Source of the DNA: Escherichia coli
GTDB taxonomy: Bacteria; Pseudomonadota; Gammaproteobacteria; Enterobacterales; Enterobacteriaceae
Length of the DNA stretch: 64,000 nucleotides
Strand: one strand, 5' to 3'
Assembly (NCBI RefSeq): GCF_044324875.1
Contig: NZ_CP172188.1
Within the stretch, counting starts at the first letter, position 1, and the number at the start of each line of letters is the position of its first letter. This document shows, piece after piece, positions 1-64,000 of the stretch. Below the pieces are notes generated by a model. That model made no database searches. It had not been told where the DNA came from and worked only from the letters and a program-made list of their open reading frames with translations. The translations under genes were made by a program, and so were the position numbers.

Positions 1-149
1 CCAGCATCTCCGGGGATATCTCCTCCTCCGTAGCGAGCGTTTCTAATCGTTCGAGTATGTGGAAGGCTTTTTCCTGGGTAATCCTGGGTAATTCAGCGTT
101 ACGCTCTGCCAGTTGTGCGGGCGTTAAACCTTCAGACTTCATACACTCT
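1..149 (-). CDS. hypothetical protein, N-terminal fragment (gene runs off the window start)
   Basis: ATG at 149 on the minus strand with the frame open to position 1 (MKSEGLTPAQLAERNAELPRITQEKAFHILERLETLATEEEISPEML...); absent from the ORF track because truncated. Confidence 0.3.
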
Positions 150-449
150 CCTTTCGAAATAAACGTACTGATTAATCATGCCCAGGGGCATTTCGAGTTT
201 TTCCGCGATCTCACGGCGGGGAACACCACACTGATGAAGCTGCCGTGCCAGTTCTATATCGCTCTGCCGGTATTTGGCTGACGGATGAAAGTCACCTTTC
301 AGAATCATTCTGATCCCCAGTTCCCGCGCTTTAGTCCTGACAGCATCTCCGGTACGCCCGATCAGCCTCCCTATACTCTCGACTGTCATAGTTCCGGCAC
401 ACTGGCGGAGTATCATGATTTCTGCCCTTCTCCATCCCCGCCATCTCAC
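132..449 (-). CDS. putative DNA-binding protein with two helix-turn-helix-like segments
   Basis: 105-aa ORF; TVESIGRLIGRTGDAVRTKARELGI and VPRREIAEKLEMPLGMINQYV look like HTH motifs; true start uncertain. Confidence 0.4.
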   Translation of the reverse strand: MRWRGWRRAEIMILRQCAGTMTVESIGRLIGRTGDAVRTKARELGIRMILKGDFHPSAKYRQSDIELARQLHQCGVPRREIAEKLEMPLGMINQYVYFERRVYEV

Positions 450-596
450 GCTGACATCCTCTTAGACATAAACTCAACAAAACGAACTGCATCTTCAGAA
501 ACAACGCCGCATGACTTCAGCGAAAAACCGCCGAGAACCCTCGCCCAATGCGGGCGGGGAGGAAAGGCGGAAAAGCCCGAAGGGCTTTAAAAAAAA

Positions 597-1022
597 TCAT
601 TCCGGCGTTGACTGGTTTTGAACGTAAGCCCTGAGTGTTTCAATCGTTGCTCCTCCGGTACTACATGCAAAGTAGGCTCTCGACCAAAGCAAGCCTGTTT
701 TGCTCTGTGTTCGTAAATGTGTGTTTTGTTGACGTAGCAGACGTGACGATACTGATTTCAAATTATTCACCATTACGCTGACTGCCAGCTTTGGCGGATA
801 GGCAACCAGTAGATGTACATGATCTGCTTCTCCATCCATTTCAAGAATTTCGCATTCAAGTTTTGCAGCAGCGGAACAAAAAGCTTCCCGTAGTTGCTCT
901 ATCATGCAGCCGTCAAAAAGTTTTCTGCGGTATTTTGTAGTGAAAATTAAATGCACAACGAGCTTACTCACGCTGTGACGTTTCCGAAGGAATCCCTCAA
1001 GGGATTCATGCTGTTCGCTCAA
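597..1022 (-). CDS. tnpA: IS200/IS605 family transposase TnpA (Y1 HUH transposase)
   Basis: 141 aa; HVHLLV (HuH) motif and the size typical of IS200 TnpA. Confidence 0.85.
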   Translation of the reverse strand: MSEQHESLEGFLRKRHSVSKLVVHLIFTTKYRRKLFDGCMIEQLREAFCSAAAKLECEILEMDGEADHVHLLVAYPPKLAVSVMVNNLKSVSSRLLRQQNTHLRTQSKTGLLWSRAYFACSTGGATIETLRAYVQNQSTPE

Positions 1023-1078
1023 TTGAAAAAACGCCTCAATTTGTTAAAATGATTGAATAATATCAATGAGCGCTGAGT

Positions 1079-2257
1079 ATGTTAAGAGCGACAAAAGTAC
1101 GCATATATCCCACTACTGAACAGGCTGAGTATCTCAATGCCCAGTTCGGTGCGGTACGTTTTGCGTACAATAAAGCTCTTCACATCAAAAAACATGCTTA
1201 CCAGCGATACGGGGTGAATTTAAGTCCGCGCAAAGATTTAAAGCCGTTGCTGTCTATAGCGAAGAAGTCCCGTAAGTATGCCTGGCTCAAAGAGTTTGAT
1301 TCAATGGCATTGCAACAGGCAGTAATTAATCTTGATGCGGCATTTTCCAACTTTTTTAATCCGAAGCTGAAAGCACGGTTCCCGACGTTTAAACGTAAAC
1401 ACGGGAGACAATCGAGCTATCACTGCACCGGAATCAAGGTGCTGGATGATGCCATTAAGATCCCTAAACTGAATCTGCCGATAAAGGCGCGTATACACCG
1501 TGTAATTACGGGAAAAGTAACGAGCATAACAATTACTCGCAATGCCGCTGGGGAATATCACGCATCCATCCTTTGTGATGACGGTATTCCCGCGCCAGAG
1601 AAACCCACGTATCTGGAAGAAGAAAAGATTACTGGTGTGGACATGGGATTAACAGATTATGCCATCAAATCGGATGGTAATAAGGTTGGTAATCCTCGTC
1701 ATCTCATCAATGCCAGTCGTAATCTGCGACGCAAACAAAAAGCGTTATCCCGCAAGCAAAAGGGAAGCGCGAACCGTAAAAAGGCCAGAATCCGTCTGGC
1801 AGCGTTACACGAACGGGTGGCTAATGCCCGTGCTGATTTTCAACACAAGCTCTCTCGTGCAATTGTTGACGAAAACCAAGCGGTAATTGTCGAGACGCTG
1901 AAAACAGCCAACATGATGAAAAACCACAATCTGGCAAGAGCGATAGGTGATGCAGGCTGGCATAGCTTCATCACAAAGCTGGAGTACAAGGCAGCGGAAA
2001 AAGGCGTTCACCTGGTAAAACTCGACCAGTGGTTTGCCAGTTCGAAAACGTGCCATTGTTGTGGTTACAAAATGCCGGAAATGCCGCTTCATAAACGCAT
2101 CTGGCGATGCCCTGAATGTGGAGCAGAGCACGACCGCGATATCAATGCGGCGCTCAATATCCGGCAAAAAGGAATACTGGAACTAAAGGCGGCGGGACTC
2201 GTCGTTTCTGTCCATGGAGGCCAGCGTAAATCCGTCGAACAGACGGTAGCGGCCTGA
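1079..2257 (+). CDS. tnpB: IS605-family TnpB (RuvC-like RNA-guided nuclease, OrfB)
   Basis: 392 aa; N-terminus MLRATKVRIYPT..., C-terminal zinc finger CHCCGY...CPECGAEHDRDINAALNI typical of TnpB. Confidence 0.85.
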   Translation: MLRATKVRIYPTTEQAEYLNAQFGAVRFAYNKALHIKKHAYQRYGVNLSPRKDLKPLLSIAKKSRKYAWLKEFDSMALQQAVINLDAAFSNFFNPKLKARFPTFKRKHGRQSSYHCTGIKVLDDAIKIPKLNLPIKARIHRVITGKVTSITITRNAAGEYHASILCDDGIPAPEKPTYLEEEKITGVDMGLTDYAIKSDGNKVGNPRHLINASRNLRRKQKALSRKQKGSANRKKARIRLAALHERVANARADFQHKLSRAIVDENQAVIVETLKTANMMKNHNLARAIGDAGWHSFITKLEYKAAEKGVHLVKLDQWFASSKTCHCCGYKMPEMPLHKRIWRCPECGAEHDRDINAALNIRQKGILELKAAGLVVSVHGGQRKSVEQTVAA

Positions 2258-2300
2258 GAAGTGGGAAGCCTCGCCCGACAGGGCGGGGAGCAGTCACATA
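2140..2300 (+). ncRNA. predicted omega-RNA (reRNA) region at the tnpB 3' end / IS right end
   Basis: Inferred from the known position of the TnpB guide RNA scaffold over the tnpB 3' end and right-end hairpin (2269-2289); not demonstrated from sequence alone. Confidence 0.3.
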
Positions 2301-2846
2301 ATTCATTGCGTCATTAGGTAGCGGATTAGTTGGTTCGGCATTTGCCAGGGATTGAGATAAACGCGTGATTAATTTGACCATTCTCCGCTGCCGGAGGTTG
2401 TATCCTTCAGCTAAAGACAGGTAACTGGAAAGGGTATTGCTTAAGCGGGCGCGAAGCTGATCCGTGCCGTGACATTCAATAGCAACATCACGTAACGCAT
2501 CGACCAGTTCACGGTAAAGATGCGCTGCCATTCTGCAATCTGTGTCAGATGGTGCTTCATAAATTACCGTCAACCCCAGTTTTTCAGCCAGAGCGTGTTC
2601 TGCACGTGCTCCTGCGGACACATCCCATCCCTTAAGCAGATAGATCGCATCAGCAGAACGCACCATTGCCAGGCAAATATCCATGTATTCACTCTGGCAA
2701 AGGCCACCAGGTAACACAGCTGGATTCAGAACGATATGCCCTTCAGACATCAGCTCGCTCGCTTTCGCATTAAACGCCGCACGGTTGTAGTCTGGATAAC
2801 CAGTCATCGGCCCCGCGATGTAAATTTTCAAAACACGTTTCACCAT
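2154..2846 (-). CDS. DUF4406 / nucleoside 2-deoxyribosyltransferase-like protein; 3' part reads into the IS605 right end
   Basis: N-terminus MVKRVLKIYIAGPMTGYPDYNRAAFNAKASELMSEGHIVLNPA matches the DUF4406 pattern; start ATG at 2846 overlaps the stop of the upstream small ORF (TGATG); the frame below ~2300 runs through the IS hairpin and the tnpB 3' end. Confidence 0.45.
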   Translation of the reverse strand: MVKRVLKIYIAGPMTGYPDYNRAAFNAKASELMSEGHIVLNPAVLPGGLCQSEYMDICLAMVRSADAIYLLKGWDVSAGARAEHALAEKLGLTVIYEAPSDTDCRMAAHLYRELVDALRDVAIECHGTDQLRARLSNTLSSYLSLAEGYNLRQRRMVKLITRLSQSLANAEPTNPLPNDAMNYVTAPRPVGRGFPLLRPLPSVRRIYAGLHGQKRRVPPPLVPVFLFAGY

Positions 2847-3001
2847 CAAAATTTCCCCAAAATCGTGACGCAAAACATAAGCACTGCGAAAAGCTCAATA
2901 CCAAGCTCAAGTAGCGCCAACGCCCCGAAAAACAACACATAGAACAGGCCAATCTCATTCACAGATGGCTGGTGGATCGCACTTAAAGCTATAAGCATCA
3001 T
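2846..3001 (-). CDS. small hydrophobic protein (51 aa)
   Basis: GGAGGA Shine-Dalgarno before ATGATG at ~3001/2998; MMLIALSAIHQPSVNEIGLFYVLFFGALALLELGIELFAVLMFCVTILGKF; stop overlaps the start of the downstream gene. Confidence 0.35.
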   Translation of the reverse strand: MMLIALSAIHQPSVNEIGLFYVLFFGALALLELGIELFAVLMFCVTILGKF

Positions 3002-3037
3002 GTCCTCCAAACAGTTATCAGGAATGATATTAATGTT

Positions 3038-3050
3038 TTGTGTTAGAAAA
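3038..3050 (+). promoter_or_regulatory. copy of dispersed motif TTGTGTTAGAAAA, ~70 bp upstream of the Ref-like gene
   Basis: One of at least nine intergenic occurrences (see findings). Confidence 0.35.
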
Positions 3051-3118
3051 TCAATTTTGAATATCTAACTGTTTTGATCAATCATAGAAAAATAGCTGAA
3101 AAGTAAGAGGCAGCCATC

Positions 3119-3697
3119 ATGCAGAAACAGAGCTATTGGGAGAAACAGAGACAAAAAGCCATGCAAAAATTGGCTGACCCAGCCTGGCGAGAGGAACAAA
3201 GGGCAAAGCGCCTTCAACAAGCTCAACGCCAGCAGCAGCGAGCGAGAGAAAAAGCCGCATCGCCTGAATATCGGCAAAAGAAAATTGAAAAAGCAAAGCA
3301 ATATGAACAGCGGAGAAAAGATAAAGCTGTATCCGCTCCGCCCAAAAAAACACGCACGTCACGCGGCCTGAAGGGCAGATCACTCACAGCCGATGAACGC
3401 CGGATACAGACCGCTATCGGTACTCTCCCCTGCATTGCCTGCCATATTCACGGGCAACATAGCCCAGTGGTATCCCTGCACCATATCTTCGGGAGAACGG
3501 CAGAGAACGCACATAAATATGTCCTCCCTTTGTGTAAATGGCACCACCAGTACGCAGCGCCAGCCGAGGTCCGAGAACAATATCCCTGGCTGGTCCCTGT
3601 TCATGCTGATGGAAAAATAGGCGGAAAAGCAGATTTCATACGGCACAATGCCGATGAAATGGCGTTGTATCAGATGGCGATTGAATTAATAAATTAG
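3119..3697 (+). CDS. Ref-family (DUF968-like) HNH-type nuclease-like protein
   Basis: 192 aa; basic low-complexity N-terminus then LPCIACHIHGQ...SLHHIFG...LPLCKWHH Cys/His motifs; GAGG Shine-Dalgarno. Confidence 0.5.
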   Translation: MQKQSYWEKQRQKAMQKLADPAWREEQRAKRLQQAQRQQQRAREKAASPEYRQKKIEKAKQYEQRRKDKAVSAPPKKTRTSRGLKGRSLTADERRIQTAIGTLPCIACHIHGQHSPVVSLHHIFGRTAENAHKYVLPLCKWHHQYAAPAEVREQYPWLVPVHADGKIGGKADFIRHNADEMALYQMAIELIN

Positions 3698-3707
3698 TTT
3701 TCTAACA
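3698..3707 (-). promoter_or_regulatory. copy of dispersed motif (reverse orientation, TTTTCTAACA) just after the Ref-like gene
   Basis: Reverse complement of the TGTTAGAAAA core. Confidence 0.3.
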
Positions 3708-4028
3708 TTTTAAGTTGAATTGTAAATTTCTCCGATGTACATTCACTACCGATTGGCACACCGGTCAACTTTTTGAGACAAACTGTTTAGTTTTTCGTAT
3801 TATTGCCCCCGCCATACCTATGGCGGTGCAATATAGGTGGCTGAAAAGCCCCCGTTGACTCACGGTGTTCCAGCCTTTATTGCGCCGCCACCAGACCGTG
3901 GAACAGTCGATGGCGGCTCCGAAAGCAAGGAGTCACTACACTATGAACAACTACAGTCTTTTCCCATCACTCGTCGTCCACCACTCACGCGATAATCTGC
4001 ATTCTTTATTCGCGCTGGGGGAGTCAAA

Positions 4029-4196
4029 ATGACTGTTCGCTACCTCAACTTTCAAATCAAGAACATTACTGGCGGTTGCTATGACTGGTTTGTCACTCTC
4101 GGAAAAGAAGTGATTACCGGGAAGCTGGATGAAGTGAAAGCTAAAGCAATGGCCTACGCCTGCAAGCAAGCCCGGAAGAAATCCGCCAAAGCATAA
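4029..4196 (+). CDS. small hypothetical protein (55 aa), coupled to an upstream 29-aa ORF at 3943-4032
   Basis: GGGGGAG before ATG; ATGA overlap with the upstream mini-ORF; followed ~100 nt later by a terminator. Confidence 0.25.
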   Translation: MTVRYLNFQIKNITGGCYDWFVTLGKEVITGKLDEVKAKAMAYACKQARKKSAKA

Positions 4197-4301
4197 AATA
4201 CTGACTGTTGCGCCCTGGCATTATCGTGGGGTATATTTCTACGGCACCTTAGAAAAACGGGTGCCGGGATTGGAACCCCGGATAATGCAAAAGGCGACAC
4301 A

Positions 4302-4323
4302 GACGCCGAAAGCGTCTTTTCTT
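4302..4323 (+). terminator. rho-independent terminator candidate
   Basis: gacgc-cgaaa-gcgtc hairpin followed by ttttctt. Confidence 0.5.
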
Positions 4324-4329
4324 GTGTCA

Positions 4330-4508
4330 TGCCATCGCACAGCCATACGTAGCGTTTAGCTCAGAGATCAATGGTAGTGCTGGCTGGGCTGCCGAAAGGC
4401 AGGCCGGTTCCCTTTTGCGCCGGTAGTTCCAACCCAGTCAGTGCTACCGCCATTGAGATTGGAACCTCACGCGGTAGCTCCTTAAATTAGCAAAAGGAGG
4501 CTGCCAAT
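4330..4508 (+). promoter_or_regulatory. structured leader of antirepressor module A (differs from the leaders of modules B/C/D)
   Basis: Hairpins ctgcc-gaaa-ggcag (~4388-4401) and gttccaa...ttggaac (~4415-4458); AGGAGG before the ATG at 4509. Confidence 0.3.
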
Positions 4509-4724
4509 ATGGCTACTATCCCTACCCCAACTCATTCTGAATTTATCTGGCGTTTCTATTCCTGCCAAAAACACCTGTATATCTGCGTCATGGCTGCAAC
4601 CGAAGCAGAAGCTCGTTCATACCTTCCTGAAGAACCCTGCATTTTTGCCGCACGCTTCACTCTTGATGCGATGGAGATCCTCAATTACTGGAATCTGCCA
4701 ATGAACTGCGTGGAGGTGCACTGA
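4509..4724 (+). CDS. small protein upstream of the antirepressor (Icd-position ORF, module A)
   Basis: 71 aa; stop overlaps the ATG of the next gene (TGATG); paralogous to 28238-28462, 38110-38325 and 63376-63600. Confidence 0.6.
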   Translation: MATIPTPTHSEFIWRFYSCQKHLYICVMAATEAEARSYLPEEPCIFAARFTLDAMEILNYWNLPMNCVEVH

Positions 4725-5665
4725 TGAATCTGTCCATCTCTCAAAAAGCGACAATGACCAGCATTGAGATCGCGGAACTGGTAGGAAGTCGCCAAGATAG
4801 TGTGAAGAGAACTATCGAAACACTGGCTAAAAAGAGTGTGATCCAATTTCCACAATCTGTGGAAATTGAAAATAAACAATCAGTTGGCCCTCGTCGATTT
4901 TCCAAGGCTTACATCTTTGAAGGCGAACAAGGCAAGCGCGATAGTATCATTGTCGTCGCACAGCTCTCTCCGGAATTCACCGCCCGGCTGGTGGACCGCT
5001 GGCGCGAACTGGAGAATGCCAGGGGACCGTTAAAATCAAAAGCCGAAATCCTGGCTGAAATGGCGCAAATGCATCTTGAGCATGAACGCCGGATCAACGC
5101 CGTAAATGCCCAGGTAGCCGAGGTATCAGCACAAGTATCGATGGTCGCTGAAACACTCGAGCAAATAAAGAAAGGCAATATGCCGGAAGGCTACATTGGC
5201 TACCGCCAGCTGGCGGCGAAATGCGGCCTGACTGAAGCCAAATGTCGCAACCTGGTTAACGCTTACCGGATACCCACTGATACGCATGAGTTTTTGACTC
5301 CCGACGGTTTGCTTGCGCGACGCTCAATTGTGGCCCTGGCCCCCTTCCGGAAAGCCTTTAAGCAGGTTATGTCGGAGGCAGAACCACGCAACAAACGCTG
5401 GTATCATCCAAAGATGGGGATGTTTCAGGCAATCCACCATCCTGTGCCTGAAAGTCCAAAGGCAAACCTGTCGTTGCATACCGCCAGAGAGAGGATTAAA
5501 ACAGGGTATGCAATCGTATGCCGTCGAGCATCTTGGCCTGAAGGTGTATGGGTATGGCCCGAAGGTGGATCACGAAAGCACTGGCGCACTATCCGGGATG
5601 GGAAAATCCATGCGATTGATTTAGCTCCAGAGGATGTTGTTGCTACGGACTGGATTGTTAGTTAA
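4724..5665 (+). CDS. phage antirepressor-type protein (Rha-like N-terminal domain plus conserved C-terminal domain), module A
   Basis: 313 aa; N-terminus ...MTSIEIAELVGSRQDSVKRTIETL... resembles the Rha regulatory domain; C-terminal ~180 aa nearly identical to the module B and C proteins. Confidence 0.6.
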   Translation: MNLSISQKATMTSIEIAELVGSRQDSVKRTIETLAKKSVIQFPQSVEIENKQSVGPRRFSKAYIFEGEQGKRDSIIVVAQLSPEFTARLVDRWRELENARGPLKSKAEILAEMAQMHLEHERRINAVNAQVAEVSAQVSMVAETLEQIKKGNMPEGYIGYRQLAAKCGLTEAKCRNLVNAYRIPTDTHEFLTPDGLLARRSIVALAPFRKAFKQVMSEAEPRNKRWYHPKMGMFQAIHHPVPESPKANLSLHTARERIKTGYAIVCRRASWPEGVWVWPEGGSRKHWRTIRDGKIHAIDLAPEDVVATDWIVS

Positions 5666-5673
5666 TTACTGTT

Positions 5674-5695
5674 GCCCCGGCCTGTCCGGGGCTTT
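5674..5695 (+). terminator. conserved hairpin / terminator after the antirepressor gene
   Basis: ccccgg-cctgt-ccgggg followed by cttt; the same element follows modules B and C. Confidence 0.5.
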
Positions 5696-5724
5696 AACTA
5701 CTAAATAACCGGATTCTCCGCACG

Positions 5725-6009
5725 ATGAAGAAAATAGATTTCACTTACTCTGCTGCCACAATCCAGCGACGTTTCAGTCTCATAAGGGAAGTGGAACTAT
5801 CAAAAAACTGGTATCAAATTCTACTGGATGAAGAGTTTTCACTGATGGTTATAGCAGAAAAATTGGCTATGCCGAATGACCGGCACAAGGTCATAGCCAG
5901 CCTGGATCTGGTGACAAACAGATACTGGGAATCCGAGGAACTACTTGAAGTTGGCTTGATACGCGAGATGATAGAACAGGCTGTTCCCCTCCACTTACAG
6001 CAACCATAA
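5725..6009 (+). CDS. hypothetical protein (94 aa)
   Basis: ORF at the start of an AT-rich segment; no recognisable motif. Confidence 0.4.
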   Translation: MKKIDFTYSAATIQRRFSLIREVELSKNWYQILLDEEFSLMVIAEKLAMPNDRHKVIASLDLVTNRYWESEELLEVGLIREMIEQAVPLHLQQP

Positions 6010-6145
6010 TTGAAAGGTCTTAACGATAGTCTGCCACGAATAGTTACTTTCACTGCCTAAAGTTATTTAATTGCATTACAAAGTGTAAATTAGTAACATT
6101 AGAATCTCACACAGCACTATAACTATATGTTTTTTATGTAAAAGG

Positions 6146-6505
6146 ATGATAATCGTGGCTACTAAAATTAAACTTGAAAACCCTCAAACTGGCGAATCAA
6201 TCACCGGTTTTTATGGTTTTTCCTGGACTACATTCTTGTTTGGTGCTTTTCCAGCTTTGTTCAGGAAAGACTTTATAACTTTTATTGGGGTATTCGTAGT
6301 GATGCTGATACTGGCATTCCTCACAGCCGGAATTGGCCCGTGGATTGCCTCATTTATCTGGGCGTTCATGTATAATAAATATTTCACCGTAAATAAGATA
6401 AAACAAGGCTTCATTTTTGCTGGTTCTCACACAGAAAATGAGTTGGCTGCTAGCAAGCTAGGATTGTCATTAAATCAAAACAACTGCAAAACTATTACCG
6501 AGTAA
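6146..6505 (+). CDS. small inner-membrane protein (two hydrophobic segments)
   Basis: 119 aa; hydrophobic stretches FSWTTFLFGAFPALF and FIGVFVVMLILAFLTAGIGPWIASFIWAF; alternative GTG start at 6155 has better Shine-Dalgarno spacing. Confidence 0.45.
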   Translation: MIIVATKIKLENPQTGESITGFYGFSWTTFLFGAFPALFRKDFITFIGVFVVMLILAFLTAGIGPWIASFIWAFMYNKYFTVNKIKQGFIFAGSHTENELAASKLGLSLNQNNCKTITE

Positions 6506-6545
6506 TAGCCAAAAAGCAGGCTTAATAGTAAGCCTGCTATGTCAA

Positions 6546-7367
6546 TCACGAATCTCTCTGACAATTCAGAAACATAAACGCCCGCTTGTCTGTTAAATCC
6601 GTAACATAATACTCTCTCATGCCTGTAGGTTTTATTCTACGAGCATATACAAACTTATGAACTGGTTGTTTTTCCCCATAACTTACATCAGTCCTAAATT
6701 CATCAACCACGCTACCATCTTTTTCGACTTCCTTCCTCACCAGCTTATTTTCTAATGCTGGCTTTAATTCGTCCATGCCACTAAAAGCATCCTGGCCTGT
6801 ACTATTGCCTCGATTTCCGCGCGGCAAATCCCAGGAGAAATAAGTGCCATAGTCAGTAATCACACGATCCCAGACTCCGGTATCCCCCATATAGTTAGAG
6901 CGCTTTCCATTGTAGGTTACAGCCACTTTACAGGAGTACGTTTCTTCATTCCCTCCAGCCTTACTCGCTGTGGTTGCAGGGATATTTTGGATAGATGCGC
7001 TTACGTCATCTTGCGTTAATTCCTCAACTGGAGCAAATTCATATATGGGTGTGCCGAGGCTATTTAAATATAACTTATATCTAACCCTAAGCGCACTTCC
7101 ATCTGAGAATTCATACGTTCCCAGGCATTGGAGCTTATTTTTTTCTCTTATCTCATTGATCTGATAATAAGCATCAATTACAGAGATTGCTTCCTGATCG
7201 TCCTTCAGCAGTTCATTATAATCATCAATTAACATCTGTCTGGTTTTAGGGGCATTGCAGTCAATTTTGCTAAAATCATAAGCAAAGGCAAATGTGGGAA
7301 CAGAGAGAGCAACAACAGTAGCAAGTATTGTTGAGGAACATCTTTTTCCATTTTTTATAAAAAACAT
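6546..7367 (-). CDS. secreted / periplasmic protein of unknown function
   Basis: Start chosen at MFFIKNGKRCSSTILATVVALSVPTFAFA (signal-peptide-like, GGAG 8 nt upstream); the ORF track extends to 7430; AT-rich. Confidence 0.5.
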   Translation of the reverse strand: MFFIKNGKRCSSTILATVVALSVPTFAFAYDFSKIDCNAPKTRQMLIDDYNELLKDDQEAISVIDAYYQINEIREKNKLQCLGTYEFSDGSALRVRYKLYLNSLGTPIYEFAPVEELTQDDVSASIQNIPATTASKAGGNEETYSCKVAVTYNGKRSNYMGDTGVWDRVITDYGTYFSWDLPRGNRGNSTGQDAFSGMDELKPALENKLVRKEVEKDGSVVDEFRTDVSYGEKQPVHKFVYARRIKPTGMREYYVTDLTDKRAFMFLNCQRDS

Positions 7368-7607
7368 TTCATTAACTCCATACTTTACCATCTTAGCCGC
7401 GAGCGCGGTCCCTAAAACCATTAACTTCACTGCACCGTTCCTTCATGCAATCAAAATGACTTTTATGTTATAAAAATAATCAGCCAAATCAACATGATTT
7501 AGGCCAAATGCGTATTCCGCTCTATTCGATCACGGATTGGCATCGAAGTCCGATCAGCGATTCGCATCCATTCGATCAACCGGGAACTTAACTTTTTCTA
7601 CCGCTTT

Positions 7608-8363
7608 TTAACGCGTTTTTTCGCTGCTTTCCACTACCGGGGGATTTTTCCTCAGTGACTCTCCCTGAAGGACCACTCGGTGTGAGTTATGTACCAGTCT
7701 GTCCAGGATGGCATCTGCTGTTGTTGGGTTCTCCATCAGACCATGCCATTTATCTACCGGGAACTGGCTTACCACTATCGTGCTGCTTTGTCCGTAACGA
7801 TCCTCTATGAGCTCCAGAAGGTCATTACACTGGGCGTTACTTAACTGTTCCAGCCCCAGATCGTCCAGGATTAGAACCTGTATTTTTTGCAACTGTTTCA
7901 GATATTTCAGCCAGCTGCCATCAACACGTCCCTGAGCCAGTTGTTCCAGTAATCGCCCGGTTCTACAGTACCGGACGCTGTGTTTCTGTCGACATGCCTG
8001 TTCGCCCAGCGCATTGGCTATCCAGCTCTTGCCACATCCTGTCGGACCGGTTATCAGCAGGTTTTTCCTGTGGGTTATGTAGTGGCCGTTCAGCAGTTCT
8101 CTCATCTGTTCAGCCCGCAGACCTCTTGAGGCCGGATAGCGCAGCCCTTCCGGTGTTGCCTGGTATTTCAGGCCGGCATTTTTTCTCAACCGTGCCACAC
8201 GGCTGTTTTCCCTGCTCAGAAGCTCGTCATCAACCAGCAGCGTCAGCCTTTCCTCGAACGACAGTTCGTCGTAGGTCTGAGGCGTTTCCCGCTGCCGTAT
8301 CAGGCTCCCGGCCATCGCCGGGAGTTTCAGTTGGGTCAGTTTGTTTAACAGGTTATCACTCAT
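7608..8363 (-). CDS. istB: IS21-family transposition helper ATPase IstB
   Basis: Walker A GPTGCGKS, DExx-like LILDDLG; start set at MSDNLL with AAGGAA Shine-Dalgarno; the ORF track extends upstream to 8606. Confidence 0.85.
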   Translation of the reverse strand: MSDNLLNKLTQLKLPAMAGSLIRQRETPQTYDELSFEERLTLLVDDELLSRENSRVARLRKNAGLKYQATPEGLRYPASRGLRAEQMRELLNGHYITHRKNLLITGPTGCGKSWIANALGEQACRQKHSVRYCRTGRLLEQLAQGRVDGSWLKYLKQLQKIQVLILDDLGLEQLSNAQCNDLLELIEDRYGQSSTIVVSQFPVDKWHGLMENPTTADAILDRLVHNSHRVVLQGESLRKNPPVVESSEKTR

Positions 8364-8379
8364 ACTGTTGTTCCTTCTG

Positions 8380-9915
8380 TCAGTGGTAGTAGCCCGGACC
8401 ACGCAGGTTTTCATGCTCTGAAGCATATGCCGGATGTTGTTCGCCCTGGCGGGATAATGGAAGCTCCAGGTTCTCCCGATGGTGACGCAGCAGATTGTCG
8501 ATAAAGCGTCTGTCAGGGGCGTTATAGTGCAGGGCAACGTAACAGGCCTTTTCCAGCCGTTCCGGGCCGTATTTTTTCTGAAGTGCCAGCAGCCCCAGAA
8601 CTGCACGATAAGCCAGTTCCGGATGGGGTTTTGCCTTCAGCATGGATTCAACCACCCGGCCTGTGGACGGGCCCGTACGTTTTCCCTGCTCGATCAGGCG
8701 TTCCGGTGTCCATGTCCCGTGCTGCCGGTGGCGCTCTGGCATGTGAAGCGGATTGGTTGTGTGTTTATATTCATGTGTGCTGCGCGGATGTTGCGCCACA
8801 CACTGCCCCTTGTGCCAGAGCTGTACCACCGACTGCCCCGCCTTCAGTGACAGACGCTGACCGACCAGTTCGTGTGGAACGGAGTACCAGTGACGGGCAT
8901 ATTCAACGTGGTAGTCAGGGCCAACCTTCACAGCTTTGTATTCCGTGTATTCATAAGGTGCCAGAGGCAGCGGAGAGAGTGCTGGCGCATCCAGTATGCG
9001 GAAGCGTTCTGCACGGGTTTGATTGCCGTACCCCTTCATTGGCCGGTTATTCATGTCTGTCAGTAACTCCCTAAGGCGCGCATTCAGCGCCCTGAGCGTG
9101 TGGAAGGTTTCATTACGGATGCGGGCAAGAAGCCATCGTTCAACGATGAGGACGCCGTTTTCTGCTTTTGGTTTATCTTTAGGTTTGCGTGGTCGGGCCG
9201 GGATGATAACCGTGCCATAGTGCTCAGCCAGTGCCTGATAACTGTCGTTGATGACAGGCTCATATCGATCGGCCTTTTTCACTGCGCTTCTGAGGTTATC
9301 GGGGATGAGCAGCTTCGGTACGCCGCCCAGGAAGGTCAGGCAACGGCTGTGGGCATTTAACCATGACATCATGTCCTGACCTTCGCACGCTTCAACGTAG
9401 GTATAGTTGGACGCCCCCATTACGGCCACGAAGATTGCCACGCGGCGTATCTCACCGGTGTCCGGATTAATAACAGGAACCGTAGGACCACAGAAGTCGA
9501 TAAAAAGCTTTTCGCCGGCACGATGCTCCTGGCGCATGGAGAGACGTCGCGTTTTTTTCCACTCCCGGTAGCAACGGCAGAAGTGCGAGTATCCCATCGC
9601 TTTGTTACCCGCCTGTGCCTTGTATTCCATCCACAACAGTTGCCGCGTCACACCTGGTTTTCTCATTTCCGTATCGAAGTACAACATGTCAGGCATTACA
9701 AGCTCTGATGCAAAGGTGTCTTTGGGCGGAAAAATGAGTTTCTCCAGCGTGTCATGGGATATATCAGCAGGTAATGGCCATGACAGAGAAGAGGCTTTGA
9801 AGCGGGCAAGAACCTCAAAAACGGTTGAGGCGCTGATGTGTAACGTCAGTCCGATACAACGGTTAGTCAGCTTCTTGTCGAACTTGAGCTGAAGGATCTT
9901 AAAACAGGTTTCCAT
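8380..9915 (-). CDS. istA: IS21-family transposase IstA
   Basis: ~511 aa from METCF... (AGGAG Shine-Dalgarno); N-terminal HTH and a DDE-type core; the ORF track extends to 10026. Confidence 0.85.
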   Translation of the reverse strand: METCFKILQLKFDKKLTNRCIGLTLHISASTVFEVLARFKASSLSWPLPADISHDTLEKLIFPPKDTFASELVMPDMLYFDTEMRKPGVTRQLLWMEYKAQAGNKAMGYSHFCRCYREWKKTRRLSMRQEHRAGEKLFIDFCGPTVPVINPDTGEIRRVAIFVAVMGASNYTYVEACEGQDMMSWLNAHSRCLTFLGGVPKLLIPDNLRSAVKKADRYEPVINDSYQALAEHYGTVIIPARPRKPKDKPKAENGVLIVERWLLARIRNETFHTLRALNARLRELLTDMNNRPMKGYGNQTRAERFRILDAPALSPLPLAPYEYTEYKAVKVGPDYHVEYARHWYSVPHELVGQRLSLKAGQSVVQLWHKGQCVAQHPRSTHEYKHTTNPLHMPERHRQHGTWTPERLIEQGKRTGPSTGRVVESMLKAKPHPELAYRAVLGLLALQKKYGPERLEKACYVALHYNAPDRRFIDNLLRHHRENLELPLSRQGEQHPAYASEHENLRGPGYYH

Positions 9916-10307
9916 AGTGCTCCTGGATTTTCTCTTTCTGGACATTGACGTCTCCACTGGTTTAAACACGGCAATGGAGACTGTGGTGAAAAGAGTTAAT
10001 TCCCGGAGTGACTGGCAGGATGCCAATCAATGATCGGAAGCATGCCAAATCGTGATCGATTGTGATGCCAAACTGTGATCGGAGATGGATGCCAAATCAT
10101 GATCGATTCGAATGCCAAACTGCGATCGATTCAGATGCCATTTTGCAGCCAAATTTCTGTCAAAAAATAAAATCCACAAAAAGTGGTTGACACTATTTTG
10201 GAAATCACAAACTGCACATAATCCATCGCGCTAACGGCTCCCGTTGAAGGTTCTTTTGACGATTAACTTTCAGCCGAAGCGCGGTAGGGAGTCATAACGC
10301 CAAAGCA

Positions 10308-10331
10308 GGCCGCCATGTGCGGCCTTTTTTT
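10308..10331 (+). terminator. rho-independent terminator candidate between the IS21 end and the next gene
   Basis: ggccgc-catgt-gcggcc followed by a T7 run. Confidence 0.4.
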
Positions 10332-10358
10332 GTATCCGTCATCCGTGGAGGAAGGACA

Positions 10359-11012
10359 ATGGAAAAGATCGCAATATTCAGCCTGACCACCAGCAAGCCT
10401 CAAATGCTCACTGCAATACTGAAAGACGGTGCTCTCATTATTAACGAAGTAAAACCCCTTCCCGCGTCAGCATTGGAGCAAAAGCAAAAAATTCCTCCAG
10501 CTATAGCAGCCCTGCGGAAAAGCAAATTTAAGGTACTGGTAGACGAAATTACGCCAACGATCTCCGCTGGCACCGGAGCAAGCCAGGTTACTCTCAAGAC
10601 CCGTCATGCCGATGGCAGAGCAGCAATCATCGTCGGGATGGAAAGATACAGAGAGTTAAAACTCCAGAAGCTATTATCCCTGCCGCAAAATAACAAAGGT
10701 GCTTTCGAAATCCCTGACTCCATCGTTGACACCGAATACAACGGTAACGGAGAAGAAGTCTACCGGGTGAACTGGCAGGATATCAGGCCGGAACATATTC
10801 TGATGGTCCTGTGTTGCTACGCGACCGTATACCACAACGTTGCCAGTGCAGATTACGTAGAGCAGATGACCGGCACAGTCGAGAAAGAGCAAAAAACAGG
10901 CATACTCGCTTCGTTCCTGTCCATTATTGGGCATGAAAAAGTTGAAGCAGGCACCTCCCAGCCAAAGTCACTGGCTGGGAAAGAAGTTGATGAAGATACC
11001 GTGATACTTTGA
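10359..11012 (+). CDS. hypothetical protein (217 aa)
   Basis: GGAGGAAGGA Shine-Dalgarno before the ATG at 10359; no recognisable motif. Confidence 0.45.
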   Translation: MEKIAIFSLTTSKPQMLTAILKDGALIINEVKPLPASALEQKQKIPPAIAALRKSKFKVLVDEITPTISAGTGASQVTLKTRHADGRAAIIVGMERYRELKLQKLLSLPQNNKGAFEIPDSIVDTEYNGNGEEVYRVNWQDIRPEHILMVLCCYATVYHNVASADYVEQMTGTVEKEQKTGILASFLSIIGHEKVEAGTSQPKSLAGKEVDEDTVIL

Positions 11013-11348
11013 TCACATTAGTAGCTTTGTTAACTCCCTCAATACCAGGTAGAAGAGTAACAAAAACACTGACGTGGATACCTGCTGAGTTAAAGAAGCA
11101 CTAATGAATTTATTCAATAAATCAATCAGCTTATTAAAAATATTCATCTTTTCGAATCCATTCGATCGGTAAATAACACCCAGCTCACTATCGAGCTGGT
11201 CCACGCCTTAAGATTAATGAAAGTCACTTGTTGACAGTCAATAAATTCCAGGGTGGCGAAAAAACTCTGTCTATACGGATAGTGCTTGCATTTTACTCTT
11301 TCTGCGTGTAGCGTATATACACAGGTTGCACGCACGAATGGAATTATT

Positions 11349-11630
11349 TTGATTAAGTCATTTCGCCATAAAGGGCTTGAACGCTTTTTCAAGACAGGTT
11401 CAACCGCAGGCATTCAGGCCAAACATGCGGTTAAGCTACGCATTCAATTGACTGCGCTTAATACAGCTAAACGCCCGGACGATATGTCTGCGCCTGGATG
11501 GGAATTGCACCCTCTAAAGGGGGCGGACCTTAAAGGTCACTGGGCAATATCGGTAAACGGTAACTGGCGACTTACCTTCCGATTTGAAGGAGAAGACGCA
11601 ATTCTAGTTGACTATCAGGATTATCATTGA
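11349..11630 (+). CDS. higB: HigB-type toxin (plasmid-killer / RelE-like fold)
   Basis: [17 protein letters not shown]...[40 protein letters not shown] closely resembles Rts1-type HigB; probable TTG start at 11349. Confidence 0.7.
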
Positions 11631-11638
11631 GGAACACT

Positions 11639-11920
11639 ATGAGTCGTATGCATAATCCCGCGCATCCAGGCGCGGTTCTTCGTGAATATTTGGGAGACAT
11701 GTCAGTCACAGACGCCGCTGCGGCATTAGGCATTACTCGCACGGCGCTTTCCCGAATTCTGAATGAAAAAGCAGGTATATCTGCTGATATGGCACTTCGT
11801 CTGGAGTCCGCTCTTGGAACCAGTGCCGAAATGTGGACCGGTATGCAATCCCAGTATGAGCTTTGGGTTGCTTCGCAAACCACTCGCCCAAACATCCGTC
11901 CATTATTTTTCCACGCATAA
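11639..11920 (+). CDS. higA: HigA-type antitoxin (HTH, XRE-like)
   Basis: [18 protein letters not shown]...[14 protein letters not shown]...; start overlaps the higB stop region; GAGGA Shine-Dalgarno. Confidence 0.7.
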
Positions 11921-12012
11921 TTTCACAGCGTCACCAGGCCTGGTGACGCTGCTTTCTCGCATTTCACACCCTGCATACAGTTTTCCCCAGGTTATGACTG
12001 AGGGGCTTTGTT

Positions 12013-12342
12013 ATGGGCTATAGCAGACTCGACGATAGGTACATTGAAGACGATATTTTTCGTGCGCTGTTTCACCAGGAAATGATTAAGCGGGTATCGG
12101 AGTATCACTCTGATAATTTCCAGTACACGATAAAGATTGATGAAGTATATCGTTCAGACCTTGCAGCCTACAGGGCGTATGGCAATGCAGATTTGCGCTG
12201 GGTATTCCGGGTGCTGGTGGGCCATGAGTCAGAAATGGAAGAAATGCCCGCCGGGACCACGTTAACTCTTCCTGATGTGGCATGGCTGAGGAATAAGATC
12301 CGTGATTACGCGAGCGCGGAACCGGAGATAGAAAATGCCTGA
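12013..12342 (+). CDS. hypothetical protein (109 aa), first gene of a two-gene operon
   Basis: ORF; its stop overlaps the start of the next gene by 8 nt. Confidence 0.45.
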   Translation: MGYSRLDDRYIEDDIFRALFHQEMIKRVSEYHSDNFQYTIKIDEVYRSDLAAYRAYGNADLRWVFRVLVGHESEMEEMPAGTTLTLPDVAWLRNKIRDYASAEPEIENA

Positions 12343-13525
12343 TTTCCTGAAAAACCAGGACGGGCGCTATATCACTGACGGCCTGTCCTCTAAGGACTTC
12401 ACGCGTTTATTCGACCTTATCAGGAAAGAACAAACCCGTAAGCGCCGGCAAGCTCACCGGACGCTGACGCCAGGTAGACTGAGGAACAAATCCGCCGAAG
12501 ATATTCTCAAGTTAGGGAAGAAAAAAGGCGGCACGTTCTTCACGCGAGACGACCTGAAAGGTTTCGAAAAGCTACGGAGTAAAACGCGCGAAAAATATGA
12601 CAGCAAGACGGCTGGCATCACATACGCCCAGCTGGTGGCATCCAGCCAGGCAATCGATATTAAGCGTGCAAATAACGCCGTGGATGACGGATCTGGTATC
12701 AAAAGAGCTACACCCGTATCTCTTCGCCACAATGTGATTAATATCCGCGTAGAAGCATCGGATATATCCGTCCACCAGCACCATATCGTCCGGATACGCT
12801 TTGAAGAATGGGATCAGATGGTTGATGATATCGCAGAAGACGATAAATCAGCTCTCAAAATCACTAAATCACTGTGCGCCGGGCGAGTGTCTTTCGATTG
12901 TGACTGTGGTCGTCATCAATACTGGTATCGTTACATCGCCACTGCGGGTAACTTTGCCCTGGCACCGCCAAAAGAATACGCCTATCCAAAAGTTCGCAAC
13001 CCGAAGCTGCAAGGCGTCGCCTGTAAACACGTGATCCACTCAATGACGCGGTTACAGTCCGCCAGTTGGCAAATGAGTATTGCTCGTGCGCTACAAAAGG
13101 CTGCAACGCAAATTGCATTTGGTGACGATCGCCGCCGTACAACCAAACACTTCTCAAAAGAAGACGAGAAGGAGTTTAATCGCAATCGTAGCAGTAAAAC
13201 AAACGTTGAAGCCGCCAAACGCGAATGGAGGCTCTATCAGAAGCGCCAGGCAGCTTTAAGTACAAAACTGGCAAAGGACAACGGCAATATCGACAAGCTA
13301 CGTGACCAATTGACCAGGGCCAGAAAGTTGTCAGACGCACAGAAAAAACGGGCGGCTGCAAAAGAAGCGGCCTTGCAACGTGAGAAACAGAAAAATAAGG
13401 AACTTCAGCAACGCCTTGCCGATCAGTTCGCACTGAAGAAGCAGGCGTTCATTGATGCGCTTGTCATGGCTGGAACACCACCAGCACAAGCTGAAAAAAT
13501 GTTCATGGAGTACATAAAAAATTAA
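12335..13525 (+). CDS. hypothetical protein with a SWIM-like zinc-finger motif and a basic coiled-coil C-terminus
   Basis: CAGRVSFDCDCGRHQ...GVACKHVIH (CxC...CxH spacing); Lys/Arg/Glu/Gln-rich C-terminal 130 aa. Confidence 0.5.
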   Translation: MPDFLKNQDGRYITDGLSSKDFTRLFDLIRKEQTRKRRQAHRTLTPGRLRNKSAEDILKLGKKKGGTFFTRDDLKGFEKLRSKTREKYDSKTAGITYAQLVASSQAIDIKRANNAVDDGSGIKRATPVSLRHNVINIRVEASDISVHQHHIVRIRFEEWDQMVDDIAEDDKSALKITKSLCAGRVSFDCDCGRHQYWYRYIATAGNFALAPPKEYAYPKVRNPKLQGVACKHVIHSMTRLQSASWQMSIARALQKAATQIAFGDDRRRTTKHFSKEDEKEFNRNRSSKTNVEAAKREWRLYQKRQAALSTKLAKDNGNIDKLRDQLTRARKLSDAQKKRAAAKEAALQREKQKNKELQQRLADQFALKKQAFIDALVMAGTPPAQAEKMFMEYIKN

Positions 13526-13526
13526 C

Positions 13527-13552
13527 AAAGGTGGGTTTATCCCACCTTTTTA
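13527..13552. terminator. bidirectional terminator between convergent genes
   Basis: aggtggg-tttat-cccacct flanked by A and T runs. Confidence 0.5.
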
Positions 13553-14277
13553 TTAGCATCGCATTTAATTTTTTCAAGTGAATCAGAAAGCTTTGAGAGA
13601 ATCTCCTCAAGTGTCTCCCTGTCATTTGTATCACCCGAACGAAAAGATGAGTTTTTCACGGCAGTAAAAAATTCATAAAAATCATCCAACGAATTTAAGC
13701 TCTCACCTTTCTCTCTATATAATTTAATAACATGACGGATATCGCTATCCACACATTCAATCTGTTCCCTAACTTCTTCTACCTTTCTTTTTAATGATTC
13801 ATGTTCTTCTTTTTCTTTTTCAAGACGCTCTTCAACGTCTTTCCGTTTCTTAGTAAGATCATTAATGTCTCTGTTAATTTTTCTTACTTGTTCTTTTTTG
13901 TCTTCAATTTTATCTATCTCTCTCAATTTAGCGTATATTGTGCCAGTCACCATAGAAATTAGTAAAGTTAACATTGGGGCTAATATTGAAGCCACAACAC
14001 CATAAATAAAAGGCAAGACAAAATGAGCTACGAATGAGGGTACAAAAACATTCCCAAATAATGGAATCTTTTCCCCAACAAACACCATAGATAATGTATA
14101 CATAACATCATCTTTTGACTTCAACAATATAAATATATCTCGCCAGTTAGAAATTAAAAATGAAATAAAAATGTAGGCAAAAACCTTATTAAACAACTTA
14201 TCTTTTACAGCATCTTCTATCAGATTTTGGGCGGATGATTTTTCATTTTCCTTTTCTATTGATGAATCAGTGCTCAT
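13537..14277 (-). CDS. membrane protein with a long C-terminal coiled coil (unknown function)
   Basis: 246 aa; hydrophobic segments (FAYIFISFLISNW; VFVPSFVAHFVLPFIYGVVASILAPMLTLLISMV) then a K/E-rich heptad-like region; visibly AT-rich. Confidence 0.5.
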   Translation of the reverse strand: MSTDSSIEKENEKSSAQNLIEDAVKDKLFNKVFAYIFISFLISNWRDIFILLKSKDDVMYTLSMVFVGEKIPLFGNVFVPSFVAHFVLPFIYGVVASILAPMLTLLISMVTGTIYAKLREIDKIEDKKEQVRKINRDINDLTKKRKDVEERLEKEKEEHESLKRKVEEVREQIECVDSDIRHVIKLYREKGESLNSLDDFYEFFTAVKNSSFRSGDTNDRETLEEILSKLSDSLEKIKCDANKKVG

Positions 14278-14337
14278 ATAATCACCAAATATTTAAACCT
14301 TGATTTTATGTAAAATCGGCCCTCCAGACTGCCAAAC

Positions 14338-14718
14338 TTAAACACCAACTAGGCTTTCAAGAGGAATGCCAAACTGGGAATGTAAACGACGAATCATAGG
14401 TAACGTTAAATTTCGTGTCCCATTTAGCACTTCGTAAACACGATTTGACTTACCAATCGCCGGTTCCAGATCCTTCACGGTCAACCCTTGCTATTCCATA
14501 CGGGATTTAATGGCTTCAATAGGTGATGGCGGCTCAATTGGGTAATGTTTTTTCTCGTACTCCTCAATGAGAAGACACATAACCTCCAAGAAATTACCTT
14601 CCGGGGTGTTCGTTTCCGGTTCGTTATCGAACATCGGTTCTACCGCACGCAGTGCGGCCTCATAATCTTGTTCTGTACGGATAGTTTTAATGTTCATTAA
14701 TTCCAAAGGAAAGCCCAC
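14338..14718 (-). pseudogene. higA-like antitoxin gene (N-domain plus HTH) interrupted by an in-frame TAG
   Basis: 75-aa ORF ...IKSRME then TAG at 14491-14493; the same frame continues QGLTVKDLEPAIGKSNRVYEVLNGTRNLTLPMIRRLHSQFGIPLESLVGV to TAA at 14338, resembling the E. coli K-12 HigA C-terminal HTH. Confidence 0.45.
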
Positions 14719-14753
14719 TTGTTAAGTGGGCTTTTTGTATGTGTTTTACTATA

Positions 14754-15092
14754 TCAGGCTGCTTTTTTATTCAGGTTCCGCTGAGAAATAAATTTTTCAG
14801 CAGTATTGATACGACTTAACTCTTCCTGAACGCGCATGTCATTTTCGACTTCCCACAGGTCTACTGCGGTCTGGAGATTAATCCAAAAATCTACAGAAGT
14901 ATCGAATGCTTTTGCCAGGCGATATGCCATATCCATCGTTAGCTTACGATTATTATTAACAAGAGCACTTACGGTGTTACGATGAACATGAAGTATTTCT
15001 GCTAACTCGTTGATCTTCAGCTCTAACGGCTCCAGGTATTCGTACAGCAGGATATCACCTACGGTCGTCGGTTTTCTGGTTGCCTGTTTCAT
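14754..15092 (-). CDS. higA: HigA-family antitoxin (HTH), second TA pair
   Basis: KPTTVGDILLYEYLEPLELKINELAEILHVHRNTVSALVNNNRKLT...FWINLQTAVDLW matches the HigA antidote pattern. Confidence 0.7.
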   Translation of the reverse strand: MKQATRKPTTVGDILLYEYLEPLELKINELAEILHVHRNTVSALVNNNRKLTMDMAYRLAKAFDTSVDFWINLQTAVDLWEVENDMRVQEELSRINTAEKFISQRNLNKKAA

Positions 15093-15162
15093 TTTTTGCC
15101 CTTACTAGCGTGCGTATTAAGTGGACTCTGGTCAGAACCCGGTCCGTAACCGGGTATCTGTT

Positions 15163-15465
15163 TTAGTATTTGTGAGGGTCGAGATACAAGTCCTCGGCCT
15201 TTCCGTTAACCCACTTAAAAATTAACCTATATTGCTTATTCACCCTTACTGATGAATAGCCATTTAGCTTCCCTGACAGTTCCTCATACCGATTACCTGG
15301 TGGTGATCTTAAATCCTTACAGGTAGTTGCGGCATTGATAATGTCCAACTTCCGTGACAATGTCATATGAATATCAGGAGGTATCTTTCTATGTGGTGTT
15401 GAAAATTCAAAAAAATCATCAAGCCACGCATCCCTGAAATCCTTTATGTTAATTTTTTTGGTCAT
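15163..15465 (-). CDS. higB: HigB-like killer toxin, second TA pair
   Basis: ...DLRSPPGNRYEELSGKLNGYSSVRVNKQYRLIFKWVNGKAEDLYLDPHKY resembles the plasmid-killer (HigB) family; lies immediately upstream of the antitoxin. Confidence 0.65.
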   Translation of the reverse strand: MTKKINIKDFRDAWLDDFFEFSTPHRKIPPDIHMTLSRKLDIINAATTCKDLRSPPGNRYEELSGKLNGYSSVRVNKQYRLIFKWVNGKAEDLYLDPHKY

Positions 15466-15627
15466 TAGTCATTTGATCCTCCGTGATGATTACCGAATGC
15501 CATAACTATAGCGCACTGTTGCACTGTGCGCAAGTGCATTTTATGAATTCCCCCTCCTTCATCCAAAATCACAATCTCCCGAAAATCTTCCTTTCGATAC
15601 CTGACAGATCGACCTTTGAGGATGCTT

Positions 15628-16419
15628 ATGGGCCGTTTTGACGAATGGTTTGCTGACGATGCAAACCTGGCAAGTAAGGAGTCAGAACATGACAGCACGC
15701 AGAGAGAAACGCCAGCACCGATTGAAGCGAATGCAGGAGGCGCGCCGGAACATGGCAATACCGGTTCGGATTCATTCAGCATTCTGGAAGAGCAACCCGC
15801 CGCCAAAGCTGATAGCCATGATAATTTTGCTGATAGCAACGGTGGCCTTACTTCGGATGCTGGCGAATCAGATATAGCCATACTTCCATCTTCCCTGGCT
15901 GGCAGAGAACCGACTCCACAGTTAAAAGCACGCTATAACGGGCATAAAGCCTTTAACGACCAAATCCGCGCAGACTGGATGCTGATTATTGAATCCAGCC
16001 CAGACGCGTTTCAGGCTCTCTTATATCGACCAGATGTTGGCACATATGGGGTAGTCAGCGACGAAACAGGAGAAGAGTCATTCACCGAACTGGATAACAA
16101 CCAACGCGAACTGACTTACCAGGAACCTGAAATCGTTTATGTGCTGGATAACCCTGACGGGCGTGACTCTTTCCATGCGATTGACGCAGACGGTGAGCAG
16201 GATGGCTTAACCGATGATGTTCTGATTCTGCGTATTGCAGCAAATAACGTCCCCGTCGGCTCAATTCTTGAATGGAATGAAGAGATGGTAAACGGCGTAG
16301 CGCGCCGCTGGTGGTACGTGCACCGTATTTTTAGCTACGGCACACAGCATGTTGGTTCGCTTTACTACTGCATACCTGCCAGGAATTTTGATACGACTCA
16401 AAACGGAGTGATCGAATGA
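15628..16419 (+). CDS. phage virion morphogenesis protein (unknown role)
   Basis: First gene of a four-gene overlapping operon that ends in a spike-like gene; GAGGA Shine-Dalgarno; start at 15628. Confidence 0.4.
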   Translation: MGRFDEWFADDANLASKESEHDSTQRETPAPIEANAGGAPEHGNTGSDSFSILEEQPAAKADSHDNFADSNGGLTSDAGESDIAILPSSLAGREPTPQLKARYNGHKAFNDQIRADWMLIIESSPDAFQALLYRPDVGTYGVVSDETGEESFTELDNNQRELTYQEPEIVYVLDNPDGRDSFHAIDADGEQDGLTDDVLILRIAANNVPVGSILEWNEEMVNGVARRWWYVHRIFSYGTQHVGSLYYCIPARNFDTTQNGVIE

Positions 16420-17183
16420 CTTCAAATAAAACCCTCCTGGCGCGAACAGGTGAATGGCAAACCTCACGCACAGGAAAATTCCAGACCACGGGCTTTGAAA
16501 ACGTGGATAACGCGTTTGCGACGCTAATCAGCAACATTTTTTCTGATATCTTACTGGTGGCCCCCGCGCCGGAAGAAAAACGCTTTGCGTCATTCCTGAA
16601 TCGTCCACCAGCAGAGCGTGTCTATGTGGCCCGTTTCGACAATGCGATCGAGTTTCTTAAAGCAGTTCGTCGCGCAAATGCCGGGCAAGGGAGAAAACCT
16701 GAAAACCAGAACATTAACCGGGATGCTCTCCCCCTGGTCAATATCTCACGCAATATGGATATCAATTATATCAACGATGATCAGCAGATTGACCGCAAAA
16801 AAGTAGCCAGTTTTTGCGAACCGGATACCGGAATGCCTTTAGCAGAACTGGAATACACCCAGGCCATTCTGACGTATGACGTTACGTTAATGGCAACTGA
16901 TAAAGCGACCATGAGTCTGATGTGTAATTCGCTGGGCGCACGGCTTCGCCTGATGACAGGTACACAATTTGAAGCAACCACTCACCTTGTTCGTGTCCCG
17001 GTCCCGCTGATTAGCTCGATACAGGATGCCAAAGAAGTCGGCTTTACGGATGTTTCAGCACCAATTGGAGAAGAGCGTATTTATGCCACACAAGCGCCGA
17101 TAAGTGTGATTGCAGACGTGATCACAGCATGGGAGTTGGACGCAAAACGTATTATTACCGAAACCTCGATATCTATGGGGTGA
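16416..17183 (+). CDS. phage structural / baseplate-associated protein (unknown)
   Basis: Overlapping start/stop coupling within the operon. Confidence 0.4.
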   Translation: MTSNKTLLARTGEWQTSRTGKFQTTGFENVDNAFATLISNIFSDILLVAPAPEEKRFASFLNRPPAERVYVARFDNAIEFLKAVRRANAGQGRKPENQNINRDALPLVNISRNMDINYINDDQQIDRKKVASFCEPDTGMPLAELEYTQAILTYDVTLMATDKATMSLMCNSLGARLRLMTGTQFEATTHLVRVPVPLISSIQDAKEVGFTDVSAPIGEERIYATQAPISVIADVITAWELDAKRIITETSISMG

Positions 17184-17186
17184 TAA

Positions 17187-18167
17187 GTGGCCCAGGAGTT
17201 ACAACAATATTTTCTACAGTCAGTGCTCATTAACGATAACAAAGTGCCACGAGACTGGATTTTTACCGCAGTATATGTAGAAAAAACCAGCCTCAAAGCC
17301 CCTTTGCTAAAACTGGAAATTCATGACGCTACCGGCACCGTAATTGATGACTGGAAAGCCAAATACGGTGCATCGCTGGTGGCTGAAATGGGCGATCCAA
17401 ACGGTAATGCAGGCACTTTTAAAACAGATTTCTTTGTTACGTCTGCAATGCTGGCTGGTGATGTTGTTACCGTTATTGCTGTCAGTGAAGACGTGCGCAG
17501 GTTTAAGATCCCCTCCCCGCGCACAAATTTACATACCAACAAAACACCAGACGCTATATTCAAGGCATATTCCGGCAAGCTTAAAATTACCAGCAGCGTG
17601 CTAAAACGCGCAGTTACATATCATCTGAATGCCGGTGACAAACCGTCAAAAATGCTTTCGGAGATAGCGCGAGACAAAGGTGCATTATGTTGGGTATGCC
17701 GGGGGGAATTTAACTTTTACACCCTGGATGATCTGATGAAGCAAACGCCATCATTTACCTACGAGGGGAATAACCCTAAAGCAGAATACACTTTGTCCAA
17801 AATGCGCCTACTCCAACAGGAACATGCGACAACAGCAAAGAATCAATATCGTTTTGTTGGGTATTCCATGACCGATGGCTACGTCGAATATGGCGATAGC
17901 TCACTCCCAGTGCGTTATATATCCGACTCTGATATGGAAACTCTTCGCAATATGCAGCTGTCTCTCGTCCCCAAAATGGATATAGAAGTCGCAGGCAATC
18001 CGGATATAAAACCGGGAATGGTAATAGAGATTATCGTATACCGCTATGACCAGGAAAACCGCATTGATGAATCAATGCCCCGCAAGCTGATAGTAAAAAA
18101 TGTTGCGCACTTTGAAGACCGCGTAGGCTACACAACACGAATGATATTAGGAGTGCCGAACAAATGA
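17187..18167 (+). CDS. baseplate / tail-associated protein (unknown)
   Basis: 326 aa; stop overlaps the start of the spike-like gene. Confidence 0.4.
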   Translation: MAQELQQYFLQSVLINDNKVPRDWIFTAVYVEKTSLKAPLLKLEIHDATGTVIDDWKAKYGASLVAEMGDPNGNAGTFKTDFFVTSAMLAGDVVTVIAVSEDVRRFKIPSPRTNLHTNKTPDAIFKAYSGKLKITSSVLKRAVTYHLNAGDKPSKMLSEIARDKGALCWVCRGEFNFYTLDDLMKQTPSFTYEGNNPKAEYTLSKMRLLQQEHATTAKNQYRFVGYSMTDGYVEYGDSSLPVRYISDSDMETLRNMQLSLVPKMDIEVAGNPDIKPGMVIEIIVYRYDQENRIDESMPRKLIVKNVAHFEDRVGYTTRMILGVPNK

Positions 18168-18817
18168 AGCGTAGAGCGCAAATTGTTGGAACTGTGCACC
18201 CGGCAGGGCTTATGCGTGCTCAGGTCCGTGTTTTACCAGACTGGAATGGCGTTCCTGATGACGATCTACCCTGGGCAGAATACCTGTTACCCATAGGTAA
18301 CGCGTTTGTACCTACAGTAAAAGGCGACCTGGTATGGGTAGAGTTTCCTTATCTGGATGTTAATGGTCGAATTGATACCAGACGCCCAATGATAGTTGGC
18401 GCAGCTCAGGATGCGCCTGGCGGAGTACCAAACGTCGCGCCGGAGGCGTCAGGCAATGGTAGCGGCTGGACGCCACCAGAAGTAGACGGAGCGCCTCCCC
18501 GCCCGCAATTTTCGGCGACAAAAGATTTCGTGATTCACCGCAACAATGTGCTCGAAGTGCGAACGGCTGGCGGTGGATATGAAATAGCGAATACGGCAGC
18601 AGGCTCAAGGATTGGAATGAATGAATCAGGGCAGATATACATCATTGGTCCGGCTGATGTAGTAGTGAATGCGGGAGGGAGTGTTAACGTCAAATCAGCC
18701 GATAACATCAGCGTTAATGGCAAAAACATTACTGTGACAGCCGACGAAAATATTGATTTCAAGGCTGGAGGCACCTTCCAGGCTATCGCAAGCAACTTTG
18801 ATTTCAAGAAGGGATAG
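18164..18817 (+). CDS. baseplate central spike protein (gpV-like)
   Basis: N-terminal region VRVLPDWNGVPDDDLPWAEYLLPIG... and a Gly-rich C-terminal repeat-like region (ISVNGKNITVTADENIDFKAGG) resembling gpV-type spikes. Confidence 0.5.
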   Translation: MKRRAQIVGTVHPAGLMRAQVRVLPDWNGVPDDDLPWAEYLLPIGNAFVPTVKGDLVWVEFPYLDVNGRIDTRRPMIVGAAQDAPGGVPNVAPEASGNGSGWTPPEVDGAPPRPQFSATKDFVIHRNNVLEVRTAGGGYEIANTAAGSRIGMNESGQIYIIGPADVVVNAGGSVNVKSADNISVNGKNITVTADENIDFKAGGTFQAIASNFDFKKG

Positions 18818-18826
18818 AAAACACAT

Positions 18827-18870
18827 CCAATTGTGTTAGATAATTGAACAGAATTTTCTAACACAATTGG
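18827..18870. promoter_or_regulatory. perfect 14-bp inverted repeat carrying the dispersed motif in both orientations, upstream of rdgC
   Basis: CCAATTGTGTTAGA (18827-18840) ... TCTAACACAATTGG (18857-18870), 16-bp spacer. Confidence 0.45.
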
Positions 18871-18876
18871 TGAAAC

Positions 18877-19782
18877 ATGAGATCAGTCGCTTTCAAAAAC
18901 ATCTTCATCTATCGTCTTTCACGTGAAGTTAACTGGAGTGCCGCAGAAGTATCCGATGCTCTTAGCAAATTCGTGTTTACTCCTTGCGGTTCTCAGGACA
19001 CAGCTAAAGTCGGTTGGACACCTGTTCTTGGTGACAACCTCACCCATGAATACCAGGGTTTTCTGCTAATACAGCATAAGCGAGAAGAAAAAATTCTCCC
19101 CTCGCAGGTGCTCAAGGAAGAGTTGCAGAAAAAAGTCCTGAAACTCGAAGAAGAGCAAGCCCGCAAGCTGAAGAAAACGGAAAGAGACAGTCTTAAAGAT
19201 GAAGTCCTGCATTCCCTTTTGCCTCGCGCGTTCACGAGAAAATCACTCGCCAAAATCCTGATCGACCGCAGCAACCATCTGGTATTCGTTGAGGCAAGCA
19301 GCGCCAAAAAGGCAGAGGACCAGCTGGCTTTATTGCGAAAATCGCTCGGCAGCCTGCCTGTCATTCCATTCACACCACGCGAACCGCTGGAAATTACAAT
19401 GACCGAGTGGTTTAAAAACGGCTTCCCTGCCGGATTTACAGCAGGTGAAGACGCCACATTAAAGGGTCTGCTCGATAATGGTGGTGCCGTTCGCTGCAAC
19501 AAAGTTGATCTACAGTCCGACGAGATTATGTCTCACATTGAGGCGGGGAAAGTAGCTACGACCGTTGCAATTAACTGGATGGAACGCGCGTCGTTCAGAG
19601 TCAACGATGATATGAGTATCAAAGCCCTGACATTCTGTGATGATCTCTATGACCAGAACGACGATATCGACCGGGAGGATGTAGCACAACGATTTGATGC
19701 TGATTTCGTGCTCTTTACGGGCGAATTATCTGCACTGTTTAACGCGCTGGTGGAGGCCATTGGCGGTGAAGCAGAACGATAA
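18877..19782 (+). CDS. rdgC: recombination-associated protein RdgC homologue
   Basis: 301 aa; near-colinear similarity to E. coli RdgC as I recall it ([35 protein letters not shown]..., [26 protein letters not shown]). Confidence 0.85.
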
Positions 19783-19798
19783 TAACCGACAGCTTGTT

Positions 19799-20446
19799 GT
19801 GAGTCTTTGTGATTTTACGGGGGCAATGGTTGCCCCCTGGCTGGAATACGGTGTCGATGCCGCTATCGTCGATCCACAGCACTTATCGACCAGTGACGAG
19901 CGGATGCAATCAGGTGCCGTTCTGACGCGTATTAGTGCGATCATCGATAGCGATGAAGTATACGCTTTTCTTCGTAAGAATTTGCAGCGCATCGTGTTTC
20001 TGGCCGGGTTCCCACCGTGTACTGACCTGGCTGTTTCCGGCGCGCGCTGGTTTTCTGACAAGGCTAATAAAGATCCGGTTTTCCAGTTCAAAGCAATGCA
20101 GGTTGTCTGGCAGTGTTACGACATTGCAAAGATGATTGGTTGCCCGTACATGATTGAAAACCCGGTCAGCCAAATATCGACATTCTGGCGTAAACCTGAT
20201 CACATCTTCCATCCTTACCACTTCACTGCATATTGCAAGGAAGACAATTACACCAAAAAAACATGCCTCTGGAGCGGGCAAGGCTTTGTCATGCCTGATG
20301 CCCTAATGGACGAATCATTAGGCAAGCCAGATAACAGAATCCATACCGCGCCACCTGGACCTGAAAGGGCTAATTTTCGAAGTGCTACTCCGCATGGATT
20401 CGCAAAGGCAGTTTTCGAAGCGAATAAGGGGGTGCTCTATGAGTAA
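19799..20446 (+). CDS. DNA cytosine-C5 methyltransferase-like protein (short; start uncertain)
   Basis: LCDFTGAM (motif I-like), GFPPC (PC catalytic motif-like), MIENPV (ENV-like); candidate starts GTG 19799 or ATG 19826; the frame is open from 19694. Confidence 0.4.
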   Translation: MSLCDFTGAMVAPWLEYGVDAAIVDPQHLSTSDERMQSGAVLTRISAIIDSDEVYAFLRKNLQRIVFLAGFPPCTDLAVSGARWFSDKANKDPVFQFKAMQVVWQCYDIAKMIGCPYMIENPVSQISTFWRKPDHIFHPYHFTAYCKEDNYTKKTCLWSGQGFVMPDALMDESLGKPDNRIHTAPPGPERANFRSATPHGFAKAVFEANKGVLYE

Positions 20447-21344
20447 ATCTATAGCAAGCATAGCCATAGAAAAACAGGATACGATGGCTGAAATTAGCTA
20501 TATGCGCACCATTCGGACTCAGGATGAATATGAGCGCCCGATCTTCAAATGGGTAGGCGGTAAATTCTCAGAGTTGCCTACAGTGCTTGAGCATCTACCA
20601 CACGGCAAGCGGTTAATAGAACCATTCGTTGGTGGCGGTTCCGTATTTACAAATGCAGGATTTCGCCACAACCTGCTTAATGATATTAACGGTGACCTGA
20701 TTAACTTCTATCAGACATTGCAGCGAGAAGGACATTCGCTCGTCACGCTGTCATATAGTTTTTTCCAAAATTACAACAACGCTGACGCTTACCTCGAAGT
20801 GCGTGAGGCATTTAACAGAGGAAAGTATGACCAGCTACATCATGCTGCCGCCTTTTTGTACCTTAATCGGCACTGTTTTAATGGCGTAACGCGGTACAAC
20901 CAAAATGGCGAGTTCAACGTGGGGTATGGCAAATACAAAGCGCCCTACTTCCCACATGCAGAGATGGAGGCATTTTTGGCTGATGACGTACTCAAAAACA
21001 CGTCCTTTGTATCAGGTGACTTTGCTGGCGTCATCGAGGCGGCTGGTGAAGGCGATGTGATTTTTTGCGATCCGCCGTATGAACCGCTGCCGGATACAGA
21101 AGGGTTTACCAGTTATTCAGGAAATAGCTTCCGTTTCGACGAACAGAAACGGCTGGTATCTCTATTGGTGGAAGCCCACCAGCGCGGCGCTAAGGTAGTG
21201 ATAACAAATAGTGGTGCGCCAAACATCCGTGAACTATATGAAGGAAACGGGTTTAAAGTACATCATATGGCAGCCAGACGGTCGGTTTCCTGCAAGGCGT
21301 CAACACGTGTAGTTGCTAACGATATAATTGCAATAATGAAGTAA
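20439..21344 (+). CDS. dam: DNA adenine methyltransferase (Dam-like, N6-adenine)
   Basis: FKWVGGK, EPFVGGGSVF, DPPY motifs; AAGGGGG Shine-Dalgarno; start overlaps the upstream stop. Confidence 0.8.
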   Translation: MSKSIASIAIEKQDTMAEISYMRTIRTQDEYERPIFKWVGGKFSELPTVLEHLPHGKRLIEPFVGGGSVFTNAGFRHNLLNDINGDLINFYQTLQREGHSLVTLSYSFFQNYNNADAYLEVREAFNRGKYDQLHHAAAFLYLNRHCFNGVTRYNQNGEFNVGYGKYKAPYFPHAEMEAFLADDVLKNTSFVSGDFAGVIEAAGEGDVIFCDPPYEPLPDTEGFTSYSGNSFRFDEQKRLVSLLVEAHQRGAKVVITNSGAPNIRELYEGNGFKVHHMAARRSVSCKASTRVVANDIIAIMK

Positions 21345-21372
21345 AAAACGCCGCAGTAGCGGCGTTTACTTT
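21343..21372. terminator. bidirectional rho-independent terminator (mainly serving glnS on the minus strand)
   Basis: aacgccgc-agta-gcggcgtt with T-runs on the minus-strand side. Confidence 0.55.
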
Positions 21373-21392
21373 TTCATGTGGCGAAATACCTA

Positions 21393-23054
21393 TTAACCTA
21401 ACTTCGCCCAGGTATCACGCAGCCCAACGGTGCGGTTAAATACCGGTTTTTCCGCCGTAGAATGGCGGCTATCGAGGCAGAAGTAACCTTCACGCTCAAA
21501 CTGGAATGCTTTACCCGCAACCGCATCTTTCAGCGACGGTTCAGCAAAGCCCTGTTTGATCACCAGCGATTCCGGGTTAATCACCGACAGGAAATCATCC
21601 GCAGCACCTGGGTTAGGCACGCTGAACAGACGATCGTACAGGCGGATTTCAACCGGCAGCGCATGTGCCGCGCTCACCCAGTGAATAACGCCTTTCACTT
21701 TACGACCATCTGCCGGATCTTTGCTTAAGGTGTCGGCGTCATAAGTACAGAAGATGGTGGTGATATTGCCTTCGGCATCTTTCTCCACGCGTTCAGCCTT
21801 AATGACGTAAGCATTACGCAGACGCACTTCTTTACCCAGCACCAGACGTTTGTACTGCTTGTTAGCTTCTTCGCGGAAATCGGCGCGGTCGATCCAAATC
21901 TCACCGCTAAACGGCACCTGACGGCTACCCATTTCCGGTTTGTTCGGATGGTTCGGCATGGTGACCATTTCGCCTTCGCCCTGGTAGTTTTCGATAACCA
22001 GTTTCACCGGATCGATAACCGCCATTGCGCGCGGCGCATTTTCGTTGAGATCTTCACGGATGCAGGATTCCAGCGACGCCATCTCAATGGTGTTGTCCTG
22101 CTTGGTCACGCCGATGCGTTTGCAGAACTCACGAATAGAAGCCGCAGTGTAACCACGACGACGCAGACCGGAAATGGTCGGCATACGCGGGTCATCCCAG
22201 CCTTCAACGTGTTTGTCGGTCACCAGCAGGTTCAGCTTACGCTTGGACATCACGGTGTATTCCAGATTCAGGCGCGAGAATTCGTACTGGCGCGGGTGAA
22301 CAGGAATGGTGATGTTGTCCAGCACCCAGTCGTACAGGCGACGGTTGTCCTGGAACTCAAGCGTACACAGAGAGTGCGTAATACCTTCCAGCGCATCGCT
22401 GATGCAATGGGTGAAGTCGTACATCGGGTAGATGCACCACTTGTTGCCAGTCTGGTGGTGTTCAGCAAATTTAATGCGGTACAGCACCGGATCGCGCATT
22501 ACGATAAATGGCGACGCCATGTCGATTTTCGCACGCAGGCAGGCTTTACCTTCTTCAAAACCACCGGCACGCATTTTTTCGAACAGCGCCAGGTTCTCTT
22601 CAACGCTGCGATCGCGGTACGGGCTGTTTTTACCCGGCTGCGTCAGGGTGCCGCGGTATTCGCGGATCTGTTCCGGCGTCAGTTCGTCAACATACGCCAG
22701 GCCTTTGTTGATCAGTTCAACAGCATAGGCGTGGAGCTGATCAAAATAATCGGAGGAGTAACGGATGTTGCCAGACCAGTGAAAACCTAACCATTCAACG
22801 TCGTTTTTAATCGACTCGACGTACTCGATATCTTCTTTTACCGGGTTAGTGTCGTCGAAACGCAGGTTGCACTGGCCTTTATAGTCCTGGGCGATCCCGA
22901 AGTTCAGGCAGATAGATTTCGCATGACCAATATGCAGATAGCCATTCGGTTCCGGCGGGAAACGGGTATGTACTGTGGTGTGCTTACCACTGGCCAGATC
23001 TTCATCGATGATCTGACGAATAAAGTTAGTCGGGCGGGCTTCTGCCTCACTCAT
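21393..23054 (-). CDS. glnS: glutamine--tRNA ligase (GlnRS)
   Basis: 553 aa, colinear with E. coli GlnS over the whole length as I recall it (HIGH motif, VMSKR motif); C-terminus ...WAKLG. Confidence 0.95.
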
Positions 23055-23224
23055 TGTGGATTCCTCAAAGCGTAAACAACGTATAACAGCGTATGATCTT
23101 ATAAGCCGAATAGGCTGACAACCACTAGTTGATTAGAAATTGCTTTCTATCGTTATTTCAATAATGAGCTTTTTCATTAAGCCCACTTTTGCGCATAAGT
23201 AAATTAATGACAAATGGTACACAA

Positions 23225-23289
23225 TTGGAACCAAAAAGGATGTAAAGGTGCACCAAATTAGTGGTGTATTGGTGCACCTTTGGTTCAAG
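23225..23289. promoter_or_regulatory. palindromic partition-site-like element downstream of the parA/parG operon
   Basis: TTGGAACCA ... AAAGGTGCACCAA-12 bp-TTGGTGCACCTTT ... GGTTCAAG; related 9-mers recur upstream of parA (24270-24480). Confidence 0.4.
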
Positions 23290-23322
23290 ACTTTTTAAGT
23301 TCTAAAACCAACCTGAAAGACT

Positions 23323-23610
23323 TTATTTTGCTTCCTCAGACTCCGCTAACATGAGGATAGCATGGCGGATCATATTCAATTTGCTACGATTATGCTTTTT
23401 ACTTAACGCATCAAGTACCTGGTACTCGTATTCATTGAAACCAACACGAATAGATTTAAAATCACGTGGAGCGTCCTTATCGAGCACTTTGTTGTCTTCT
23501 GGTTGCTCACCCGGCACCAAATCAGCCTTACTTGCAAAATCCTCAATTCGGCGTTCAAGATCGGGGTCTTTTACTTCGGGGGCTTTTACCGATTTACGAG
23601 GCTTAATCAC
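23323..23610 (-). CDS. small partition protein (ParG-like, second gene of the ParA operon)
   Basis: 95 aa, directly downstream of and overlapping the Walker-type parA; C-terminus ...LNMIRHAILMLAESEE consistent with a ribbon-helix-helix-type centromere binder. Confidence 0.6.
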   Translation of the reverse strand: MIKPRKSVKAPEVKDPDLERRIEDFASKADLVPGEQPEDNKVLDKDAPRDFKSIRVGFNEYEYQVLDALSKKHNRSKLNMIRHAILMLAESEEAK

Positions 23611-24244
23611 TTAATAACTCCTTAACCAACATCTGGATTTCACCTTTAGCTTTCCCGTTGTCCATCTCAACAACGCCCTTCCCTTCAGCCATGCAATCGC
23701 GGTAAACCTTACGATCACGAATGATGGTTTTCAGCAACTTCAGTTGCGGATATTCAGCCAGGTACTCTTTGGCCTCATTGGTTTCATTCACAACCGGATT
23801 GGATGGGGCCATTGTTAAGACTGCGAACGCCTTAATGCTAGGATTAGGCATCAGGTCCAAAGCCTCTTCAAACACTTCAACAAAGTGTGCCAGCGTGTCT
23901 AAATCTGGTTGAGATGGTCTGAATGGGACCAACACAATATCTGCAGCGGTTATGCCTGTACGCATCTCTTTGCTATCGCGCCCGGCTGTATCAACAACTA
24001 CAAATTCATAACGCTTATCCAGATCGAGAAGTGTTTCTCGAATATTACCAAACTTCTGGACACAATGAATTACAGGAGAAACCTCTGCCGTGTTACGGTC
24101 AGCGGCCCAGCGGGCAGCTGTTCCTTGCTTGTCTGCATCTAGTAACACTACATCCTTATTTTCGCGGGCAAGCTCCGCACAGATGTTTACGCTTGTGGTT
24201 GATTTTCCACAGCCACCTTTTTGGCTGACTACCAATATAATCAT
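23603..24244 (-). CDS. parA: ParA-family partition ATPase (small, type Ib-like)
   Basis: KGGCGKST deviant Walker A; 213 aa. Confidence 0.8.
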   Translation of the reverse strand: MIILVVSQKGGCGKSTTSVNICAELARENKDVVLLDADKQGTAARWAADRNTAEVSPVIHCVQKFGNIRETLLDLDKRYEFVVVDTAGRDSKEMRTGITAADIVLVPFRPSQPDLDTLAHFVEVFEEALDLMPNPSIKAFAVLTMAPSNPVVNETNEAKEYLAEYPQLKLLKTIIRDRKVYRDCMAEGKGVVEMDNGKAKGEIQMLVKELLSD

Positions 24245-24269
24245 ATCCGTTCCTCGGTGTTATTTTGGT

Positions 24270-24480
24270 ATCAAACTGGTTCCAAACAGAAGCCTTATTG
24301 ATGCGGTTTTGGCTCTATAGTGGAGTCATTATGCTTTGCAAAAGTATAACACTAATCATTCTAAATTTGCCCTCTGTTGCATCCTGTTTAACACGAAATC
24401 AGCACTAAATTGGAACCAGATACAAAGCAGCACCATAACAACACCGTTTTGGTACTAAAAGAGCACCAAACTAGAACCAT
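24270..24480. promoter_or_regulatory. parA upstream region with repeated TGGTTCCAA / TTGGAACCA and GCACCAAA motifs
   Basis: Short repeats shared with the element at 23225-23289. Confidence 0.35.
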
Positions 24481-24488
24481 AACGGTAT

Positions 24489-24516
24489 AAAAAAGGCTGC
24501 AAATTGCAGCCTTTGA
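24489..24516 (-). terminator. rho-independent terminator after parR
   Basis: Perfect palindrome GGCTGCAAATTGCAGCC flanked by A6 (plus) / T6 (minus). Confidence 0.55.
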
Positions 24517-24529
24517 AGATGTAGATTGG

Positions 24530-24901
24530 TTAATCAGGGAGTGAGTTTGCCAAATTCTGAGCAGAGCGGCTTTTCGGAACGCCTGGTTTTTTTACATCCT
24601 CTGAGACAGAGGTTTTTCCTTCAGTAGGTTCCCGAACTTCATGCGAAATTTCAAGAAACGAAACCAGCATTTTTCTGATCACTTCAGAGCTATTATCACC
24701 GGATAAAAGCGATGCCAACATGGGAGGTAATCTGCTATCAACCTCGCCAAGAGCGATACCTGCAAGCATCGCAGTGCGCACCATATCATTGCGATCACTT
24801 AATGGATGGGCCTCAATTTTTGCCACAGCATATTGCTCACTGGCGTAAGCGTTAAGATCTGAACGAAGATAAAACATTATTTTTCGACGTTCTTTAGACA
24901 T
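24530..24901 (-). CDS. parR: ParR/StbB-like centromere-binding protein
   Basis: 123 aa directly downstream of parM; similar in size and N-terminal character to plasmid R1 ParR. Confidence 0.6.
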   Translation of the reverse strand: MSKERRKIMFYLRSDLNAYASEQYAVAKIEAHPLSDRNDMVRTAMLAGIALGEVDSRLPPMLASLLSGDNSSEVIRKMLVSFLEISHEVREPTEGKTSVSEDVKKPGVPKSRSAQNLANSLPD

Positions 24902-24911
24902 GGCAACCTCA

Positions 24912-25871
24912 TCAACCGATAGATTTTAGACCATATACAAGAGCAAGTTGTGGATCATCAGCAACGAAAAACCTATCGTCACGAATGTTTACCTGCTCAC
25001 GGATAGCATCAGCAACAAGCGGCGCGCCGCCACCAATTACCATAACATGTGTGTATCCTTTGAAATCACTGATCACATCCAGTACGCGTGTACGGAGTCG
25101 CTCTATGCTTGACGAAATGGCTTTCTTAACATCATCAATAGCAGACGGATCGTTAATATTGTCGGTCAGATAATCCTCATCATCTCGATTAATGATTAAT
25201 TGATCGACGTTATAATTAGAGGTTTCGGTATTAGCTTTTGCAAGTGCCTGTCTGACCTCTTTAGTTACCAGCGAAACGCCGAGATTAGAATCGCCAAATA
25301 CGCGAGAAACGGCGGTCATTTGCCCGGCAACCATCGACACATCCAGAGTAGTCCCGCCAAGATCAACAATAAGCACAGAATGCGCTGGCACAAGGCTGTC
25401 GCACAGACCGATCCCTGCGGGTATTGACTCCGGGCGCACAGTCACTTTTTTGATAGTAAAAACCTGACCTTTGTTAAGGGTGACTGGTCGCATCAGGCTG
25501 GCCTTTTTCCGCTCAATATTTTTCATGTTGTATTGTGCGTCGTCGTCATAAAACTCTGCCAGTGGCAACGTGACTACTATTTCCACTTCTTGAGGCTCAA
25601 TGCCACTTGTAAGCAGGGCATGATGAACAGCAAGCACATTAAGCGGGCTGTATTGCCATTCAACGTTATTCGTTGGCAGAGCATCCGGCGAGATCAAGTC
25701 ATATGAATATTTTTCGTCATCAATGATGTAGTTAAACGTTTTTCCTGCGCCAAATGTGGCGGACCATCCACGTTTAAAACTGTTCGGGCAGATATGGGTT
25801 CGAGTTTCCCCGTCTTGTTCCCACAGCATTTTGATATTGGTAGAACCATCGTCGATAAAAATGCGCATCAT
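24912..25871 (-). CDS. parM: ParM/StbA actin-like plasmid segregation ATPase
   Basis: MMRIFIDDGSTNIKM..., WQY..NV.AVHHALLTSG, ESIPAG, IVDLGGTTLDVS, GYTHVMVIGGGA: colinear with R1 ParM as I recall it; start at MMRIF. Confidence 0.85.
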   Translation of the reverse strand: MMRIFIDDGSTNIKMLWEQDGETRTHICPNSFKRGWSATFGAGKTFNYIIDDEKYSYDLISPDALPTNNVEWQYSPLNVLAVHHALLTSGIEPQEVEIVVTLPLAEFYDDDAQYNMKNIERKKASLMRPVTLNKGQVFTIKKVTVRPESIPAGIGLCDSLVPAHSVLIVDLGGTTLDVSMVAGQMTAVSRVFGDSNLGVSLVTKEVRQALAKANTETSNYNVDQLIINRDDEDYLTDNINDPSAIDDVKKAISSSIERLRTRVLDVISDFKGYTHVMVIGGGAPLVADAIREQVNIRDDRFFVADDPQLALVYGLKSIG

Positions 25872-25964
25872 ATTGCTCCACTTCTGAGACACATTTGAGA
25901 AAGAATTGAATCTTATATGAGAAAACAAAATAAAACCAGAAGTTGAGAGAGCAAAAAGCACCAG

Positions 25965-26032
25965 ATTTGAGACAAACCAGAGACAAACCAGAGACAAACT
26001 AGAGACACACTAGAGACAAGTATGAGAAACAA
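25965..26032. repeat. parC-like centromere iterons upstream of parM
   Basis: Five to six tandem ~11-bp units GAGACAAACCA / GAGACAAACTA / GAGACACACTA / GAGACAAGTAT. Confidence 0.6.
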
Positions 26033-26090
26033 GAAATCTTAAGAGTGAAAATCACAAAGTGGAGAAGATTTAAGAAAAAGGAGGTGTTAG

Positions 26091-26375
26091 ATGAGTGCAA
26101 TAGCGACCTGTGACACAGTTTGTTCCGGTCATGGAGGATTCCCTCCGCGACCTGTAGCAGAAACAGTTTCCTGGTTTACCGTAAATGGAAAGCCAGTTGT
26201 TGTAGATGGTGCCATGTTTCCCAGTCACACTGACGGTAACAGTGCACATCCAGGGGCAGCTGTATCGACGCGAGTATGGTTTTCGATAGGTGGAAAGGGA
26301 GTTGTCTGTGTAGGCGATCCGCTTTCTTGTGGTTCTGTTATCGCCAACGGCGAGGATATTTTTCAGGTTGCATAA
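26091..26375 (+). CDS. PAAR-like spike-tip protein
   Basis: 94 aa; Cys/His/Gly-Pro pattern CDTVCSGHGGFPP...HPGAAVS...GDPLSCGSV typical of PAAR-repeat proteins; strong AAGGAGG Shine-Dalgarno. Confidence 0.55.
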   Translation: MSAIATCDTVCSGHGGFPPRPVAETVSWFTVNGKPVVVDGAMFPSHTDGNSAHPGAAVSTRVWFSIGGKGVVCVGDPLSCGSVIANGEDIFQVA

Positions 26376-27181
26376 TGCTTGATTCAATAGGTGAAGTTAA
26401 AGCCTTCAAAATTCTGTCAGATGCCGGTATCTCTACACCAGAATCTATAACCATAAGCCGGGCAGCTTCTGTAAAAGCCTCATCGCTCGCCAGCGCCATA
26501 CAGGGAATAGTTCACGCCGATAAAACCTATCCTGATTCTGTTTCGGCCTGGACTACTCAATTGCTTGGCTTTTCTGAACAGCTCAATGAGGCCAGCAAAG
26601 CGTCTTCATCACTGGCTGATTCTCTTTCCCCATACACCAAGCCATCAGAGCTGTTACAGATGAAGATTGGCTGGGAATGCTACGCAAAAGGTAACGAGCT
26701 GACCCCCATACCTGCTTTCGCCCTTGTTGAGGGAATGGGGAATGTTTCCATTCCGCAATCTCTAACGGACGCATTGACGGCGCTAAAACTTGATGCTCTG
26801 AAAACCGCCATGAACGCCATTAACGCAAAAATTGAAGCTGCCGGAAGTGCTGGTGGTGGTGAAAGCAATGGTGGACAGGGTGGTGCTGGGGGCGCTCAGG
26901 CTCCAGTCATTACTCAGGATGAAATTGATGCTTTACGGGAAGCAGTGACAGCCGCCGAAGTTTTACTCTCCGAAATTAACTCAGCAAGTGAGGGTGTCGT
27001 AGCCCTTACAGGTCGCATTAAAACGTCAACCACTCAGGCAACCAAAGGTTTAGAGAACGCTGTCGCCATCACGTTAACTGGTTCTCTACTGGATGATGCA
27101 GTAATGAGTCCGGCAATCAGTTTAATCATGCCACAAGGCGTTATTGATGCGCTCCAAAAGAACACCAAAAAGGAACCATAG
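26375..27181 (+). CDS. hypothetical two-domain protein with a Gly-rich linker, coupled to the PAAR gene
   Basis: Start ATG overlaps the PAAR stop (TAATG); internal linker AAGSAGGGESNGGQGGAGGAQAPV. Confidence 0.45.
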   Translation: MLDSIGEVKAFKILSDAGISTPESITISRAASVKASSLASAIQGIVHADKTYPDSVSAWTTQLLGFSEQLNEASKASSSLADSLSPYTKPSELLQMKIGWECYAKGNELTPIPAFALVEGMGNVSIPQSLTDALTALKLDALKTAMNAINAKIEAAGSAGGGESNGGQGGAGGAQAPVITQDEIDALREAVTAAEVLLSEINSASEGVVALTGRIKTSTTQATKGLENAVAITLTGSLLDDAVMSPAISLIMPQGVIDALQKNTKKEP

Positions 27182-27206
27182 AAACACCACTTAGGCACAC
27201 AAAAGG

Positions 27207-27710
27207 ATGTATATTGGTACATGTTTAACACCAAAAATGAACCTGAAGAGGATGGTTTTGAAAAAGATAATTTTGATTGTAATTGCGCTTTTAGCCATTT
27301 CTGGAATTTACCGAACAACGACGGCAGTTATCGAACACATCAGGTATGTCCGATCGCTTGAAGACTCAAAATCACAACTGGAAAGCACGAACAACACGCT
27401 TTCTACCGCATTACAGTTAAGTGAGAACGCTCGCTCAGCCATGCTGACCGAAAACGAAAGAATTAAAGCACTGGAAAAGGAGTACCAGCGCAAAACAGCA
27501 GAACTGAATGCCAACCTAATCAAACAACGAGAGGAAAGCCAGAATGAAATCACTCGCCTTGAAAATGCGTTGCGCCGTGCTGGGATTAACGATGTGCGTG
27601 TGCCTGATGACGTTATCAGGATGCAGCGGGAACGGGCAAAAGCCATCAACCAGCGTGCCAGTGAAAATTACCGTAGAAGCCACCAGCAAGCCGCAGGCAA
27701 ATCTGATTGA
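27207..27710 (+). CDS. i-spanin (Rz-like): N-terminal membrane anchor plus coiled coil
   Basis: Hydrophobic IILIVIALLAISGIY then heptad-rich region; start ambiguous (27207, 27237 or 27252). Confidence 0.55.
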   Translation: MYIGTCLTPKMNLKRMVLKKIILIVIALLAISGIYRTTTAVIEHIRYVRSLEDSKSQLESTNNTLSTALQLSENARSAMLTENERIKALEKEYQRKTAELNANLIKQREESQNEITRLENALRRAGINDVRVPDDVIRMQRERAKAINQRASENYRRSHQQAAGKSD

Positions 27711-27870
27711 TTACTCCCCTTGTTTAGTGCCAGAGGACACGCCAGTGCTGTTAAACAAGTATCCGACATACGCTGAACAGTTATTCAGCACGATCGACGA
27801 ATGCAACCAACGAAACGCACTGAATAACCAAAGAAACAGGGAGATTTGGGAAGGGAAGGGGCGGCAGTGA
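27544..27870 (+). CDS. o-spanin (Rz1-like lipoprotein), overlapping Rz in another frame
   Basis: Signal peptide with lipobox LSGC; Pro-rich mature part; begins inside the Rz gene in a different frame and extends past it; GAGAGGAAAG Shine-Dalgarno. Confidence 0.6.
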   Translation: MKSLALKMRCAVLGLTMCVCLMTLSGCSGNGQKPSTSVPVKITVEATSKPQANLIDYSPCLVPEDTPVLLNKYPTYAEQLFSTIDECNQRNALNNQRNREIWEGKGRQ

Positions 27871-27896
27871 GCTTCACAAAATCTATATAGCTATTT

Positions 27897-27909
27897 TATG
27901 TTAGAAAAA
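27897..27909 (+). promoter_or_regulatory. copy of dispersed motif (TATGTTAGAAAAA) ~50 bp upstream of the module B promoter
   Basis: See findings. Confidence 0.35.
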
Positions 27910-27961
27910 TAATTTGAATTTTCGAACATAAACAATAAAATAAATCATCAAAAATTTGATG

Positions 27962-27990
27962 TTGATCTTCCATGTTTTCAGGCTTATATT
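27962..27990 (+). promoter_or_regulatory. sigma70-like promoter of module B
   Basis: TTGATC - 17 bp - TATATT; identical sequence in module D and, reverse-complemented, in module C. Confidence 0.5.
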
Positions 27991-27996
27991 CACGCC

Positions 27997-28237
27997 GTTG
28001 CAGCAAATTCTGCGACCGGGTTTAGCAGCCTGAATGTACATGCGGACAACCGCAGATATCCGATATTGCGGTATTTTTGTGTCCGTAAAACCATGTTACG
28101 CCCGAATTATGGTGGGGCGTGATGGGGAGGCTTCGGCCTGCTGGTTTCATGTACGCCAGTCTGCTAACCCCGTCACGTCCTGCCACCCGTTTAGCAGCGG
28201 GTAGCAGGTTGTTAAACCTGTACATGAGGCCGTAACT
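27997..28237 (+). ncRNA. structured leader with an embedded c4-like antisense regulator and two target sites (module B)
   Basis: Elements TTAGCAG/GTACATG at 28022-28042 and 28191-28226 (the second abuts the GAGG Shine-Dalgarno) are complementary to CATGTAC/CTGCTAA at 28148-28167; the complementarity is kept by compensatory changes in modules C and D. Confidence 0.5.
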
Positions 28238-28462
28238 ATGGTTAATGCCAATCCTTGCTCACGTCCAGAATTCATCTGGCGTTTTCACTCCCTGCAAAAA
28301 CACTGCGATCACTTCGCAATTGCCGCAACTGAAAAAGAAGCCCGTTCTCTGATCCCTGATCAGTATGGTGTTCTTACTGGTCGTTTCTCTACTTCCCCAC
28401 AACCAAACACTAATCCCTGGTATCGCAATATTACCAATCCCGGAATTGCGGAGGCACACTGA
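28238..28462 (+). CDS. small protein upstream of the antirepressor (Icd-position ORF, module B)
   Basis: 74 aa; TGATG coupling to the next gene. Confidence 0.65.
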   Translation: MVNANPCSRPEFIWRFHSLQKHCDHFAIAATEKEARSLIPDQYGVLTGRFSTSPQPNTNPWYRNITNPGIAEAH

Positions 28463-29382
28463 TGGATATCTGCATTCTTGAAAAGCCATCAATGACCAGC
28501 ATTGAGATCGCGGAGCTGGTGGGAAGTCGTCCAGATAACGTAAAAATATCAATAGAGCGCCTGGCTAAATCTGGAGTTATTCAACTTCCTGCATTGCAGG
28601 TTTTCGAAAAAATCAATAACTTAGGACTACGCCGTAGTGTCGAGGCTTACGTCTTCGAAGGCGAGCAAGGCAAACGAGACAGCATTATTGTCGTTGCGCA
28701 GCTCTCTCCCGAATTCACCGCCCGGCTGGTGGACCGCTGGCGCGAACTGGAAGAACAAGTACGCCAGCCGTTGACCGAAATAGAGATGATCGCCGCAATG
28801 GCTGCAAATGCAGTTCAGCAGCAAAAGCGGCTTCATGTTGTTGAGTCAAAGGTTAGCCAGGTTGCTGAAACCGTCGAGCAGATCAAGAAGGGCAACATGC
28901 CAGAAGGTTACATTGGCTACCGCCAGCTGGCGGCGAAATGTGGCCTGACTGAAGCCAAATGTCGCAACCTGGTTAACGCTTTCCGGATTCCCACCGATAC
29001 GCATGAGTTTTTAACTCCAGATGGTTTGCTTGCGCGACGCTCCATTGTGGCCCTGGCCCCCTTCCGGAAAGCCTTTAAGCAGGTGATGTCGGAGGCAGAA
29101 CCACGCAACAAACGCTGGTATCATCCGAAGATGGGGCTGTTTCAGGCAATCCATCATCCTGTGCCTGAAAGCCCAAAGGATAATCTGTCACTACATACCG
29201 TCAGAGAGAAGATCAGGACTGGATACGCAACAGTGTGTCGTCGTTCTTCCTGGCCTGAAGGTATATGGGTGTGGCCCGAAGGTGGATCACGAAAGCACTG
29301 GCGCACTATCCGGGACGGGAAAATCCATGCTATTGATTTAGCGCCAGAGGATATTGTTGCTACGGACTGGATTGTTAGTTAA
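28462..29382 (+). CDS. phage antirepressor-type protein (Rha-like N-domain), module B
   Basis: 306 aa; N-terminus ...MTSIEIAELVGSRPDNVKISIERL...; conserved C-terminal domain. Confidence 0.65.
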   Translation: MDICILEKPSMTSIEIAELVGSRPDNVKISIERLAKSGVIQLPALQVFEKINNLGLRRSVEAYVFEGEQGKRDSIIVVAQLSPEFTARLVDRWRELEEQVRQPLTEIEMIAAMAANAVQQQKRLHVVESKVSQVAETVEQIKKGNMPEGYIGYRQLAAKCGLTEAKCRNLVNAFRIPTDTHEFLTPDGLLARRSIVALAPFRKAFKQVMSEAEPRNKRWYHPKMGLFQAIHHPVPESPKDNLSLHTVREKIRTGYATVCRRSSWPEGIWVWPEGGSRKHWRTIRDGKIHAIDLAPEDIVATDWIVS

Positions 29383-29389
29383 TTACTGT

Positions 29390-29413
29390 TGCCCCGGCCT
29401 GTCCGGGGCTTTC
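29390..29413 (+). terminator. conserved hairpin / terminator after module B
   Basis: ccccgg-cctgt-ccgggg followed by cttt. Confidence 0.5.
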
Positions 29414-29417
29414 GTGA

Positions 29418-29822
29418 CTAAAAATCTGTTCGCTGTCGCCATGCGTTTTTTAACTCAGGAATATCCGCCATTTCAATTAACTTGCGAAGTCCAGCACTGA
29501 CTTTCCCATTGCCAACCATAGCAAGCCAATCTCTTACAGCTTTCGGCATGTAGAGCGTTGCAGTTACCGGCTCTTCAACCCTGGCAGGACATCCGCATAC
29601 AGGCCATTTAATTGATTCCATAACTTCGGATGCCGGGGTGAGGGCGGGGACATTGAGTATATCTCTACCAGAAAACTGGATAACGATCCGTTCAGCGAGC
29701 GAGAGTATCTCACTTTCGGCAAGAATTGATGCCAACTGCGCCTCAACAAGAAAGCGACTTGTTGTGTTCAGAGAGTGGCTCTTAGCGCCATTTTTATACG
29801 AAACAAAGATTCGATACGCCAT
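29418..29822 (-). CDS. hypothetical protein (134 aa)
   Basis: ORF; its start lies 12 bp from a copy of the dispersed motif (29834-29848). Confidence 0.45.
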   Translation of the reverse strand: MAYRIFVSYKNGAKSHSLNTTSRFLVEAQLASILAESEILSLAERIVIQFSGRDILNVPALTPASEVMESIKWPVCGCPARVEEPVTATLYMPKAVRDWLAMVGNGKVSAGLRKLIEMADIPELKNAWRQRTDF

Positions 29823-29980
29823 AACTCTAATGATTTGTGTTAGAAAACTAAAATTAAATCACATAACAACATGTGTGTTAATAGATTTTATTTTACTAAA
29901 CCTATTGACTAAATCACAAAGTAGGTATTGTTAGCCCGTCAAAAGAACCTTCACGCCGCGCCCGAATTTAGGGCTTAACC

Positions 29981-31678
29981 GTGAATAAAAACATTCAGCC
30001 AGCTCGTGATCGCGAGCGCGAGATTATGAATCGGGCGGCAAGCGTCATGGCTATGACCGTCGATCCGACCACCGATGCAGCAGGCAACATGATTGCTGAC
30101 CAGGCAGTAATGATGGAAAACCTGGATAAAGCAATCCAGAAAGTGCCTATGTTTGAAGGCGTAAATCCAGAGGTCGCTCGTCAGATCACTGGTGGGTGGG
30201 CTATGTCTCTGCATGAGTATAAACGTCAACATGGTCATTACCCGGCAAGTGACATCCTGGCGAACGCACACATGGCTCTTGAACGCCTGATGACTGAATG
30301 TGCCAGTGATACCCATGAAGGCACGGGTAAGGCAATGTTTGAGTCTGTCGCGCAATCAATGCGTAGCTCTGACGGCGTAATGAAAGTTGCTCAATATGCT
30401 GCTCTAATTCTGCCTGCCTCTCTGGGCGCTGCTACCAGTGATGCCTGTACTTTTGTTCCTTGTGATCGTGACGAGTCAAATATTTATGAACTGGTCAACG
30501 TAGCAGGCACAAAATTCGGCACCTTCAAACAAGGTGACGAACTGAATATGCAGTCAGCTGGTGTTTATTCTCAAATGAAGCGCCTGTATACCCTTTCCAC
30601 TAAAGGGGATGGCAGCACCAAAACCTTCCAGTTCGACATCCAAAATTTTGAGGGACAATCCTGCCCGCTTCGCGCTGGTTATAACAAACTGCTGATCAAC
30701 CGCAAACCGTCCAAAGTTGACGACGGCGATGGCAACCTTTATTTCAATGCTAAAGACAGCAAAGGTAATGCTTTCTCAGCGACTGCCAAAGTTGCCTATG
30801 ACACTGGTGTCATTGACATTACATTTACCCAGGCTCCGCCAGAAGGTACTGAAATTGCTGTTCAGGTCGAAATTAACATCGAGCGCAATCCAAGCCTGAT
30901 TCCGGTGATCAACCAGGCTATGCGTAAGTACGAAGTTCGTCCGTCCCAGTACGTAATTGCTTCCGAACACACCGTAATGTCCGCTTCCGATTTAAGCCGT
31001 GAACACGGCCTTGAATTGGCGGCACTTCAGTTCTCCGCAATGCGGAACTGGATCTCCCATGAAACCGACATCATGCGTCTGCGCACCCTGGTATTCCATA
31101 CCGTTTATGGTCGTGAATTTGATGTGGCTCTGCCTGAAGCTCAAAACTATGAGTCCTGGGTCGGCCTCCTGCGCCACGCAGTAAACGCCCTGTCTCAGGA
31201 AATGGCAAACCGCACCCTGACCACAGGTATTCGCGGTGGCTTCGCAGGTGGTGACGCAGCTAACTTCCTGCGTTCTCTGCCTCCACAGCACTTCCAAATC
31301 GCGCCGGGCTACGTTCAGTCACCGTATGTGCAGTACATCGGCACCCTGTTTGGCACGATTCGTATTTACGAAGTGCCGCAGCCTGTGTGTGAGCAATTCA
31401 AGGCTCAGGGATATGACTTAGGTCTGGATGACATTTATTTCTATGGTCGCGGTGAAGGCATCGGTAAAGCCGGGCTGATCGCTGGTGATGCGGTCCCAGC
31501 AATCCCGTATGTGCACGAAACCAATCCATCTCTCGTTAACCGCACCACTCTCTGGGGTAGTGCTATCAACGAAGTCCACCCGCGCAACGGTGAGAATTAT
31601 TTCGCCCGCCTGCGTCTGACTCGTGCCAAAGAAGGTGCTATCGACATGCTGACAGGCAAGGTTAACGAAAAAAAGTGA
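29981..31678 (+). CDS. large virion structural protein (possibly major head protein)
   Basis: 565 aa; GTG start with AGGG Shine-Dalgarno; function inferred from position at the head of a structural operon and from size only. Confidence 0.35.
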   Translation: MNKNIQPARDREREIMNRAASVMAMTVDPTTDAAGNMIADQAVMMENLDKAIQKVPMFEGVNPEVARQITGGWAMSLHEYKRQHGHYPASDILANAHMALERLMTECASDTHEGTGKAMFESVAQSMRSSDGVMKVAQYAALILPASLGAATSDACTFVPCDRDESNIYELVNVAGTKFGTFKQGDELNMQSAGVYSQMKRLYTLSTKGDGSTKTFQFDIQNFEGQSCPLRAGYNKLLINRKPSKVDDGDGNLYFNAKDSKGNAFSATAKVAYDTGVIDITFTQAPPEGTEIAVQVEINIERNPSLIPVINQAMRKYEVRPSQYVIASEHTVMSASDLSREHGLELAALQFSAMRNWISHETDIMRLRTLVFHTVYGREFDVALPEAQNYESWVGLLRHAVNALSQEMANRTLTTGIRGGFAGGDAANFLRSLPPQHFQIAPGYVQSPYVQYIGTLFGTIRIYEVPQPVCEQFKAQGYDLGLDDIYFYGRGEGIGKAGLIAGDAVPAIPYVHETNPSLVNRTTLWGSAINEVHPRNGENYFARLRLTRAKEGAIDMLTGKVNEKK

Positions 31679-31824
31679 TGGTGGCGAACGTGTCGGTATC
31701 ACCAACGTCACTTGACGTAGATGAAGGTGAAACTATCGCCGCGAACACTTCAAAGGCACAGAAAAAAACAAAGCAGAAGTAAGGCAAAAACACGCCCCTG
31801 ATTAAGGGGCGTTCAGGAGAAAAA

Positions 31825-32103
31825 ATGGCAAACATTCAAGTAACTATCACGCCATCTGACGCAACAGACAAATCTTTCACTGTTGAGTCAGATCACCCTG
31901 AAATTGTCCGGGTTGATGGCACTACATGTACCGCTCTTAAGGCCGGGCAGGCAGTGCTGACAATCAAAACAAATGACGGCAATAAAACCGCACAGTGCAC
32001 AGTCACTGTTAGGGAGGCACATAAAAGCGTAAGCACCGTCAGTGTTGAACCAACTACGAAAGAAGTAACCGTAGGCGATAACTTCACGGTAAGCGAATCC
32101 TGA
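31825..32103 (+). CDS. Ig-like (Big_2-type) domain protein, possible capsid/tail decoration
   Basis: 92 aa; beta-rich pattern ...FTVESDHPEIVRVDGTTCTALKAGQAVLTIKTNDG..CTVTV. Confidence 0.45.
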   Translation: MANIQVTITPSDATDKSFTVESDHPEIVRVDGTTCTALKAGQAVLTIKTNDGNKTAQCTVTVREAHKSVSTVSVEPTTKEVTVGDNFTVSES

Positions 32104-32170
32104 TCAGAGGCTGCCCATTAACCGTGGGTAGCCTTGCCTCGTTCTCTCGCTTTAGAGGATAAGAACCAGC

Positions 32171-33829
32171 ATGAATAAGATTAGTTTTTCGGTAGGGCAG
32201 GCAGCTGGCGTTGCTGTAATGTCAGTAAATGCTGACGCTACCCTCACCAATACCAGCGGTGGCGCATCCGTCTTTGCTGGGCTTGTAATATCGCGTCGTG
32301 GCGCACCGGGTAAGGTACTGAAAGTTGACGATGCGACTTATCAAAGCGTATTAGGTTCACCGATTCACCCTCGCCAGGGCGCGGCATTTGAACCATATCG
32401 CCACGTGGAGCGTGCAGTAAAAGGCGGCTCTGGATATGTCGTTCGAGTTTGCGCTAAAGACATGAAGGTGCCGGGTATTTCTGTTTCCGTTGTGGGCAGA
32501 GCAAAAGCGGCAAAGGCGAGTAAAGAACTTTCCGTTGAACCAACTGAAACCACAGTAAATCCAGGTGACACATTAAGCGTTGGTGTTGCTTCAACTGCAA
32601 CGACTCAATCAGTGACCTTCACACCCAAAGAGACGCCCCAGATTAAAGGTGGAGAGAAGGCATTATTCTTCATCAAAGATGGTGATGCATCTCAAAATCG
32701 CACGTTATCACTAACTCGCGATGATGAAGAAAGCGAACTCTTTACGCTGACGCTGAAAGAAAAACAAACCGATGGGTCCATTGAGGTGCTGGAAAGCCAC
32801 CAAGTGTCTTTCAATCCAGAAGGCACCAACGACATGGGCCAACCAGCATGGATTCCGACACTGCTTGAAAGCCAGTCCTCTCGCATTGGTGCCGTACTGG
32901 CAGATAATGCAGAAGCATCCGCTGCTCAACTCATTTTTGAGGATGTAGCTTTTGAAGGTGGTACTGATGGAAATCTGTCCGAAATTAACGCTGCAGACTA
33001 TCTGGAAGCATTAAAGGTTCTCGAAGCTTCAGAGGTTAATTACACCGCATTGCTGTCACTGGGTTGTTATGACGCATCCGCCTTAGCCGCAATCAAAAAG
33101 CTGGCTGAAGATGTTCGCGTAGACATGTTCTATGACCTGAAGGGCAACCAGACACCTGAAAACGCTATTTCAGAAGCGAAAAGCCATAGTTTTGGCGGCT
33201 CACATCAACCAAGCCGTTACTACTTCCCACTTTCCTGCCGAGATACCTTCACTGGGATGAATGTCGTCTATGGCATTAGTTGCGACGCATTCGTAGCGAA
33301 AGCAAAAGGAGTTGCGCTGGTACCGGATGTTGGTGGTTGGCATTACGCACCCGCAGGTATATCACGCGCGATTATTGATCGACAGAACATTGCCCGAATT
33401 CCAAATATCGGTGCGGTTGATCGTGAAGCGTTCGTTCTTGCGCGCATTAATCCAGTTTCAGTTGCTGCTGACGGGTCCGTTTACATTGACGACTCTTTAA
33501 CAACTTACAGCAAAAACAACTATCTGCGATTCCAGCATGTGTCTTCCTTGATGAACGCCATCGCCAGAGATTTCTATGAAGTAGCTCAGGCGATTAAGCA
33601 CGAACCGGATGGCATTACCAAAGAAACGCTAATGAAAGCAATGACTGAATTGCTTGACCGTTACGTTGCAGCCGGTGCGCTGGTTACTCCACGTGACAAG
33701 TCCCAGGGTGAAGATCCATATGTTGTTCAGGTTGTCCAAAAGGACATCGATCTGTGGGAAGTGTCCTGGTCTGTTTGTCCGACCGGTACAGCTCGCCGAA
33801 TCGTCGGTAAGCCAATTCTGATGCGCTGA
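32171..33829 (+). CDS. tail sheath-like protein
   Basis: 552 aa; C-terminal region GGWHYAPAGISRAIIDRQNIARIPNIGAVDREAFVLARINPV resembles the conserved sheath C-domain; PAAR and spike genes elsewhere fit a contractile tail. Confidence 0.45.
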   Translation: MNKISFSVGQAAGVAVMSVNADATLTNTSGGASVFAGLVISRRGAPGKVLKVDDATYQSVLGSPIHPRQGAAFEPYRHVERAVKGGSGYVVRVCAKDMKVPGISVSVVGRAKAAKASKELSVEPTETTVNPGDTLSVGVASTATTQSVTFTPKETPQIKGGEKALFFIKDGDASQNRTLSLTRDDEESELFTLTLKEKQTDGSIEVLESHQVSFNPEGTNDMGQPAWIPTLLESQSSRIGAVLADNAEASAAQLIFEDVAFEGGTDGNLSEINAADYLEALKVLEASEVNYTALLSLGCYDASALAAIKKLAEDVRVDMFYDLKGNQTPENAISEAKSHSFGGSHQPSRYYFPLSCRDTFTGMNVVYGISCDAFVAKAKGVALVPDVGGWHYAPAGISRAIIDRQNIARIPNIGAVDREAFVLARINPVSVAADGSVYIDDSLTTYSKNNYLRFQHVSSLMNAIARDFYEVAQAIKHEPDGITKETLMKAMTELLDRYVAAGALVTPRDKSQGEDPYVVQVVQKDIDLWEVSWSVCPTGTARRIVGKPILMR

Positions 33830-33866
33830 TTTATAACCCCCGCTAAATGATGCGGGGGAGAGAGGT

Positions 33867-34607
33867 TTGAATATGAAAAATTATACTGCTGATCCTTTTA
33901 TGCGTGCGATTTTCGGTTCTGGCTGCTTTGAAAGCGGTGATAAATCCACGCAGGACAATAATGATAACGCCATGCTGGAAAGCGCAGGACAGAAAGGAAA
34001 GGACACTCAACCAAAGCCCAAAGACGACATTGAAACCGCGATGATGGAAGCGGTTGAATCCCGTGCACAAGGTGATATGCGCAGCCTGGCAGCTTCCATG
34101 ATTGCTGGTTGGGTTGAAGATGGTGATCCGGAGGCTGACTCATTTGATGCATTAGCAATCACTATGGCTGGCCTGGCTGATATCGATGAAGACACCGATT
34201 TCACCGATGAGCAAATCGATGCTTATAACGATGCTCTCGCAGCTCTTGCTGATGCAGCTGTTGCGCTTGGCGCTGATCAGGACGATGTAACCGAAATGAT
34301 CGACGATGAAGATGACTCAGCTGCCGAACGTGTTTATGACGCTCTTTCCGAAAGCGACACCGACATGATGGAAACAGCTATTGCCATTTACACCGTTGCT
34401 GGTGGTGATAGCGCAATGCTGGAAGCGGTACGTAAAAAAGTGGTTCGTGATGGCAAGGTTACCATCATCCGTAAACGCCCGCGTCCTCGCCGCATGACGT
34501 CATTGCAAAAACAGGCGCTGAAAAAAGCACGCCGCAAAGCACATACATCCGTAGCGAATATCAACCGCAAAAAATCAATGCGCATTCGCAAAAAACGCGG
34601 TTTGTAA
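33867..34607 (+). CDS. acidic protein with a basic C-terminal tail (unknown; possibly internal virion protein)
   Basis: 246 aa; D/E-rich body, C-terminus RKRPRPRRMTSLQKQALKKARRKAH...KKRGL. Confidence 0.4.
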   Translation: MNMKNYTADPFMRAIFGSGCFESGDKSTQDNNDNAMLESAGQKGKDTQPKPKDDIETAMMEAVESRAQGDMRSLAASMIAGWVEDGDPEADSFDALAITMAGLADIDEDTDFTDEQIDAYNDALAALADAAVALGADQDDVTEMIDDEDDSAAERVYDALSESDTDMMETAIAIYTVAGGDSAMLEAVRKKVVRDGKVTIIRKRPRPRRMTSLQKQALKKARRKAHTSVANINRKKSMRIRKKRGL

Positions 34608-34655
34608 GTGACATAGGCCGCCTGCAAAGGTGGCCTCTACCTGGGAGAAATAGCT

Positions 34656-35252
34656 GTGTATTGCGGAGCAAGTTTAGCTGATGGCATAAGCCCTTTTTTA
34701 AAGGTTTATATTATAAACGAGTCCAATACAGATATGGTGGTCGGCTATATTGGAGAAGGTTCGTCGGCGGAATTAGCATCACTATGGCAATCCCCATTTG
34801 AAGATAAAGCTATGGGAAGTTTGTTAGGCTCAATTAGTGAAGCAGCGTCATCATTTGCCAGCATAGTTCAAAATTTAAGTGGACTGACAAGCAAAAGCCG
34901 ATTCAATTCCACGTTAATCTGGGAAGGACAACAGCCACCAGAGTTCAATCTTGTGCTGGATTTCTTAGCAACATCCAATGCAAAAATTGAAGTTAATGAC
35001 GCAATTACAACCTTATTGAAAATGGCCTCTCCAGAGTTAAATGACGTTGCGCCAATGGGAAGGATTCCTGAAACAGTCACAATTAATATTGGCAGAAACG
35101 TCCTGCTAACTGGCGTTGTTATCAAAAGCGTGAGTTACCAACTGGACGCCCCGCGCACACCGGAAGGCTATTTCACTCATAACACGGTAACCCTGCAATG
35201 CAGCGGTAACACATCGATCAACCGTAGCAATATCTCATCTGTTTTTGTGTAG
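34656..35252 (+). CDS. tail tube-like protein (tentative)
   Basis: 198 aa, downstream of the sheath-like gene; size and position only. Confidence 0.3.
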   Translation: MYCGASLADGISPFLKVYIINESNTDMVVGYIGEGSSAELASLWQSPFEDKAMGSLLGSISEAASSFASIVQNLSGLTSKSRFNSTLIWEGQQPPEFNLVLDFLATSNAKIEVNDAITTLLKMASPELNDVAPMGRIPETVTINIGRNVLLTGVVIKSVSYQLDAPRTPEGYFTHNTVTLQCSGNTSINRSNISSVFV

Positions 35253-35260
35253 GAGTATTT

Positions 35261-35752
35261 ATGTCCGGTTTTGCAAATACAAAAGCCGATATGGCCTTTC
35301 TAAAATCCCGGTTTAATAAAAACCTGGCTGCAGGCGAAAAACTTATTGGTTCTGAATATTGGATGACCATTAAGGGTTACGAACATCTGTCTGTACTAGT
35401 TCGTACAGCTCAGTTACCAGAAATGACACGTGAAGATGTGGAGGATTACGCCCCTGGTGGCATGAAATTCAACCAGCACGGACCATTACGCAACTCTGGT
35501 GAATTTCAGGTCACATGCGCGGAAACTATCGAAGGCGCAGTTCTCGCCGCTGTAAAACAGATGGTATACGGAAAAGAATATCTGGAAATTACCTTACAGG
35601 CGGCGGCTGAATCGAATAGCGGTAACCATAAAGGTCTGATCCGCACATATTCTCATTGCAAAGTGTATTCCGACGCCGTGGACTTCTCATCCGAAGACGT
35701 AACGGCGGTCGTTAAACCTTCCCTGCGCATTGTTTACAACTGGGCGGAATAA
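35261..35752 (+). CDS. hypothetical phage structural protein
   Basis: 163 aa ORF in the structural operon. Confidence 0.4.
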   Translation: MSGFANTKADMAFLKSRFNKNLAAGEKLIGSEYWMTIKGYEHLSVLVRTAQLPEMTREDVEDYAPGGMKFNQHGPLRNSGEFQVTCAETIEGAVLAAVKQMVYGKEYLEITLQAAAESNSGNHKGLIRTYSHCKVYSDAVDFSSEDVTAVVKPSLRIVYNWAE

Positions 35753-35806
35753 TCCCTATCCCGCCCTTGTGGCGGGAACATCCTTGTTATTGAGTTGTAG
35801 GCAACA

Positions 35807-36358
35807 ATGACACCAATTGAATTATTAGAAAGCGTTAAAGAGCGATTTAATCCGCTGCTTGTGCGTGAAGAAGAAACGTTGAAAGCATTCCTGATCAAAG
35901 CTCTGACCACGTATCAGGACAGGGCAGGGGTAGTGAAAACGTTAAAACTTGAAAGAGCTGGTGGTACTGCAATCCCGTTGCCAGAAGATTATCTCTCTCT
36001 GGTTCATGTTACCGACAACAACGGCCTGTTGGTCTATTCGGATGAATTATCCGGCTTTATTGAATTAGAGCTAACAGGTTCAGAACGCTGGCCTTTTCGA
36101 ATGCTGTATCTGGTTAATCTACGCGACAGAAAGCTGGATGAATGGCAAGTGCCTCCTGCAATCATTGGAATGCTAGAGGAATATCTGGAGGCGCTTATCA
36201 ATGTAAGAAATGTCGCCCGGCAGCGTAGAGCGTCCATCGACGGGAAATTTGACTACTCCGATCTGCCCGATGAAGCCACGCTATATGCCCGCGTGCAGGA
36301 GATTGAGGAAAAAATGTCCTCAAACCGGGCCATTATTCCGGGGGCTACCATTTTTTAA
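35807..36358 (+). CDS. hypothetical phage structural protein
   Basis: 183 aa ORF in the structural operon. Confidence 0.4.
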   Translation: MTPIELLESVKERFNPLLVREEETLKAFLIKALTTYQDRAGVVKTLKLERAGGTAIPLPEDYLSLVHVTDNNGLLVYSDELSGFIELELTGSERWPFRMLYLVNLRDRKLDEWQVPPAIIGMLEEYLEALINVRNVARQRRASIDGKFDYSDLPDEATLYARVQEIEEKMSSNRAIIPGATIF

Positions 36359-36373
36359 CGCTGGAGGCGCAGA

Positions 36374-37081
36374 GTGAGTATTTTCAGCAGCGTTGGTAGA
36401 ACGTTGACCACCGCATTGTCATTTAACACGAAATCATTCACCAGCAACCTCATTAGCGACATTCTTGATAAAGCCATATCAGGCGGCGGGGTAAGCGGGA
36501 ATTACAGTAGCGATATTGCCTACGGGAAAAATATTGTTGCTGCCGCTATGCGCATCCGTTACGCCCAGGGGTGGCAGTGGACCGTTGAAGTGGATGGTCT
36601 GAACGGCTTCGATATGTTCGTGAAGGATATCACCTACAGCAGTGGGAACATCGAGACAGAAAGCAAGGTGATCGGTAGCGTAGAATTCAGCAAGCCAACC
36701 TATGTTAGCGCCGGACCGGTCACTATGACCGTGAGGGATACCGAAGATGGCAAGATCATGGACTGGTTCAAAGAGCGTCGTTCTCGTGTAACAAATCCTG
36801 ATGGAACAATAAACCTTCCTCCGGAATATCTGATGAAAATCCGTGTCTACCGGGTAACTCAGGACGGCGGAAAAGAACTGGAAGAAGAAATGCGCGTATT
36901 TCCTACACAACTTGGGGAAATCACTCGCTCACGTGATCAGGTGTCAGAGTTCTTGTCATACCCAATCACTTTCCAGAAATACACATCCGCAGGCTCAGGT
37001 GTTTCTGCTTTGGTCAACGGTGCCGCTGGCATGGCTACAAGTGCCCTGAAAAATACTGCCAGTAACATAATTAAATTTTAA
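36374..37081 (+). CDS. hypothetical phage structural protein
   Basis: 235 aa ORF in the structural operon. Confidence 0.4.
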   Translation: MSIFSSVGRTLTTALSFNTKSFTSNLISDILDKAISGGGVSGNYSSDIAYGKNIVAAAMRIRYAQGWQWTVEVDGLNGFDMFVKDITYSSGNIETESKVIGSVEFSKPTYVSAGPVTMTVRDTEDGKIMDWFKERRSRVTNPDGTINLPPEYLMKIRVYRVTQDGGKELEEEMRVFPTQLGEITRSRDQVSEFLSYPITFQKYTSAGSGVSALVNGAAGMATSALKNTASNIIKF

Positions 37082-37083
37082 AA

Positions 37084-37106
37084 AGCCCCGGACAGGCCGG
37101 GGCAAC
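37084..37106. terminator. conserved hairpin / bidirectional terminator (shared by the structural operon and module C)
   Basis: ccccgg-acagg-ccgggg between convergent genes. Confidence 0.5.
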
Positions 37107-37111
37107 AGTAA

Positions 37112-38110
37112 TTAACTAACAATCCAGTCCATAGCAATAACATCCTCTGGAGCTAAATCAATAGCATGGATTTTCCCGTCACGGATGGTGCGCCAGTGCT
37201 TTCGTGATCCACCTTCGGGCCATACCCATACACCTTCAGGCCAGGAAGAACGACGACACACTGTTGCGTATCCAGTCCTGATCTTCTCTCTGACGGTATG
37301 CAGTGACAGATTATCTTTTGGGATTTCCGGTAAAGGATGATGGATTGCCTGAAACAGCCCCATCTTCGGATGATACCAGCGTTTGTTGCGTGGTTCTGCC
37401 TCCGACATAACCTGCTTGAAGGCTTTCCGGAAGGGGGCCAGGGCCACAATGGAGCGTCGGGCAAGCAAACCATCTGGAGTTAAAAACTCATGCGTATCGG
37501 TGGGAATCCGGTAAGCGTTGACAAGGTTGCGGCATTTGGCTTCAGTCAGGCCACATTTCGCCGCCAGCTGGCGGTAGCCAATGTAGCCTTCCGGCATATT
37601 GCCTTTCTTGATTTGCTCGACGGTTTCAGCGACTTTGGACACTTGTGCCGATACCTCGGCTACCTGGGCATTTACGGCGTTAATCCGGCGTTCATGTTCA
37701 AGATGCATTTGCGCCATTTCAGCCAGGATTTCGGCTTTTGATTTTAGCGGTGAGTGCTCCGGTATTAATTGCTTAATACGAAAATAGCTGTTTACCAGCT
37801 CACGTTGCACTTGCCAGGCCAGATCGTCATTGAATGACTTAACAATCATTAGATAACCGGACTCAGTGAACACGCGCAAACCGCGCGGGGGGACATTAAT
37901 TCCAAAAGTGTCAAAAACGCCCTTTTCAGAGTAATCAATAAGATAGGTATCTACACCATCAACAAAACGGTGCTTGTTACGATGGAAAGTTGTTTTAGCT
38001 AATCCTTTTGGTCGCTCGTGCACCTCATCAATCATCTCAAAGGTCACTACACGCTGATTTTTATATTCGAGAGTCGGGAATGGTTTGTTATTGATAGTTA
38101 CTGCGTCCAT
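37112..38110 (-). CDS. phage antirepressor-type protein with a KilA-N/ORF6N-like N-domain, module C
   Basis: Start at MDAVTINNKPFPTLEYKNQRVVTFEMIDEVHERPKG... (TAATG coupling with the upstream small ORF); C-terminal ~180 aa nearly identical to modules A and B; the ORF track extends to 38197. Confidence 0.6.
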   Translation of the reverse strand: MDAVTINNKPFPTLEYKNQRVVTFEMIDEVHERPKGLAKTTFHRNKHRFVDGVDTYLIDYSEKGVFDTFGINVPPRGLRVFTESGYLMIVKSFNDDLAWQVQRELVNSYFRIKQLIPEHSPLKSKAEILAEMAQMHLEHERRINAVNAQVAEVSAQVSKVAETVEQIKKGNMPEGYIGYRQLAAKCGLTEAKCRNLVNAYRIPTDTHEFLTPDGLLARRSIVALAPFRKAFKQVMSEAEPRNKRWYHPKMGLFQAIHHPLPEIPKDNLSLHTVREKIRTGYATVCRRSSWPEGVWVWPEGGSRKHWRTIRDGKIHAIDLAPEDVIAMDWIVS

Positions 38111-38325
38111 TAATGCACCTCCACGCAGTTCATTGGGCGGTTCCAGTAGGTCAAAACGTCCAGGGCATCGAGTTTGAAGCGAGCCGCAAAAATGCACGGA
38201 TCTGTAGGAAGAAATGAACGCGCTTCAGCCTCAGTAGCTGCCATTACGGTGATATAGGTGTGTTTTGTGCAGGAATAAAAGCGCCAGATGAATTCTGGAC
38301 GTGAGCAAGGATTGGCATTAACCAT
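38110..38325 (-). CDS. small protein upstream of the antirepressor (Icd-position ORF, module C)
   Basis: 71 aa; paralogue of 4509-4724. Confidence 0.65.
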   Translation of the reverse strand: MVNANPCSRPEFIWRFYSCTKHTYITVMAATEAEARSFLPTDPCIFAARFKLDALDVLTYWNRPMNCVEVH

Positions 38326-38566
38326 AGTTACGGCCTCATGTACAGGTTTAACAACCTGCTACCCGCTGTCAAACAGGTGGCAGGGCGTGACAGGGTTGAC
38401 AGACTGGCGTACATGAAACCAGCAGGCCGAAGCCTCCCCATCACGCCCCACCATAATTCGGGCGTAACGTGGTTTACGGACACAAAAATACCGCAATATC
38501 GGAAATCTGCGGATGTCCGCATGTACATTCAGGCTGTCAAACCTGGTCGCAGAATTTGCTACGACG
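38326..38566 (-). ncRNA. structured leader with a c4-like antisense regulator (module C)
   Basis: Minus-strand elements TTGACAG/GTACATG (targets) and CATGTAC/CTGTCAA (antisense) in the same arrangement as module B. Confidence 0.5.
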
Positions 38567-38571
38567 GCGTG

Positions 38572-38600
38572 AATATAAGCCTGAACATCTGGAAGATCAA
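38572..38600 (-). promoter_or_regulatory. sigma70-like promoter of module C
   Basis: Reverse complement of TTGATC-17-TATATT. Confidence 0.5.
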
Positions 38601-38653
38601 CATCAAATTGTTGATGATTTATTTTATTATTCATGTTTGAAAATTCAAATTAT

Positions 38654-38666
38654 TTTTCTAACACAA
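38654..38666 (-). promoter_or_regulatory. copy of dispersed motif upstream of the module C promoter
   Basis: TTTTCTAACACAA on the plus strand = TTGTGTTAGAAAA on the minus strand. Confidence 0.35.
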
Positions 38667-38789
38667 TACGAAAGGGAGTGAAAATTATTCTCCAGCGTTA
38701 ACCCAAACAAAATTATGTGTGCTGGAGGGTTGCTCATTTCCCGTCAGCACCCACGCCCTCAACGATAGCGGGTAGGGAAGGAAGCGCAA

Positions 38790-39088
38790 TTTTGAGGGCA
38801 TTTTTTACATCATCAATCCATATGTAATGAAGGCATTCTTTACACATTTCAATAATATCAATCAGTTAGCACAGTGAATGATAATAAAAAAGCGCAATAA
38901 GAATGCACGATACGCACGATATTGGTTGAGGGTAATTTTTACATAATCCTTATATATCAATATGTTATATAAAAACACAACTTACCAATAACAAGATACA
39001 TGCAATTAAGATGTAAAAATTGCCCTCAATTGCCGATCGTTAAGGGCAAATTCTACACCTTGAGAGGGGTGTAAAAATTGCCCTTAAG
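38790..39088. repeat. iteron cluster downstream of repE (copy-control / incompatibility-type repeats)
   Basis: Repeats of TGAGGGCA(A/T)TTTTTACA and inverted copies (for example 38791-38812, 38926-38946, 39010-39029, 39041-39088) in an AT-rich region. Confidence 0.55.
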
Positions 39089-39839
39089 ACTGCTGATAGG
39101 TAAATTTTATCCTGGTAACTTTGCCGCCTTCCGTCACCTCTGAGAAGACTATTTTCATTTTTGTATTTTTTTCAATCTCTGCTACAGCCTTCGTTAAAAA
39201 ACTTCTCTTAAATTCGGCATACCGCTGATAGCTTTTTGGTAACCCATAACGCTCCCGCATCCATTCGACGCCAAGTATGGCAAAGCCGCTTCCATCATCC
39301 TTCCTGTACTGGCATAAGGACTCATAAAGCCGCATAGAATAAGGATTTGTAAGGCGAGATACTTCGGTAAAATTCAGCCTTGTGAATCTCTTATCAAGCA
39401 GAGTAAAAAACGGCATGAGATATGGATTAAGATGAATAATGTAAGTCCCACGCCGTGGTGAATAGGCATCCTTAATCATCCAAGGATAAGACTCATAACT
39501 GTCTTCTGATTCGGTCGATTCATCAGGGTTATATATCGTAACTTTCTTCTCGCTAAGACCTGAAATGGCCTTACGAATATCCTTGCTGGCTTCAGCAGAG
39601 GGCAAATTATACATCTCTGCATATTCGTTGACCGTCAACTCACAGGCACCTGAACCAAGAACGCCATCCTTAGAAGCATAGCGAAGCCTTCCCACCACAA
39701 TAAACAACAGTCGCTTTTGGTCGCGAGTCAGGTGATAAGCAGCCTCCGTGATCTCATTGGCTTGTGCCAAACTACGACTAATAGGTGTCGCTGACTCAAT
39801 CAGGCTGACGGCTTTTGCTGTTAATTCCGCTCTGTTCAT
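39084..39839 (-). CDS. RepE-like iteron-binding replication initiator (mini-F type)
   Basis: ...EAAYHLTRDQKRLLFIVV..., FGLTSAEASKDIR-like NLPSAEASKDIRKAISG, YESYPWMIKDAYSPRRGTYIIHLNPYLMPFF, NPYSMRLYESLCQYRKDDGSG closely resemble F-plasmid RepE as I recall it; start at 39839 (ATG) or 39872 (TTG). Confidence 0.75.
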   Translation of the reverse strand: MNRAELTAKAVSLIESATPISRSLAQANEITEAAYHLTRDQKRLLFIVVGRLRYASKDGVLGSGACELTVNEYAEMYNLPSAEASKDIRKAISGLSEKKVTIYNPDESTESEDSYESYPWMIKDAYSPRRGTYIIHLNPYLMPFFTLLDKRFTRLNFTEVSRLTNPYSMRLYESLCQYRKDDGSGFAILGVEWMRERYGLPKSYQRYAEFKRSFLTKAVAEIEKNTKMKIVFSEVTEGGKVTRIKFTYQQS

Positions 39840-39863
39840 AACCCTGTGTGATCCTTCAAATGG

Positions 39864-40125
39864 TGAGGGCAATTTTTACATCACTTTGAGGGCAATTACT
39901 ACACCTTTTGAGGGCAAATCTTACACCTTCTGAGGGCAAATCTTACACCGATCGTATCTAATTGAGGGCAAATCTTACACCAGACTCCTCTACAGCCCGC
40001 GCCACTACTGGCTCCAGCGACGCCTAAAAAGGATCTAAAAAGGATTAAAAATGGAAAAAGGTTTATAAAAATACTCTGTGGATATGTGAGTAGCGTCACT
40101 TAAGGTGTAAAAATCACCCTCAATA
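39864..40125. repeat. origin-type iterons, AT-rich tract and DnaA-box-like site upstream of repE
   Basis: Five direct ~19-22-bp iterons TGAGGGCAAATCTTACACC (39864-39981), one inverted copy (40105-40123), A-rich tract 40030-40075, TGTGGATAT (~40078-40086) one mismatch from a DnaA box. Confidence 0.6.
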
Positions 40126-40227
40126 ATCGCTTCTCGACCGGCAAAGATCTTCATTCAATCCCCATCGCAAATCACACACTCCCTATCCTCTGGAAAATGA
40201 ACAGATACCTGCTTTTCGGAGGAATAA

Positions 40228-41049
40228 TTGAACATTCCAAAATTTCCATTGCCTTCCCGTCCTGAGACAGAAATTCAGTTCCACGCCCCTACCGTGAAGG
40301 ATGCGCTGAAATATTCTGACCTGAACCCGGCAGAAGATGAGGCAACTACTACAGAGTACCTTAACTCGATGCAGGATGGTGAAATTAACGACAGTGCTAA
40401 CTGGACAGTTCAGGATCGCAGAACTGCTCTTTGGTGGATATTTGTTAATTCGCGCCCCGATGCAGTAATGACCTACTCCTATGAGTGCAGTCACTGCGGT
40501 AATACGCATCATGCAGATATTAACCTAAGCGACCTGGCCCAAACAGTAGAAATACTCACTGTACCTCCTTACGTGAAAACCAACGTACCAGTAAATGGAG
40601 TACCAACTAACTGGATACTTAAACCATTAACCGGGAAAGGCGCGGAACTCCTTGAACGAATGCGAGCGTCACTTCCTGATATGAAAAGCCCCGAATACAG
40701 TGCTGGCGTGGCACGGATGCGGATTGCTGAACTCGCTTTATGCACGGCGCTTGAAGACGATCCGGAGGACTTCACGCAGGCCGCTAACCGACGCTTTGAC
40801 ATCATTGAAAGCATGGCGCTTGAAACCGAATTTACACCGCTTGTGGCTCGCATACAGCTTATGCAAAAAGACCTACGCCACGGCCTGAAGATGTCTATTG
40901 AGAGAGGCAAAAGCCGCCTGATCCTGCCTCCGCAACATTGCAAAAACGCTAAGGAGGGTGCAGACGTGACTACCACGCTGTACGTCACCTTTCACAATAG
41001 AGAGTTTATCCCATCAATTAGATCTGAATGGATGGCTAACCATTATTAA
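40228..41049 (+). CDS. hypothetical protein with a Cys/His cluster
   Basis: 273 aa; TTG start with strong GGAGGA Shine-Dalgarno; CSHCGNTHH. Confidence 0.45.
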   Translation: MNIPKFPLPSRPETEIQFHAPTVKDALKYSDLNPAEDEATTTEYLNSMQDGEINDSANWTVQDRRTALWWIFVNSRPDAVMTYSYECSHCGNTHHADINLSDLAQTVEILTVPPYVKTNVPVNGVPTNWILKPLTGKGAELLERMRASLPDMKSPEYSAGVARMRIAELALCTALEDDPEDFTQAANRRFDIIESMALETEFTPLVARIQLMQKDLRHGLKMSIERGKSRLILPPQHCKNAKEGADVTTTLYVTFHNREFIPSIRSEWMANHY

Positions 41050-41103
41050 CAACCTGACTCTGTATGGATATCAGCCCGTTAGTGACGTTGAACAATTGCC
41101 ACA

Positions 41104-44100
41104 ATGGCGAGCACTCCATATGTCAAAAGCCCTAGAAGAAAAATACAAAGCTCAAGCCGGGAAACGTTGATCGCCGCTGGCAAAAGAGAGGTTATTTTGA
41201 AAGAGAATAAAGACCGTATCGCAATAATTGACGCTATTCAGGGGGCGAGCACAAACGAACTTAAGGCTCTTGCTGAGATCAAAGACGCCATTCTCTCTGG
41301 TAGAGGGTCTATAACTCAACTTGGTGAAAATCAAGGTAAAGTAAGTCAAAGACTATCCCGTAGACGCATAGCAAGCGAACCCTATGTCTCTGGTGATGCC
41401 AAGAATACCCAAGCTAACCCATATATAAAACGCCTTCCGATGAAAAAAGGGAGGACGCAGGTCAACAACGGAGAAGAACGTCTCATTGTTGCAACCAACA
41501 CATCAGAGCGCGTTCATTTTGCGTCATCACGCCAGTCCGCCCAAAAGTTGAAAGGTTCTGTGCCAGTAGCCGCTAATTCTGCTCCTCTTGAACCACAATC
41601 CCCCCAAAGCCAAAAAGGACCGCTTCGGGATAGTAATGGACGCTTTGTATCCCAGAAAAACAACGAAGATATAGCCAGAAAAAAAGAATGGCAGAACGCA
41701 CGTAAGGCCGACGCCAAACTACAAGAAGGCTTCCTCCGGAAATTAGGCTCCATTATAGGGGTAGATGGCAATCAGTCTTCCAGTGAAGAGTCTTTAACAG
41801 ATGCCGCAGGTGTCGGCGCTGGTGGTCCGTTGTGGATGGCTGCTCGCGGCATGTACGACATTACTAAAGAGATCACAGGTAAAGCAGAATCTCTTAAAGA
41901 ATGGGTAGAAAAGGGGAAAGGTGAGGCTTTATCTTCGAAAGCGACATCACCAGCTATCACTTATCCGGCGGTGGTGAATACTCAAAAAGCAACCTCTGCA
42001 ACAGCATTTAATAATGCTGTTGAGACAAAATCAGCACAAGCAGTAGAAGAGCAAACAAAAATTCTTCAGACCAATGACAACAAAATAATTGATGGTCTGG
42101 AAAATGTCTCCGACGAAGTAGTTAAGCTACGCAAATCAGTATCTTCTGGGAATAAGTTCGGCTTAAGTGATCTCTGGAGAAATCGAGCAAGCAGAAGAAA
42201 TAAAATCAATATTGGCGATCAGGCTGGTAAAAATAAACGGAACAAACCGAAAAGGAAAGGTCGCAATCTGGGGAAAAATGCCCTTTCTGTTGGTGAAAAA
42301 GCCGCTGCCGGAACCGCTGCTGCTGGAGCTGGTGCCGGAGCTGCAAAGACTGTTAAAACAAAGGTTAGTAAAGCCAAAGACATCAGCACCACAAGCGACG
42401 CATCTAAGGGTATTGCTAAAGAAACAAAAAACACAGCAAAGGCAGTTAAGCCAGCAGGTGTTGTTGCCGAAGAGGCCACAATTAAAACAGGTGAAACTGT
42501 TGCAAAGAAAAAAACCGAATCCGTAGCCCTCAAAAGTGCTGCAAAAATAGGTGTTAAATCAGCTGCTTCTACAGCTGCAAGAGCTATCCCGATCATCGGA
42601 TCGCTGGCTATGGCGGGATATGACGCTATAGATGGTTACACTGATACAGATGCGCAAAAGGCAGCCTTTGGATTAAGTGACGATGATGCTGTATCCGAAC
42701 AGCAAAAAACGGCTTACGCAACAGCTAATGTGCTCGATATGGGGGGCTTGGTGTCGGGCGCAACGAACTTGATAGGGAAAGGAATTTCTGCGCTAGGATT
42801 TGAAAGAGCAGGTGAAAAACTTCAGAATTTTGATACCGGAGATATTGCTCGTGGTGTTAACGGCGCGGTAGATATCACCAAATCTGTTTTTGGTAACCTT
42901 AAGGATACATTTTTATCCACTGACGAAAACACGAAACAAGTAAAAAAAGCTGTTGAAGACGGCACAAAAAAAACTGTCGATGCGATTCATTCTCTTGGTG
43001 AACAATTACAAGGTGGGCGTAATGGCGAGGATGGAGTTGGTGAGCACGGGTATACTTCTCCAACTGAATTTAGTGCACCTGCCAACAACACCATTGCAGC
43101 GGATCTGAATATTGGCGGCAGCAACGCTAAAAACCGCAATTACCGAAATAATAATCTCGGCAATCTTGTTTTTGCCAACCAGGAAGGGGCGACGCTGGAA
43201 TCGCCAAATGCAAAAGGTGAACAACGTTTTGCGCGATTTAACACACCTGAAGAAGGGATCAGGGCACTGGCAAACCAGGTTTCCAGCTATTACAACGGCA
43301 CCAGTGCCGCAGCGGGATATCAGAAGTTACAGACGGTATCCAGCATCATTTCAAAATGGGCACCGCCAAATGAGAACAATACTAACCAATATATTGATAA
43401 CGTCAGTAAATATCTTGGTGTATCGCCTAATGAAAAAATAGATGTCAGCAAACCAGAAGTTATGACGCAATTAGTTCGTGCAATTGCGACGAAAGAAGGC
43501 GGAAATCCGGCAGTTAATAATGAGTTCATTAAGAACGCACTTGGAGCATTTAACACAAACACTGGTCGATGGGAGGGACAATTCTCTGACGAAACATTGG
43601 CGCGGATTAATAAAATTCAGAAAGAAAATGGTGGTCAGCTAATTGCCCGCGATTCGCAATATAGTGTTGGTCGCAAGGTAAAATATGCTAATGGAAAATC
43701 TCCAGCTCAACCAGTTTTGAATGCCGTTCCGACAGCAACACAACAGCCAATTGAGGTTGCACAACATGCCCAGGCAGTCAAAAAGCCACAAAAAACAGGT
43801 AACCAACCACAACCGATTAATCCAGAGAACGCTGATGTTAATACCGGCTCTCCATCGAGTTTGCTTGAGCGGTTAATCACAATAAATGAAAGCGGAATCA
43901 GTGGTGCAAGTAATTTATTTGGCGGCGCGGCTACCAGCCTTGCTGGAACAAGTCTGGACCTGGTAAAGGATTTTGCGTTAGCTACTTCGTTTGGTTCTAT
44001 ATCTTCGCTTTCCGAAAAAGCGAAAGGAATGGATCAGGCTCTTACTGAAAAGATATCCAGCTTAACCGGTAAATCTTTTGGATTTAAAAAAGCTTCTCAA

Positions 44101-45168
44101 GTGGCTGATATCGCAACAGCCATACAACAAAAACGCACTGTTAATCACGATACAGAAATCATTGATCTACTTCCGGGAGATCAAGTATCCCCTTCTACTC
44201 CGAAAACTCCACAGCAGGAGCAGGCTCTGGCAATCAACCAGGCTATGGAGGGCTTTTCGTCTGCAGCGCCAGCACCGAAAACCCCACAGCAGGAGCAGGC
44301 TCTGGCAATCAGCCAGGCTATGGCGGGCTTTTCGTCTGCAGCGCCAGCACCGAAAACCCCACAGCAGGAGCAGGCTCTGGCAATCAACCCGGCTATGGAG
44401 GGCTTTTCGTCTGCAGCGCCAGCACCGAAAACCCCACAGCAGGAGCAGGCTCTGGCAATCAGCCAGGCTATGGCGGGCTTTTCGTCTGCAGCGCCAGTAG
44501 TTACCTCTGGAAAACGAACTATCACGGCACCAAGTGATGTGCAGATTTATGACAACGGCTACAAGGTGGTTACAGGTGAGGATAAGAGCTTCTTTGGTTC
44601 GCTATTTGATTCCACGGTGTCAGGGCTTAAACAGACAGGAACCGCAGTAATTCCTGCCGTTGGCGATAACCTTTCACGACTTGTTGGGGGGATTGATAGT
44701 ACAGGGATATTGAACGATCTTGTAATGCAGTCTACTGGGCAGAATAGTGCGATTGCGCGAGCTATTAGCCCATTAACAAGAAATGTTGGAGACTGGTTGA
44801 ATGGGGGGATTCAACAAACCGCTAATAGCATTAGGGGAATAGCAACTGGTGCCAATAACGCCATATTTGGCTCTGCTTCAGCTGTGCAAGAACCTTTTCT
44901 TGCTATGCCGCCACAACTCCCTACTGTAACCGATCTCGCACGAAGCGGAATAAGACAACCATTAACTACTGACACTATAAATAACGATCCTGCTATGTTG
45001 AAGGCGCTGGATAACATCTGCTCTATCCTGAACGATCTGCTGAATGTGAACAAGAACAATACAAAAGGCGATCCGGATAATGTTGTCAAAACATCGCAGC
45101 CGCAGCCGCGACCACGTGCGAGCACAACTATTAATGACCAGTCGCTGGATGCTCTGCTTGAGGATTAA
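41104..45168 (+). CDS. tail tape-measure-like protein with an internal putative peptidoglycan-hydrolase-like region
   Basis: 1354 aa; Ala/Gly-rich helical stretches, internal 25-aa tandem repeats, and the region NRNYRNNNLGNLVFANQEGA...GGNPAVNNEF; located immediately upstream of baseplate genes. Confidence 0.55.
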   Translation: MASTPYVKSPRRKIQSSSRETLIAAGKREVILKENKDRIAIIDAIQGASTNELKALAEIKDAILSGRGSITQLGENQGKVSQRLSRRRIASEPYVSGDAKNTQANPYIKRLPMKKGRTQVNNGEERLIVATNTSERVHFASSRQSAQKLKGSVPVAANSAPLEPQSPQSQKGPLRDSNGRFVSQKNNEDIARKKEWQNARKADAKLQEGFLRKLGSIIGVDGNQSSSEESLTDAAGVGAGGPLWMAARGMYDITKEITGKAESLKEWVEKGKGEALSSKATSPAITYPAVVNTQKATSATAFNNAVETKSAQAVEEQTKILQTNDNKIIDGLENVSDEVVKLRKSVSSGNKFGLSDLWRNRASRRNKINIGDQAGKNKRNKPKRKGRNLGKNALSVGEKAAAGTAAAGAGAGAAKTVKTKVSKAKDISTTSDASKGIAKETKNTAKAVKPAGVVAEEATIKTGETVAKKKTESVALKSAAKIGVKSAASTAARAIPIIGSLAMAGYDAIDGYTDTDAQKAAFGLSDDDAVSEQQKTAYATANVLDMGGLVSGATNLIGKGISALGFERAGEKLQNFDTGDIARGVNGAVDITKSVFGNLKDTFLSTDENTKQVKKAVEDGTKKTVDAIHSLGEQLQGGRNGEDGVGEHGYTSPTEFSAPANNTIAADLNIGGSNAKNRNYRNNNLGNLVFANQEGATLESPNAKGEQRFARFNTPEEGIRALANQVSSYYNGTSAAAGYQKLQTVSSIISKWAPPNENNTNQYIDNVSKYLGVSPNEKIDVSKPEVMTQLVRAIATKEGGNPAVNNEFIKNALGAFNTNTGRWEGQFSDETLARINKIQKENGGQLIARDSQYSVGRKVKYANGKSPAQPVLNAVPTATQQPIEVAQHAQAVKKPQKTGNQPQPINPENADVNTGSPSSLLERLITINESGISGASNLFGGAATSLAGTSLDLVKDFALATSFGSISSLSEKAKGMDQALTEKISSLTGKSFGFKKASQVADIATAIQQKRTVNHDTEIIDLLPGDQVSPSTPKTPQQEQALAINQAMEGFSSAAPAPKTPQQEQALAISQAMAGFSSAAPAPKTPQQEQALAINPAMEGFSSAAPAPKTPQQEQALAISQAMAGFSSAAPVVTSGKRTITAPSDVQIYDNGYKVVTGEDKSFFGSLFDSTVSGLKQTGTAVIPAVGDNLSRLVGGIDSTGILNDLVMQSTGQNSAIARAISPLTRNVGDWLNGGIQQTANSIRGIATGANNAIFGSASAVQEPFLAMPPQLPTVTDLARSGIRQPLTTDTINNDPAMLKALDNICSILNDLLNVNKNNTKGDPDNVVKTSQPQPRPRASTTINDQSLDALLED
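44200..44500 (+). repeat. four in-frame tandem ~75-bp repeats inside the tape-measure-like gene
   Basis: Unit encodes APAPKTPQQEQALAI(N/S)QAM(E/A)GFSSA; read directly from the sequence. Confidence 0.8.
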
Positions 45169-45173
45169 TACTG

Positions 45174-45548
45174 ATGCTTTACGAAATAGACGCAAGACTT
45201 CAAACGAATGAGAGCGGTGTCATTATTGCAGAAGGAAGTACCGCAGCATGGATGGCCCGACTTGACGAGTGGCTACGAACCCCTGAAGGGAGTGTTTATG
45301 GTTTACCCTCTTGGGGGAGTCCAATGGAAGAATTTAAGCATGAACCATTCGGCTCTGAAACTTCGCACATAGTTGAAGTGGCTATTGAAGGGAGAATGAT
45401 GAAAAAACTACGACAAGACTTGCCAGGTTTGGATGTGCAGGGGATTCGTTGCACATCAATTTCTGAAGATTCTTTATTAATTAGTTTTTATGCGAAAGGT
45501 GGGAGCATGGATATTGTTATGCAGAAATCAAGTGGGGTGGGCGCGTGA
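45174..45548 (+). CDS. baseplate wedge protein (gp25/GpW-like)
   Basis: 124 aa; LRTPEGSVYGLPSWGSPMEEFKHEP resembles the GpW/gp25 motif. Confidence 0.45.
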   Translation: MLYEIDARLQTNESGVIIAEGSTAAWMARLDEWLRTPEGSVYGLPSWGSPMEEFKHEPFGSETSHIVEVAIEGRMMKKLRQDLPGLDVQGIRCTSISEDSLLISFYAKGGSMDIVMQKSSGVGA

Positions 45549-46975
45549 CGATTACAGAATTACTGGACAAATTTAACGCTAAGTTAAATGAAAACACATG
45601 GTGGTCACGATTTGTAAATAGTCAGTTTGTGCAGATGCACGCTATATTCGGATCACAGCTTATTTATATTGCCCGTACATTTGCAAGCCGCGGCCTCACT
45701 GAGGGACTTATTTCAACGGCTACGCGCCGCTCAAGTATTTTAGCGGTTGCTGAAGACCGTAGCTACGTAGGGCGATTTGTTAGTGCTTCATACGGAACAA
45801 CGTCTATAACCAATAAAACTGATCGGGATATTACATTACCAGCCGGGGCTGAATTGCTTGCCAATGACCAAACACCTTTGGCAATTATTAACAGTGTTGT
45901 AATTCCTGCTGGAGGAACTGTTTCTGGCGTAGAAACTAAACAGCATGAAGCTGTTAGCGTTACATTTGATATTGAGAAGGAAACTTTATTTCTGACATTG
46001 TTGCTTTCCAGAGAGTTAACAAAAGAAGTCTCTAGCCTGGATGTTTATGTTATTACAGATGGCGTAGAAGAAAAATGGACATATAACCCATTATTTAGAA
46101 TGTCCAGAGACAAGAGTAAGCACTATTCATTGGCATATAAACCTACAGAACAACTTGGAGTCAAGTTTGGTGATGGTTCTATGGGTATGATGCCTCCAGC
46201 AGGCTGTCAGGTTCGAATCGATGTTATGGCTAGCCTTGGCGACTATACTTTGGCTGAAGGACAAAAGTTAGAACCGGCTGGAAATATCGCTCAATATGTG
46301 GAGTCACTTGAGTTTAAAACTGATTCGATCATTACCGGTGGTAGTGGTATGGAAACTACAGAAGAAACTCGAAATCGTGCTCAGTATTATGTTGCATACG
46401 ATGAACAAGTGGTATGGGGCGGTGATTATCGCCAATTCATTCAGAATGTTGTTCATGGAACTTCATGGTTGAACGTTTGGGGCGAAGCGTTACAAGAGAA
46501 AATAACTGGGTTTGACGTTCGAAACATCAACAAAATTTTCTTTTGCGGACATAAGCCGGGTGTAAGCCAGGCTCAGCTAAAATCAGAAATACTGAAAGCT
46601 CTAGAGAATGTTCCAAATGAGTTGAACAAGCGGTTCGAGTATGTAGATACAAATGAACAGCCATTTACTATAAATTTTACAGGTATTGCACGTAAAAATG
46701 TTCTGATAGACGACGCTCAAAATGCTATTAAAGCAGCATTGGAAGATAATTTTGGTCGTGATTCGTCATCATTTAGTTTATTACTACAGAGTGATGATGA
46801 TTCTCAGCAATGTTATGCACAGGTAAAAGTTAAAGATATTTGGCGAGTAATAGAATCGCTGGATATGTTTCTCTCTTATGACATAACAATACAAAATATG
46901 AAAGATGCAGTTTACTTTAATGACTTCATTTATCTTGACGTGAAATCTTCCACGTTCAGCATTTCTTACCCGTAA
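45545..46975 (+). CDS. baseplate J-like protein
   Basis: 476 aa, directly after the gp25-like gene with overlapping start; order and size typical. Confidence 0.4.
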   Translation: MTITELLDKFNAKLNENTWWSRFVNSQFVQMHAIFGSQLIYIARTFASRGLTEGLISTATRRSSILAVAEDRSYVGRFVSASYGTTSITNKTDRDITLPAGAELLANDQTPLAIINSVVIPAGGTVSGVETKQHEAVSVTFDIEKETLFLTLLLSRELTKEVSSLDVYVITDGVEEKWTYNPLFRMSRDKSKHYSLAYKPTEQLGVKFGDGSMGMMPPAGCQVRIDVMASLGDYTLAEGQKLEPAGNIAQYVESLEFKTDSIITGGSGMETTEETRNRAQYYVAYDEQVVWGGDYRQFIQNVVHGTSWLNVWGEALQEKITGFDVRNINKIFFCGHKPGVSQAQLKSEILKALENVPNELNKRFEYVDTNEQPFTINFTGIARKNVLIDDAQNAIKAALEDNFGRDSSSFSLLLQSDDDSQQCYAQVKVKDIWRVIESLDMFLSYDITIQNMKDAVYFNDFIYLDVKSSTFSISYP

Positions 46976-46985
46976 TGAGGTTAGC

Positions 46986-47831
46986 ATGAAAGATAATTGG
47001 CTTAAGGAACGATTAACTAAAGTAAAGCAGGATTCACATCTCTGGAGTGCCTTTATAGACGCTTTACAGGATGTCTGGAATGAGGCAGTAGAACCAATAT
47101 TAACAAGAATAAGTAACAGAAAATCCTTCTTCACTATGGACAGTGAGGATATGGATGCCCGCATTGCTGAATACGGGCGTTTTTTCGTTATCACTGAAAA
47201 AGATAATGCCCGTAGGCCAATGCTTCTGGCGCAGCGTTTAGATGAAGTGCACTTTAAAGGTACTATCTTGCCTATTGAGCAGACATTCTGGCGTGAATTC
47301 GGTTGTATTCCTGTTAGTTGGGAACCGCTGTATGCACCTGTAAATATAGAAAAACACCCCTATGGTTCATATTTTGCGACCGAAATAGAAATACCTACGG
47401 CACAGGCTCAATTCGGTGAGTTCTTCCTGACATCAAGGGGGCTGGTCGTTGTTGATCAGAACAAGCTATATCGCTCATATGGAGAGCAGGATAAAGAAGC
47501 CGCTGTGCAGAAATTGTTATCTGACTTCGAAACAGTAATAGCCCCTTTGTTGCCATTGCATATTGTTTTTGATGGCGTCTCGTTTCGGCTTAGTGCTGTA
47601 TTCCCTGAAGTGGCAGAAATACTAAATTGCCTGTCTACGGATGTTTCGGTAATTGAAGGTGTTTATGTTACTGAGAGTATGGCTGATATGCTATCCCGTA
47701 GTGATACCTCCTGCCAGGTAAACAATATTTCTCTTAACGCCATACCGAACAGAACGGCAGAAAAGCAATTACATCTTGATGTAACCCCACTCGATGCGTG
47801 GCCTTTGGATTACCACCTTCAACCTGTTTAA
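46986..47831 (+). CDS. baseplate / tail-fibre attachment protein (tentative)
   Basis: 281 aa ORF in the baseplate operon. Confidence 0.35.
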   Translation: MKDNWLKERLTKVKQDSHLWSAFIDALQDVWNEAVEPILTRISNRKSFFTMDSEDMDARIAEYGRFFVITEKDNARRPMLLAQRLDEVHFKGTILPIEQTFWREFGCIPVSWEPLYAPVNIEKHPYGSYFATEIEIPTAQAQFGEFFLTSRGLVVVDQNKLYRSYGEQDKEAAVQKLLSDFETVIAPLLPLHIVFDGVSFRLSAVFPEVAEILNCLSTDVSVIEGVYVTESMADMLSRSDTSCQVNNISLNAIPNRTAEKQLHLDVTPLDAWPLDYHLQPV

Positions 47832-47925
47832 TAATTCTTCCCCCAAATGCGGGGGAAGAACAACGGAAATCACAAACTGAGCATACTCTCCTTTGGTTCA
47901 TTGCTTATGAAGGGGCTATGTTCGT

Positions 47926-48372
47926 ATGGCTGAAAATTTAAAGGCAAGAGATGGTAACCGCCTGTATAAGGCGCAATTGCTTTCCTACTATTATTCACGC
48001 CGCGCTGAGTCGGCGATCGGCAAAGGTGCGCGTTTTGTTATCTCTAAGGCGTATTGGTGCAAATCTAGTCTGGTAACTGCTAATGGTGCAGGAGGCTGGA
48101 ATATAGCGGACATTCCACTCGATTTTAAATTGAGTAACGCTCAACAGTTTGCTGTGTCCGATCTGATATTGTCCAGTGTGGATGGGATTATCACTATCAA
48201 TGCAGCCTTCCCTCAAGAAAGAATGCCGGATAACACGCCTTACGACTTTAACACGCTTGTGCTTGTGGATGCTGAGGAACAGGCTTTTGCTGTGCTTTGC
48301 ACCCAGCAAGACACCCTCTATAAAGGTAAACGTTACAGTATTCTCATGACAATCGAGCAAGTTGAGGGTTGA
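47926..48372 (+). CDS. hypothetical tail protein
   Basis: 148 aa; stop overlaps the tail-fibre start. Confidence 0.35.
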   Translation: MAENLKARDGNRLYKAQLLSYYYSRRAESAIGKGARFVISKAYWCKSSLVTANGAGGWNIADIPLDFKLSNAQQFAVSDLILSSVDGIITINAAFPQERMPDNTPYDFNTLVLVDAEEQAFAVLCTQQDTLYKGKRYSILMTIEQVEG

Positions 48373-51257
48373 TTATGGGTGCTGATAAAACGAACAACAT
48401 AATGACACTATCCTCTGGTGTCTCACAGCCGTTGCTTGCTGATGTTCAATATTTCGAACTCTATAGTAGTTCGGCTCTTAACAGAAAACTTAAAAATATT
48501 GTTTTGCCGGGCTTTTACTGTGGATTTGAACCGGTTCCCGGCACAGGGTTGAGTGTCCGTATAACTTCTGAAAACTCAGAAGGTAAAGGGGCTGCTTCAG
48601 TAGATGTAAATAATGTTCAGATATCCGTTCAGCAAATAGAAGATGTGACTGTCTCGGTAAAGGCAGGGGCTACCAACATTATTGTGCTGGAAGCCAATTT
48701 TGAACATGGTGTAAAAACGACACAGGTAGATAGCGCATCTTCTGTCAGTGCTGCAAGAATTTACGCGCGTACGGACAATACTATTGGGCAGAATCAAATT
48801 GAATTATGTCGAGTTATCGTGCCTAGCGGCGCAACGGCTGTGACTAAAGAAATGATTGTGCTTAAATACCGGGTTAACCGTGCTGTTGGTGTCGAATTCT
48901 CTAATGAAATAAGCAGTACAGAAGAAAGAAAAGCGGCTACACCTCTGGCTGTCAAAACTCTCCATGATTTGGTTGATACAAAAGCCCCGATCAACAGCCC
49001 GAATCTGACAGGAACGCCAACAACACCAACAGCGCCACAGGGGACTAATAATACCCAGATCGCAAGCACGGCTTTCGTTATGGCCGCGATTGCCGCACTT
49101 GTAGATTCGTCACCTGATGCACTTAACACTCTGAACGAACTGGCCGCCGCGCTTGGTAATGATCCGAACTTTTCCGCGACAGTGACTCGCCTGATTGGAG
49201 AAAAAGTTGCCAAAGATGGCGACACCATGACAGGTAAACTTAATCTGCCGCAGACCTCTGCATTCGGCATCAATACCAACAACAGACTGGGGGGGAACTC
49301 TCTGACGCTGGGCGATCACGATACCGGAATTAAACAGGAAGGAGACGGCGTATTGTCCGTGTTCGCCAACGGCCAGCGTGTGTTCCTTTTCACGGAAAGA
49401 AGTATTACCTCATTAAAAGAGCTTCTGATAGGGGATGCACGTTATAGCACCGGTGGTGATGTGTATGGCAGTCAGTGGGGAGACGGTTGGTTGAGTTCCT
49501 GGTTAAGTGCTCGCTTTGCAGAGTGTGCCAACGCCAGCCATAACCACCCTTGGAGCCAGATTACCGACGTACCAGCAGCCAGCCTCACTCAGAGCGGCAT
49601 TGTACAACTTAGTAGTGCCATCAACAGCACTTCTGAAACATTAGCTGCAACTCCAAAAGCGGTTAAAGCTGCATACGATCTAGCAGCCGGAAAGGCACCA
49701 TCCAGTCATACACACCCCTGGAATCAGATCACTGGTGTGCCAACAGCTTCATTGACAGCGAAAGGCATCACTCAGCTCAGTAGTGCTACTAACAGCACGT
49801 CTGAAGTGCTGGCCGCCACACCAAAAGCTGTCAAGGCTGCATATGACCTGGCTAACGGGAAGTATACAGCCCAGGATGCAACCACGACACAAAAAGGGAT
49901 AGTTCAGCTCAGTAGCGACACCAACAGCACTTCTGAAACATTAGCTGCAACTCCAAAAGCGGTTAAAGCTGCATACGATCTAGCAGCCGGAAAGGCACCA
50001 TCCAGTCATACACACCCCTGGAATCAGATCACTGGTGTGCCAACAGCTTCATTGACAGCGAAAGGCATCACTCAGCTCAGTAGTGCTACTAACAGCACGT
50101 CTGAAGTGCTGGCCGCTACACCGAAAGCGGTTAAAGCTGCATACGATCTAGCAGCCGGAAAGGCACCATCCAATCATATACATCCCTGGAATCAGATCAC
50201 TGGTGTGCCAACAGCTTCATTGACAGCGAAAGGCATCACTCAGCTCAGTAGTGCCACTAACAGCACGTCTGAAGTGCTGGCCGCTACACCGAAAGCGGTT
50301 AAAGCTGCATACGATCTAGCAGCCGGAAAGGCACCATCCAGTCATACACACCCCTGGAATCAGATCACTGGTGTGCCAACAGCTTCATTGACAGCGAAAG
50401 GCATCACTCAGCTCAGTAGTGCTACTAACAGCACGTCTGAAGTGCTGGCCGCTACACCGAAAGCGGTTAAAGCTGCATACGATCTAGCAGCCGGAAAGGC
50501 ACCATCCAATCATATACATCCCTGGAATCAGATCACTGGTGTGCCAACAGCTTCATTGACAGCGAAAGGCATCACTCAGCTCAGTAGTGCCACTAACAGC
50601 ACGTCTGAAGTGCTGGCCGCTACACCGAAAGCGGTTAAAGCTGCATACGATCTAGCAGCCGGAAAGGCACCATCCAATCATATACATCCCTGGAATCAGA
50701 TCACTGGTGTGCCAACAGCTTCATTGACAGCGAAAGGCATCACTCAGCTCAGTAGTGCCACTAACAGCACGTCTGAAGTGCTGGCCGCTACACCGAAAGC
50801 TGTCAAGGCTGCATACGATCTGGCAAACGGAAAACAACCGGCAGATGCCACGCTCACTGCTCTGGCAGGACTTGCCACTGCAGCAGATCGGTTGCCTTAT
50901 TTTACCGGAGCAGACCGCGCAGCGCTGACAACCCTTACAGCTATTGGTCGCGCTATTATCGCTAAGGGCAGTATAAAAGATGTCCTCAATTACCTTGGTT
51001 TAGGAGAAGGCTCGGCGCTACCCGTTGGTGTGCCTGTTCCATGGCCCACCGCCACACCGCCAGCAGGCTGGTTAAAGTGCGACGGGCGCGCCTTTACAAA
51101 AGAACAATATCCTGTTCTGGCCAGAGTCTACCCGACCCTCCGTCTTCCCGATTTACGCGGTGAGTTTATCCGTGGATGGGACGACGGGCGAAAAGTTGAT
51201 ACAGGGCGCGATTGCTTTCACGGCAAGGGGTACAAGTTTTTCTCATTACGGAGGTAA
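48369..51257 (+). CDS. tail fibre protein with variable C-terminus encoded in the invertible segment
   Basis: 962 aa; about seven tandem ~60-aa repeats containing ATPKAVKAAYDLA...H.HPW.QITGVP (classic fibre repeat); the last ~85 aa lie inside the invertible segment. Confidence 0.7.
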   Translation: MIMGADKTNNIMTLSSGVSQPLLADVQYFELYSSSALNRKLKNIVLPGFYCGFEPVPGTGLSVRITSENSEGKGAASVDVNNVQISVQQIEDVTVSVKAGATNIIVLEANFEHGVKTTQVDSASSVSAARIYARTDNTIGQNQIELCRVIVPSGATAVTKEMIVLKYRVNRAVGVEFSNEISSTEERKAATPLAVKTLHDLVDTKAPINSPNLTGTPTTPTAPQGTNNTQIASTAFVMAAIAALVDSSPDALNTLNELAAALGNDPNFSATVTRLIGEKVAKDGDTMTGKLNLPQTSAFGINTNNRLGGNSLTLGDHDTGIKQEGDGVLSVFANGQRVFLFTERSITSLKELLIGDARYSTGGDVYGSQWGDGWLSSWLSARFAECANASHNHPWSQITDVPAASLTQSGIVQLSSAINSTSETLAATPKAVKAAYDLAAGKAPSSHTHPWNQITGVPTASLTAKGITQLSSATNSTSEVLAATPKAVKAAYDLANGKYTAQDATTTQKGIVQLSSDTNSTSETLAATPKAVKAAYDLAAGKAPSSHTHPWNQITGVPTASLTAKGITQLSSATNSTSEVLAATPKAVKAAYDLAAGKAPSNHIHPWNQITGVPTASLTAKGITQLSSATNSTSEVLAATPKAVKAAYDLAAGKAPSSHTHPWNQITGVPTASLTAKGITQLSSATNSTSEVLAATPKAVKAAYDLAAGKAPSNHIHPWNQITGVPTASLTAKGITQLSSATNSTSEVLAATPKAVKAAYDLAAGKAPSNHIHPWNQITGVPTASLTAKGITQLSSATNSTSEVLAATPKAVKAAYDLANGKQPADATLTALAGLATAADRLPYFTGADRAALTTLTAIGRAIIAKGSIKDVLNYLGLGEGSALPVGVPVPWPTATPPAGWLKCDGRAFTKEQYPVLARVYPTLRLPDLRGEFIRGWDDGRKVDTGRDCFHGKGYKFFSLRR
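49540..50830 (+). repeat. tandem ~180-bp in-frame repeats in the tail-fibre gene
   Basis: Near-identical units with few substitutions (for example SSHTHPW versus SNHIHPW). Confidence 0.8.
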
Positions 51258-53036
51258 TTTCGACATTGGGTCTGGTTATTCAATCAATAACTACGACCAA
51301 TAGTTGTTTCTAACAACCAAGATTTTCCCGACCTTCATGAGGGCCTTTAACGAGGTGATGGGGTTAACATGTAACCATTCGTCCTGGTAACATTGTTTAA
51401 TTATATGGTATGCAGGCTATAAACGTTGGTTTAGGAGAAGCGGCGCTATGCGTTGGTGTGCCTGTTCAGTGGCCCCCGCCACACCGCCATTGCAGGCTTA
51501 ATTAAATTGTGAGGGCGCGTTTACAAAAGAACAATATCAGTTCTGGCCAGAAAACCCGACCCTCCGCTTCCCGATTTAGCGGTGCGATATCCGTGGATCA
51601 CTATGACGAGACGAAAGGTTGATACACGGGCGTGCCTCTTTGGAGTTTCGCCCTTGGGACTATCGTATCCGGTTTTGATGCGCCGATGCATACCGGAGAT
51701 TTCAGGTTACGTGGTCGGCTGCCACACAAACGGATGGTGACGCATTTAACCTGATCACCTGGGGGTATAAATGGCAAAAAGTGGATATTTGATGCATCCC
51801 AACCGGTGCACAAAGATATGACTGGCGGACTTACCACCAGCAAAACAGCCTGCCACAATATGGGATTTAACTATATCGTGAAGGCGGCGTATACCGTTAC
51901 TGAACGGCATAGAGCCGCAGTGGCGCTGGCCAGCTGCAACGCCAGAAACCTTGTGATATCCAGGCGTTCAGCTCGTCGATATAATCCAGCACGGCGGGCA
52001 GTTTTGCCGTTTCTTCCAGTTTCAGACTGCGACCTGCCCGCCGTTTGGGTTGATAGGTCGACGGCTTCACGCCTGGATCCACCCGGCACTGGCGTTGCAG
52101 TTGGCAAGTCTCCAGCTCTGCGGCTCTATGCCGGCTCAGTATCACGCCGCCCACGATTACCGTTCCAGGTATCCCATGGTGTGGCAGGCTGTTTTGTGGT
52201 GGTGTCCGCCGGTAATCACCCGGTTGAGGTGCATCAGAACGGGGTTCCCGTTTTCCGTTTATACCGTCTCCCGCGGTGATTAGGGTTACATGCGTCCCAA
52301 ATCCGTTCAGTGTGGCAGTCCGAAACCACGTAACCCGATATCCTCCGGTATGCATTATCATCACGAACCGGAGTACGATAGTCCCAAGGGCGAGATACTG
52401 AAAGTAGCGCACGCCCGGTATCAACCTTTCGTCCGTCATATCCACGGATAAACTCACCGCGTAAATCGGGAAGACGGATCGGTTAGACTCTGGCCAGAAC
52501 AGGATATTGTTCTTTTGTAAACGCGCCCTCACAATGTAACCAGCCTGCTACGGCGGTGTGACGGTGATACCCTTCGCATACAGGCTTCTGATAGAGGTCA
52601 GAATAGTAGCCTGCATACCATTGTCTGACATTACCACGATGTTACGAGGATCGCTGAATGTTGTCCCGTCCGGCATTTTGAAGGCCCTCACGAAGGTCTG
52701 TAATGGAATCTTCATTGTTGAATCCCATGCCGACTATCCCCGAGGTTCCCGTAGTGTCCTGGTTATAATAATCCAGCATTGCTGTTCTTAACAGCGTTGC
52801 CCCTTGTGCGGACAGCAACTTACGTCCTGTATCAACTTTGCGCCCGTCGTCCCATCCACGGATAAACTCACCGCGTAAATCGGGAAGACGGAGGGTCGGG
52901 TAGGCTCTGGCCAGAACAGGATATTGTTCTTTTGTAAAGGCGCGCCCGTCGCACTTTAACCAGCCTGCTGGCGGTGTGGCGGTGGGCCACGGAACAGGCA
53001 CACCAACGGGTAGCGCCGAGCCTTCTCCTAAACCAA
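50995..53036. other. invertible tail-fibre segment (Cin/Gin-type) with ~210-bp inverted repeats plus two degenerate internal repeat copies
   Basis: IR-L 50995-51205 and IR-R 52826-53036 are near-identical inverted copies beginning with TTGGTTTAGGAGAAGG; degenerate copies at ~51425-51640 (direct) and ~52440-52570 (inverted, partial); invertase gene starts 67 bp beyond IR-R. Confidence 0.6.
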
Positions 53037-53102
53037 CGTTTATCTCTCAAATCCTCCCCACATTATCTCAGTACTTTAACCACTCAAAAGGGAGTATTTT
53101 TA

Positions 53103-53675
53103 ATGCTGATTGGCTACATACGTGTGTCAACAAATGACCAAAACACAGATTTGCAACGCAATGCATTAATGTGCGCAGGATGTGAACAGATTTTTGAGGA
53201 CAAAATGAGCGGAACCAAGTCGGAACGACCAGGCCTGAAACGCGCTTTAAAGTGCCTTAAAAGAGGGGATACATTGGTGGTCTGGAAGCTGGATCGGTTG
53301 GGTAGAAGAATGAAACACCTCATTGCTCTCACAGAAGAGCTACGCGCAAAAGGTGTCAATTTTCGCAGTCTGACGGATTCAATCGATACCAGCACTCCGA
53401 TGGGAAGGTTCTTTTTTCATATGATGGGTGCACTGGCAGAAATGGAGCGTGAACTGATAGTTGAGCGCACGCTGGCAGGACTGGCTGCTGCGCGATCACA
53501 AGGAAGAGTTGGAGGACGTCGCCCGAAACTGACGAAGGAGCAGCATGAGCAGATCGCAAGATTGCTCCAGAAAGGGTATGACAGAAAGCGGCTGGCAATT
53601 ATCTATGATATTGGACTGTCAACGATCTACCGCTATCACCCTGTTGGGACTGTCATAACGCAACCTGAAATGTAA
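53103..53675 (+). CDS. serine DNA invertase (Hin/Gin/Cin/Pin family)
   Basis: MLIGYIRVSTNDQNTDLQ..., RPGLKRAL, LVVWKLDRLGR, C-terminal HTH; 190 aa. Confidence 0.85.
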   Translation: MLIGYIRVSTNDQNTDLQRNALMCAGCEQIFEDKMSGTKSERPGLKRALKCLKRGDTLVVWKLDRLGRRMKHLIALTEELRAKGVNFRSLTDSIDTSTPMGRFFFHMMGALAEMERELIVERTLAGLAAARSQGRVGGRRPKLTKEQHEQIARLLQKGYDRKRLAIIYDIGLSTIYRYHPVGTVITQPEM

Positions 53676-53891
53676 TTCTTTTTCAAATAATGAAACGCCG
53701 CGTGGATGCCATTTATCGCACAAGATAGAGTGCATTTATCGCGCGGCGCATCATCATTTGTTGATATGCGAATGTATCCAATAAGCATATGTCTCCCTTG
53801 TATGCTAAGGATACGATCCTAGAAGATGTCCTGTAAGGAAATAACAAACTGACTAAGTTAGTGGCGCATTAGATGTTATTTCTGGAGGGGT

Positions 53892-54218
53892 ATGTTTGCA
53901 GATTATGAAAATCTGGCTGTAGTAGTCATAACATCCCTACTAAGTGGAACCGGCGTATTCCTTCTCGGAGTTAGAGACGGGCGCATTTCTGCGTCCCTGC
54001 TCAATCTTGCGAGTGAATTGTTTACTGCGGTAACAGCCGGGCTTGCGGGGTATGGGGTGGCGGTTAGCCAAGAATGGCCTGAAGGTATCATTTTCTGCGT
54101 TGTTCTGATTGCCAGTAACAACGGTAGTGAAATTTTACAGGGCTTGAAGTCCAGAGCTAGTAACGTCTTGAATCTCTTAAGCGTAATAGCGAATGGGGGA
54201 AAAGGTGGAGAGAAATAA
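53892..54218 (+). CDS. holin-like small membrane protein (LydA-position)
   Basis: 108 aa with ~3 hydrophobic segments; first gene after the invertase, as in the P1 lydA position. Confidence 0.4.
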   Translation: MFADYENLAVVVITSLLSGTGVFLLGVRDGRISASLLNLASELFTAVTAGLAGYGVAVSQEWPEGIIFCVVLIASNNGSEILQGLKSRASNVLNLLSVIANGGKGGEK

Positions 54219-54664
54219 TGGGTAACTTTGGAAATTATTTCATTTTTATCATGGCATTTGTTGCCATCATTGACCGTTTCATTTTTCGTCGCAAGAGTGT
54301 TGAGATTTTGAGTATTGGTGACGCTGTAGTGAAAGAATCCGCTATAGCATTTCCTGTTTCGCTACGTGTTAAGCGAAGCTGGGTCAGCAATGCTCAAATC
54401 GAATATTGGTTGCAAGACCTGAAAAATCCATCTGTGGTTATTTCAGGGAAAACGCGACCAGTTGACGCCTCAAAACGCGGTGAGAGAGAAGAGTATTTGC
54501 TCATCGATACGAAATATCTTGAGCCAACGAAGTGGGATCTGAAAGTCACATTGACTAACGGTAACTGCCGACTGAATCCGCTTTATCGCATTTTCCCTAT
54601 CAATGACTGCATAGAGCGCCAGTTTACGATCGAAAAGCGTAAAGGAGACTGGGATGTCAAATAA
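54218..54664 (+). CDS. membrane-anchored protein (antiholin / LydB-position, tentative)
   Basis: 148 aa; N-terminal hydrophobic segment NYFIFIMAFVAIIDRFIF; ATGA coupling. Confidence 0.35.
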   Translation: MGNFGNYFIFIMAFVAIIDRFIFRRKSVEILSIGDAVVKESAIAFPVSLRVKRSWVSNAQIEYWLQDLKNPSVVISGKTRPVDASKRGEREEYLLIDTKYLEPTKWDLKVTLTNGNCRLNPLYRIFPINDCIERQFTIEKRKGDWDVK

Positions 54665-55274
54665 GAATAATTATGTTCTTCTTAATTATGATGAGTTAAA
54701 CGAAAAGGGGCTGGCAAAACTCGTCAAAGAAATCAGCAAAGGTGGTTACAAGATAGCGAGGGTGATCCCTGCAAGTAATGGCAGGAAGAAAGATGGGATC
54801 ATGACGCGCACGTTTACCCTTATTGGTATTGATGAACAGACAATGGAAGTTCAGGTTAACGATACCGGTGATATATCTGGGATCAAACTGAATGGTAAAA
54901 CAGTACCGTTCAAGCCAGTAAAAACAATGTCGGCTTTGGGGCAATCTCTTGCGGCTTTATTTAATCGCGGAGCAACTTCTTTCCAGAAGTCATTAGCTCG
55001 AAAACTTGCTCGTGCAGCAAAAAATATTGATGACGGAAATAAGAAGCGGCAGGGAGTTAAATCTAACGCTCAGAAATTAGCTGAAGCGAAAGAATCACGT
55101 GATGCACTCCGTGAAGATATCGCTAATGCTAACGACAAACTGTCTAAACTCCAGAGCAAGTCAGACAAAGTAATACAAGATACGGGTAACGTTAAAGCTG
55201 CCTTGTCTCAGGAAGTAGCTAAGACACGTGCTCTTAAAGAAGAAATCGCGCGCCTGGAGGATGAGCATGATTAA
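54654..55274 (+). CDS. hypothetical protein (Hdf-position, tentative)
   Basis: 206 aa; coiled-coil C-terminus; assignment by synteny with the P1 darA operon as I recall it. Confidence 0.3.
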   Translation: MSNKNNYVLLNYDELNEKGLAKLVKEISKGGYKIARVIPASNGRKKDGIMTRTFTLIGIDEQTMEVQVNDTGDISGIKLNGKTVPFKPVKTMSALGQSLAALFNRGATSFQKSLARKLARAAKNIDDGNKKRQGVKSNAQKLAEAKESRDALREDIANANDKLSKLQSKSDKVIQDTGNVKAALSQEVAKTRALKEEIARLEDEHD

Positions 55275-57192
55275 CAATCCTTTACGAATTAATATTCAGT
55301 CTACTTTTGCTGATACGATCCCCGGCTATATGCCAAGTCGCTGGTCTTCAGAAGAATTAAGCGAAGATGACCTGATTTTTGAGGCGGCGACCTTAGAAGA
55401 TATTGAGCTTGCCTATATGGGCAATGAAATTCTGGTTGTGTCTGACGAAGCTATGTTTGAGTCCATAACTACAACCAGAATTCGGTTAGCTCAAACAATG
55501 CGAGCTTTCGTCCGTGCGCTGAATCGTGGCCTGAATGGTACGAATATTATGGCAGGGACTGATGAAGCTGGGACCGATGAAAATGGACGTAATTGTATTG
55601 GAGGTGCGATTATCGGTCGTGTACGTCGGGTAGCTAATATCCCTGTTTTGACCGCGCAGATACCGCTTACTGACGGGCAGAGTACAAGCATAATTTTCCA
55701 CTCTCCAACAGCTGACGGGGCAAAAATAAAGAGTAACGACGAGCTTGTTGCATTTCAGTTTTTACTTAATAAACGTAACGTAACTCACGTTGTCGCCCCG
55801 ATTGGTGGGAGAGATGTTTCTTTAAGCCAGGTATGCCAGGCGCTATCTAATTTGATTGAGCGTAACAGCGAAAAATTTAAGAAAGCAAAAGAGCGCCAGG
55901 ACAAAATGAAGGCAGATATTGAGAGTTATCTCAATGAAGCAGATAAACTGGCAGAAGAACGGTCAATAATGATTGATCAGGTGGAAGTTGCGCAACGTGG
56001 GCTGACTGAAAAGCGTGCTGCTCTTACGGAGATGCAAAAAAAACTTGATGCCCAGAAAGCCATCAACGAGGAATTACAAGCAAAACGCGATAAATTGTTG
56101 TCTGCTAAAGGTGAAAAAACGAAAGAACGAGCGTTTAGTGACCAGCTGCGACATGTAAAACATAATCTTGCCATTGACGGAAAAACAGTGCTGGATAATG
56201 GCGCTGAAGTTAATTATGTCACGTCCGGCAGTGATAATTTCGTTACGATAGTAGCACCTGAAGGTAAATTCAGTATTGATGCCAGTGCTGTCAAAGGAGG
56301 CAGTTTGGCAGATGCTGCAACTAAATTACTTAAAGCCTACCGAGAGCATAACGCAGATAAATATAAAGTTGATGTGTTACCAGGCCAGCAGGAAGACCCC
56401 GAACCACCACAGACAGACCCCGAGACGAACCCAGTATCACAACCAGAGAGCCAGGATGTAGGTAAATACCACTATGCACTTCAATCTCGCCCGGCTGGTG
56501 TTGGTGCTGTGCCGGATGGAAATAAAGCCGTGCTTGATCGTCCTGACCAGGCTGATCAGTATTACGAATATGCTCGTCACGGTATCATTACGTATGACCG
56601 TAAACTGACAGATGAAGAAGTCAGCCAGTACGAGTTGCTCTATCTTCCTGATGAAGATGAGCTGAAAGATTTTGCAGGCCAATTGGTTGTGTCCAGCATG
56701 TCGAAACATATTGATGGCTATGTAGACCTGTTTGGCAGTGACCTGAAAACATTCAAGGCGCAAGTGAAAATTCTTTTCCGCAAAGCGTTTCCAAATGTGG
56801 CGTATCCACTTGGTGATGGGGAGAACCTTTTCATTATGGACGTGTATAACGCCCTTCAAAATCATTCAAGCGAAGTAAAAACAGAGCATGTGGTTGAGCC
56901 GGAATCACAACCACAACCAGCACCAGAACAGGAGCCGGAGCCAGAAGAAGTTGGTGAATCAGCAAGTGAAGCTGATCAGGAAGCAGATAAAGCGCTGGAG
57001 TACCTGAAATCCGTGCCGGAGCAGTTTACATCCCGCGATCTGACGGTCATCAGTGCTGAACTTGATCATGTGCAGGAAGCAGCGAACGCTCTAATCAGTG
57101 CAGGTCGATACGACGAGAACGAAGCCACTGTGGGTGCAGCAGTTGACTACCTGATCAATATTCTGGCTGAAATTCAGCAGGGAGGTGTTTAA
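55267..57192 (+). CDS. large protein in the DarA position (possible antirestriction / capsid-associated protein)
   Basis: ~641 aa; assignment by synteny and size only (P1 DarA is ~639 aa as I recall it); start overlaps the upstream stop. Confidence 0.3.
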   Translation: MINNPLRINIQSTFADTIPGYMPSRWSSEELSEDDLIFEAATLEDIELAYMGNEILVVSDEAMFESITTTRIRLAQTMRAFVRALNRGLNGTNIMAGTDEAGTDENGRNCIGGAIIGRVRRVANIPVLTAQIPLTDGQSTSIIFHSPTADGAKIKSNDELVAFQFLLNKRNVTHVVAPIGGRDVSLSQVCQALSNLIERNSEKFKKAKERQDKMKADIESYLNEADKLAEERSIMIDQVEVAQRGLTEKRAALTEMQKKLDAQKAINEELQAKRDKLLSAKGEKTKERAFSDQLRHVKHNLAIDGKTVLDNGAEVNYVTSGSDNFVTIVAPEGKFSIDASAVKGGSLADAATKLLKAYREHNADKYKVDVLPGQQEDPEPPQTDPETNPVSQPESQDVGKYHYALQSRPAGVGAVPDGNKAVLDRPDQADQYYEYARHGIITYDRKLTDEEVSQYELLYLPDEDELKDFAGQLVVSSMSKHIDGYVDLFGSDLKTFKAQVKILFRKAFPNVAYPLGDGENLFIMDVYNALQNHSSEVKTEHVVEPESQPQPAPEQEPEPEEVGESASEADQEADKALEYLKSVPEQFTSRDLTVISAELDHVQEAANALISAGRYDENEATVGAAVDYLINILAEIQQGGV

Positions 57193-57560
57193 TGACCATC
57201 TCTGTTTTAGACCGCCTGAAATTAGGTAAAGAGCTATCAGATCTAATGCAGGCGCAGAAAACTGCGCCAGTATTGCAACGCGTCACCATTGGTAAGCAGA
57301 TTGTTGATGTGATGCTGAAATTGGGCCTGGGGACTGCCGCGCAACCGGCAGCGGAACCGCAACAACAGGCTGATCCTGTTGTAGATGAAGTCCCTAAGAT
57401 AGTGACTGACTTCCTGGGCGGTGTGTTCACAAAGTCCACACAAATGGAATTTATTGATGCGCTGCGTGGGATCTCAAACTATGTTGGCGAGTTCCTTACG
57501 TTGGAGCAGGCTAAAGAGCAGACCATAAGCTGGGTGAAAGCTAACGGTTATGCCGGGTAA
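57192..57560 (+). CDS. hypothetical protein (DdrA-position, tentative)
   Basis: 122 aa; start overlaps the upstream stop. Confidence 0.3.
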   Translation: MTISVLDRLKLGKELSDLMQAQKTAPVLQRVTIGKQIVDVMLKLGLGTAAQPAAEPQQQADPVVDEVPKIVTDFLGGVFTKSTQMEFIDALRGISNYVGEFLTLEQAKEQTISWVKANGYAG

Positions 57561-57642
57561 TCAAAAGGGGCTGAAATGCCCCTTTCACTTATCTGTTCTC
57601 ACATAAATCACACACTTTTTACACTCACAGCTTTCTCTATAG

Positions 57643-59040
57643 TTGGAGTGTATTTTGAACAAATCAGTTACTTCTGCGCTTTCCGAGGCCGCAGATATTA
57701 ACAGCGTCATTGCTCTGGTTTCTTCATTAGAGAGGAAAGAAACACGCCTGGGGCGAAGTAGCTACGTAGTCACCAGCAAAGGTGCAGAGGTAAAGACGGC
57801 TTTTAAGGTCGTTGATGCCAGCAGTCTGATCATTTCGAACAACCTTGACGGTACGATTAACCCGGCCTTCCCGGAAGAACTCCAACCACGAGATCGTACC
57901 CGGCTATCCAGCAAACTCCAGGTTAACCGTATTGCCTCCAATTTACGCCCGGCACAATTAACGGATTCCGGTATGAGCAGCCACGGAGCGCCGATAGTTG
58001 GTCCGGACAACGTTGTTGAATCCGGCAACGGAAGGAGTATGGGTATCTGGCGTGCCTATGAGCAAGGACAGGCGGATGAGTATCGCCAGTACCTGATCGA
58101 CCATGCGAAAGAGTTTGGTCTGAATCCTGACGAAATTTCGCAAATGTCTATGCCTGTACTGGTGCGAGAAAGACTCACAGATGTAGACCGCGCTCAATTT
58201 GCCCGCGATTCAAACATTAGTGATCTGCAAGAGATGGCAGCAAGTGAAAAAGCGTATGCGGATGCGCAATTTCTCACTGAGAGCGTCATGGCGCTATTTA
58301 ATCCTTCAGATGATGGAAATCTGCTGGCGCGGTCCAATGATGCGTTTATTCGTGCGTTTTTGCGCGAAATTGGCGATACAGCGACGGCAGGCTTGCTTAC
58401 TGCCGATGGGCGTCCCACGAAACAGCTTATCGATCGCATCCAGAATGCAATTTTTGCCAAAGCGTACAAGGATGAAAGGCTTGTTCGGCTGGTGTCGGAA
58501 GAGCCAGATCCGGAAATGCGTAATATCCTGACCGCATTAAATACGGCAGCCAGCGATTTTGCGCAAATGCAGTCGCTGTCTGGCGACGCTCACCATGACG
58601 CAGTAACAGGCTTAGTGGACGGTATAGAGCAGGTTAATGGCCTGGATACACAGGCGATAGCAGCACTCCAGGAAGCAATTAATCTTGTTCGTGAAGCCAA
58701 AGACAACGGTCAGGCCGTTGAAGAAGTGATCGCCCAAAGGGGGTTATTCGGCGACAGTACACCGGAAGCTGAGGCATTGGCGTTATTCATCGTAGCAAAT
58801 AATCGCAGTGCGAAGCGTATGGGGGCAGCATTCAAAAAAATGGCGCAAAAAATCAACGACGAGCTGACTCATAAACAACAGGCATTGGGCGATATGTTCG
58901 GCGGTGGCGATGTTGATCTGCGTCGTATTTTGTCTGCTGTATCTGATGAAATTGAGGGTGAATTTGGCGAAGGGAAAGGTCTGAACTTTGCTATGTTTGA
59001 AAATTCTACAGATCTAAATAATTGCCGTACGGAAAACTAA
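57643..59040 (+). CDS. hypothetical protein, possibly virion-associated
   Basis: 465 aa; TTG start (alternative TTG at 57655); segment HGAPIVGPDNVVESGNGRSMGI is faintly ParB/Srx-like. Confidence 0.35.
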   Translation: MECILNKSVTSALSEAADINSVIALVSSLERKETRLGRSSYVVTSKGAEVKTAFKVVDASSLIISNNLDGTINPAFPEELQPRDRTRLSSKLQVNRIASNLRPAQLTDSGMSSHGAPIVGPDNVVESGNGRSMGIWRAYEQGQADEYRQYLIDHAKEFGLNPDEISQMSMPVLVRERLTDVDRAQFARDSNISDLQEMAASEKAYADAQFLTESVMALFNPSDDGNLLARSNDAFIRAFLREIGDTATAGLLTADGRPTKQLIDRIQNAIFAKAYKDERLVRLVSEEPDPEMRNILTALNTAASDFAQMQSLSGDAHHDAVTGLVDGIEQVNGLDTQAIAALQEAINLVREAKDNGQAVEEVIAQRGLFGDSTPEAEALALFIVANNRSAKRMGAAFKKMAQKINDELTHKQQALGDMFGGGDVDLRRILSAVSDEIEGEFGEGKGLNFAMFENSTDLNNCRTEN

Positions 59041-59104
59041 ACCAACCGCTGAAATCACATACTGATTATGCTGCCGCAAAACTGGAAACAATTTGCGGTG
59101 ATTC

Positions 59105-60787
59105 ATGGCAACGAAAGACAAAAACAAAGGCTTTCTGTCAGCATTGAAGAAAGCCTTCAACGGTGGTGATGTTACGCCCGCCGATCCGGTCGTTTTTACG
59201 AGCGGGCATAGTGTCGTTGCTCGTTCCGGCCTGTCTGCTTTACGTCCAGGTATACTGGGGAGCAACAGCGATGGCATGACGAGTGCAGCAGATTCAATTT
59301 CTTTATCCGCTGAACTGCCCGGCGAGCGCCTGCAAAAGTACAACATCCTGGAAACGATGGCTAAAAGCCCGACTATCTCGACGGCTTTAAATATTCACAT
59401 TGCACATGCGCTTGCGCCTTCAAAAAAAACCGGACAAGCATTCATCCTTTCGCCAAAGGATGGTTCCGATGCTGAGGCAGTAAGTAGATGTGAAGAGTTA
59501 ACTGCTGATTTGGGGGCGATGATTAATGACGGACTTCCTTCATGGGCCATGATTATGGCGATCTTTGGGGTGTCTTATGTCCGCCCTTATGCTGAACAGG
59601 GCAGGGGGATAACAGGCATTGAGTCCAGTTATTACACTCTGCCACACTTCGTCCAGGAGTTTTATCGTGGTAGCCAGCTGGTAGGTTTCAGTGGTGATTA
59701 CATCCTGGATACGCATAGTTTGCGCAGAGTAATAACCGAACCGTGGAATCTGGTTTCCATGAAAAATCCCTATTGGACGCCACAGCATAAAGTTATTCCG
59801 GTTAGCTACGGCACAAAAGGGTACTCACTGTTAAGTGATCAGGCTGATAAGCCGTTAATGGAGACGCAGAATTACGGGACTTCATTCCTGGAATACAGCT
59901 ATGAACCTTACCTTAATTTATGTGCTTCGCTCGCCGCGCTGAAATCAACGCGAAATAATGCAGCCAAAATTGACCGCCTGATTGCTCTTACGACGAACAC
60001 ACTGGACCCGGTTAATGCGGCGAACTATACGCGTGGCGTCAGCCAGGCATTGAAGCGTCATAGTGACTTGGTGGCGCAAAGGTCGATTAATGCCAACGCT
60101 ATTCCGACTGTGCTTAACCATCTGATACCTGTTATGGGAGACGGGAAGAACGGCATCACCATTGATACGCAATCCATACCCGCAGATATCAGTGGTATCG
60201 AAGACGTTATGTTTCACCTCCGGCAGCTTGCTGCAAGCCTCGGCATTGACGCAACAATGCTTGGCTGGGCTGATCAGATGAGCGGAGGGCTTGGAGAAGG
60301 CGGCTGGCAGCAAACTGCTATCCAGGCTGCATTGCGTGCGAACTGGATCAGACAGGCCGCCCAGCGAACTATTTATCGGCTTCTGGACATTCACCTCGCT
60401 TATAAATACGGCAAGGTTTACACCGAAACAAACCGCCCTTATGACGTGCAATTCAACTCAATGAACACTGCTATCCAGGAAGAGGAAAACCGAGAACTGG
60501 ATGCACGCGCCAACTTTGTTGCTGTCATCTCCCAAATTATGGACCAGATCCAGAATAACCCGAAACTGGCTGGTAGCGACGCGTTTATGCGTTATCTGTT
60601 CACTGAGCAGTTGCACATCGACGATGACACTCTCAACACCATGATCAAAGAGTTTAAGGCGAATGAATCAGAGCAAAACAACGAGCATGGTATGTACGAA
60701 TCCGCGCCGTTGTCGTCCGGTGACGATCCGGAAAACTGGACGCCAGAACAGTTAATAAACTTTGCAAAATTTGTGATGAGCAATTAA
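59105..60787 (+). CDS. portal-like protein (tentative)
   Basis: 560 aa immediately upstream of a protease/scaffold-like gene; size and position only. Confidence 0.4.
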   Translation: MATKDKNKGFLSALKKAFNGGDVTPADPVVFTSGHSVVARSGLSALRPGILGSNSDGMTSAADSISLSAELPGERLQKYNILETMAKSPTISTALNIHIAHALAPSKKTGQAFILSPKDGSDAEAVSRCEELTADLGAMINDGLPSWAMIMAIFGVSYVRPYAEQGRGITGIESSYYTLPHFVQEFYRGSQLVGFSGDYILDTHSLRRVITEPWNLVSMKNPYWTPQHKVIPVSYGTKGYSLLSDQADKPLMETQNYGTSFLEYSYEPYLNLCASLAALKSTRNNAAKIDRLIALTTNTLDPVNAANYTRGVSQALKRHSDLVAQRSINANAIPTVLNHLIPVMGDGKNGITIDTQSIPADISGIEDVMFHLRQLAASLGIDATMLGWADQMSGGLGEGGWQQTAIQAALRANWIRQAAQRTIYRLLDIHLAYKYGKVYTETNRPYDVQFNSMNTAIQEEENRELDARANFVAVISQIMDQIQNNPKLAGSDAFMRYLFTEQLHIDDDTLNTMIKEFKANESEQNNEHGMYESAPLSSGDDPENWTPEQLINFAKFVMSN

Positions 60788-60800
60788 CCGGAGGGAAATA

Positions 60801-61799
60801 ATGCAATCACTGAATACTGTTACGGATCGCTTCTCCCTGGTAGAGAAAATCCGCAAACACACACCGCAGAACAACCGAAATTACGTCATTCAGTCGGTAC
60901 GAGACACATTCAACTCGCCAGAAACAAAAGAGCGTATCGCGCTGGGTGAGATGTATGGTTATTACGGTCATGGTCGCCGGGCGATGCACTATAACAAAAC
61001 GAAAAGCCTGAACTTGCCGGAAGTCTCTGTTGTGATGGTAGATGGGAAGCCTGTTGTATTGGAGAACGTGCCATCCAACAGGACTATCGACATTTCGATT
61101 GACGACAACGGCATTGTTACCCATACGCAGGAAATACTGGATACAGACACCGGGCGTATTGTTCAGGGGATGATAAATTCTGGCGCCGGTGGTTGGTCAT
61201 GGGCTACATCTGGTCCAGACTCATCGGTATCCCTGGTAAAGTCTTTCCACGGCTTTGATTACGTAACTGTGCCTAACTATATCAGCCTCGACAAGAAAAG
61301 CCTGATGCTTGAATCAGCAGAAGAGCGCGATGCGGCTATTCATGCAGCACTTATCGAACAAGGTTTTACCGATAACGCTGCCACGGATCTGGTTCACCAC
61401 TTTTCAGCGATGAAAAATCAGCAAGCCATGCTCGAGTCTGCACATCGTGAAGCCCTGGAATCAGAATTAATGCTCCTTGAAGCGGAAAATATGCAACTTC
61501 GCGACAAATTACGAAACCAGGCTGCAATGATGGAAAGCCAGGGCGAAGATGCGAAGAAATGCCGCCGTATTTTGCGTGATGCTATCCAGGAAATGCCTGT
61601 TTTTATCAGTGCAGAACAACGCCGGGCGCTCTGCCGTATGCAGTCTGAAGATGATGCTCGCATAGTGGCTGCGATGCTTGAATCTCTGGGGGCAAATGCG
61701 ACTTATGGCTTACCGATATCAGGCAAGAAAGAGGCGGAGTTATCACCGAAGGAGAACAAAAATACCACACCGTTACTCTTCGTTTCGCGACGGGCGTAA
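60801..61799 (+). CDS. prohead protease / scaffold-like protein (tentative)
   Basis: 332 aa; GEMYGYYGHG motif near the N-terminus and a helical C-terminal half. Confidence 0.4.
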   Translation: MQSLNTVTDRFSLVEKIRKHTPQNNRNYVIQSVRDTFNSPETKERIALGEMYGYYGHGRRAMHYNKTKSLNLPEVSVVMVDGKPVVLENVPSNRTIDISIDDNGIVTHTQEILDTDTGRIVQGMINSGAGGWSWATSGPDSSVSLVKSFHGFDYVTVPNYISLDKKSLMLESAEERDAAIHAALIEQGFTDNAATDLVHHFSAMKNQQAMLESAHREALESELMLLEAENMQLRDKLRNQAAMMESQGEDAKKCRRILRDAIQEMPVFISAEQRRALCRMQSEDDARIVAAMLESLGANATYGLPISGKKEAELSPKENKNTTPLLFVSRRA

Positions 61800-61815
61800 C
61801 CGTTACATGAAGTTA

Positions 61816-61828
61816 AATTTCTAACATA
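61816..61828 (-). promoter_or_regulatory. copy of dispersed motif (reverse orientation) after the protease-like gene
   Basis: AATTTCTAACATA = reverse complement of TATGTTAGAAATT. Confidence 0.3.
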
Positions 61829-61911
61829 GTGTATTTATATACACTGTTGATCCTGTTCGATGTGATCGAGTAGGATCGCGGTCACTGCTCCGGTAGCGAC
61901 TGCCAAAAAAG

Positions 61912-61937
61912 CAAAAGCCGCTGAGAAGCGGCTTTTG
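61912..61937 (+). terminator. rho-independent terminator candidate
   Basis: agccgc-tgagaa-gcggct followed by TTTT. Confidence 0.55.
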
Positions 61938-61999
61938 GGTGTATAAATCCTCGGACATAGATTTATACGGTAGATAGATTTTTTTCACGGAACTATCTG

Positions 62000-62962
62000 G
62001 TGAGTATTTTAAATTCAGTTTCAGTAACTTTCAACACTTCTGAGTATAAAAACAACACTGAATACCACAAAAAAATCAAAGGTCATCAGTTGAGTTTTTT
62101 TGCTCGCCACTGTGGTTTTCTTTCCCCTTCACATAGCGCCATTATTGCCGAGTTCGCCAACCTGGCAGGGGCTACCGATGAATACATGATCCGTCGTTCA
62201 TATGCTGATATGTCCGAGATTACAGGACGCAGTATTTCTACTGTGCGCCGGGCATTTGCTGAAGCGACGAAGTGCGGAATGCTTGTTAAGCAACATCAGG
62301 TAGCGAATAACAATGCTCAGGTGTGTAACGTATACCGGTTTACAACACAATTTCTCCACTTCATTCATGTAGCAATGGAGATAGGGGGTAAGCAGGGCAT
62401 CAAATTTGCGAACGCCACAAAACTGGTTAAGCAGTTGATTTCAAATGTTCGGTATTTTTTTGAAACTGGGAACCCCCTGTTCAAATTGAACAAGTCCCCC
62501 CATGTTCAAAATGAACAGCCAATAGAAAATAAGAGTCACTCTATAGCCAAAAGAAGAGAAAGATCATGCGCGGTTCAGCCAAAGGCTTCACCAGCAGATA
62601 GTTCCCAAGCGGATAATGGATTACTGGATAAAAAACCAGTAATCAGGGAGGAACATACCAACCACTGCCTGGCGGCGGCAAAAGCGAGAGCTGCAAAGCG
62701 TCGTTCAGACGAGGGGCACGCAAAACGGCAGGCTCTGTATCGTACCGCTGAAAAGCTGGCAAAAAAATTTGCATGGATACGTAGTGCCGCTACCGCAGTG
62801 AATAAGCCTAAACAATCCAGTGCCCTGGATTTCTCAATGGATTATTCTGGCTCCCAGGGGTGTGCAACCATTGGTGAAGCCTTTGACCTGATGAAACAGC
62901 GTGGCTATCGGTCTGAATTTGACCGGGAGGATTGGTCAATCCCTGCGGGATTTAGGGGATGA
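62000..62962 (+). CDS. HTH-containing protein, possibly a replication initiator or regulator
   Basis: 320 aa; MSEITGRSISTVRRAFAEATKCGML HTH-like; basic C-terminal region; preceded by palindromes and a GATC cluster. Confidence 0.35.
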   Translation: MSILNSVSVTFNTSEYKNNTEYHKKIKGHQLSFFARHCGFLSPSHSAIIAEFANLAGATDEYMIRRSYADMSEITGRSISTVRRAFAEATKCGMLVKQHQVANNNAQVCNVYRFTTQFLHFIHVAMEIGGKQGIKFANATKLVKQLISNVRYFFETGNPLFKLNKSPHVQNEQPIENKSHSIAKRRERSCAVQPKASPADSSQADNGLLDKKPVIREEHTNHCLAAAKARAAKRRSDEGHAKRQALYRTAEKLAKKFAWIRSAATAVNKPKQSSALDFSMDYSGSQGCATIGEAFDLMKQRGYRSEFDREDWSIPAGFRG

Positions 62963-63012
62963 CCTGTGTGTCTACAAAGCATCCCAATGATCGGAAAATG
63001 CTCGCTCGATGA

Positions 63013-63027
63013 TTTGTGTTAGAAAAT
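63013..63027 (+). promoter_or_regulatory. copy of dispersed motif upstream of the module D promoter
   Basis: TTTGTGTTAGAAAAT. Confidence 0.35.
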
Positions 63028-63100
63028 TAATTTGCTGTTTCTAAATCGGAATGTATGATCTGCATCATCGACTGAAGTCATCCATTGCTGAAATTTTTAG

Positions 63101-63129
63101 TTGATCTTCCATGTTTTCAGGCTTATATT
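63101..63129 (+). promoter_or_regulatory. sigma70-like promoter of module D
   Basis: TTGATC-17-TATATT, identical to module B. Confidence 0.5.
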
Positions 63130-63135
63130 CATGCC

Positions 63136-63375
63136 GTCGTAGCAAATTCTGCGACCAGGTTTGACAGCCTGAATGTTAGTGCGGACAACCGCAGATTTCC
63201 GATATTGCGGTATTTTTGTGTCCGTAAACCGCGTTACGCCCGAATTATGGTGGGGCGTGATGGGGAGGCTTCGGCCTGCTGGTTTCACTAACGCCAGTCT
63301 GTCAACCCTGTCACGTCCTGCCACCTGTTTGACAGCGGGTAGCAGGTTGTTAAACCTGTTAGTGAGGCCGTAACT
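63136..63375 (+). ncRNA. structured leader with a c4-like antisense regulator (module D)
   Basis: TTGACAG/GTTAGTG at 63161-63181 and 63329-63364; complementary CACTAAC/CTGTCAA at 63286-63305. Confidence 0.5.
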
Positions 63376-63600
63376 ATGGTTAATGCCAATCCTTGCTCAC
63401 GTCCAGAATTCATCTGGCGTTTCCACTCCCTGCAAAAACACTGCGATCACTTCGCAATTGCCGCAACCGAAAAAGAAGCCCGTTCTCTGATCCCTGATCA
63501 GCATGGTGTTCTTACTGGTCGTTTCTCTACTTCCCCACAACCAAACACTAATCCCTGGTATCGCAATATTACCAATCCCGGCATTGCGGAGGCACACTGA
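63376..63600 (+). CDS. small protein upstream of the antirepressor (Icd-position ORF, module D)
   Basis: 74 aa, near-identical to the module B copy. Confidence 0.65.
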   Translation: MVNANPCSRPEFIWRFHSLQKHCDHFAIAATEKEARSLIPDQHGVLTGRFSTSPQPNTNPWYRNITNPGIAEAH

Positions 63601-64000
63601 TGGATATCTGCATTCTTGAAAAGCCATCAATGACCAGCATTGAGATCGCGGAGCTGGTGGGAAAACGTCATGACAATGTGAAGCGTACCATTGAAACATT
63701 AGCCGAATCCGGCGTTATTGTTCGTCCTCAAATTGAGGATGAACCAAAAATAGATGTAATGGGGCGTTCTCGATTAATTCAGGTGTTCCGATTTAGCGAC
63801 GAGCAAGGCAAACGAGACAGTATCATTGTAGTCGCACAGCTTTGTCCTGAGTTTACTGCCCGGCTGGTGGACCGCTGGCGCGAACTGGAAGAACAAGTAC
63901 GCCAGCCGTTGACCGAAATAGAGATGATCGCCGCAATGGCTGCAAATGCAGTTCAGCAGCAAAAGCGGCTTCATGTTGTTGAGTCAAAGGTTAGCCAGGT
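63600..64000 (+). CDS. phage antirepressor-type protein (Rha-like N-domain), module D, truncated by the window end
   Basis: MDICILEKPSMTSIEIAELVGKRHDNVKRTIETL...; frame open to position 64000. Confidence 0.6.
   Translation, partial: MDICILEKPSMTSIEIAELVGKRHDNVKRTIETLAESGVIVRPQIEDEPKIDVMGRSRLIQVFRFSDEQGKRDSIIVVAQLCPEFTARLVDRWRELEEQVRQPLTEIEMIAAMAANAVQQQKRLHVVESKVSQ

Follow-up and report, generated by a model that had tools for sequence, protein, structure and literature searches.

Two overlapping genes that lie among toxin-antitoxin modules, the larger of which encodes a strongly basic protein with a zinc-finger-like cluster, raise the question of whether such a pair belongs to the accessory cargo of its element or to the genes that build its virion and, in the latter case, of what the zinc-finger protein does there. 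The window analysed here is the whole 64-kb stretch of Escherichia coli DNA in which the pair is found, and it is a D6/P1-type phage-plasmid. The program-made list gives two ORFs on the plus strand, at 12013..12342 (109 aa) and 12335..13525 (396 aa), both starting with ATG and sharing the 8 nt at 12335-12342, as an earlier note on this DNA had described. The same note had placed them between a HigBA pair (11286-11920) and a membrane protein gene (13537-14277), both of which are present, and had concluded that the pair stands outside a morphogenesis operon. This conclusion is refuted, as the two products are homologs of those of P1 genes 26 and 25, with which the P1 late operon begins. On this homology, the ORFs are genes 26 and 25 of the element, an identity that is already known.

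The shorter ORF (12013..12342, plus strand) corresponds to gene 26. Its 109-aa product matches phrog_1269 with an E value of 2.3e-36 and is 41% identical to P1 gp26 over 96 residues (E 9e-19), and the D6 homolog, orf75, is annotated as 'similar to P1 gene 26'. In cryo-EM models, P1 gp26 is a plug with six-fold symmetry that lies between the wedge and the hub (PMC12810830; bioRxiv 10.1101/2025.07.21.665459). Homology to the protein in these structures points to a baseplate location for the 109-aa protein as well, which, with a pI of 4.77, is assigned as an acidic T4 gp53-like plug that would join the baseplate wedges to the hub. It shares its acidity and its first position in the operon with P1 gp26 and the T4 gp53-type plugs (BH1a/LysM-like class, phrog_1269), but its N-terminal end falls 16 residues short of that of P1 gp26. 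A LysM-like sequence pattern in gp26-type proteins was also noticed by eye in the alignment.

The longer ORF (12335..13525, plus strand) corresponds to gene 25, whose product goes by the name of 'tail stability protein' and is a basic protein with a SWIM-type zinc finger. The 396-aa protein matches phrog_1722 over residues 2-395 (E 1.1e-196) and, by tblastn, is 98.7% identical to D6 orf74 and 57% identical to P1 gp25. With both it shares full-length homology, the length class, the CxC...CxH site and the place after gene 26, although the last ~60 residues cannot be aligned with P1 gp25 by tblastn. Clustering at 50% identity leaves 885 representatives of the gp25 family. A second basic ORF in the window, of 395 aa (1070-2254), was considered as a gp25 paralog and rejected, being a transposase. 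Homology to a known structural protein was thus found for the 109-aa protein, and the homolog of the 396-aa protein bears a name but is known functionally by a mutant phenotype only. The 'unknown role' once given to the pair accordingly falls away for the former, whose P1 counterpart is a modelled baseplate protein, and stands for the mechanism of the latter, as the literature gives no molecular role for gp25 (PMC9024508).

The placement of the pair in a morphogenesis operon is best seen by comparison. The P1 late operon runs in the order 26-25-7-24-6-5, which is kept in distant relatives, and two distant loci (L008 and L009) preserve 26-25-7-24-hub. Gene 25 directly follows gene 26 in the window, in P1, in D6 and in six of eight distant loci, the gp26-like gene standing directly upstream in ABMM1, L005, L006, L008, L009 and L010. 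The remainder of the operon is present in the window at 15628-18766, on the plus strand. Genes 7 (15628-16419, head-tail stopper, phrog_1906) and 24 (16416-17183, tail terminator, phrog_1767) together span 15628..17183 and were also found by tblastn with P1 gp7 and gp24, whose structural roles are established in P1 (PMC12810830). Genes 6 (hub, phrog_1390) and 5 (spike, phrog_430) have approximate tblastn coordinates of 17205..18766 and are 38% and 46% identical to P1 gp6 and gp5. Between P1 and the window, gp25 is the best conserved protein of the operon (57% against 22-46%).

What separates gene 25 from gene 7 is a block of cargo on the minus strand (13537..15465), delimited by the ORF list and the D6 annotation. 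It encodes a 246-aa membrane/coiled-coil protein (13537-14277), a 75-aa HTH ORF (14491-14718), a 112-aa HigA-like HTH protein (14754-15092) and a 100-aa HigB/RelE-like toxin (15163-15465). In P1, gene 7 lies within 3 nt of gene 25, whereas in the window and D6 a terminator and cargo follow gene 25. Among 79 P1-clade loci, gene 7 begins within 24 nt after gene 25 in 45, where the cargo is missing, and inserts of 0.3-2.9 kb occupy the junction in 34, in each of which gene 25 is of the D6 type (61-100% identity with that of the window). Since this junction is opened by variable cargo only in the D6 clade, genes 26 and 25 are a morphogenesis unit; the pair is the constant part of the locus and the flanking toxin-antitoxin genes are the variable one, which speaks against a placement outside morphogenesis. 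The upstream module (11286..11920, plus strand) consists of a HigB-like toxin (11286-11630) and a HigA antitoxin (11627-11920), annotated on plasmids as 'RelE/ParE family toxin' and 'HigA family antitoxin'. It is missing from phage D6, the homology to which begins only at ~11949, and it lies upstream of the pair in the window, whereas in P1 a late promoter and C1 operator precede the pair. On these comparative grounds, both the HigBA pair and the gene for the membrane protein are insertions into the late operon, and the junction between genes 25 and 7 is a place where phage-plasmids of the D6 type have taken up cargo repeatedly. Opposite-strand cargo (membrane protein, HTH proteins, HigBA-like pair) entered between genes 25 and 7 in the D6 clade, and a second HigBA entered upstream of gene 26 in the window.

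The local signals around the pair fit its separation from the rest of the operon. A perfect 26-nt palindrome, with the halves CAGCGTCACCAGG and CCTGGTGACGCTG, can be read at 11926..11951, just past the higA stop and at the edge of the leader homologous to D6, which has a different hairpin at this place; it may represent a terminator or a scar left by insertion. The 64-nt leader of gene 26 (11949..12012, plus strand) is common to D6 by alignment, and a scan of it for sigma-70-like promoters found none. A scan for P1-type late promoters (LP26 -22 box, N3-5, -10) gave 10 matches against ~11 expected, none of which lies at gene 26 or gene 7. The coupling junction (12324..12342, plus strand) comprises a GGAG at 12324-12327, 7 nt ahead of the gene 25 ATG at 12335, and the gene 26 TGA at 12340-12342; genes 26 and 25 of P1, by contrast, do not overlap. 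Downstream, the hairpin AAAGGTGGG-TTTAT-CCCACCTTT, with A/T runs on both sides, lies at 13528..13552 between the stop of gene 25 and that of the convergent 246-aa gene, and both the sequence and a terminator scan (minus-strand) mark it as resembling a bidirectional intrinsic terminator. With cargo inserted between genes 25 and 7 in the D6 clade and the second HigBA upstream in the window, genes 26 and 25 are now predicted to form a self-contained, translationally coupled bicistron that ends at a bidirectional terminator. In this element the pair does look like a bicistronic unit of its own, closed by a terminator hairpin, and ancestrally it heads 26-25-7-24-6-5.

Turning to the product of gene 25, the CxC...CxH cluster pointed out previously is borne out by the conservation of its ligands. 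The putative zinc ligands C189 (12899-12901), C191 (12905-12907), C230 (13022-13024) and H232 (13028-13030), encoded on the plus strand within 12899..13030, do not vary among 18 homologs, of which the most distant is 26% identical, or among 144 representatives of clusters at 50% identity. The quoted peptides were found in the protein; the first cysteine quoted, C179 in 'CAGR', is unconserved and lies outside the site in the 18-homolog alignment. The CxC...CxH pattern occurs in all 269 retrieved family members, with a spacer of 37-38 residues in 264 of them. The window protein has the conserved 38 residues, within which E214, P218, N222 and G227 are invariant. Classical SWIM domains typically have a spacer of ~6-25 residues, so that the fixed spacer of gp25 is longer.

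The site is embedded in a conserved core domain (aa 58-272; 12506..13150, plus strand) that, according to alignments and an AlphaFold2 model (pLDDT 94.8, pTM 0.91), combines the zinc finger with helices and a sheet of three strands. A search of the PDB with this high-confidence model returned ZSWIM8 (9rwz) as the only strong match, with Shu2 (6dex) also among the matches, and the predicted core thus resembles solved SWIM domains. It shares with them (PF04434; ZSWIM8, Shu2) the CxC...CxH signature, with a beta-strand ending at the CxC and a helix starting at the CxH, but the family goes unmatched by the Pfam model, and the domain sits inside a phage-specific core of ~215 residues flanked by basic arms. 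Sequence-based searches returned little: Pfam gave no match to the 396-aa protein even at E<=10 and neither SWIM (PF04434) nor another informative domain in any of 144 family members, NCBIfam gave nothing for gp25, and searches of PDB sequences with the 396-aa protein and the core profile gave nothing meaningful. In structure searches, the full-length model matched only uncharacterised phage proteins among viral structures (Foldseek), and AFDB50 yielded gp25 family members only. Taken together, the invariant ligands and the modelled fold support the earlier proposal of a SWIM-like zinc finger and indicate that the cluster is a real, strictly conserved SWIM-type predicted metal site.

The second constant feature of the family is its charge. 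The whole 396-aa protein has a pI of 10.06 and a net charge of +34, and all 138 family representatives have a pI above 9 (median 10.06), with N-terminal, core and C-terminal regions each net positive. No other product of the operon is basic, as P1 gp25 has a pI of 10.1 and the others range from 4.1 to 6.5. The highly basic coiled-coil tail described before was recovered as well: residues 263-396 have a pI of 10.2 and a net charge of +15, and long helices are predicted. This helical, coiled-coil-like tail, recognised from predicted helices and charge, is encoded at 13205..13522 (plus strand), with helices at residues 291-331, 334-378 (long) and 383-395 and a small conserved helix pair at the C-terminal end. 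In Pfam searches with 144 members, the tail region gave weak ZapB, SHOCT and Filament matches in a few.

In the virion, gp25 is scarce. Purified P1 virions yielded two peptides and 8.4% coverage (PMC9024508), and this weak LC-MS signal is not a tryptic artefact of K/R richness, as 26 suitable tryptic peptides are predicted for gp25. The protein is missing from both P1 cryo-EM inventories (PMC12810830; bioRxiv 10.1101/2025.07.21.665459). The 'tail stability' label comes from electron microscopy of P1 amber mutants, as cited in PMC9024508 and PMC10695390, and the phenotype might be a polar effect on genes 7 and 24. When gene 25 was knocked down by CRISPRi, plating fell no more than ~tenfold (PMC10695390); the CRISPRi-ART and transposon-mutagenesis papers contain no P1 data.

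The explanation that is favoured here, with confidence a little short of even, starts from genes 26 and 25 as a late-operon pair cut off by cargo and proposes that gp25 is a low-copy or transient morphogenetic factor of SWIM type. The operon 26-25-7-24-6-5 encodes low-copy virion parts (plug, stopper and terminator in six copies each, hub and spike in three). As one of its products, gp25 would be a zinc-stabilised SWIM-type protein with strongly basic helical arms that acts in few copies or transiently at tail completion or head-tail joining, its SWIM core docking on a partner and its basic arms binding a polyanion. Against this stand the modest CRISPRi effect, the possible polarity behind the amber phenotype and, for SWIM domains in general, the fact that protein-protein contacts are commoner than DNA binding.

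A narrower version of this proposal, possible but held with clearly less confidence, takes the polyanion to be DNA, bound in the neck or tail channel at the end of the genome or close to it, and gp25 to be a functional, non-homologous counterpart of T4 gp2. Such binding would account for a protein that is essential or nearly so, that virions contain in small amounts and that symmetrised cryo-EM maps do not show. The analogy draws on T4, in which genes 4 (head closure), 2 (DNA end protector) and 3 (terminator) cluster beside 53 (plug) and 5 (spike). Like gp25, gp2 (phrog_429) is a low-copy virion protein of a few hundred residues with a pI of 10.1 (net +29, against pI 10.1 and +34 in gp25). The likeness is positional and physicochemical only, as gp2 has no cysteines and carries an N-terminal HTH; homology was rejected (hhalign probability 0.1%), and phmmer found no match of gp2 among the window ORFs. 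In addition, gene 25 stands directly behind the plug gene in most lineages and follows tail-fibre genes in three loci (ABMM1, L005 and L010), a gene order that suits the baseplate no less than the neck. A placement of the ABMM1 pair directly behind a portal gene was rejected, since the upstream gene is tail-fibre-like. The conserved downstream protein of ~170 aa (phrog_4597) is unsupported as a stopper (hhalign probability of 2.5% against gp7).

Among the alternatives to a low-copy or transient SWIM-type factor, the one that survives best, although it is judged unlikely, is that gp25 is a non-structural assembly cofactor or chaperone that serves the acidic plug gp26 or the joining of wedge and hub, comparable to the proposed catalytic and chaperone roles of T4 gp51 and gp26. 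It would be made one to one with gp26 by translational coupling, hold it by charge complementarity and the SWIM module, and be released at baseplate closure. The adjacency of the two genes across the loci listed above, the 8-nt overlap with its internal RBS, the opposite charges (pI 10.06 and 4.77), and the absence of gp25 from the cryo-EM models together with its trace in LC-MS (PMC12810830, PMC9024508) all agree with this, and the authors of PMC9024508 themselves raise a cofactor role. However, in Xanthomonas phage Rb1 the gp25-like gene adjoins phrog_4597 and a capsid gene, with the gp26-like gene ~12 kb away, the P1 genes lack the overlap, and a universal pI of ~10 with the top conservation in the operon was judged atypical of a dedicated chaperone.

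An improbable alternative is that gp25 is a flexible external part of the virion, such as a whisker of coiled-coil type or an adaptor for fibre attachment at the neck or the rim of the baseplate, that is lost by symmetry averaging. Its predicted C-terminal helical region of ~100 residues and the tail-fibre genes immediately upstream of 26-25 in ABMM1, L005 and L010 would suit such a part; neither cryo-EM study resolves the fibres or the way they are attached (PMC12810830; bioRxiv 10.1101/2025.07.21.665459), and gp25 was detected in purified virions (PMC9024508). At least six copies of a 45-kDa protein, however, should exceed two of 26 possible peptides, the strong positive charge was judged unusual for an exposed fibre protein, and structure searches found neither fibre-like repeats nor a fibre fold.

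Finally, that the pair is accessory cargo (defence, anti-defence or regulatory) is highly improbable and effectively refuted by homology and synteny, since the HigBA-type modules and membrane protein on its flanks, the SWIM fingers carried by some nucleic-acid-targeting proteins and the label 'transcriptional regulator MvaT' that one database gives the Rb1 homolog are set against the absence of any match to a PADLOC defence-system model for either protein, the order 26-25-7-24 kept in distant phages, the contrast of a constant pair with variable inserts, and the orthology of both genes to amber-defined P1 late morphogenetic genes (PMC10695390).

The annotation itself is routine, in that the pair is not cargo but two known P1/D6 morphogenesis genes. 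With gp25, however, it leads to the one product of 26-25-7-24-6-5 that two near-complete cryo-EM inventories leave unplaced and HHpred leaves unnamed, a gap that is notable as the family is large, the best conserved of the operon and uniformly very basic, with an invariant SWIM-type site. By extension of the T4 analogy, the family might represent a new class of zinc-finger DNA-end-binding 'pilot' proteins of P1 supergroup myophages, a few copies of which would sit on the packaged genome end inside the neck or tail channel, be required for heads and tails to join stably, accompany the DNA into the cell and, like T4 gp2, protect its ends against RecBCD, although this is regarded as a rather remote prospect. 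Abortively transduced P1 DNA is reportedly a protein-linked circle; if the pilot-protein reading were true, gp25 would be a candidate for the linking protein. The hypothesis of a gp2-like protein at the DNA end thus bears on how injected linear DNA is protected by P1 and by transducing particles, and the cargo site between genes 25 and 7 bears on how toxin-antitoxin and defence-like genes are taken up without breaking virion assembly.

The region shares 95% DNA identity with phage D6 and 85-99% with about 290 enterobacterial plasmids of about 90 kb, identities that mark the window as a D6/P1-type phage-plasmid. Neither of the overlapping genes is new: D6 and P1 both have them annotated. The 109-aa protein (12013..12342, + strand) matches phrog_1269, 'baseplate wedge subunit' (E 2e-36), and the 396-aa protein (12335..13525, + strand) matches phrog_1722, 'tail protein' (E 1e-196). 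The latter is 98.7% identical to D6 orf74 and 57% identical to P1 gp25 by tblastn, and the D6 record labels the two genes 'similar to P1 gene 26' and 'similar to P1 gene 25'. The smaller protein, which is acidic (pI 4.8) and 41% identical to P1 gp26, is a known structural protein. Indeed, two independent cryo-EM studies assign P1 gp26, a relative of T4 gp53, to a six-fold 'plug' that links the wedges (PmgA, gp16, BplA) with the hub (PMC12810830; bioRxiv 10.1101/2025.07.21.665459), a role predicted before cryo-EM by HHpred (PMC9024508). The earlier note spoke of a SWIM-like zinc-finger protein of unknown role; this larger protein can now be named as the homolog of P1 gp25. The ORF list bears out the two reading frames and their 8-nt overlap as that note described them, the peptides it quoted are found in the 396-aa protein, and the neighbours are a HigB/HigA pair upstream and a membrane-type protein gene downstream, as it said. 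At the junction, a GGAG sits 7 nt 5' of the gene 25 ATG and the gene 26 TGA falls inside codons 2-3 of gene 25, a spacing that makes translational coupling from gene 26 to gene 25 plausible.

In P1, genes 26-25-7-24-6-5 are contiguous and lie 3' of the late promoter LP26 and a C1 operator. The pair had been described as lying outside a morphogenesis operon, which is wrong: the operon is split by inserts, and the homologs of gene 7 (15628-16419), gene 24 (16416-17183), gene 6 (~17205-18161) and gene 5 (~18167-18766) are all found downstream. Gene 25 and gene 7 are separated by four genes on the opposite strand (13537-15465), encoding a 246-aa membrane protein (hydrophobic segments, one half coiled-coil), a 75-aa HTH ORF and a HigA-like/HigB-like pair. 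The junction was surveyed in 79 P1-clade loci carrying both genes, out of a set made up of 80 from IMG/VR and those of P1, D6 and the window, four of which lacked gene 7. Gene 7 starts at most 24 nt after gene 25 in 45 of these, including P1-type elements and lineages just 57-65% identical to the window's gp25, while the other 34, all with a D6-type gene 25 (61-100% identity to the window's), have 325-2909 nt inserted there, with gene sets that differ (membrane protein, HTH proteins, HigBA-like pair). The highly divergent loci L008 and L009 (~33-36% identity) also keep the order gp26-like, gp25-like, gp7-like, gp24-like, hub. The survey and this shared order show the contiguous operon to be the ancestral state and the 25|7 junction to be a recurrent cargo-insertion hotspot within the D6 clade.

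A hairpin with A/T runs on both sides (13528-13552) lies after gene 25, between two convergent stop codons; thus, in the window's lineage, 26-25 probably forms a bicistron that ends at this terminator, and 7-24-6-5 must be served by a separate promoter within 15466-15627. Such a promoter agrees with the puzzling observation that, in P1, dCas12a roadblocks set within gene 25 and within gene 26 have no polar effect on 7-24-6-5 (PMC10695390). Promoter scans of the window identified none for either 26-25 or 7-24-6-5. GCACTG/TGCACT motifs (GCACTGTTGCACTGTGCGCAAGTGCA) recur, also in inverted form, at 15500-15540, in the intergenic stretch from which the HigB-like gene and gene 7 diverge. They could represent an operator or belong to the promoter required by gene 7 since the operon was split.

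The HigB/HigA pair upstream of gene 26 (11286-11920) is a further insertion: homology to D6, which has no such pair, starts at ~11949, and the extra pair is also present in some plasmids. A perfect 26-nt palindrome (11926-11951) closes this segment exactly where D6 homology resumes. Within the 25|7 insert, the 75-aa ORF (14491-14718, - strand) matches the first 69 of 402 positions of the PADLOC model PD-Lambda-2_B (E 2e-20), and is either a cut-down defence-gene remnant or a stand-alone HTH protein. Other mobile genes of the window include a 395-aa transposase matching phrog_506 (1070-2254, + strand), a 548-aa ORF (8380-10026, - strand) that by appearance is a putative IS21-type transposase, in a block of G+C 0.54 against ~0.46, and a DNA invertase (52938-53672, + strand; phrog_125, E 4e-95), presumably Cin-like and switching a tail-fibre segment.

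The gp25 family is large: at E<=1e-3 an exhaustive profile search recovers 885 representatives (50% identity clusters), 268 of them at E<=1e-30, nearly all of 320-450 aa with the core at a constant position. C189, D190, C191, C230, K231 and H232 are invariant in an alignment of 18 homologs, among them the proteins of Xanthomonas phage Rb1 and of Acinetobacter phage ABMM1, with 26% identity; C179, taken as the first cysteine of the cluster in the earlier reading, varies among them. Only ten columns are invariant in 144 representatives (G94, C189, C191, E214, P218, N222, G227, C230, K231 and H232), and CxC...CxH is present in 269/269 sequences, with a spacer of 37-38 residues in 264 of the 269. 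A confident model of the core from a deep alignment (pLDDT 94.8, pTM 0.91) contains a three-stranded sheet, a strand that ends at CxC and a helix that begins at CxH. The Pfam SWIM profile matches neither the window's gp25 nor any of 144 family members, and by this criterion the protein is not a member. A search of AFDB50 returned family members only, many bearing the UniProt name 'SWIM-type domain-containing protein', which we assume to stem from an automatic rule. With an invariant ligand set and a SWIM-like fold, the original SWIM call was right, and we conclude that the finger is SWIM-type with an unusually long conserved insert, in a phage-specific domain of ~215 residues.

The protein is also strongly basic (pI 10.06, net charge +34), its N-terminal, core and C-terminal parts are each net positive, and all 138 representatives (138/138) have a pI >9 (median 10.06). 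In the P1 operon gp25 is the sole basic product, the others having pI values of 4.1-6.5, and it is the best conserved between P1 and the window (57%, against 41% for gp26, 46% for gp7, 22% for gp24, 38% for gp6 and 46% for gp5). LC-MS of purified P1 virions detected 2 gp25 peptides (8.4% coverage), and HHpred on gp25 gave nothing (PMC9024508); as 26 MS-suitable tryptic peptides are predicted, this means that gp25 is scarce in virions. Cryo-EM assigns gp7 as stopper, gp24 as terminator, gp6 as hub, gp5 as spike and gp26 as plug, and gp25 is mentioned in neither study (PMC12810830; bioRxiv 10.1101/2025.07.21.665459); its representation in virion data is low or absent. The operon products placed so far are all 3- or 6-copy parts. 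The 'tail stability' label goes back to amber mutants viewed by electron microscopy and was carried on via the P1 genome annotation (as cited in PMC9024508). Part of this phenotype may stem from polarity affecting genes 7 and 24, in agreement with the same amber phenotype class being shared by gp7, now a head-completion protein. CRISPRi against gene 25 lowers plating about tenfold (PMC10695390).

In six of eight distant loci the gp25-like gene is immediately preceded by a gp26-like one (three of these matches being independent of the HMM training set); in Rb1 the two are 12 kb apart. The next gene 3' of the gp25-like gene is in every case gp7-like (L008, L009) or encodes the conserved ~170-aa phrog_4597 protein (ABMM1, Rb1, L005, L006, L010; at 5699-6247 in L004, 7884-8387 in L003, 9092-9598 in L005, 2968-3471 in L006 and 10080-10607 in L010). 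In the ABMM1/Rb1 clade phrog_4597 thus holds the position of P1 gene 7; profile comparison of phrog_4597 with gp7 was not significant, and no link is made. In ABMM1, Rb1 and L005 it is followed by a phrog_1014 protein, for which the Rb1 annotation is major capsid protein and the ABMM1 annotation head vertex protein, and tail-fibre genes lie upstream of the 26-25 pair in ABMM1, L005 and L010. These neighbourhoods tie gp25 to the plug side and the head-completion side alike, without favouring either. In L010, a distant prophage, the 26-25-phrog_4597 trio precedes large genes (10684-19083) with DarA_N, ddrB-ParB and methyltransferase/helicase (DarB-like) domains, which resemble the P1 anti-restriction Dar system and suggest a wider P1 supergroup.

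Collectively, gp25 would be a low-copy or transient morphogenetic factor, whose SWIM core may serve as a docking module and whose basic arms may bind a polyanion. We rank first, tentatively, a DNA-associated protein of the neck or tail channel working like T4 gp2. In T4 (73500-81200), the genes for head closure (4), the DNA end protector (2) and the tail terminator (3) lie on one strand, adjoined by divergent genes for the plug (53) and the spike (5). These low-copy parts are the ones that P1 26-25-7-24-6-5 encodes; among them gp2 alone has no recognised counterpart in P1, and it matches gp25 in basicity (pI 10.1, net +29). Homology was rejected, as the profile probability is 0.1% and gp2 has zero cysteines, and no gp2 homolog was found in the window; the relation is best regarded as analogy. 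Somewhat less probable is that gp25 assists assembly as a cofactor of the acidic plug gp26, a reading that the frequent 26-25 adjacency supports and the distance in Rb1 weakens. That gp25 is a flexible external component appears doubtful, and a cargo or regulator role is very improbable, the PADLOC search being negative; the probability left over is given to none of these readings. The set shared by T4 and P1 suggests an old 'low-copy parts' module of myophages. As annotation the locus is ordinary; the question of gp25 function is now more sharply defined.

Follow-up and report, generated by a model that had tools for sequence, protein, structure and literature searches.

An uncharacterized accessory gene of a D6-like phage-plasmid encodes a predicted two-helix membrane protein with a coiled coil, a candidate for phage exclusion

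Genes and signals of the accessory island

The window, a 64,000-nt stretch of contig NZ_CP172188.1 from Escherichia coli, is a D6-like (P1-related) phage-plasmid. Between its tail genes 25 (positions 12335-13525, plus strand) and 7 (from about position 15616, plus strand) lies an accessory island of 2.1 kb (13526-15615) that is encoded on the minus strand and is also carried by D6 and other D6-like plasmids. The island splits the late operon of genes 25 and 7, which are only 3 nt apart in the single late operon of P1. The neighbor that the first-pass annotation described as a SWIM protein is present, but its identity is that of a homolog of the P1 tail protein gp25 (98.7% amino acid identity to D6 orf74 and 57% to P1 gp25).

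The first two genes of the island encode a HigB/RelE-type toxin (15163-15465, minus strand; D6 annotation) and its HigA antitoxin (14754-15092, minus strand; TIGR02607, 102.5 bits against a cutoff of 47.7). They are followed by an orphan HigA-like HTH antitoxin gene (14338-14718, minus strand). This gene carries an inactivating in-frame TAG at 14491-14493, and its amino acid identity to the intact D6 orf72 and to WP_001022419 of pF374-2 is 93 to 94%. The cognate HigB-family toxin is missing in the window and is present upstream of the HTH gene in pF374-2. The decayed higA-like gene and the HigBA pair had thus been recognized correctly from the sequence. The decayed gene is no random neighbor: it is an antitoxin gene orphaned from a HigB-HigA module, which in several other elements lies directly ahead of the family studied here.

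The last gene of the island (13537-14277, minus strand) starts with ATG, encodes 246 amino acids followed by a stop codon, and is complete and intact in the ORF list. Its AT-richness relative to the neighboring genes, noted in the first pass, was confirmed: the GC content is 0.32 (GC3, 0.27), compared with 0.47 for the window and 0.49 (GC3, 0.52) for gene 25. The exact protein sequence is found on 140 public contigs and is labeled a hypothetical protein on every one of them, and it shares 37.6% identity with its homolog at the same locus of phage D6, orf73. We conclude that this is a real, intact, uncharacterized accessory gene of the D6-like phage-plasmid.

The gene converges with gene 25 on a hairpin (13527-13549) that has the properties of a bidirectional intrinsic terminator, as had been expected, and overlaps the stop codon of the accessory gene. 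The hairpin has a folding energy of −14.1 kcal/mol on each strand (z of −4.07 and −4.21; none of 200 shuffled sequences folded as well) and is flanked by a T-run on each side. Upstream, a spacer of 60 nt (14278-14337, minus strand) separates the gene from the HTH pseudogene and carries GGTGA 4 nt before the ATG. A hairpin in this spacer is strong in relatives (z of −2.5 in D6, −1.9 in pF374-2, and −5.3 and −2.6 in the loci L019 and L020) but degenerate in the window (z of +0.38). The promoter scan found no clear sigma-70 promoter upstream of the gene, and shuffled sequence gave matches at least as often as the surroundings of the gene.

The location between tail and baseplate genes could suggest that the gene is a conserved component of the virion or the lysis machinery in D6-like phages. 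However, a terminator separates it from gene 25, it is encoded on the opposite strand in an island with toxin-antitoxin genes, and it is absent from P1, in which the flanking genes abut.

A small family defined by PHROG 8191

The protein matches the phrog_8191 HMM over its full length (E of 9.7e-75; residues 1-244 against profile positions 1-242 of 242), and the type member, D6 orf73 (ASR76396), matches it at 6e-115. Nine of the 10 relatives tested also match PHROG 8191 (E of 6e-115 to 3.9e-13), whereas the tenth (P0036) matches phrog_13369 and phrog_4780 instead. Distant members also match phrog_13369 and phrog_4780. The window protein and D6 orf73 agree in locus and architecture, but PHROG 8191 and the related 13369 and 4780 carry no functional annotation, so that membership names the protein and does not explain what it does. 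The family is small, with 39 clusters among 1.84 billion proteins, and a profile search of a 5.8-billion-protein set added almost no new members. Among 50,697 phage genomes, the only isolated phage with a member is D6.

Beyond this family, no relatives were found in Pfam, NCBIfam, PADLOC, the PDB, or AlphaFold-DB. The search of Pfam with the protein and all 34 family members and that of NCBIfam yielded nothing but coiled-coil noise, with scores well under the cutoffs. In PADLOC-DB v2.0, the best matches of the protein were to coiled-coil regions of LmuB, JetC, and PbeC (12 to 19 bits); 10 further members gave none or unrelated single weak matches. There were weak single matches to "SAVED4--SAVED_TM" (E of 0.0013) and, for one relative, to "2TM Effector" (E of 4e-4), and no match recurred across the 11 members. 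The PDB profile search returned only coiled-coil matches (best E of 0.0058). With the AlphaFold2 model as the query, the fold search of AFDB50 found two family members and an SMC match that is due to the long helix, and that of BFVD gave no viral match at an E of ≤0.001. A single PHROG match to an Rz-like spanin (E of 0.008) would favor a lysis component, and it is confined to the coiled-coil region.

The accession numbers and the PHROG identifier were found in no paper. The gene is not mentioned in the papers on D6-like plasmids (PMC6799933), on phage-plasmid recombination (PMC10879196), and on the P2/P4 hotspots (PMC9122126), nor in the survey of RelE/ParE (PMC11980606).

Predicted architecture of the protein

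Structure prediction with AlphaFold2, one of the checks proposed in the first-pass annotation, gave an all-helical model with one continuous helix from residue 81 to residue 189 (pLDDT of 91 to 97 in the blocks of residues 121-170). Hydropathy analysis showed hydrophobic segments at residues 32-52 and 71-115. Where two to three such segments had been counted from the sequence, there are two transmembrane (TM) helices across the family, at residues 32-52 and about 82-111, and residues 72-81 are an insert present in D6-type alleles only. TM helix 1 (residues 32-52; 14122-14184, minus strand) is supported by hydropathy, by the AlphaFold2 helices 31-43 and 45-53, and by an alignment of 34 sequences, in which Y35, S39, and W45 are found family-wide, N44 is invariant, and positions 46-47 are always polar. 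A conserved KSKDD turn (residues 53-57) follows directly. TM helix 2 (residues 82-111; 13945-14034, minus strand), supported by hydropathy, the single AlphaFold2 helix 81-189, and the alignment, has an invariant P89 and P101, a G93 at 94%, and T/S104, and it runs unbroken into the coiled coil. Across the whole alignment, the invariant residues are N44, P89, and P101, and S39, S54, and G93 are each conserved in more than 90% of the sequences.

A K/R-rich flank follows TM helix 2. The predicted cytoplasmic coiled coil (residues 116-190; 13708-13932, minus strand) comprises 75 residues with about 11 heptads in one register and is continuous with TM helix 2. In the heptad test, L, I, V, M, F, or Y occupies 68% of the a/d positions and 7% of the other positions, a contrast that none of 5,000 shuffled sequences reached. 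The heptad-like sequence is thus real but shorter than the roughly 110 residues first estimated, since residues 191-246 form two further helices without heptads. These make up a C-terminal helical head (13540-13707, minus strand; AlphaFold2 helices 197-209 and 217-245), and the junction of coil and head shows a weakly conserved Y...I....D...F pattern in the alignment consensus. Variability is highest in the coiled coil, which has 19% identity to the D6 allele; the head has 26%. The topology is predicted to be N-in/C-in, with a short cytoplasmic N-terminal tail, a two-TM hairpin, and a cytoplasmic coil and head, and the protein may oligomerize.

This architecture bears on the question of whether the protein mediates classical superinfection exclusion, in which an inner-membrane protein blocks the entry of an incoming genome without killing the cell, as for T4 Imm, P22 SieA, and HK97 gp15. 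The present protein would resemble these in being temperate-phage cargo with a predicted inner-membrane location and, as for HK97 gp15, in the insertion of its gene in a morphogenesis region. A small inner-membrane cargo protein encoded on the opposite strand among the tail genes of temperate phages would fit such a role, as would a membrane domain and short loop (KSKDD...TL) that are conserved across hosts, and the many alleles at the locus are a feature often seen for specificity determinants. However, the part facing the periplasm is predicted to be tiny, with a loop of about 25 to 30 residues, and the variable, presumably specificity-bearing part is predicted to be cytoplasmic. Moreover, none of the top 25 PHROG matches carries a superinfection-exclusion annotation. 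Similarity to the three proteins was found neither in sequence nor in fold, and the present protein differs from them by its large cytoplasmic coiled coil and its predicted minimal periplasmic exposure. We consider classical superinfection exclusion to be unlikely.

The same architecture could also serve a membrane function outside defense, such as coiled-coil tethering or organizing, modulation of division or of the envelope in the lysogen, or a holin-like accessory role in tuning lysis. The predicted layout, with two TM helices, both ends in the cytoplasm, and a highly charged C terminus, would recall class II holins and pinholins, but the protein is 246 residues long, has a helical tail of 130 residues, and is encoded outside any lysis cassette. 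The Pfam and PHROG matches that were listed include no holin family. Membrane-anchored coiled-coil scaffolds of the EzrA type gave scores far below the cutoffs that were driven by coiled-coil composition, and the present protein differs from them in its two TM helices, its much shorter length, and its encoding on a mobile element. As P1 does not have the gene, P1-type phage biology does not depend on it, which argues against a nondefense role. Housekeeping for the element would also fit poorly with the replacement of whole alleles and the patchy distribution described below. A nondefense function is, in our estimate, rather improbable.

Relatives in unrelated temperate elements

The relatives of the gene occur in very different settings. 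In a Klebsiella P2-like prophage, a relative stands alone, flanked by tail genes that are encoded on the other strand; in a lambdoid prophage, another lies between replication and nin-type genes; and a third was found at a prophage end next to pepN. Other relatives are present on Klebsiella IncFIB plasmids and on a phage-plasmid-like element of about 95 kb, where the gene follows HigBA or TacAT. Every member is AT-rich for its locus (0.29 to 0.41, compared with 0.45 to 0.56). As for defense genes near distant members, PADLOC identified only a WYL regulator beside one metagenomic copy.

These results bear directly on the possibility, raised with the first-pass annotation, that a homology search would reveal a conserved virion or lysis protein. 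In other phage types, the relatives occupy positions unrelated to this one, and relatives are also carried by plasmids that are not phages; at a single D6-like locus the cytoplasmic part of the alleles is 14 to 99% identical. With the absence from P1 and the opposite-strand island, they mark the gene as cargo of unrelated temperate elements, and a virion or lysis component appears extremely unlikely.

One arrangement recurs. A HigB toxin gene (PF09907), an HTH antitoxin gene, and a gene of the PHROG 8191 family follow one another in this order, all on one strand. Three versions of this arrangement, far diverged from each other, are carried by D6-like plasmids of E. coli and Enterobacter, by Klebsiella IncFIB plasmids, and by a second phage-plasmid backbone. 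The identity between the versions is 22 to 54% for HigB, 27 to 54% for the HTH protein, and 20 to 35% for the family protein. In the TacAT context, a decayed HigA remnant is still located between tacT and the family gene. The spacers before the family gene are 55 to 70 nt long and bear hairpins, leaving little room for a separate promoter. This organization would fit a third cistron of the HigB-HigA module, that is, a membrane effector or modulator dosed by the autoregulated promoter, of which the copy in the window would be a leftover. The tripartite TAC systems, in which HigB and HigA are followed by a SecB-like chaperone, also have a third gene directly after HigB-HigA, as in several of the elements described here. 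However, the third gene of the present family encodes an all-helical membrane coiled-coil protein without a chaperone match, and its linkage appears to be facultative.

In several elements, the three genes are not linked or not all intact. The family gene stands alone in three prophage contexts, including the P2-like and lambdoid ones, and it is intact without HigB and with a broken HigA in the window and in pE2863-2. Conversely, in Klebsiella copies the family gene is cut by IS903B at residue 137 and the HigB and HTH genes are still intact. In two plasmids, HigB is 100% and the HTH protein 98% identical, whereas the family proteins are only 50% identical. Taken together, these observations indicate that there is no tight coevolution, and the adjacency may reflect hitchhiking in a cargo hotspot. 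We doubt that the protein functions as a third cistron of the toxin-antitoxin module. The gene is an autonomous accessory gene (a "moron") and behaves as a swappable cargo cassette of temperate elements.

Allele exchange and selection

In a sliding-identity alignment, the window and D6 are 93 to 100% identical up to about position 13521 and from about position 14340 but only 43 to 77% identical across the gene and its spacer. The blastn blocks had pointed to a replacement of only the 3′ two-thirds of the gene relative to D6, which was ruled out by this alignment because the whole gene and the spacer diverge. Many allele classes occupy the one D6-like locus, with 43 to 99% identity in the membrane part and 14 to 99% in the cytoplasmic part, and in every allele pair the identity of the membrane part is higher than or equal to that of the cytoplasmic part. 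A truncated variant of 188 amino acids occurs on five contigs. Among D6-like backbones that are otherwise nearly identical, old and divergent alleles of the gene replace one another as complete cassettes.

The two parts of the protein are under different constraint. Compared with the pF374-2 allele, the dN/dS ratio is 0.11 for residues 31-115 (18 synonymous and 8 nonsynonymous differences) and 0.13 for residues 20-114, whereas that of the coiled coil is 0.79. In four other allele pairs, the membrane domain has dN/dS ratios of 0.14 to 0.21 with saturated dS. The membrane domain is thus under purifying selection (dN/dS of 0.11 to 0.21), and the cytoplasmic part is much freer. Positive selection was not found, with dN/dS at or below 0.79 everywhere. 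As the alleles are old (dS of 1.2 to 1.9), the variability may reflect low constraint on the coiled coil together with recombination rather than an arms race.

A possible role in defense of the lysogen

The first-pass annotation had proposed the gene as a candidate for an exclusion or abortive-infection effector. This proposal is partly supported. The cargo context, the strand shared with constitutively needed toxin-antitoxin genes, the many divergent alleles at one locus, and a membrane domain under purifying selection would fit an accessory membrane factor that is expressed in the lysogen. A direct tie to exclusion or abortive infection was not found, either as a consistent PADLOC match, a fold relative, a dN/dS above 1, or a paper. 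The lack of a convincing promoter, the rarity of the family in isolated phages, and the persistence of truncated copies also count against such a role. In known antiphage systems, the suicide effectors are usually membrane-spanning proteins (PMC9122126). As a tentative best guess, we infer that the protein has an exclusion or abortive-infection role at the inner membrane of the lysogen.

In such a role, the gene would be transcribed in the plasmid-prophage state, and its product, acting at the inner membrane, would keep other phages out or abort their infection. The effector might be the conserved TM hairpin, oligomerized via the coiled coil, which would permeabilize or block the membrane, and the exchangeable cytoplasmic coil and head might decide what triggers the response. 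Known abortive-infection membrane effectors, such as lambda RexB, the CBASS 2TM/4TM proteins, and SAVED-TM fusions, resemble the present protein, which is small, is carried by a prophage, and has a single conserved module, a TM hairpin with invariant residues that are polar or helix-breaking. However, the present gene has no adjacent cyclase, RexA-like, or other sensor gene. CD-NTase and SAVED signaling genes, as in CBASS, were not found next to it, the neighbors being only tail and toxin-antitoxin genes. If the protein is an effector, its sensor must be its own cytoplasmic coil and head.

A more elaborate scheme, which we regard as very unlikely, would combine several of these elements. The family would then be a new self-contained antiphage module with a conserved two-TM pore-forming or blocking hairpin gated by an exchangeable coil-head sensor. 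Ancestrally, an autoregulated HigB-HigA operon would have carried the gene as its third cistron, and loss of the antitoxin on infection would both liberate the RNase and set off a burst of the effector.

Without a phenotype, the gene would be yet another AT-rich hypothetical gene among the cargo. If the protein does act in phage exclusion, the defense repertoire of the phage-plasmids and prophages of Enterobacteriaceae, elements that also spread resistance genes, would gain a new single-gene membrane family, and the alleles would form a natural domain-swapped set with which to map the signals sensed by a membrane effector. The recurrence of HigB-HigA with a third gene, and the repeated replacement of the toxin-antitoxin genes with that gene kept, would be a useful case of the assembly of toxin-antitoxin modules and cargo genes in hotspots.

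The focal gene lies in an island within a phage tail operon

On both sides of the focal ORF, the sequence matches Escherichia phage D6 at 97% identity, as it does many D6-like plasmids from E. coli and Salmonella; D6 is a P1 relative whose prophage is maintained as a plasmid. The convergent gene (12335-13525, + strand), read as a SWIM protein in the first-pass annotation, encodes a homologue of the P1 tail protein gp25, and the preceding and following genes are homologues of P1 genes 26, 7, 24, 6, and 5. In P1, genes 25 and 7 are separated by 3 nt and belong to one late operon. In the window, gene 7 starts at about 15616, and the intervening 2.1 kb (13526-15615) lies wholly on the opposite strand; we therefore regard this stretch as an inserted accessory island. 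Together with its bidirectional terminator, the island breaks up what in P1 is an uninterrupted late operon, so that in D6-like phages gene 7 and the tail genes after it must either possess a late promoter of their own or be reached by read-through of the island.

The focal ORF (13537-14277, − strand) starts with ATG and encodes 246 aa, as annotated, and it is as AT-rich as had been noticed: its GC content is 0.32 (GC3 0.27), compared with 0.49 (GC3 0.52) for the adjacent gene and 0.47 for the window. The terminator proposed to be common to the two convergent genes was recovered as a hairpin at 13527-13549, which overlaps the stop codon of the focal ORF, has a T-run on each side, and folds with −14.1 kcal/mol on either strand (z about −4; 0 of 200 shuffles were as good). 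Upstream, 60 nt separate the ORF from a higA-like helix-turn-helix (HTH) gene. Four relatives have a strong hairpin in the spacer 5′ of the family gene (z −1.9 to −5.3); its counterpart in the window is degenerate. A promoter scan found no convincing promoter for the focal ORF. Its transcription probably comes from the upstream toxin-antitoxin genes, which have to be active while the element is a plasmid.

The gene is exchanged as a unit and its membrane domain is constrained

The focal ORF occupies a position identical to that of its D6 homologue, orf73, but the two share only 37.6% identity. In a sliding-window alignment, identity to D6 is 93-100% up to about 13521 and from about 14340, and 43-77% across the ORF and the 60-nt spacer. 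This confinement of the drop indicates that the gene was swapped as one unit. The closest allele, from the D6-like plasmid pF374-2, has 82% amino acid identity and an extra mosaic patch within the coiled coil. Among 15 alleles, identity ranges from 43 to 99% in the membrane domain and from 14 to 99% in the cytoplasmic part, and in every pair the membrane domain is at least as conserved. The dN/dS of the membrane domain is 0.11 (aa 31-115) or 0.13 (aa 20-114) against the pF374-2 allele and 0.14-0.21 in four other allele pairs; that of gene 25 is 0.05. The gene is clearly functional, with its membrane module under constraint. Even in the cytoplasmic part, dN/dS is 0.16-0.79, and positive selection was not demonstrated; coiled coils are expected to drift fast anyway. 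dS between allele classes is saturated (1.2-1.9), and the diversity is that of old alleles shuffled by recombination.

The family is mobile cargo of diverse temperate elements

A PHROG 8191 match spans the protein from end to end (E = 9.7e-75) and places it in an already catalogued, uncharacterised family. Only 39 relatives at E ≤ 0.001 emerged when 1.84 billion cluster representatives were scanned exhaustively with HMMER. The exact sequence recurs on 140 E. coli contigs in public databases, in each case under the label hypothetical, and D6 alone among 50,697 phage genomes carries a member. No family match beyond coiled-coil noise was found in Pfam, NCBIfam, or PADLOC, no relative by PDB sequence search, no structural relative outside the family in AFDB50, PDB, or BFVD, and no paper by literature search with the accessions and the PHROG identifier.

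Members occur in D6-like plasmids of E. coli, Salmonella, and Enterobacter; in Klebsiella IncFIB plasmids; in a second backbone, phage-plasmid-like and about 95 kb long, from Citrobacter and Salmonella (Gp23-like capsid gene, ParA, SLT protein), suspected to be SSU5-like; in a Klebsiella P2-like prophage, alone and on the opposite strand between gpV and tail-completion genes; in a lambdoid prophage between replication and nin-type genes; and at the end of a Raoultella prophage adjoining pepN. IS903B cuts the member at aa 137 in Klebsiella pNH25.1 (locus L017, 5998-6411) and in about 50 IncFIB plasmids resembling it, leaving the upstream HigB-HTH pair intact. All Klebsiella plasmid matches align over the same 3-134, which suggests one insertion that spread clonally. 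On a metagenome contig (locus L021, 6485-7396), a distant member has as neighbours a regulator with a WYL/WCX domain (PADLOC WYL, E = 8e-21) and an unmatched protein longer than 1000 aa, in what may be a defence-island-like setting.

Every member is AT-rich relative to its own surroundings, the mark of a mobile cargo gene and not of a virion or lysis gene. A virion or lysis function is highly improbable.

The link to toxin-antitoxin genes is old but not obligatory

The neighbours named in the first-pass annotation were found: a RelE/HigB-type toxin gene (15163-15465, − strand), a HigA antitoxin gene (14754-15092, − strand; TIGR02607 at 102 bits, cutoff 47.7), and the HTH gene (14338-14718, − strand), broken by a single in-frame TAG at 14491-14493. 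In pF374-2 the HTH gene is intact and preceded by a HigB-family toxin gene; in another D6-like plasmid, pE2863-2, it is independently truncated. The order HigB (PF09907), HTH antitoxin, family member is shared by D6-like plasmids, among them those of Enterobacter, by the Klebsiella plasmids, and by the second phage-plasmid backbone; all three genes have diverged deeply between versions, to identities of 22-54%, 27-54%, and 20-35%, respectively. Where TacA-TacT lies upstream instead, a decayed HigA remnant still stands between tacT and the family gene. On such a Citrobacter/Salmonella phage-plasmid-like contig (locus L012), an untranslated remnant at 5622-6000 resembles the N-terminal half of the HigA-type HTH antitoxin of locus L020; HigBA was apparently replaced by TacAT, in parallel to the history of the window. 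In the window and D6, the original HigB has been displaced by the RelE-type HigBA pair, leaving an orphan antitoxin, a pseudogene in the window and pE2863-2. At this spot, toxin-antitoxin pairs seem to have taken each other's place more than once.

This recurrent order might make the membrane protein a functional third component of HigBA, which we consider unlikely. The linkage is old but not obligatory, since the membrane gene can lose its toxin-antitoxin pair and still be intact, is found by itself in three types of prophage, and is outlasted by HigB-HTH where truncated, and since two plasmids with identical HigB have membrane proteins only 50% identical.

A membrane hairpin on a coiled coil hints at a possible role against other phages

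Of the two to three hydrophobic segments described earlier, hydropathy gives aa 32-52 and 71-115, and a 34-sequence alignment reduces these to two family-wide transmembrane helices (32-52 and about 82-111), residues 72-81 being an insert of D6-type alleles only. TM1 carries Y35, S39, invariant N44, W45, and always-polar 46-47, followed by a conserved KSKDD turn; TM2 carries invariant P89 and P101, with G93 and T/S104. The long coiled coil is real but shorter than the 110 aa first estimated: a single heptad register covers about 75 residues (116-190), with LIVMFY at 68% of a/d and 7% of other positions, a contrast reached in 0 of 5000 shuffles. The AlphaFold2 model (mean pLDDT 77) predicts a TM1 kink at N44, a short loop helix, an unbroken helix 81-189, and helices at 197-209 and 217-245. 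Both ends are predicted to be cytoplasmic, from the K/R-rich stretches that precede TM1 and follow TM2. The protein has no enzymatic domain, and the hairpin, with its buried invariant Asn and helix-breaking Pro/Gly, is the only conserved module.

The earlier proposal of an exclusion or abortive-infection effector is plausible, and the homology searches did not return a conserved virion or lysis protein, the result that was to count against it. We tentatively suggest, as the best-supported possibility, a lysogen-expressed membrane factor against other phages. The transmembrane hairpin would be the effector, predicted to be joined rigidly to an oligomerising coiled coil, and specificity would lie in the variable coil and head on the cytoplasmic side. 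The gene is exchangeable cargo of temperate elements and reads in the same direction as genes active in the carrier state. In known systems, transmembrane proteins are the usual suicide effectors (PMC9122126). Single weak PADLOC matches to CBASS-type transmembrane effectors did not recur across the family and are therefore not relied on. A membrane protein might also block DNA entry without killing, which is improbable and is weakened by the variable part being cytoplasmic; a membrane role outside defence is somewhat unlikely. If the membrane factor acts against phages as its context suggests, it would represent a new family within the known class of prophage-borne membrane defence or exclusion proteins. 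The gene is no surprise in itself and lends itself well to a simple laboratory assay.

Other features of the element

A complete IS21-family element (7608-10026, − strand) lies between a simB-like gene and mat, encoding IstA (8380-about 9945, − strand; NF033546, 285 bits) and the IstB helper ATPase (7608-8390, − strand; NF038214, 258 bits); the corresponding site in D6 is just a short intergenic gap. A second RelE/ParE-type toxin and HigA pair (11349-11920, + strand; TIGR02607, 99 bits) separates mat from gene 26, present in pF374-2 and the plasmid pB2C_96 and absent from D6 and pE2863-2, so that the element has two HigBA-type pairs and one orphan antitoxin. A 553-aa ORF (21393-23054, − strand) is probably the glutaminyl-tRNA synthetase gene (glnS) known from D6-like plasmids; glnS is annotated in the plasmids that best match the window, and its carriage by D6-like plasmids has been remarked on (PMC6799933).

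Follow-up and report, generated by a model that had tools for sequence, protein, structure and literature searches.

The window analysed here, meaning the whole 64-kb stretch of Escherichia coli contig NZ_CP172188.1, is 93.6% identical over the region to Escherichia phage D6 and 100% identical to the E. coli phage-plasmid pPSS-10_3 (NZ_AP027688.1). On the strength of these two identities, it is a D6-like plasmid prophage of the P1 type. In E. coli, Salmonella and Shigella, phage-plasmids of the D6 group are common, with 119 plasmid records. The locus of interest lies between a late gene and an operon, all on the plus strand. The late gene (18164-18817) is a homolog of P1 baseplate gene 5 by the annotation of D6, and a gap of 59 nt separates it from rdgC (18877-19782; PF04381, E = 5.8e-103), the homolog of P1 hrdC and the first gene of the operon. 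The end of rdgC is overlapped by a homolog of D6 orf64 (19766-20446), a putative DNA-cytosine methylase according to the D6 annotation, for which no Pfam match was found. The last gene of the operon (20382-21344; PF02086) encodes a Dam-type N6-adenine methyltransferase, homologous to the C-terminal half of P1 dmt. Further along, on the opposite strand, this phage-plasmid carries a full-length gene for glutaminyl-tRNA synthetase (21393-23054), which is annotated in D6 as well.

The gap in front of rdgC is occupied by a palindrome. The original prediction of a perfect 14-bp inverted repeat is borne out, the left arm CCAATTGTGTTAGA (18827-18840) and its exact reverse complement TCTAACACAATTGG (18857-18870) being separated by 16 nt, and so is its placement, as the upstream reading frame stops at 18817 and the right arm ends 7 nt ahead of the rdgC ATG (18877). 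In the source DNA the order reads GGATAG, AAAACACAT, CCAATTGTGTTAGA, TAATTGAACAGAATTT, TCTAACACAATTGG, TGAAAC, ATG. The repeat is larger than was predicted. A repeat finder extends the arms inward to 19 nt each (18827-18845 and 18852-18870, both given on the plus strand) with 95% complementarity, yielding a stem with a single T:T mismatch (18841/18856), the left T of which lies in the inward extension, and a loop of 6 nt, GAACAG (18846-18851). Among all perfect inverted repeats in the window with spacers of up to 40 nt, this is the longest, and only one of 200 first-order Markov simulations reached arms of 14 bp. Two other symmetric elements were noted elsewhere in the window. One is a 26-bp perfect palindrome with no spacer (11926-11951; CAGCGTCACCAGG joined to CCTGGTGACGCTG), intergenic and near the homologs of gene 26 and mat. 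The other is a 13-bp perfect inverted repeat (23244-23281; AAAGGTGCACCAA, 12 nt, TTGGTGCACCTTT) about 190 nt upstream of the glutaminyl-tRNA synthetase gene, which could be an operator or a terminator.

Each arm of the rdgC palindrome contains one copy of a dispersed 13-mer, TTGTGTTAGAAAA, whose core, T(G/A)TGTTAGAAAA, is asymmetric, such that the A/T-rich tails of the two copies face the centre. The predicted right half-site (18854-18866, minus strand) is an exact copy of TTGTGTTAGAAAA, and the predicted left half-site, TTGTGTTAGATAA (18831-18843, plus strand), differs from the 13-mer core by one mismatch. With up to two mismatches allowed, the 13-mer is found nine times in the window, compared with 2.3 expected and a count that none of 100 shuffles reached, and five times in the 27 kb of the source plasmid that lie outside it, compared with 0.77 expected. 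The strong sites are all intergenic. They precede ref, the rdgC-methylase operon, three c4-icd-antirepressor modules, c1, lpa and a pmgS-like gene, with the site at the c1 homolog lying 22 nt ahead of its ATG. Equivalent sites are carried by D6, those at c1, lpa, ref and icd included. A further copy of the 13-mer core (29835-29847, plus strand), apparently monovalent, is flanked by an orf52-like gene on the minus strand (29418-29822) and by the gene for the major capsid protein (29981).

The palindrome at rdgC had also been described as the only place where the motif forms a symmetric pair. This holds for perfect pairs; in a weaker form the pairing recurs at no fewer than five other sites, in which a second arm matching 6 to 8 of 10 positions follows at the same spacing of 16 nt. 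These are the ref site (3038-3073, plus strand; 10/10 and 6/10), upstream of ref (3119-3697); the lpa site outside the window (9/10 and 8/10); and three immI sites. The first immI site (27896-27931, plus strand; 9/10 and 8/10) is upstream of c4-a1b1 (27984), C4 RNA (28105-28190), an icd-like reading frame and an anti-repressor gene (28238-29382). The second (38631-38666, minus strand; 10/10 and 7/10) is upstream of c4-a1b1, C4 RNA (38373-38458) and an anti-repressor gene (37112-38197), and the third (63014-63049, plus strand; 10/10 and 6/10) of c4-a1b1 (63123), C4 RNA (63243-63328) and icd (63376-63600). When the sites other than rdgC were oriented by their strong arm and the inverted weaker arm was scored downstream, the summed second-arm matches came to 33 at the 16-nt offset versus about 18 at other offsets. 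The promoter predicted at immI (TTGAAT-16-TAAAAT) has its start downstream of both arms, so pairing of the arms there would act on DNA and not on RNA. A second near-perfect bivalent site (AATGTGTTAGA and TCTAACATATT, again with 16-nt spacing) occurs just past the pmgS-like gene at 30035-30070 of a relative, L043 (NZ_LR890273.1), and thus near-perfect double sites can arise at other operators.

The three immI modules were identified with Rfam and PHROGs, and each comprises a c4-a1b1 target, a C4 antisense RNA, an icd-like reading frame and an anti-repressor. Altogether this one phage-plasmid possesses four C4 antisense-RNA genes (4367-4454, 28105-28190 and 63243-63328 on the plus strand and 38373-38458 on the minus strand) and four immI-like modules, three of them with a1b1 targets (27984-28036, 38526-38578 on the minus strand, and 63123-63175) and with icd-like and anti-repressor reading frames; Rfam 15 additionally places isrK at 4244-4322. 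The D6 annotation lists just two icd/anti-repressor pairs. It is unusual for one repressor to oversee several parallel anti-repressor switches. A weak extra copy of the motif, AATGTTAGAAAACTAATTT (3692-3712, minus strand), lies just past the ref stop codon and is adjoined by a promoter-like sequence, TTGAAT-17-TACATT, which may drive small reading frames and the fourth C4/icd/ant module.

The positions of these sites invite comparison with phage P1, in which 22 dispersed, asymmetric operators of the repressor C1 have been described with the consensus ATTGCTCTAATAAATTT (PMC8546580), and in which control by C1 is reported for dmt, ref, kilA, ssb and ban (PMC4713147). The GenBank record of P1 shows the C1 operator Odmt (formerly Op68, ATTGCTCTAATAAATAT) and the promoter Pdmt before uhr-hrdC-dmt, Olpa before lpa, and bivalent operators ahead of c1 (Oc1ab) and of ban (Obanab). 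Because the D6-type sites precede homologs of P1 operons that are annotated or reported as C1-controlled, the motif, as judged from this correspondence, marks the same regulon as the P1 C1 operators. The recognition sequence itself has diverged. Aligned by hand, the P1/P7 consensus ATTGCTCTAATAAATTT and the D6-type consensus (A/T)TTGTGTTAGAAAA(C/T)TA match at only 11 of 17 positions, and for this reason the D6-type site is, on its sequence, one of different specificity and not an operator of P1 immunity.

A candidate for the protein that reads this site is encoded by both D6 and the source plasmid, in each of which c1 sits between pacB and a recombinase gene, as in P1. Over 240 aa, D6 C1 (345 aa) and P1 C1 share 21% identity (E = 2e-8), which identifies the D6 protein, by pairwise alignment, as a distant homolog. 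The C1 of the source plasmid, likewise of 345 aa (WP_032342029.1 in pPSS-10_3), is 90% identical to that of D6, and from lineage to lineage C1 identity is 81-90%. Searches of Pfam and PDB with D6-type C1 returned no family and no solved relative, and a tblastn search of the phage collection with D6 C1 returned D6 records only, the homology to P1 C1 being visible only in the direct pairwise comparison.

An unbiased scan for promoters predicted a single sigma-70-like promoter at the locus, TAGAAA-18-GATAAT, with 9 of 12 consensus positions matched. Its predicted -10 element, GATAAT (18839-18844, plus strand), falls within the left arm, and the predicted weak -35 element, TAGAAA (18815-18820, plus strand), lies an 18-bp spacer upstream. 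Conservation was assessed in an alignment of 35 relatives, in which RdgC identity falls as low as 67%. The blocks that are invariant in this alignment are GATAAT (18839-18844), TTTTCTAACA (18854-18863) and the stop and start codons. GATAAT is kept in all 35 of 35 relatives, including the most distant one, L036, whose left half-site is degenerate (TTGTGGAC) but whose right half-site and inner distance of 20 nt are retained. Conservation of the -35 element is confounded because TAGAAA shares bases with the stop codon that ends the preceding gene. The sequence AGATAA is unique to the left arm at rdgC, with AGAAAA standing in its place in all other copies of the motif; it is thus the conserved T:T mismatch that turns GAAAAT into GATAAT and thereby creates the -10 element. 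The centre is free to vary in sequence among the relatives (GAACAG, AATATG, AACGCG, CACTTT and GAGTTT, among others), and its length is constant in all 35. We infer that transcription starts near 18851, and the RNA beginning at the predicted start is unstructured (-3.7 kcal/mol, z = +1.5). A promoter of the immI kind, with its -35 element in the spacer, was considered at rdgC and rejected; its TTGAAC is confined to the lineage of the window, and no -10 element fits before the ATG. In L007 (NZ_MK356558.1, the 169-kb Salmonella plasmid pSa1423-160k), disruption of the left arm is accompanied by a centre that is short by 1 nt (positions approximately 470-560). Its upstream baseplate gene being truncated, this element resembles a D6-like prophage that has been rearranged or is decaying.

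Taken with the over-representation and positions of the motif, these features make it likely that the palindrome is a bivalent operator for D6-type C1, placed over the sigma-70 promoter of an early rdgC-orf64-dam operon. The left copy of the core would hold the -10 element GATAAT, and the right copy would span about +1 to +16. In a lysogen, two repressor molecules, or one oligomer, would cover -24 to +20 and shut out RNA polymerase; upon inactivation of C1, transcription would proceed from near 18851 and give an unstructured 26-nt leader. The proposal in the original prediction that the palindrome is a repressor site built from the dispersed motif gains a comparative context from the occurrence of that motif before homologs of P1 C1-controlled operons and from the placement of P1 uhr-hrdC-dmt under Odmt (Op68), and it is supported by that context, the interpretation as a whole being supported in part. 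Its further suggestion of higher affinity or cooperativity from two perfect half-sites is a reasonable one on the architecture of the site.

By analogy, the palindrome is most likely the functional counterpart of P1 Odmt (Op68)/Pdmt, endowed with the two-site architecture of Obanab and Oc1ab. It resembles Odmt/Pdmt in belonging to a dispersed set of operators and in its association with a sigma-70 promoter and with a homologous operon, in which an RdgC-family gene is followed by a Dam-type methylase. The P1 operon differs in containing the extra gene uhr and in having a different upstream neighbour. Odmt is also monovalent, being a single 17-bp site (ATTGCTCTAATAAATAT) that abuts the -35 element, whereas the rdgC site is bivalent and is predicted to cover the -10 element and the start site. 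With Obanab (Op72ab) and Oc1ab (Op99ab) it shares two inverted, asymmetric half-sites whose A/T-rich ends point inward, forming an imperfect palindrome over a promoter. In these P1 operators, however, the half-sites overlap by 6 bp in a unit of 28 bp, while those at rdgC do not overlap and occupy 38 bp (from ATTG to CAAT), which makes the rdgC unit longer by 10 bp, or approximately one helical turn. Unlike those of Obanab and Oc1ab, the rdgC arms also continue past the core as a covarying palindrome. Several points weigh against the operator model: the -35 element, besides being weak, shares bases with a stop codon; the homologous operator of P1 is monovalent and located upstream of the -35 element, not over the -10; and the outer 5-7 pairs of the stem lie outside the operator consensus and yet covary between lineages, for which the model by itself gives no account. 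A full-text search of the literature for the motif strings returned nothing relevant.

The last of these points deserves closer attention. The outermost 5-7 pairs of the stem vary by lineage and nevertheless remain complementary, reading CCAATTG/CAATTGG in the window and CCATTTG/CAAATGG in D6. The group of LR890273 retains 15-16 contiguous pairs with wholly different outer sequence (GCAAAACTG/CAGTTTTGC), and in the group of CP026821 (TCAATG/CATTGGA) one nucleotide has been lost symmetrically from both arms. In a gap-free alignment, 83% of cells pair, and at five pairs both partners are altered in 3-7 cells. The outer five pairs reach a covariation score of 0.217, compared with 0.090 when shuffled (reached in none of 500 shuffles) and at most 0.102 in slid controls, although these changes come from only three or four lineages, the core is invariant, and templated correction of the palindrome would look alike. 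Intermediates altered in a single arm also occur, on the left in L037 and on the right in L026, L028, L041 and CP095127, while L018 is changed in both arms. Specificity of the repressor was rejected as the cause of this covariation, in that the bases 5' of TGTG differ from operator to operator within one genome, none of them being conserved, and the C1 proteins themselves are 81-90% identical. What the covarying outer stem suggests instead is either an RNA hairpin in late transcripts that read through from gene 5 or self-correction of the palindrome.

In the widest form of the hairpin explanation, which we offer tentatively and think unlikely, the locus has two layers: the invariant cores would be the bivalent C1 operator over the promoter, and the covarying outer stem would form a hairpin in read-through RNA that masks the start of rdgC. 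A precedent for such masking is the fold-back inhibition of IS10/Tn10, in which an inverted repeat present in read-through transcripts hides the ribosome-binding site of transposase. The likeness is hypothetical. If the promoter does lie within the repeat, the two arms would occur together, and fold across the region of the start, only in foreign or read-through transcripts; the rdgC ribosome-binding site differs from that of IS10/Tn10 in being only partly within the stem, and in one lineage it is outside. Were the two-layer arrangement true, synthesis of RdgC and the methylases would depend solely on the early promoter under C1 control, from which RNA begins in the loop and is devoid of the left arm, and one 44-bp palindrome would serve both as a DNA operator and as a translational gate set by where the transcript starts.

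An RNA hairpin as such, a possibility already raised in the original prediction, could coexist with an operator, and we consider it improbable as the explanation of the palindrome. Read-through transcripts from the late tail/baseplate genes would form a 19-bp stem, which might hide the weak ribosome-binding site of rdgC (GGUG, 18869-18872) and thereby restrict translation of rdgC to RNA made from the gene's own promoter. Alternatively, the stem might serve to stabilise the late mRNA at its 3' end or to process that end. The predicted stem is stable (-23.7 kcal/mol, z = -4.7). Read-through RNA folds at -28.8 kcal/mol against -3.7 for the predicted transcript of the operon, which could not fold the hairpin because its predicted start is inside the loop, and the terminator scan predicts none in the gap from gene 5 to rdgC. 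Covariation of the outer stem and the 15-16 pairs that the LR890273 lineage maintains despite its different outer sequence are in keeping with selection on RNA. So is the predominance, among single-arm changes, of those compatible with G.U pairing on the plus strand (approximately six or seven, versus one A.C), although these are few, partly non-independent events (P of about 0.04-0.06). The core, however, is invariant instead of covarying, and its motif is also used where no hairpin is transcribed. The fixed length of the loop is what protein phasing would predict. L036 lacks the hairpin and yet retains the -10 element and the right half-site, the likely Shine-Dalgarno sequence of the CP026821 lineage falls outside the stem, and Rfam 15 has no match at gathering score in 18800-18900.

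The extended perfect symmetry could instead be a mutational by-product, in which template switching copies changes from one arm to the other without selection while the operator continues to work; we find this very doubtful as the whole account. Templated correction of quasi-palindromes is an established mutational mechanism in E. coli. It would fit the symmetric changes seen even among relatives that are 99% identical, as in L018, both of whose arms show the change (TTATG/CATAA), and the closely related L037, in which it is confined to the left arm. It would also fit the outer flanks, which are not part of the repressor consensus, and the symmetric loss of one nucleotide in the CP026821 lineage. 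Against this, the T:T asymmetry has not been corrected in any of the 35 relatives, unless selection for the -10 element opposes it, and a bias toward G.U on the plus strand is not predicted.

That some other dimeric regulator, such as the late activator Lpa, a Cro- or Coi-like protein or an HTH antitoxin, occupies the site in place of C1 is highly improbable. The palindromic shape would suit dimers, the window does encode HigA-like HTH proteins, and the assignment to C1 is itself deduced from sequence. The motif, however, stands before c1, lpa and ref and before the anti-repressor modules, a set of targets to be expected of a master repressor and not one of late genes, and the late-promoter box of P1 (ATGTGACTT plus a -10 element) is unrelated to it. 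A reading of the locus as a late promoter was likewise rejected, as ATGTGACTT plus -10 occurs at chance level (8 versus 5.9 expected) and the targets of the motif are not late genes. Last, an intrinsic terminator of the late tail operon is scarcely credible, for despite the stable stem directly past the gene 5 stop codon, that stem is AT-rich with no U-tract on either strand, and a terminator scan of both strands at the palindrome found none.

The bivalent C1 operator thus remains the likely reading of the rdgC palindrome. For the D6 group, of whose immunity circuitry we found no description in the accessible literature, it provides a testable operator consensus, T(G/A)TGTTAGAAAA(C/T)TAA, together with a map of the putative regulon. 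The covarying outer stem offers a small, clean case in which selection for an RNA hairpin might be separated from mutational self-correction of a palindrome. If the rdgC site operates as proposed, it shows how half-sites spaced one helical turn wider than in P1 can make up a strong two-site operator in a C1-type system. It also suggests that RdgC and the Dam/Dcm-type methylases may be silenced more tightly in the lysogen than any other early genes.

Follow-up and report, generated by a model that had tools for sequence, protein, structure and literature searches.

The window analysed here, a 64,000-nucleotide stretch of Escherichia coli DNA (contig NZ_CP172188.1 of RefSeq assembly GCF_044324875.1), belongs to a D6-like phage-plasmid, a relative of phage P1 that shares 95.9% identity with phage D6 and 99.6% with E. 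coli plasmids, and all 100 E. coli matches to it are located on plasmids. It carries three co-directional genes, an rdgC/hrdC homologue followed by a gene for a small C5-cytosine-methyltransferase-like protein (ORF1) and by dam, whose positions are collected in Table 1. The 3' end of rdgC overlaps the start of ORF1 by 17 nt and ORF1 in turn overlaps dam by 8 nt, so that the three genes would form a single, translationally coupled unit that ends at the terminator-like hairpin between dam and the oppositely oriented glnS. The promoter Pdmt of P1 is the site of a C1-operator; upstream of the operon in the window we found no match to this operator with up to three mismatches allowed. GATC sites occur in the window about as often as expected (248 observed versus 247 expected). 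The densest GATC cluster (10018-10140) was considered as a Dam-dependent pac site or origin and rejected, as it is one end of an IS21-family element, bearing its repeats, and not a phage site.

Table 1. Features of the rdgC-ORF1-dam unit, with positions in the window
Feature	Position	Strand	Remarks
rdgC/hrdC homologue, first of the three-gene unit	18877..19782	+	PF04381 RdgC, E 5.8e-103; phrog_724
GGAGG Shine-Dalgarno of ORF1, within the rdgC coding region	19752..19756	+	9 nt upstream of GTG 19766; read from sequence
ORF1, 226-aa minimal C5-cytosine-methyltransferase-like protein	19766..20446	+	alternative starts GTG 19799, ATG 19826
AAGGGGG Shine-Dalgarno of dam, within the ORF1 3' end	20426..20432	+	6 nt upstream of ATG
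8-nt overlap ATGAGTAA of dam start and ORF1 stop, proposed site of translational coupling	20439..20446	+	ORF1 and dam frames differ by +1
dam, 301-aa Dam-family N6-adenine DNA methyltransferase	20439..21344	+	motif I FVGGGS, motif IV DPPY; also FKWVGGK
Intrinsic-terminator-like hairpin, bidirectional, separating dam (+) from glnS (-)	21346..21367	.	9-bp stem, 6 GC pairs, T-runs on both strands

The open frame of ORF1 (frame 2) extends from a TTG at 19694 to a TAA at 20444-20446 and includes the motifs LCDFTGAM, GFPPC and MIENPV, which an earlier, sequence-only reading had picked out together with FKWVGGK and DPPY in the Dam frame; all are present. That reading had also left the start of ORF1 ambiguous, with an upstream start overlapping rdgC among the options. 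Such a start, GTG 19766, now appears the best-supported, because it is preceded by a GGAGG Shine-Dalgarno, recurs in each of the five D6-like lineages that were compared, coincides with the beginning of the phrog_757 profile match and has its equivalent in the start chosen in the GenBank record of D6. PGAP begins the protein at ATG 19826, by which motif I would be lost, and the RefSeq start in some records indeed truncates this motif. The motifs are SLCDFTG (motif I, residues 13-19), GFPPC (motif IV, 81-85) and IENPV (motif VI, 130-134), followed by a motif IX-like stretch, RSATPHGFA (205-213). Motif I reads CDFTG as opposed to the consensus FxGxG (FDGSG in distant family members), while motif VIII is YTKKT as opposed to the canonical QxRxR, with Y162, K164 and T166 conserved and a Lys replacing the Arg. 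Since only ~40 residues separate K164 of motif VIII from R205 of motif IX, ORF1 has no recognisable target-recognition domain. Across 132 diverse representatives of the family, C85, E131 and P133 are each conserved in 100%, K164 in 99% and D36 in 98%.

ORF1 is a clear member of PHROG 757 ("DNA methyltransferase"; E 6.7e-79, profile positions 7-222 of 247), a family present in 1569 of 50,697 phage records (~3%). More than 7000 relatives were found, nearly all of about 215-255 aa and lacking a Pfam domain; the family comprises 3180 clusters at 50% identity, mostly of 200-260 aa. With 226 aa against at least 327 aa for the bacterial C5 enzymes matched, ORF1 is short for a stand-alone enzyme, as had been remarked, but it reaches the full length typical of its own family, where stand-alone proteins of 200-260 aa are nearly the rule. 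ORF1 is thus probably complete, within a family that is distinct and widespread among phages and prophages. Profile searches, by which the methyltransferase assignment was to stand or fall, gave a divided answer: Pfam (E up to 0.1), NCBIfam (E up to 1) and the PADLOC methyltransferase models returned no match, whereas PHROGs and structure comparison led to C5 methyltransferases. Sequence and profile searches of the PDB likewise gave nothing significant, and homology to PF00145 proteins stayed below significance at the sequence level. The predicted structure (pLDDT 91.7) adopts the fold of a C5-methyltransferase catalytic domain, with DNMT3A/B as top match (Foldseek probability 1.00) and DNA enzymes as the best structural matches. 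PHROG 757 membership and the fold comparison support the C5-methyltransferase-like nature that the sequence-only reading had proposed for the upstream protein.

Compared to canonical C5 enzymes (PF00145/TIGR00675: M.HhaI, M.HaeIII and the catalytic domain of DNMT3A/B), ORF1 is ~100 residues shorter, scores below the threshold of every curated model and is devoid of a recognisable target-recognition domain. PHROG 757 members such as gp78 of Salmonella phage 9NA and gp40 of Escherichia phage tonn have the same size and motifs as ORF1, but in these phages the gene stands alone amid early or replication genes, with no Dam next to it, unlike in the window. Indeed, no Dam is encoded within 4 kb at 72 of the 80 viral loci that carry a family member, indicating that the association with Dam is lineage-specific. 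In prophage contexts we saw no conserved partner, the positions varying from early regions to a lysis cassette. One metagenomic relative (P0241) has the ORF1-type domain fused to Dam, and two viral proteins, of 1126 and 1397 aa, contain the domain as well, one of them with a helicase N-terminal domain. In the literature searched, no experimental study of this small family was found.

The downstream gene matches PF02086 over profile positions 1-252 of 253 (E 1.9e-56; 192 bits, cut-off 22) and TIGR00571 with 249 bits (cut-off 114.85), while its 240 bits against NF008152, the equivalog model for E. coli Dam, lie below the cut-off of 441. Alignment with P1 Dmt, which the sequence-only reading had suggested, revealed 69% identity between Dam and residues 478-753 of Dmt, from which GATC adenine methylation by Dam can be inferred; the P1 GenBank record annotates Dmt as GATC-methylating (AAQ14041).

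P1 Dmt was correctly described in that reading as a single fused protein with both activities: it is a bifunctional polypeptide of 754 aa that comprises a PF00145 C5 domain (~470 aa) and a PF02086 Dam domain. Its gene lies directly downstream of hrdC, with which rdgC of the window is syntenic, and in either element Dam is paired with a C5-type module. In the window, by contrast, the two are separate ORFs in frames that differ by +1, with the 8-nt overlap that had been described, and the C5-like module is of another family. The same alignment approach gave a different outcome for ORF1 than for Dam, as no similarity to P1 Dmt was detectable (BLASTP best E 2.8 for the N-terminal half). Profile comparison by hhalign placed motifs I, IV and VI collinearly, pairing GFPPC and IENPV with TPC and ENV in the C5 domain of P1, but at non-significant E-values of 0.34-0.45 and with a template alignment that was shallow because the template search gave only close P1 relatives. 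We therefore ruled out ORF1 as the detached N-terminal half of a P1-type Dmt, given these BLASTP and profile results and its distinct family; only Dam is orthologous to P1 Dmt, namely to its C-terminal half.

The sequence-only reading had left a choice between a naturally split pair and a frameshifted fusion, the latter being a P1-type bifunctional Dmt broken near 20380-20446, through either an error in sequencing or an indel that recently turned it into a pseudogene. Genuinely split P1 dmt variants do exist: at least 9 contigs have a PF00145 gene (473 aa) and a PF02086 gene (297 aa) that share 50 nt. Moreover, one RefSeq plasmid (CP031917, L008) has four instead of five G residues at 20428-20432, resulting in an apparent ORF1-Dam fusion, and PGAP flags Dam as "incomplete, missing N-terminus". 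The former assembly is, however, error-rich, as it has frameshifts in rdgC, dam and glnS as well, and the latter flag is explained by comparison with P1-type proteins of 762 aa, so that the RefSeq "pseudogene" label on Dam of D6-like plasmids is an artefact of measuring it against the longer P1 fusion. Against a broken fusion stand also the lack of similarity between ORF1 and the N-terminal half of P1 Dmt and the normal length of ORF1 for its own family.

Conservation of the junction bears on the same question. Among complete E. coli genomes, 88 have ORF1 on D6-like plasmids (77-99.5% nucleotide identity). In lineages that are about 90% and 82% identical it remains an intact ORF of 226 codons, and its dN/dS of 0.06-0.10 indicates that it is under purifying selection in these plasmids. 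The order rdgC-ORF1-dam is kept in all eight D6-like viral contigs, and the separate arrangement with a dam Shine-Dalgarno and start of its own persists in lineages down to 82% identity and in all good assemblies. In the diverged lineage L011, the equivalent site reads AAGGAGG, 6 nt and a GTG, with an 8-nt overlap GTGGCTGA; the junction sequences of the two diverged lineages thus differ (AAGGGGGtgctctATGAGTAA versus AAGGAGGgaatccGTGGCTGA), yet the Dam Shine-Dalgarno, the start and the 8-nt overlap are all retained. Because ORF1 is intact and constrained and dam is provided with a separate Shine-Dalgarno and start, we reject the frameshifted fusion, which we regard as extremely improbable. The natural pair holds, although "split" is a misleading term for it, as ORF1 is of a different family. 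Judging from these comparisons, ORF1 and dam are two intact, overlapping and probably co-translated genes rather than a broken P1-type fusion.

The G-run at the junction also raises the possibility of a programmed +1 frameshift (AAG GGG G, 20427-20433) that would make an ORF1-Dam fusion besides the two separate products. Here, +1 slippage of tRNA-Gly on GGGGG would reproduce the fusion of L008 exactly, no stop codon interrupts the Dam frame over the 39 codons that precede its ATG, and a natural fusion of the two domains exists in P0241. However, 39 stop-free codons are expected by chance in ~15% of cases (estimated as (61/64)^39), the G5 run lacks conservation, its place being taken by GGAGGGA in L011, and is better explained as the Shine-Dalgarno of Dam, and neither an in-frame stop nor a rare codon nor any other known +1 stimulator is present at the slip site. 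We thus consider such frameshifting very improbable.

The arrangement of two separate genes has a close counterpart in phage D6 (GenBank MF356679), whose order rdgC-orf64-orf63-glnS is identical to that of the window. D6 orf64, a "putative DNA-cytosine methylase", is 96.9% identical to ORF1 at the protein level, and orf63, a "site-specific DNA-adenine methylase", is 99.7% identical to Dam and accompanied by the remark "similar to C-term half of P1 dmt only". The differences between D6 and the window are merely allelic, and E. coli plasmids, for example pAPEC201603, are nearer to the window (99.6% at the nucleotide level). The ORF1-dam pair is already annotated in the D6 record, and for the window itself the outcome is mainly a clean-up, an intact gene pair already described for phage D6. 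The explanation that we favour as probable is thus a coupled unit with a complete Dam and with ORF1 as a complete C5-like protein that is not orthologous to the N-terminal half of P1 Dmt.

Under this explanation, Dam would be a complete, independently initiated GATC-type adenine methylase, and ORF1 would comprise little beyond a C5-methyltransferase catalytic core, with a Rossmann fold, the Pro-Cys nucleophile, the Glu-Asn-Pro-Val proton donor and the acidic motif II residue. In D6-like elements it would serve as a non-orthologous module at the position where P1 has a PF00145 domain fused to Dam, and this P1 fusion as well as that in P0241 point to a functional link between ORF1 and Dam. ORF1 would methylate DNA cytosines at C5, taking the methyl group from SAM and using Cys85 for covalent catalysis, with a specificity that is probably short or relaxed. 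Together the two proteins may mark the phage-plasmid DNA for protection from restriction, and Dam, by analogy with P1, may support GATC-dependent packaging and replication.

ORF1 could also have a C5-methyltransferase fold without being a SAM-dependent DNA m5C enzyme, acting instead on RNA or tRNA (Dnmt2-like) or on free nucleotides, transferring a different chemical group (CmoX-like), depending on a partner for DNA targeting or binding without catalysis. The near absence of a target-recognition domain and the deviating motif I are compatible with such roles, and the occurrence of the domain inside large viral proteins and fused to Dam suggests that it may rely on partner domains. Moreover, C5-methyltransferase-like phage enzymes can use other cofactors, as described for the carboxymethyltransferase CmoX (PMC12783734). 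On the other side, the invariant Cys and Glu favour catalysis, DNA enzymes lead the structural matches and DNMT3, at the top of them, also has a very small target-recognition domain, P1 has a canonical DNA C5-methyltransferase domain at the equivalent position, and no cmoA-like cofactor gene is adjacent. We therefore retain the DNA cytosine methyltransferase as the preferred reading and rate the alternative roles as rather unlikely.

Beyond the window, we tentatively raise the idea, rather doubtful at present, that ORF1 represents a very large, uncurated "minimal" family of C5-pyrimidine-modifying enzymes, whose members retain the catalytic Cys and Glu yet practically lack a target-recognition domain, with a novel mode of DNA recognition or with non-methyl or non-duplex-DNA chemistry; recognition may then proceed via a DNMT3-like dimer, at near-non-specific or very short motifs, or through fused partners such as Dam or a helicase. 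This phage family is named "DNA cytosine methylase" by habit and is recognised by no curated methyltransferase model. If active, the ORF1 family could also account for patterns of restriction resistance that gene content alone does not explain in T1-like, Webervirus, 9NA-like and D6-like phages; in the BASEL study, methyltransferase genes showed no simple relation to restriction sensitivity (PMC8594841). If active, ORF1 would represent the smallest C5 DNA methyltransferase architecture.

The 2.6 kb around ORF1, the small C5-cytosine-methyltransferase-like gene, and dam share 95.9% identity with Escherichia phage D6 (MF356679), a plasmid-prophage related to P1, and 99.6% with E. coli plasmids, pAPEC201603 among them; the 100 matches among complete E. 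coli genomes are all plasmid-borne, on plasmids of ~90 kb. In the D6 GenBank record, rdgC is orf65, placed in the RdgC family and noted as 'similar to P1 hrdC'; ORF1 is orf64, a 'putative DNA-cytosine methylase'; dam is orf63, a 'site-specific DNA-adenine methylase ... similar to C-term half of P1 dmt only'; and GlnS is orf62. ORF1/dam is the D6 orf64/orf63 pair, annotated as such, and the finding itself is already known. The full-length glutaminyl-tRNA synthetase gene glnS, convergent with dam on this phage-plasmid, is likewise known as a feature of every D6-like genome (PMC6799933).

Features of the ORF1/dam region and of the IS21-family element in the window
Feature	Coordinates	Strand	Remark
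IS21-family insertion sequence	7608-10140		
DnaC-like IstB	7608-8606	-	part of IS21-family element
IstA-like transposase	8380-10026	-	part of IS21-family element
Repeat end of IS21-family element	10018-10140		
Baseplate gene	18164-18817		
Inverted repeat	18827-18870		
rdgC	18877-19782		
ORF1	stop at 20446		
dam	20439-21344		
Bidirectional terminator	21346-21367		
glnS	21393-23054	-	opposite strand to dam

The co-directional, overlapping genes rdgC, ORF1 and dam form a unit that ends at the terminator. Between the stop of the baseplate gene and the rdgC ATG lies an inverted repeat with perfectly matching 14-bp arms (CCAATTGTGTTAGA-16 nt-TCTAACACAATTGG) and an RNA folding energy of -22.7 kcal/mol (z -6.3). 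In D6 and in another lineage, substitutions in one arm are compensated in the other (A/T to T/A; G/C to A/T), so it is the hairpin that is conserved. It lacks a following T-run and, lying at the 5' edge of the unit, may act in processing or attenuation or serve as an operator. Elsewhere in the window, the end of the IS21-family element carries five ~22-bp direct repeats (ATGCCAAAnnnTGATCG) with one GATC site in each, the densest GATC cluster of the window.

Dam matches PF02086 (E 1.9e-56) and TIGR00571 (249 bits; cut-off 114.85), so that its sequence assigns it unambiguously to the D12 class. It is 69% identical to P1 Dmt residues 478-753, is under purifying selection and shows every testable feature of the Dam family, of which it is a member. 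At the locus matching rdgC-ORF1-dam, P1 has a canonical C5 domain fused to Dam: as the sequence-only reading had stated, P1 Dmt is a single protein with both activities (754 aa; PF00145 at residues ~8-465, PF02086 at 493-725). Alignment of ORF1 with P1 Dmt, which that reading had proposed, revealed no BLASTP similarity (best E 2.8), and profile-profile comparison of the two was not significant (E 0.34-0.45).

ORF1 and dam had been taken for either a naturally split pair or a frameshifted P1-type fusion. A sequencing error or pseudogenising frameshift in a P1-type Dmt is excluded by the conservation of the separate arrangement: rdgC-ORF1-dam occurs in 8/8 D6-like IMG/VR contigs, 88 of the 5426 complete E. 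coli genomes have ORF1 on a plasmid (77-99.5% nucleotide identity), and the gene remains an intact 226-codon ORF in lineages at ~90%, 89% and 82% identity with dN/dS of 0.06-0.10 at dS of up to 1.4, indicative of purifying selection. Nor is ORF1 truncated, since almost all of the more than 7000 relatives (90% clustering) stand alone, measure 215-255 aa and lack a Pfam domain, and the 3180 clusters at 50% are mostly of 200-260 aa. The genes are therefore naturally separate, as the split-pair reading held, but the upstream one and the P1 module belong to different families. The P1 dmt gene itself occurs both fused and split: in at least 9 contigs (cluster size, 123 sequences), separate PF00145 (473 aa) and PF02086 (297 aa) genes share a 50-nt overlap (L096 2501-4766, L097 and L098), so that the split scenario is real in some P1-type elements.

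The sole D6-like record that reads as an ORF1-Dam fusion, NZ_CP031917.1, has four instead of five Gs at the equivalent of 20428-20432. This assembly is also frameshifted in rdgC, dam and glnS and hence error-rich, and its G was most likely lost through a sequencing error in the homopolymer. Mechanistically, ribosomes could be programmed to slip +1 on the G5 run, which would yield exactly this fused sequence; the 82% lineage, however, does not keep the run, which also serves as the Dam SD. We conclude that the ORF1/Dam pair is not a P1-type Dmt.

The motifs and coordinates first read from the sequence are all present. The ORF1 stop (TAA, 20444-20446) overlaps the dam ATG at 20439 by 8 nt (ATGAGTAA), with dam in frame +1 relative to ORF1. 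The ribosome-binding site and start of dam sit within the ORF1 3' end, and the overlap is kept despite changed sequence (AAGGGGG-6 nt-ATGAGTAA in the window, AAGGAGG-6 nt-GTGGCTGA in the diverged 82% lineage). GTG 19766 is the best start of ORF1, because GGAGG lies 9 nt upstream, the PHROG profile match begins there, the codon is kept in 5/5 D6-like lineages compared and the D6 authors chose it; translation from ATG 19826, the PGAP start, would cost the protein its first strand and glycine loop. PGAP also calls the D6-like Dam a pseudogene ('incomplete; missing N-terminus') in 5/5 RefSeq plasmids inspected, with a start placed 88 nt past the real ATG, and in some RefSeq records begins ORF1 at an internal ATG, with loss of motif I. 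Both look like annotation artefacts of comparison with the 762-aa P1 Dmt; proteins of this P1 type are the prevalent ones in the database, which would be the simplest explanation of the flag.

That ORF1 resembles a methyltransferase was borne out in part: it matches no Pfam, NCBIfam or PADLOC model, but is a clear member of PHROG 757, 'DNA methyltransferase' (E 6.7e-79). With tblastn, 1569 of 50,697 phage records show relatives, among them T1-like Drexlerviridae, Webervirus, 9NA and Felix-O1-like phages, in which the gene stands alone amid early genes. Structural matches are DNMT3B (14.3), prophage enzyme 3g7u (12.4), carboxymethyltransferase CmoX (8yf3; 12.1), M.HhaI (11.0), M.MpeI (10.9), DNMT1 (10.6), M.HaeIII (10.4) and Dnmt2 (9.9). 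The motifs follow canonical order: I (SLCDFTG; FDGSG in distant members), II (acidic residue D36), IV (GFPPC), VI (IENPV), VIII-like (YTKKTCLW) and IX-like (RSATPxGFA). Among 132 representatives only 29-50% identical to ORF1, C85, E131 and P133 are 100% conserved and D36, Y162, K164 and W169 at least 98%. ORF1 has the catalytic core of a C5 methyltransferase, with nucleophile and proton-donor residues intact. Canonical C5 enzymes carry their target-recognition domain between motifs VIII and IX. ORF1 has only ~40 residues there and no recognisable domain of this kind. It is indeed short for a stand-alone enzyme, though not by truncation; the best match to DNMT3, to our knowledge the family with the smallest recognition domain, fits this gap. 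With fold and catalytic motifs present, and curated-profile match and recognition domain absent, we file ORF1 as 'C5-methyltransferase-like, PHROG 757' and not under PF00145.

The serious rival is that ORF1 might depend on a partner or act with a different substrate or cofactor, given its missing recognition domain, a fold common to tRNA methyltransferases (Dnmt2) and CmoX, a phage DNA cytosine C5-carboxymethyltransferase (PMC12783734), and the presence of ORF1-type domains within very large viral proteins. Two such proteins from uncultured phages, BFVD A0A6J5NPY6 (1126 aa) and A0A6J5SE15 (1397 aa), match structurally at TM 0.68-0.71, and the annotation of one includes a helicase/UvrB N-terminal domain, suggesting that the minimal module also serves in multidomain enzymes. 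A 2-kb metagenomic contig (L015 218-1909, Logan SRR32529081) encodes a natural 563-aa fusion, P0241, with an ORF1-family domain (1-250), a ~50-aa linker and a Dam domain (303-546) 48% identical to the window Dam; it is known from this single contig. Gene fusions suggest that ORF1-type and Dam modules are functionally linked, but the family is not generally Dam-dependent, as Dam is absent from the 4 kb around 72 of the 80 viral loci that carry a member.

We propose that ribosomes leaving rdgC and ORF1 would re-initiate on the next gene by translational coupling, each downstream gene having its own SD. Dam would methylate GATC, as the P1 enzyme does, and ORF1 would be active, using SAM to methylate cytosine C5 in DNA with short or relaxed specificity, the two jointly marking phage-plasmid DNA. 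No experimental study of the ORF1 family emerged from the literature searched, and the interest lies in this uncharacterised minimal C5-like family rather than in the adjacency of ORF1 and dam.
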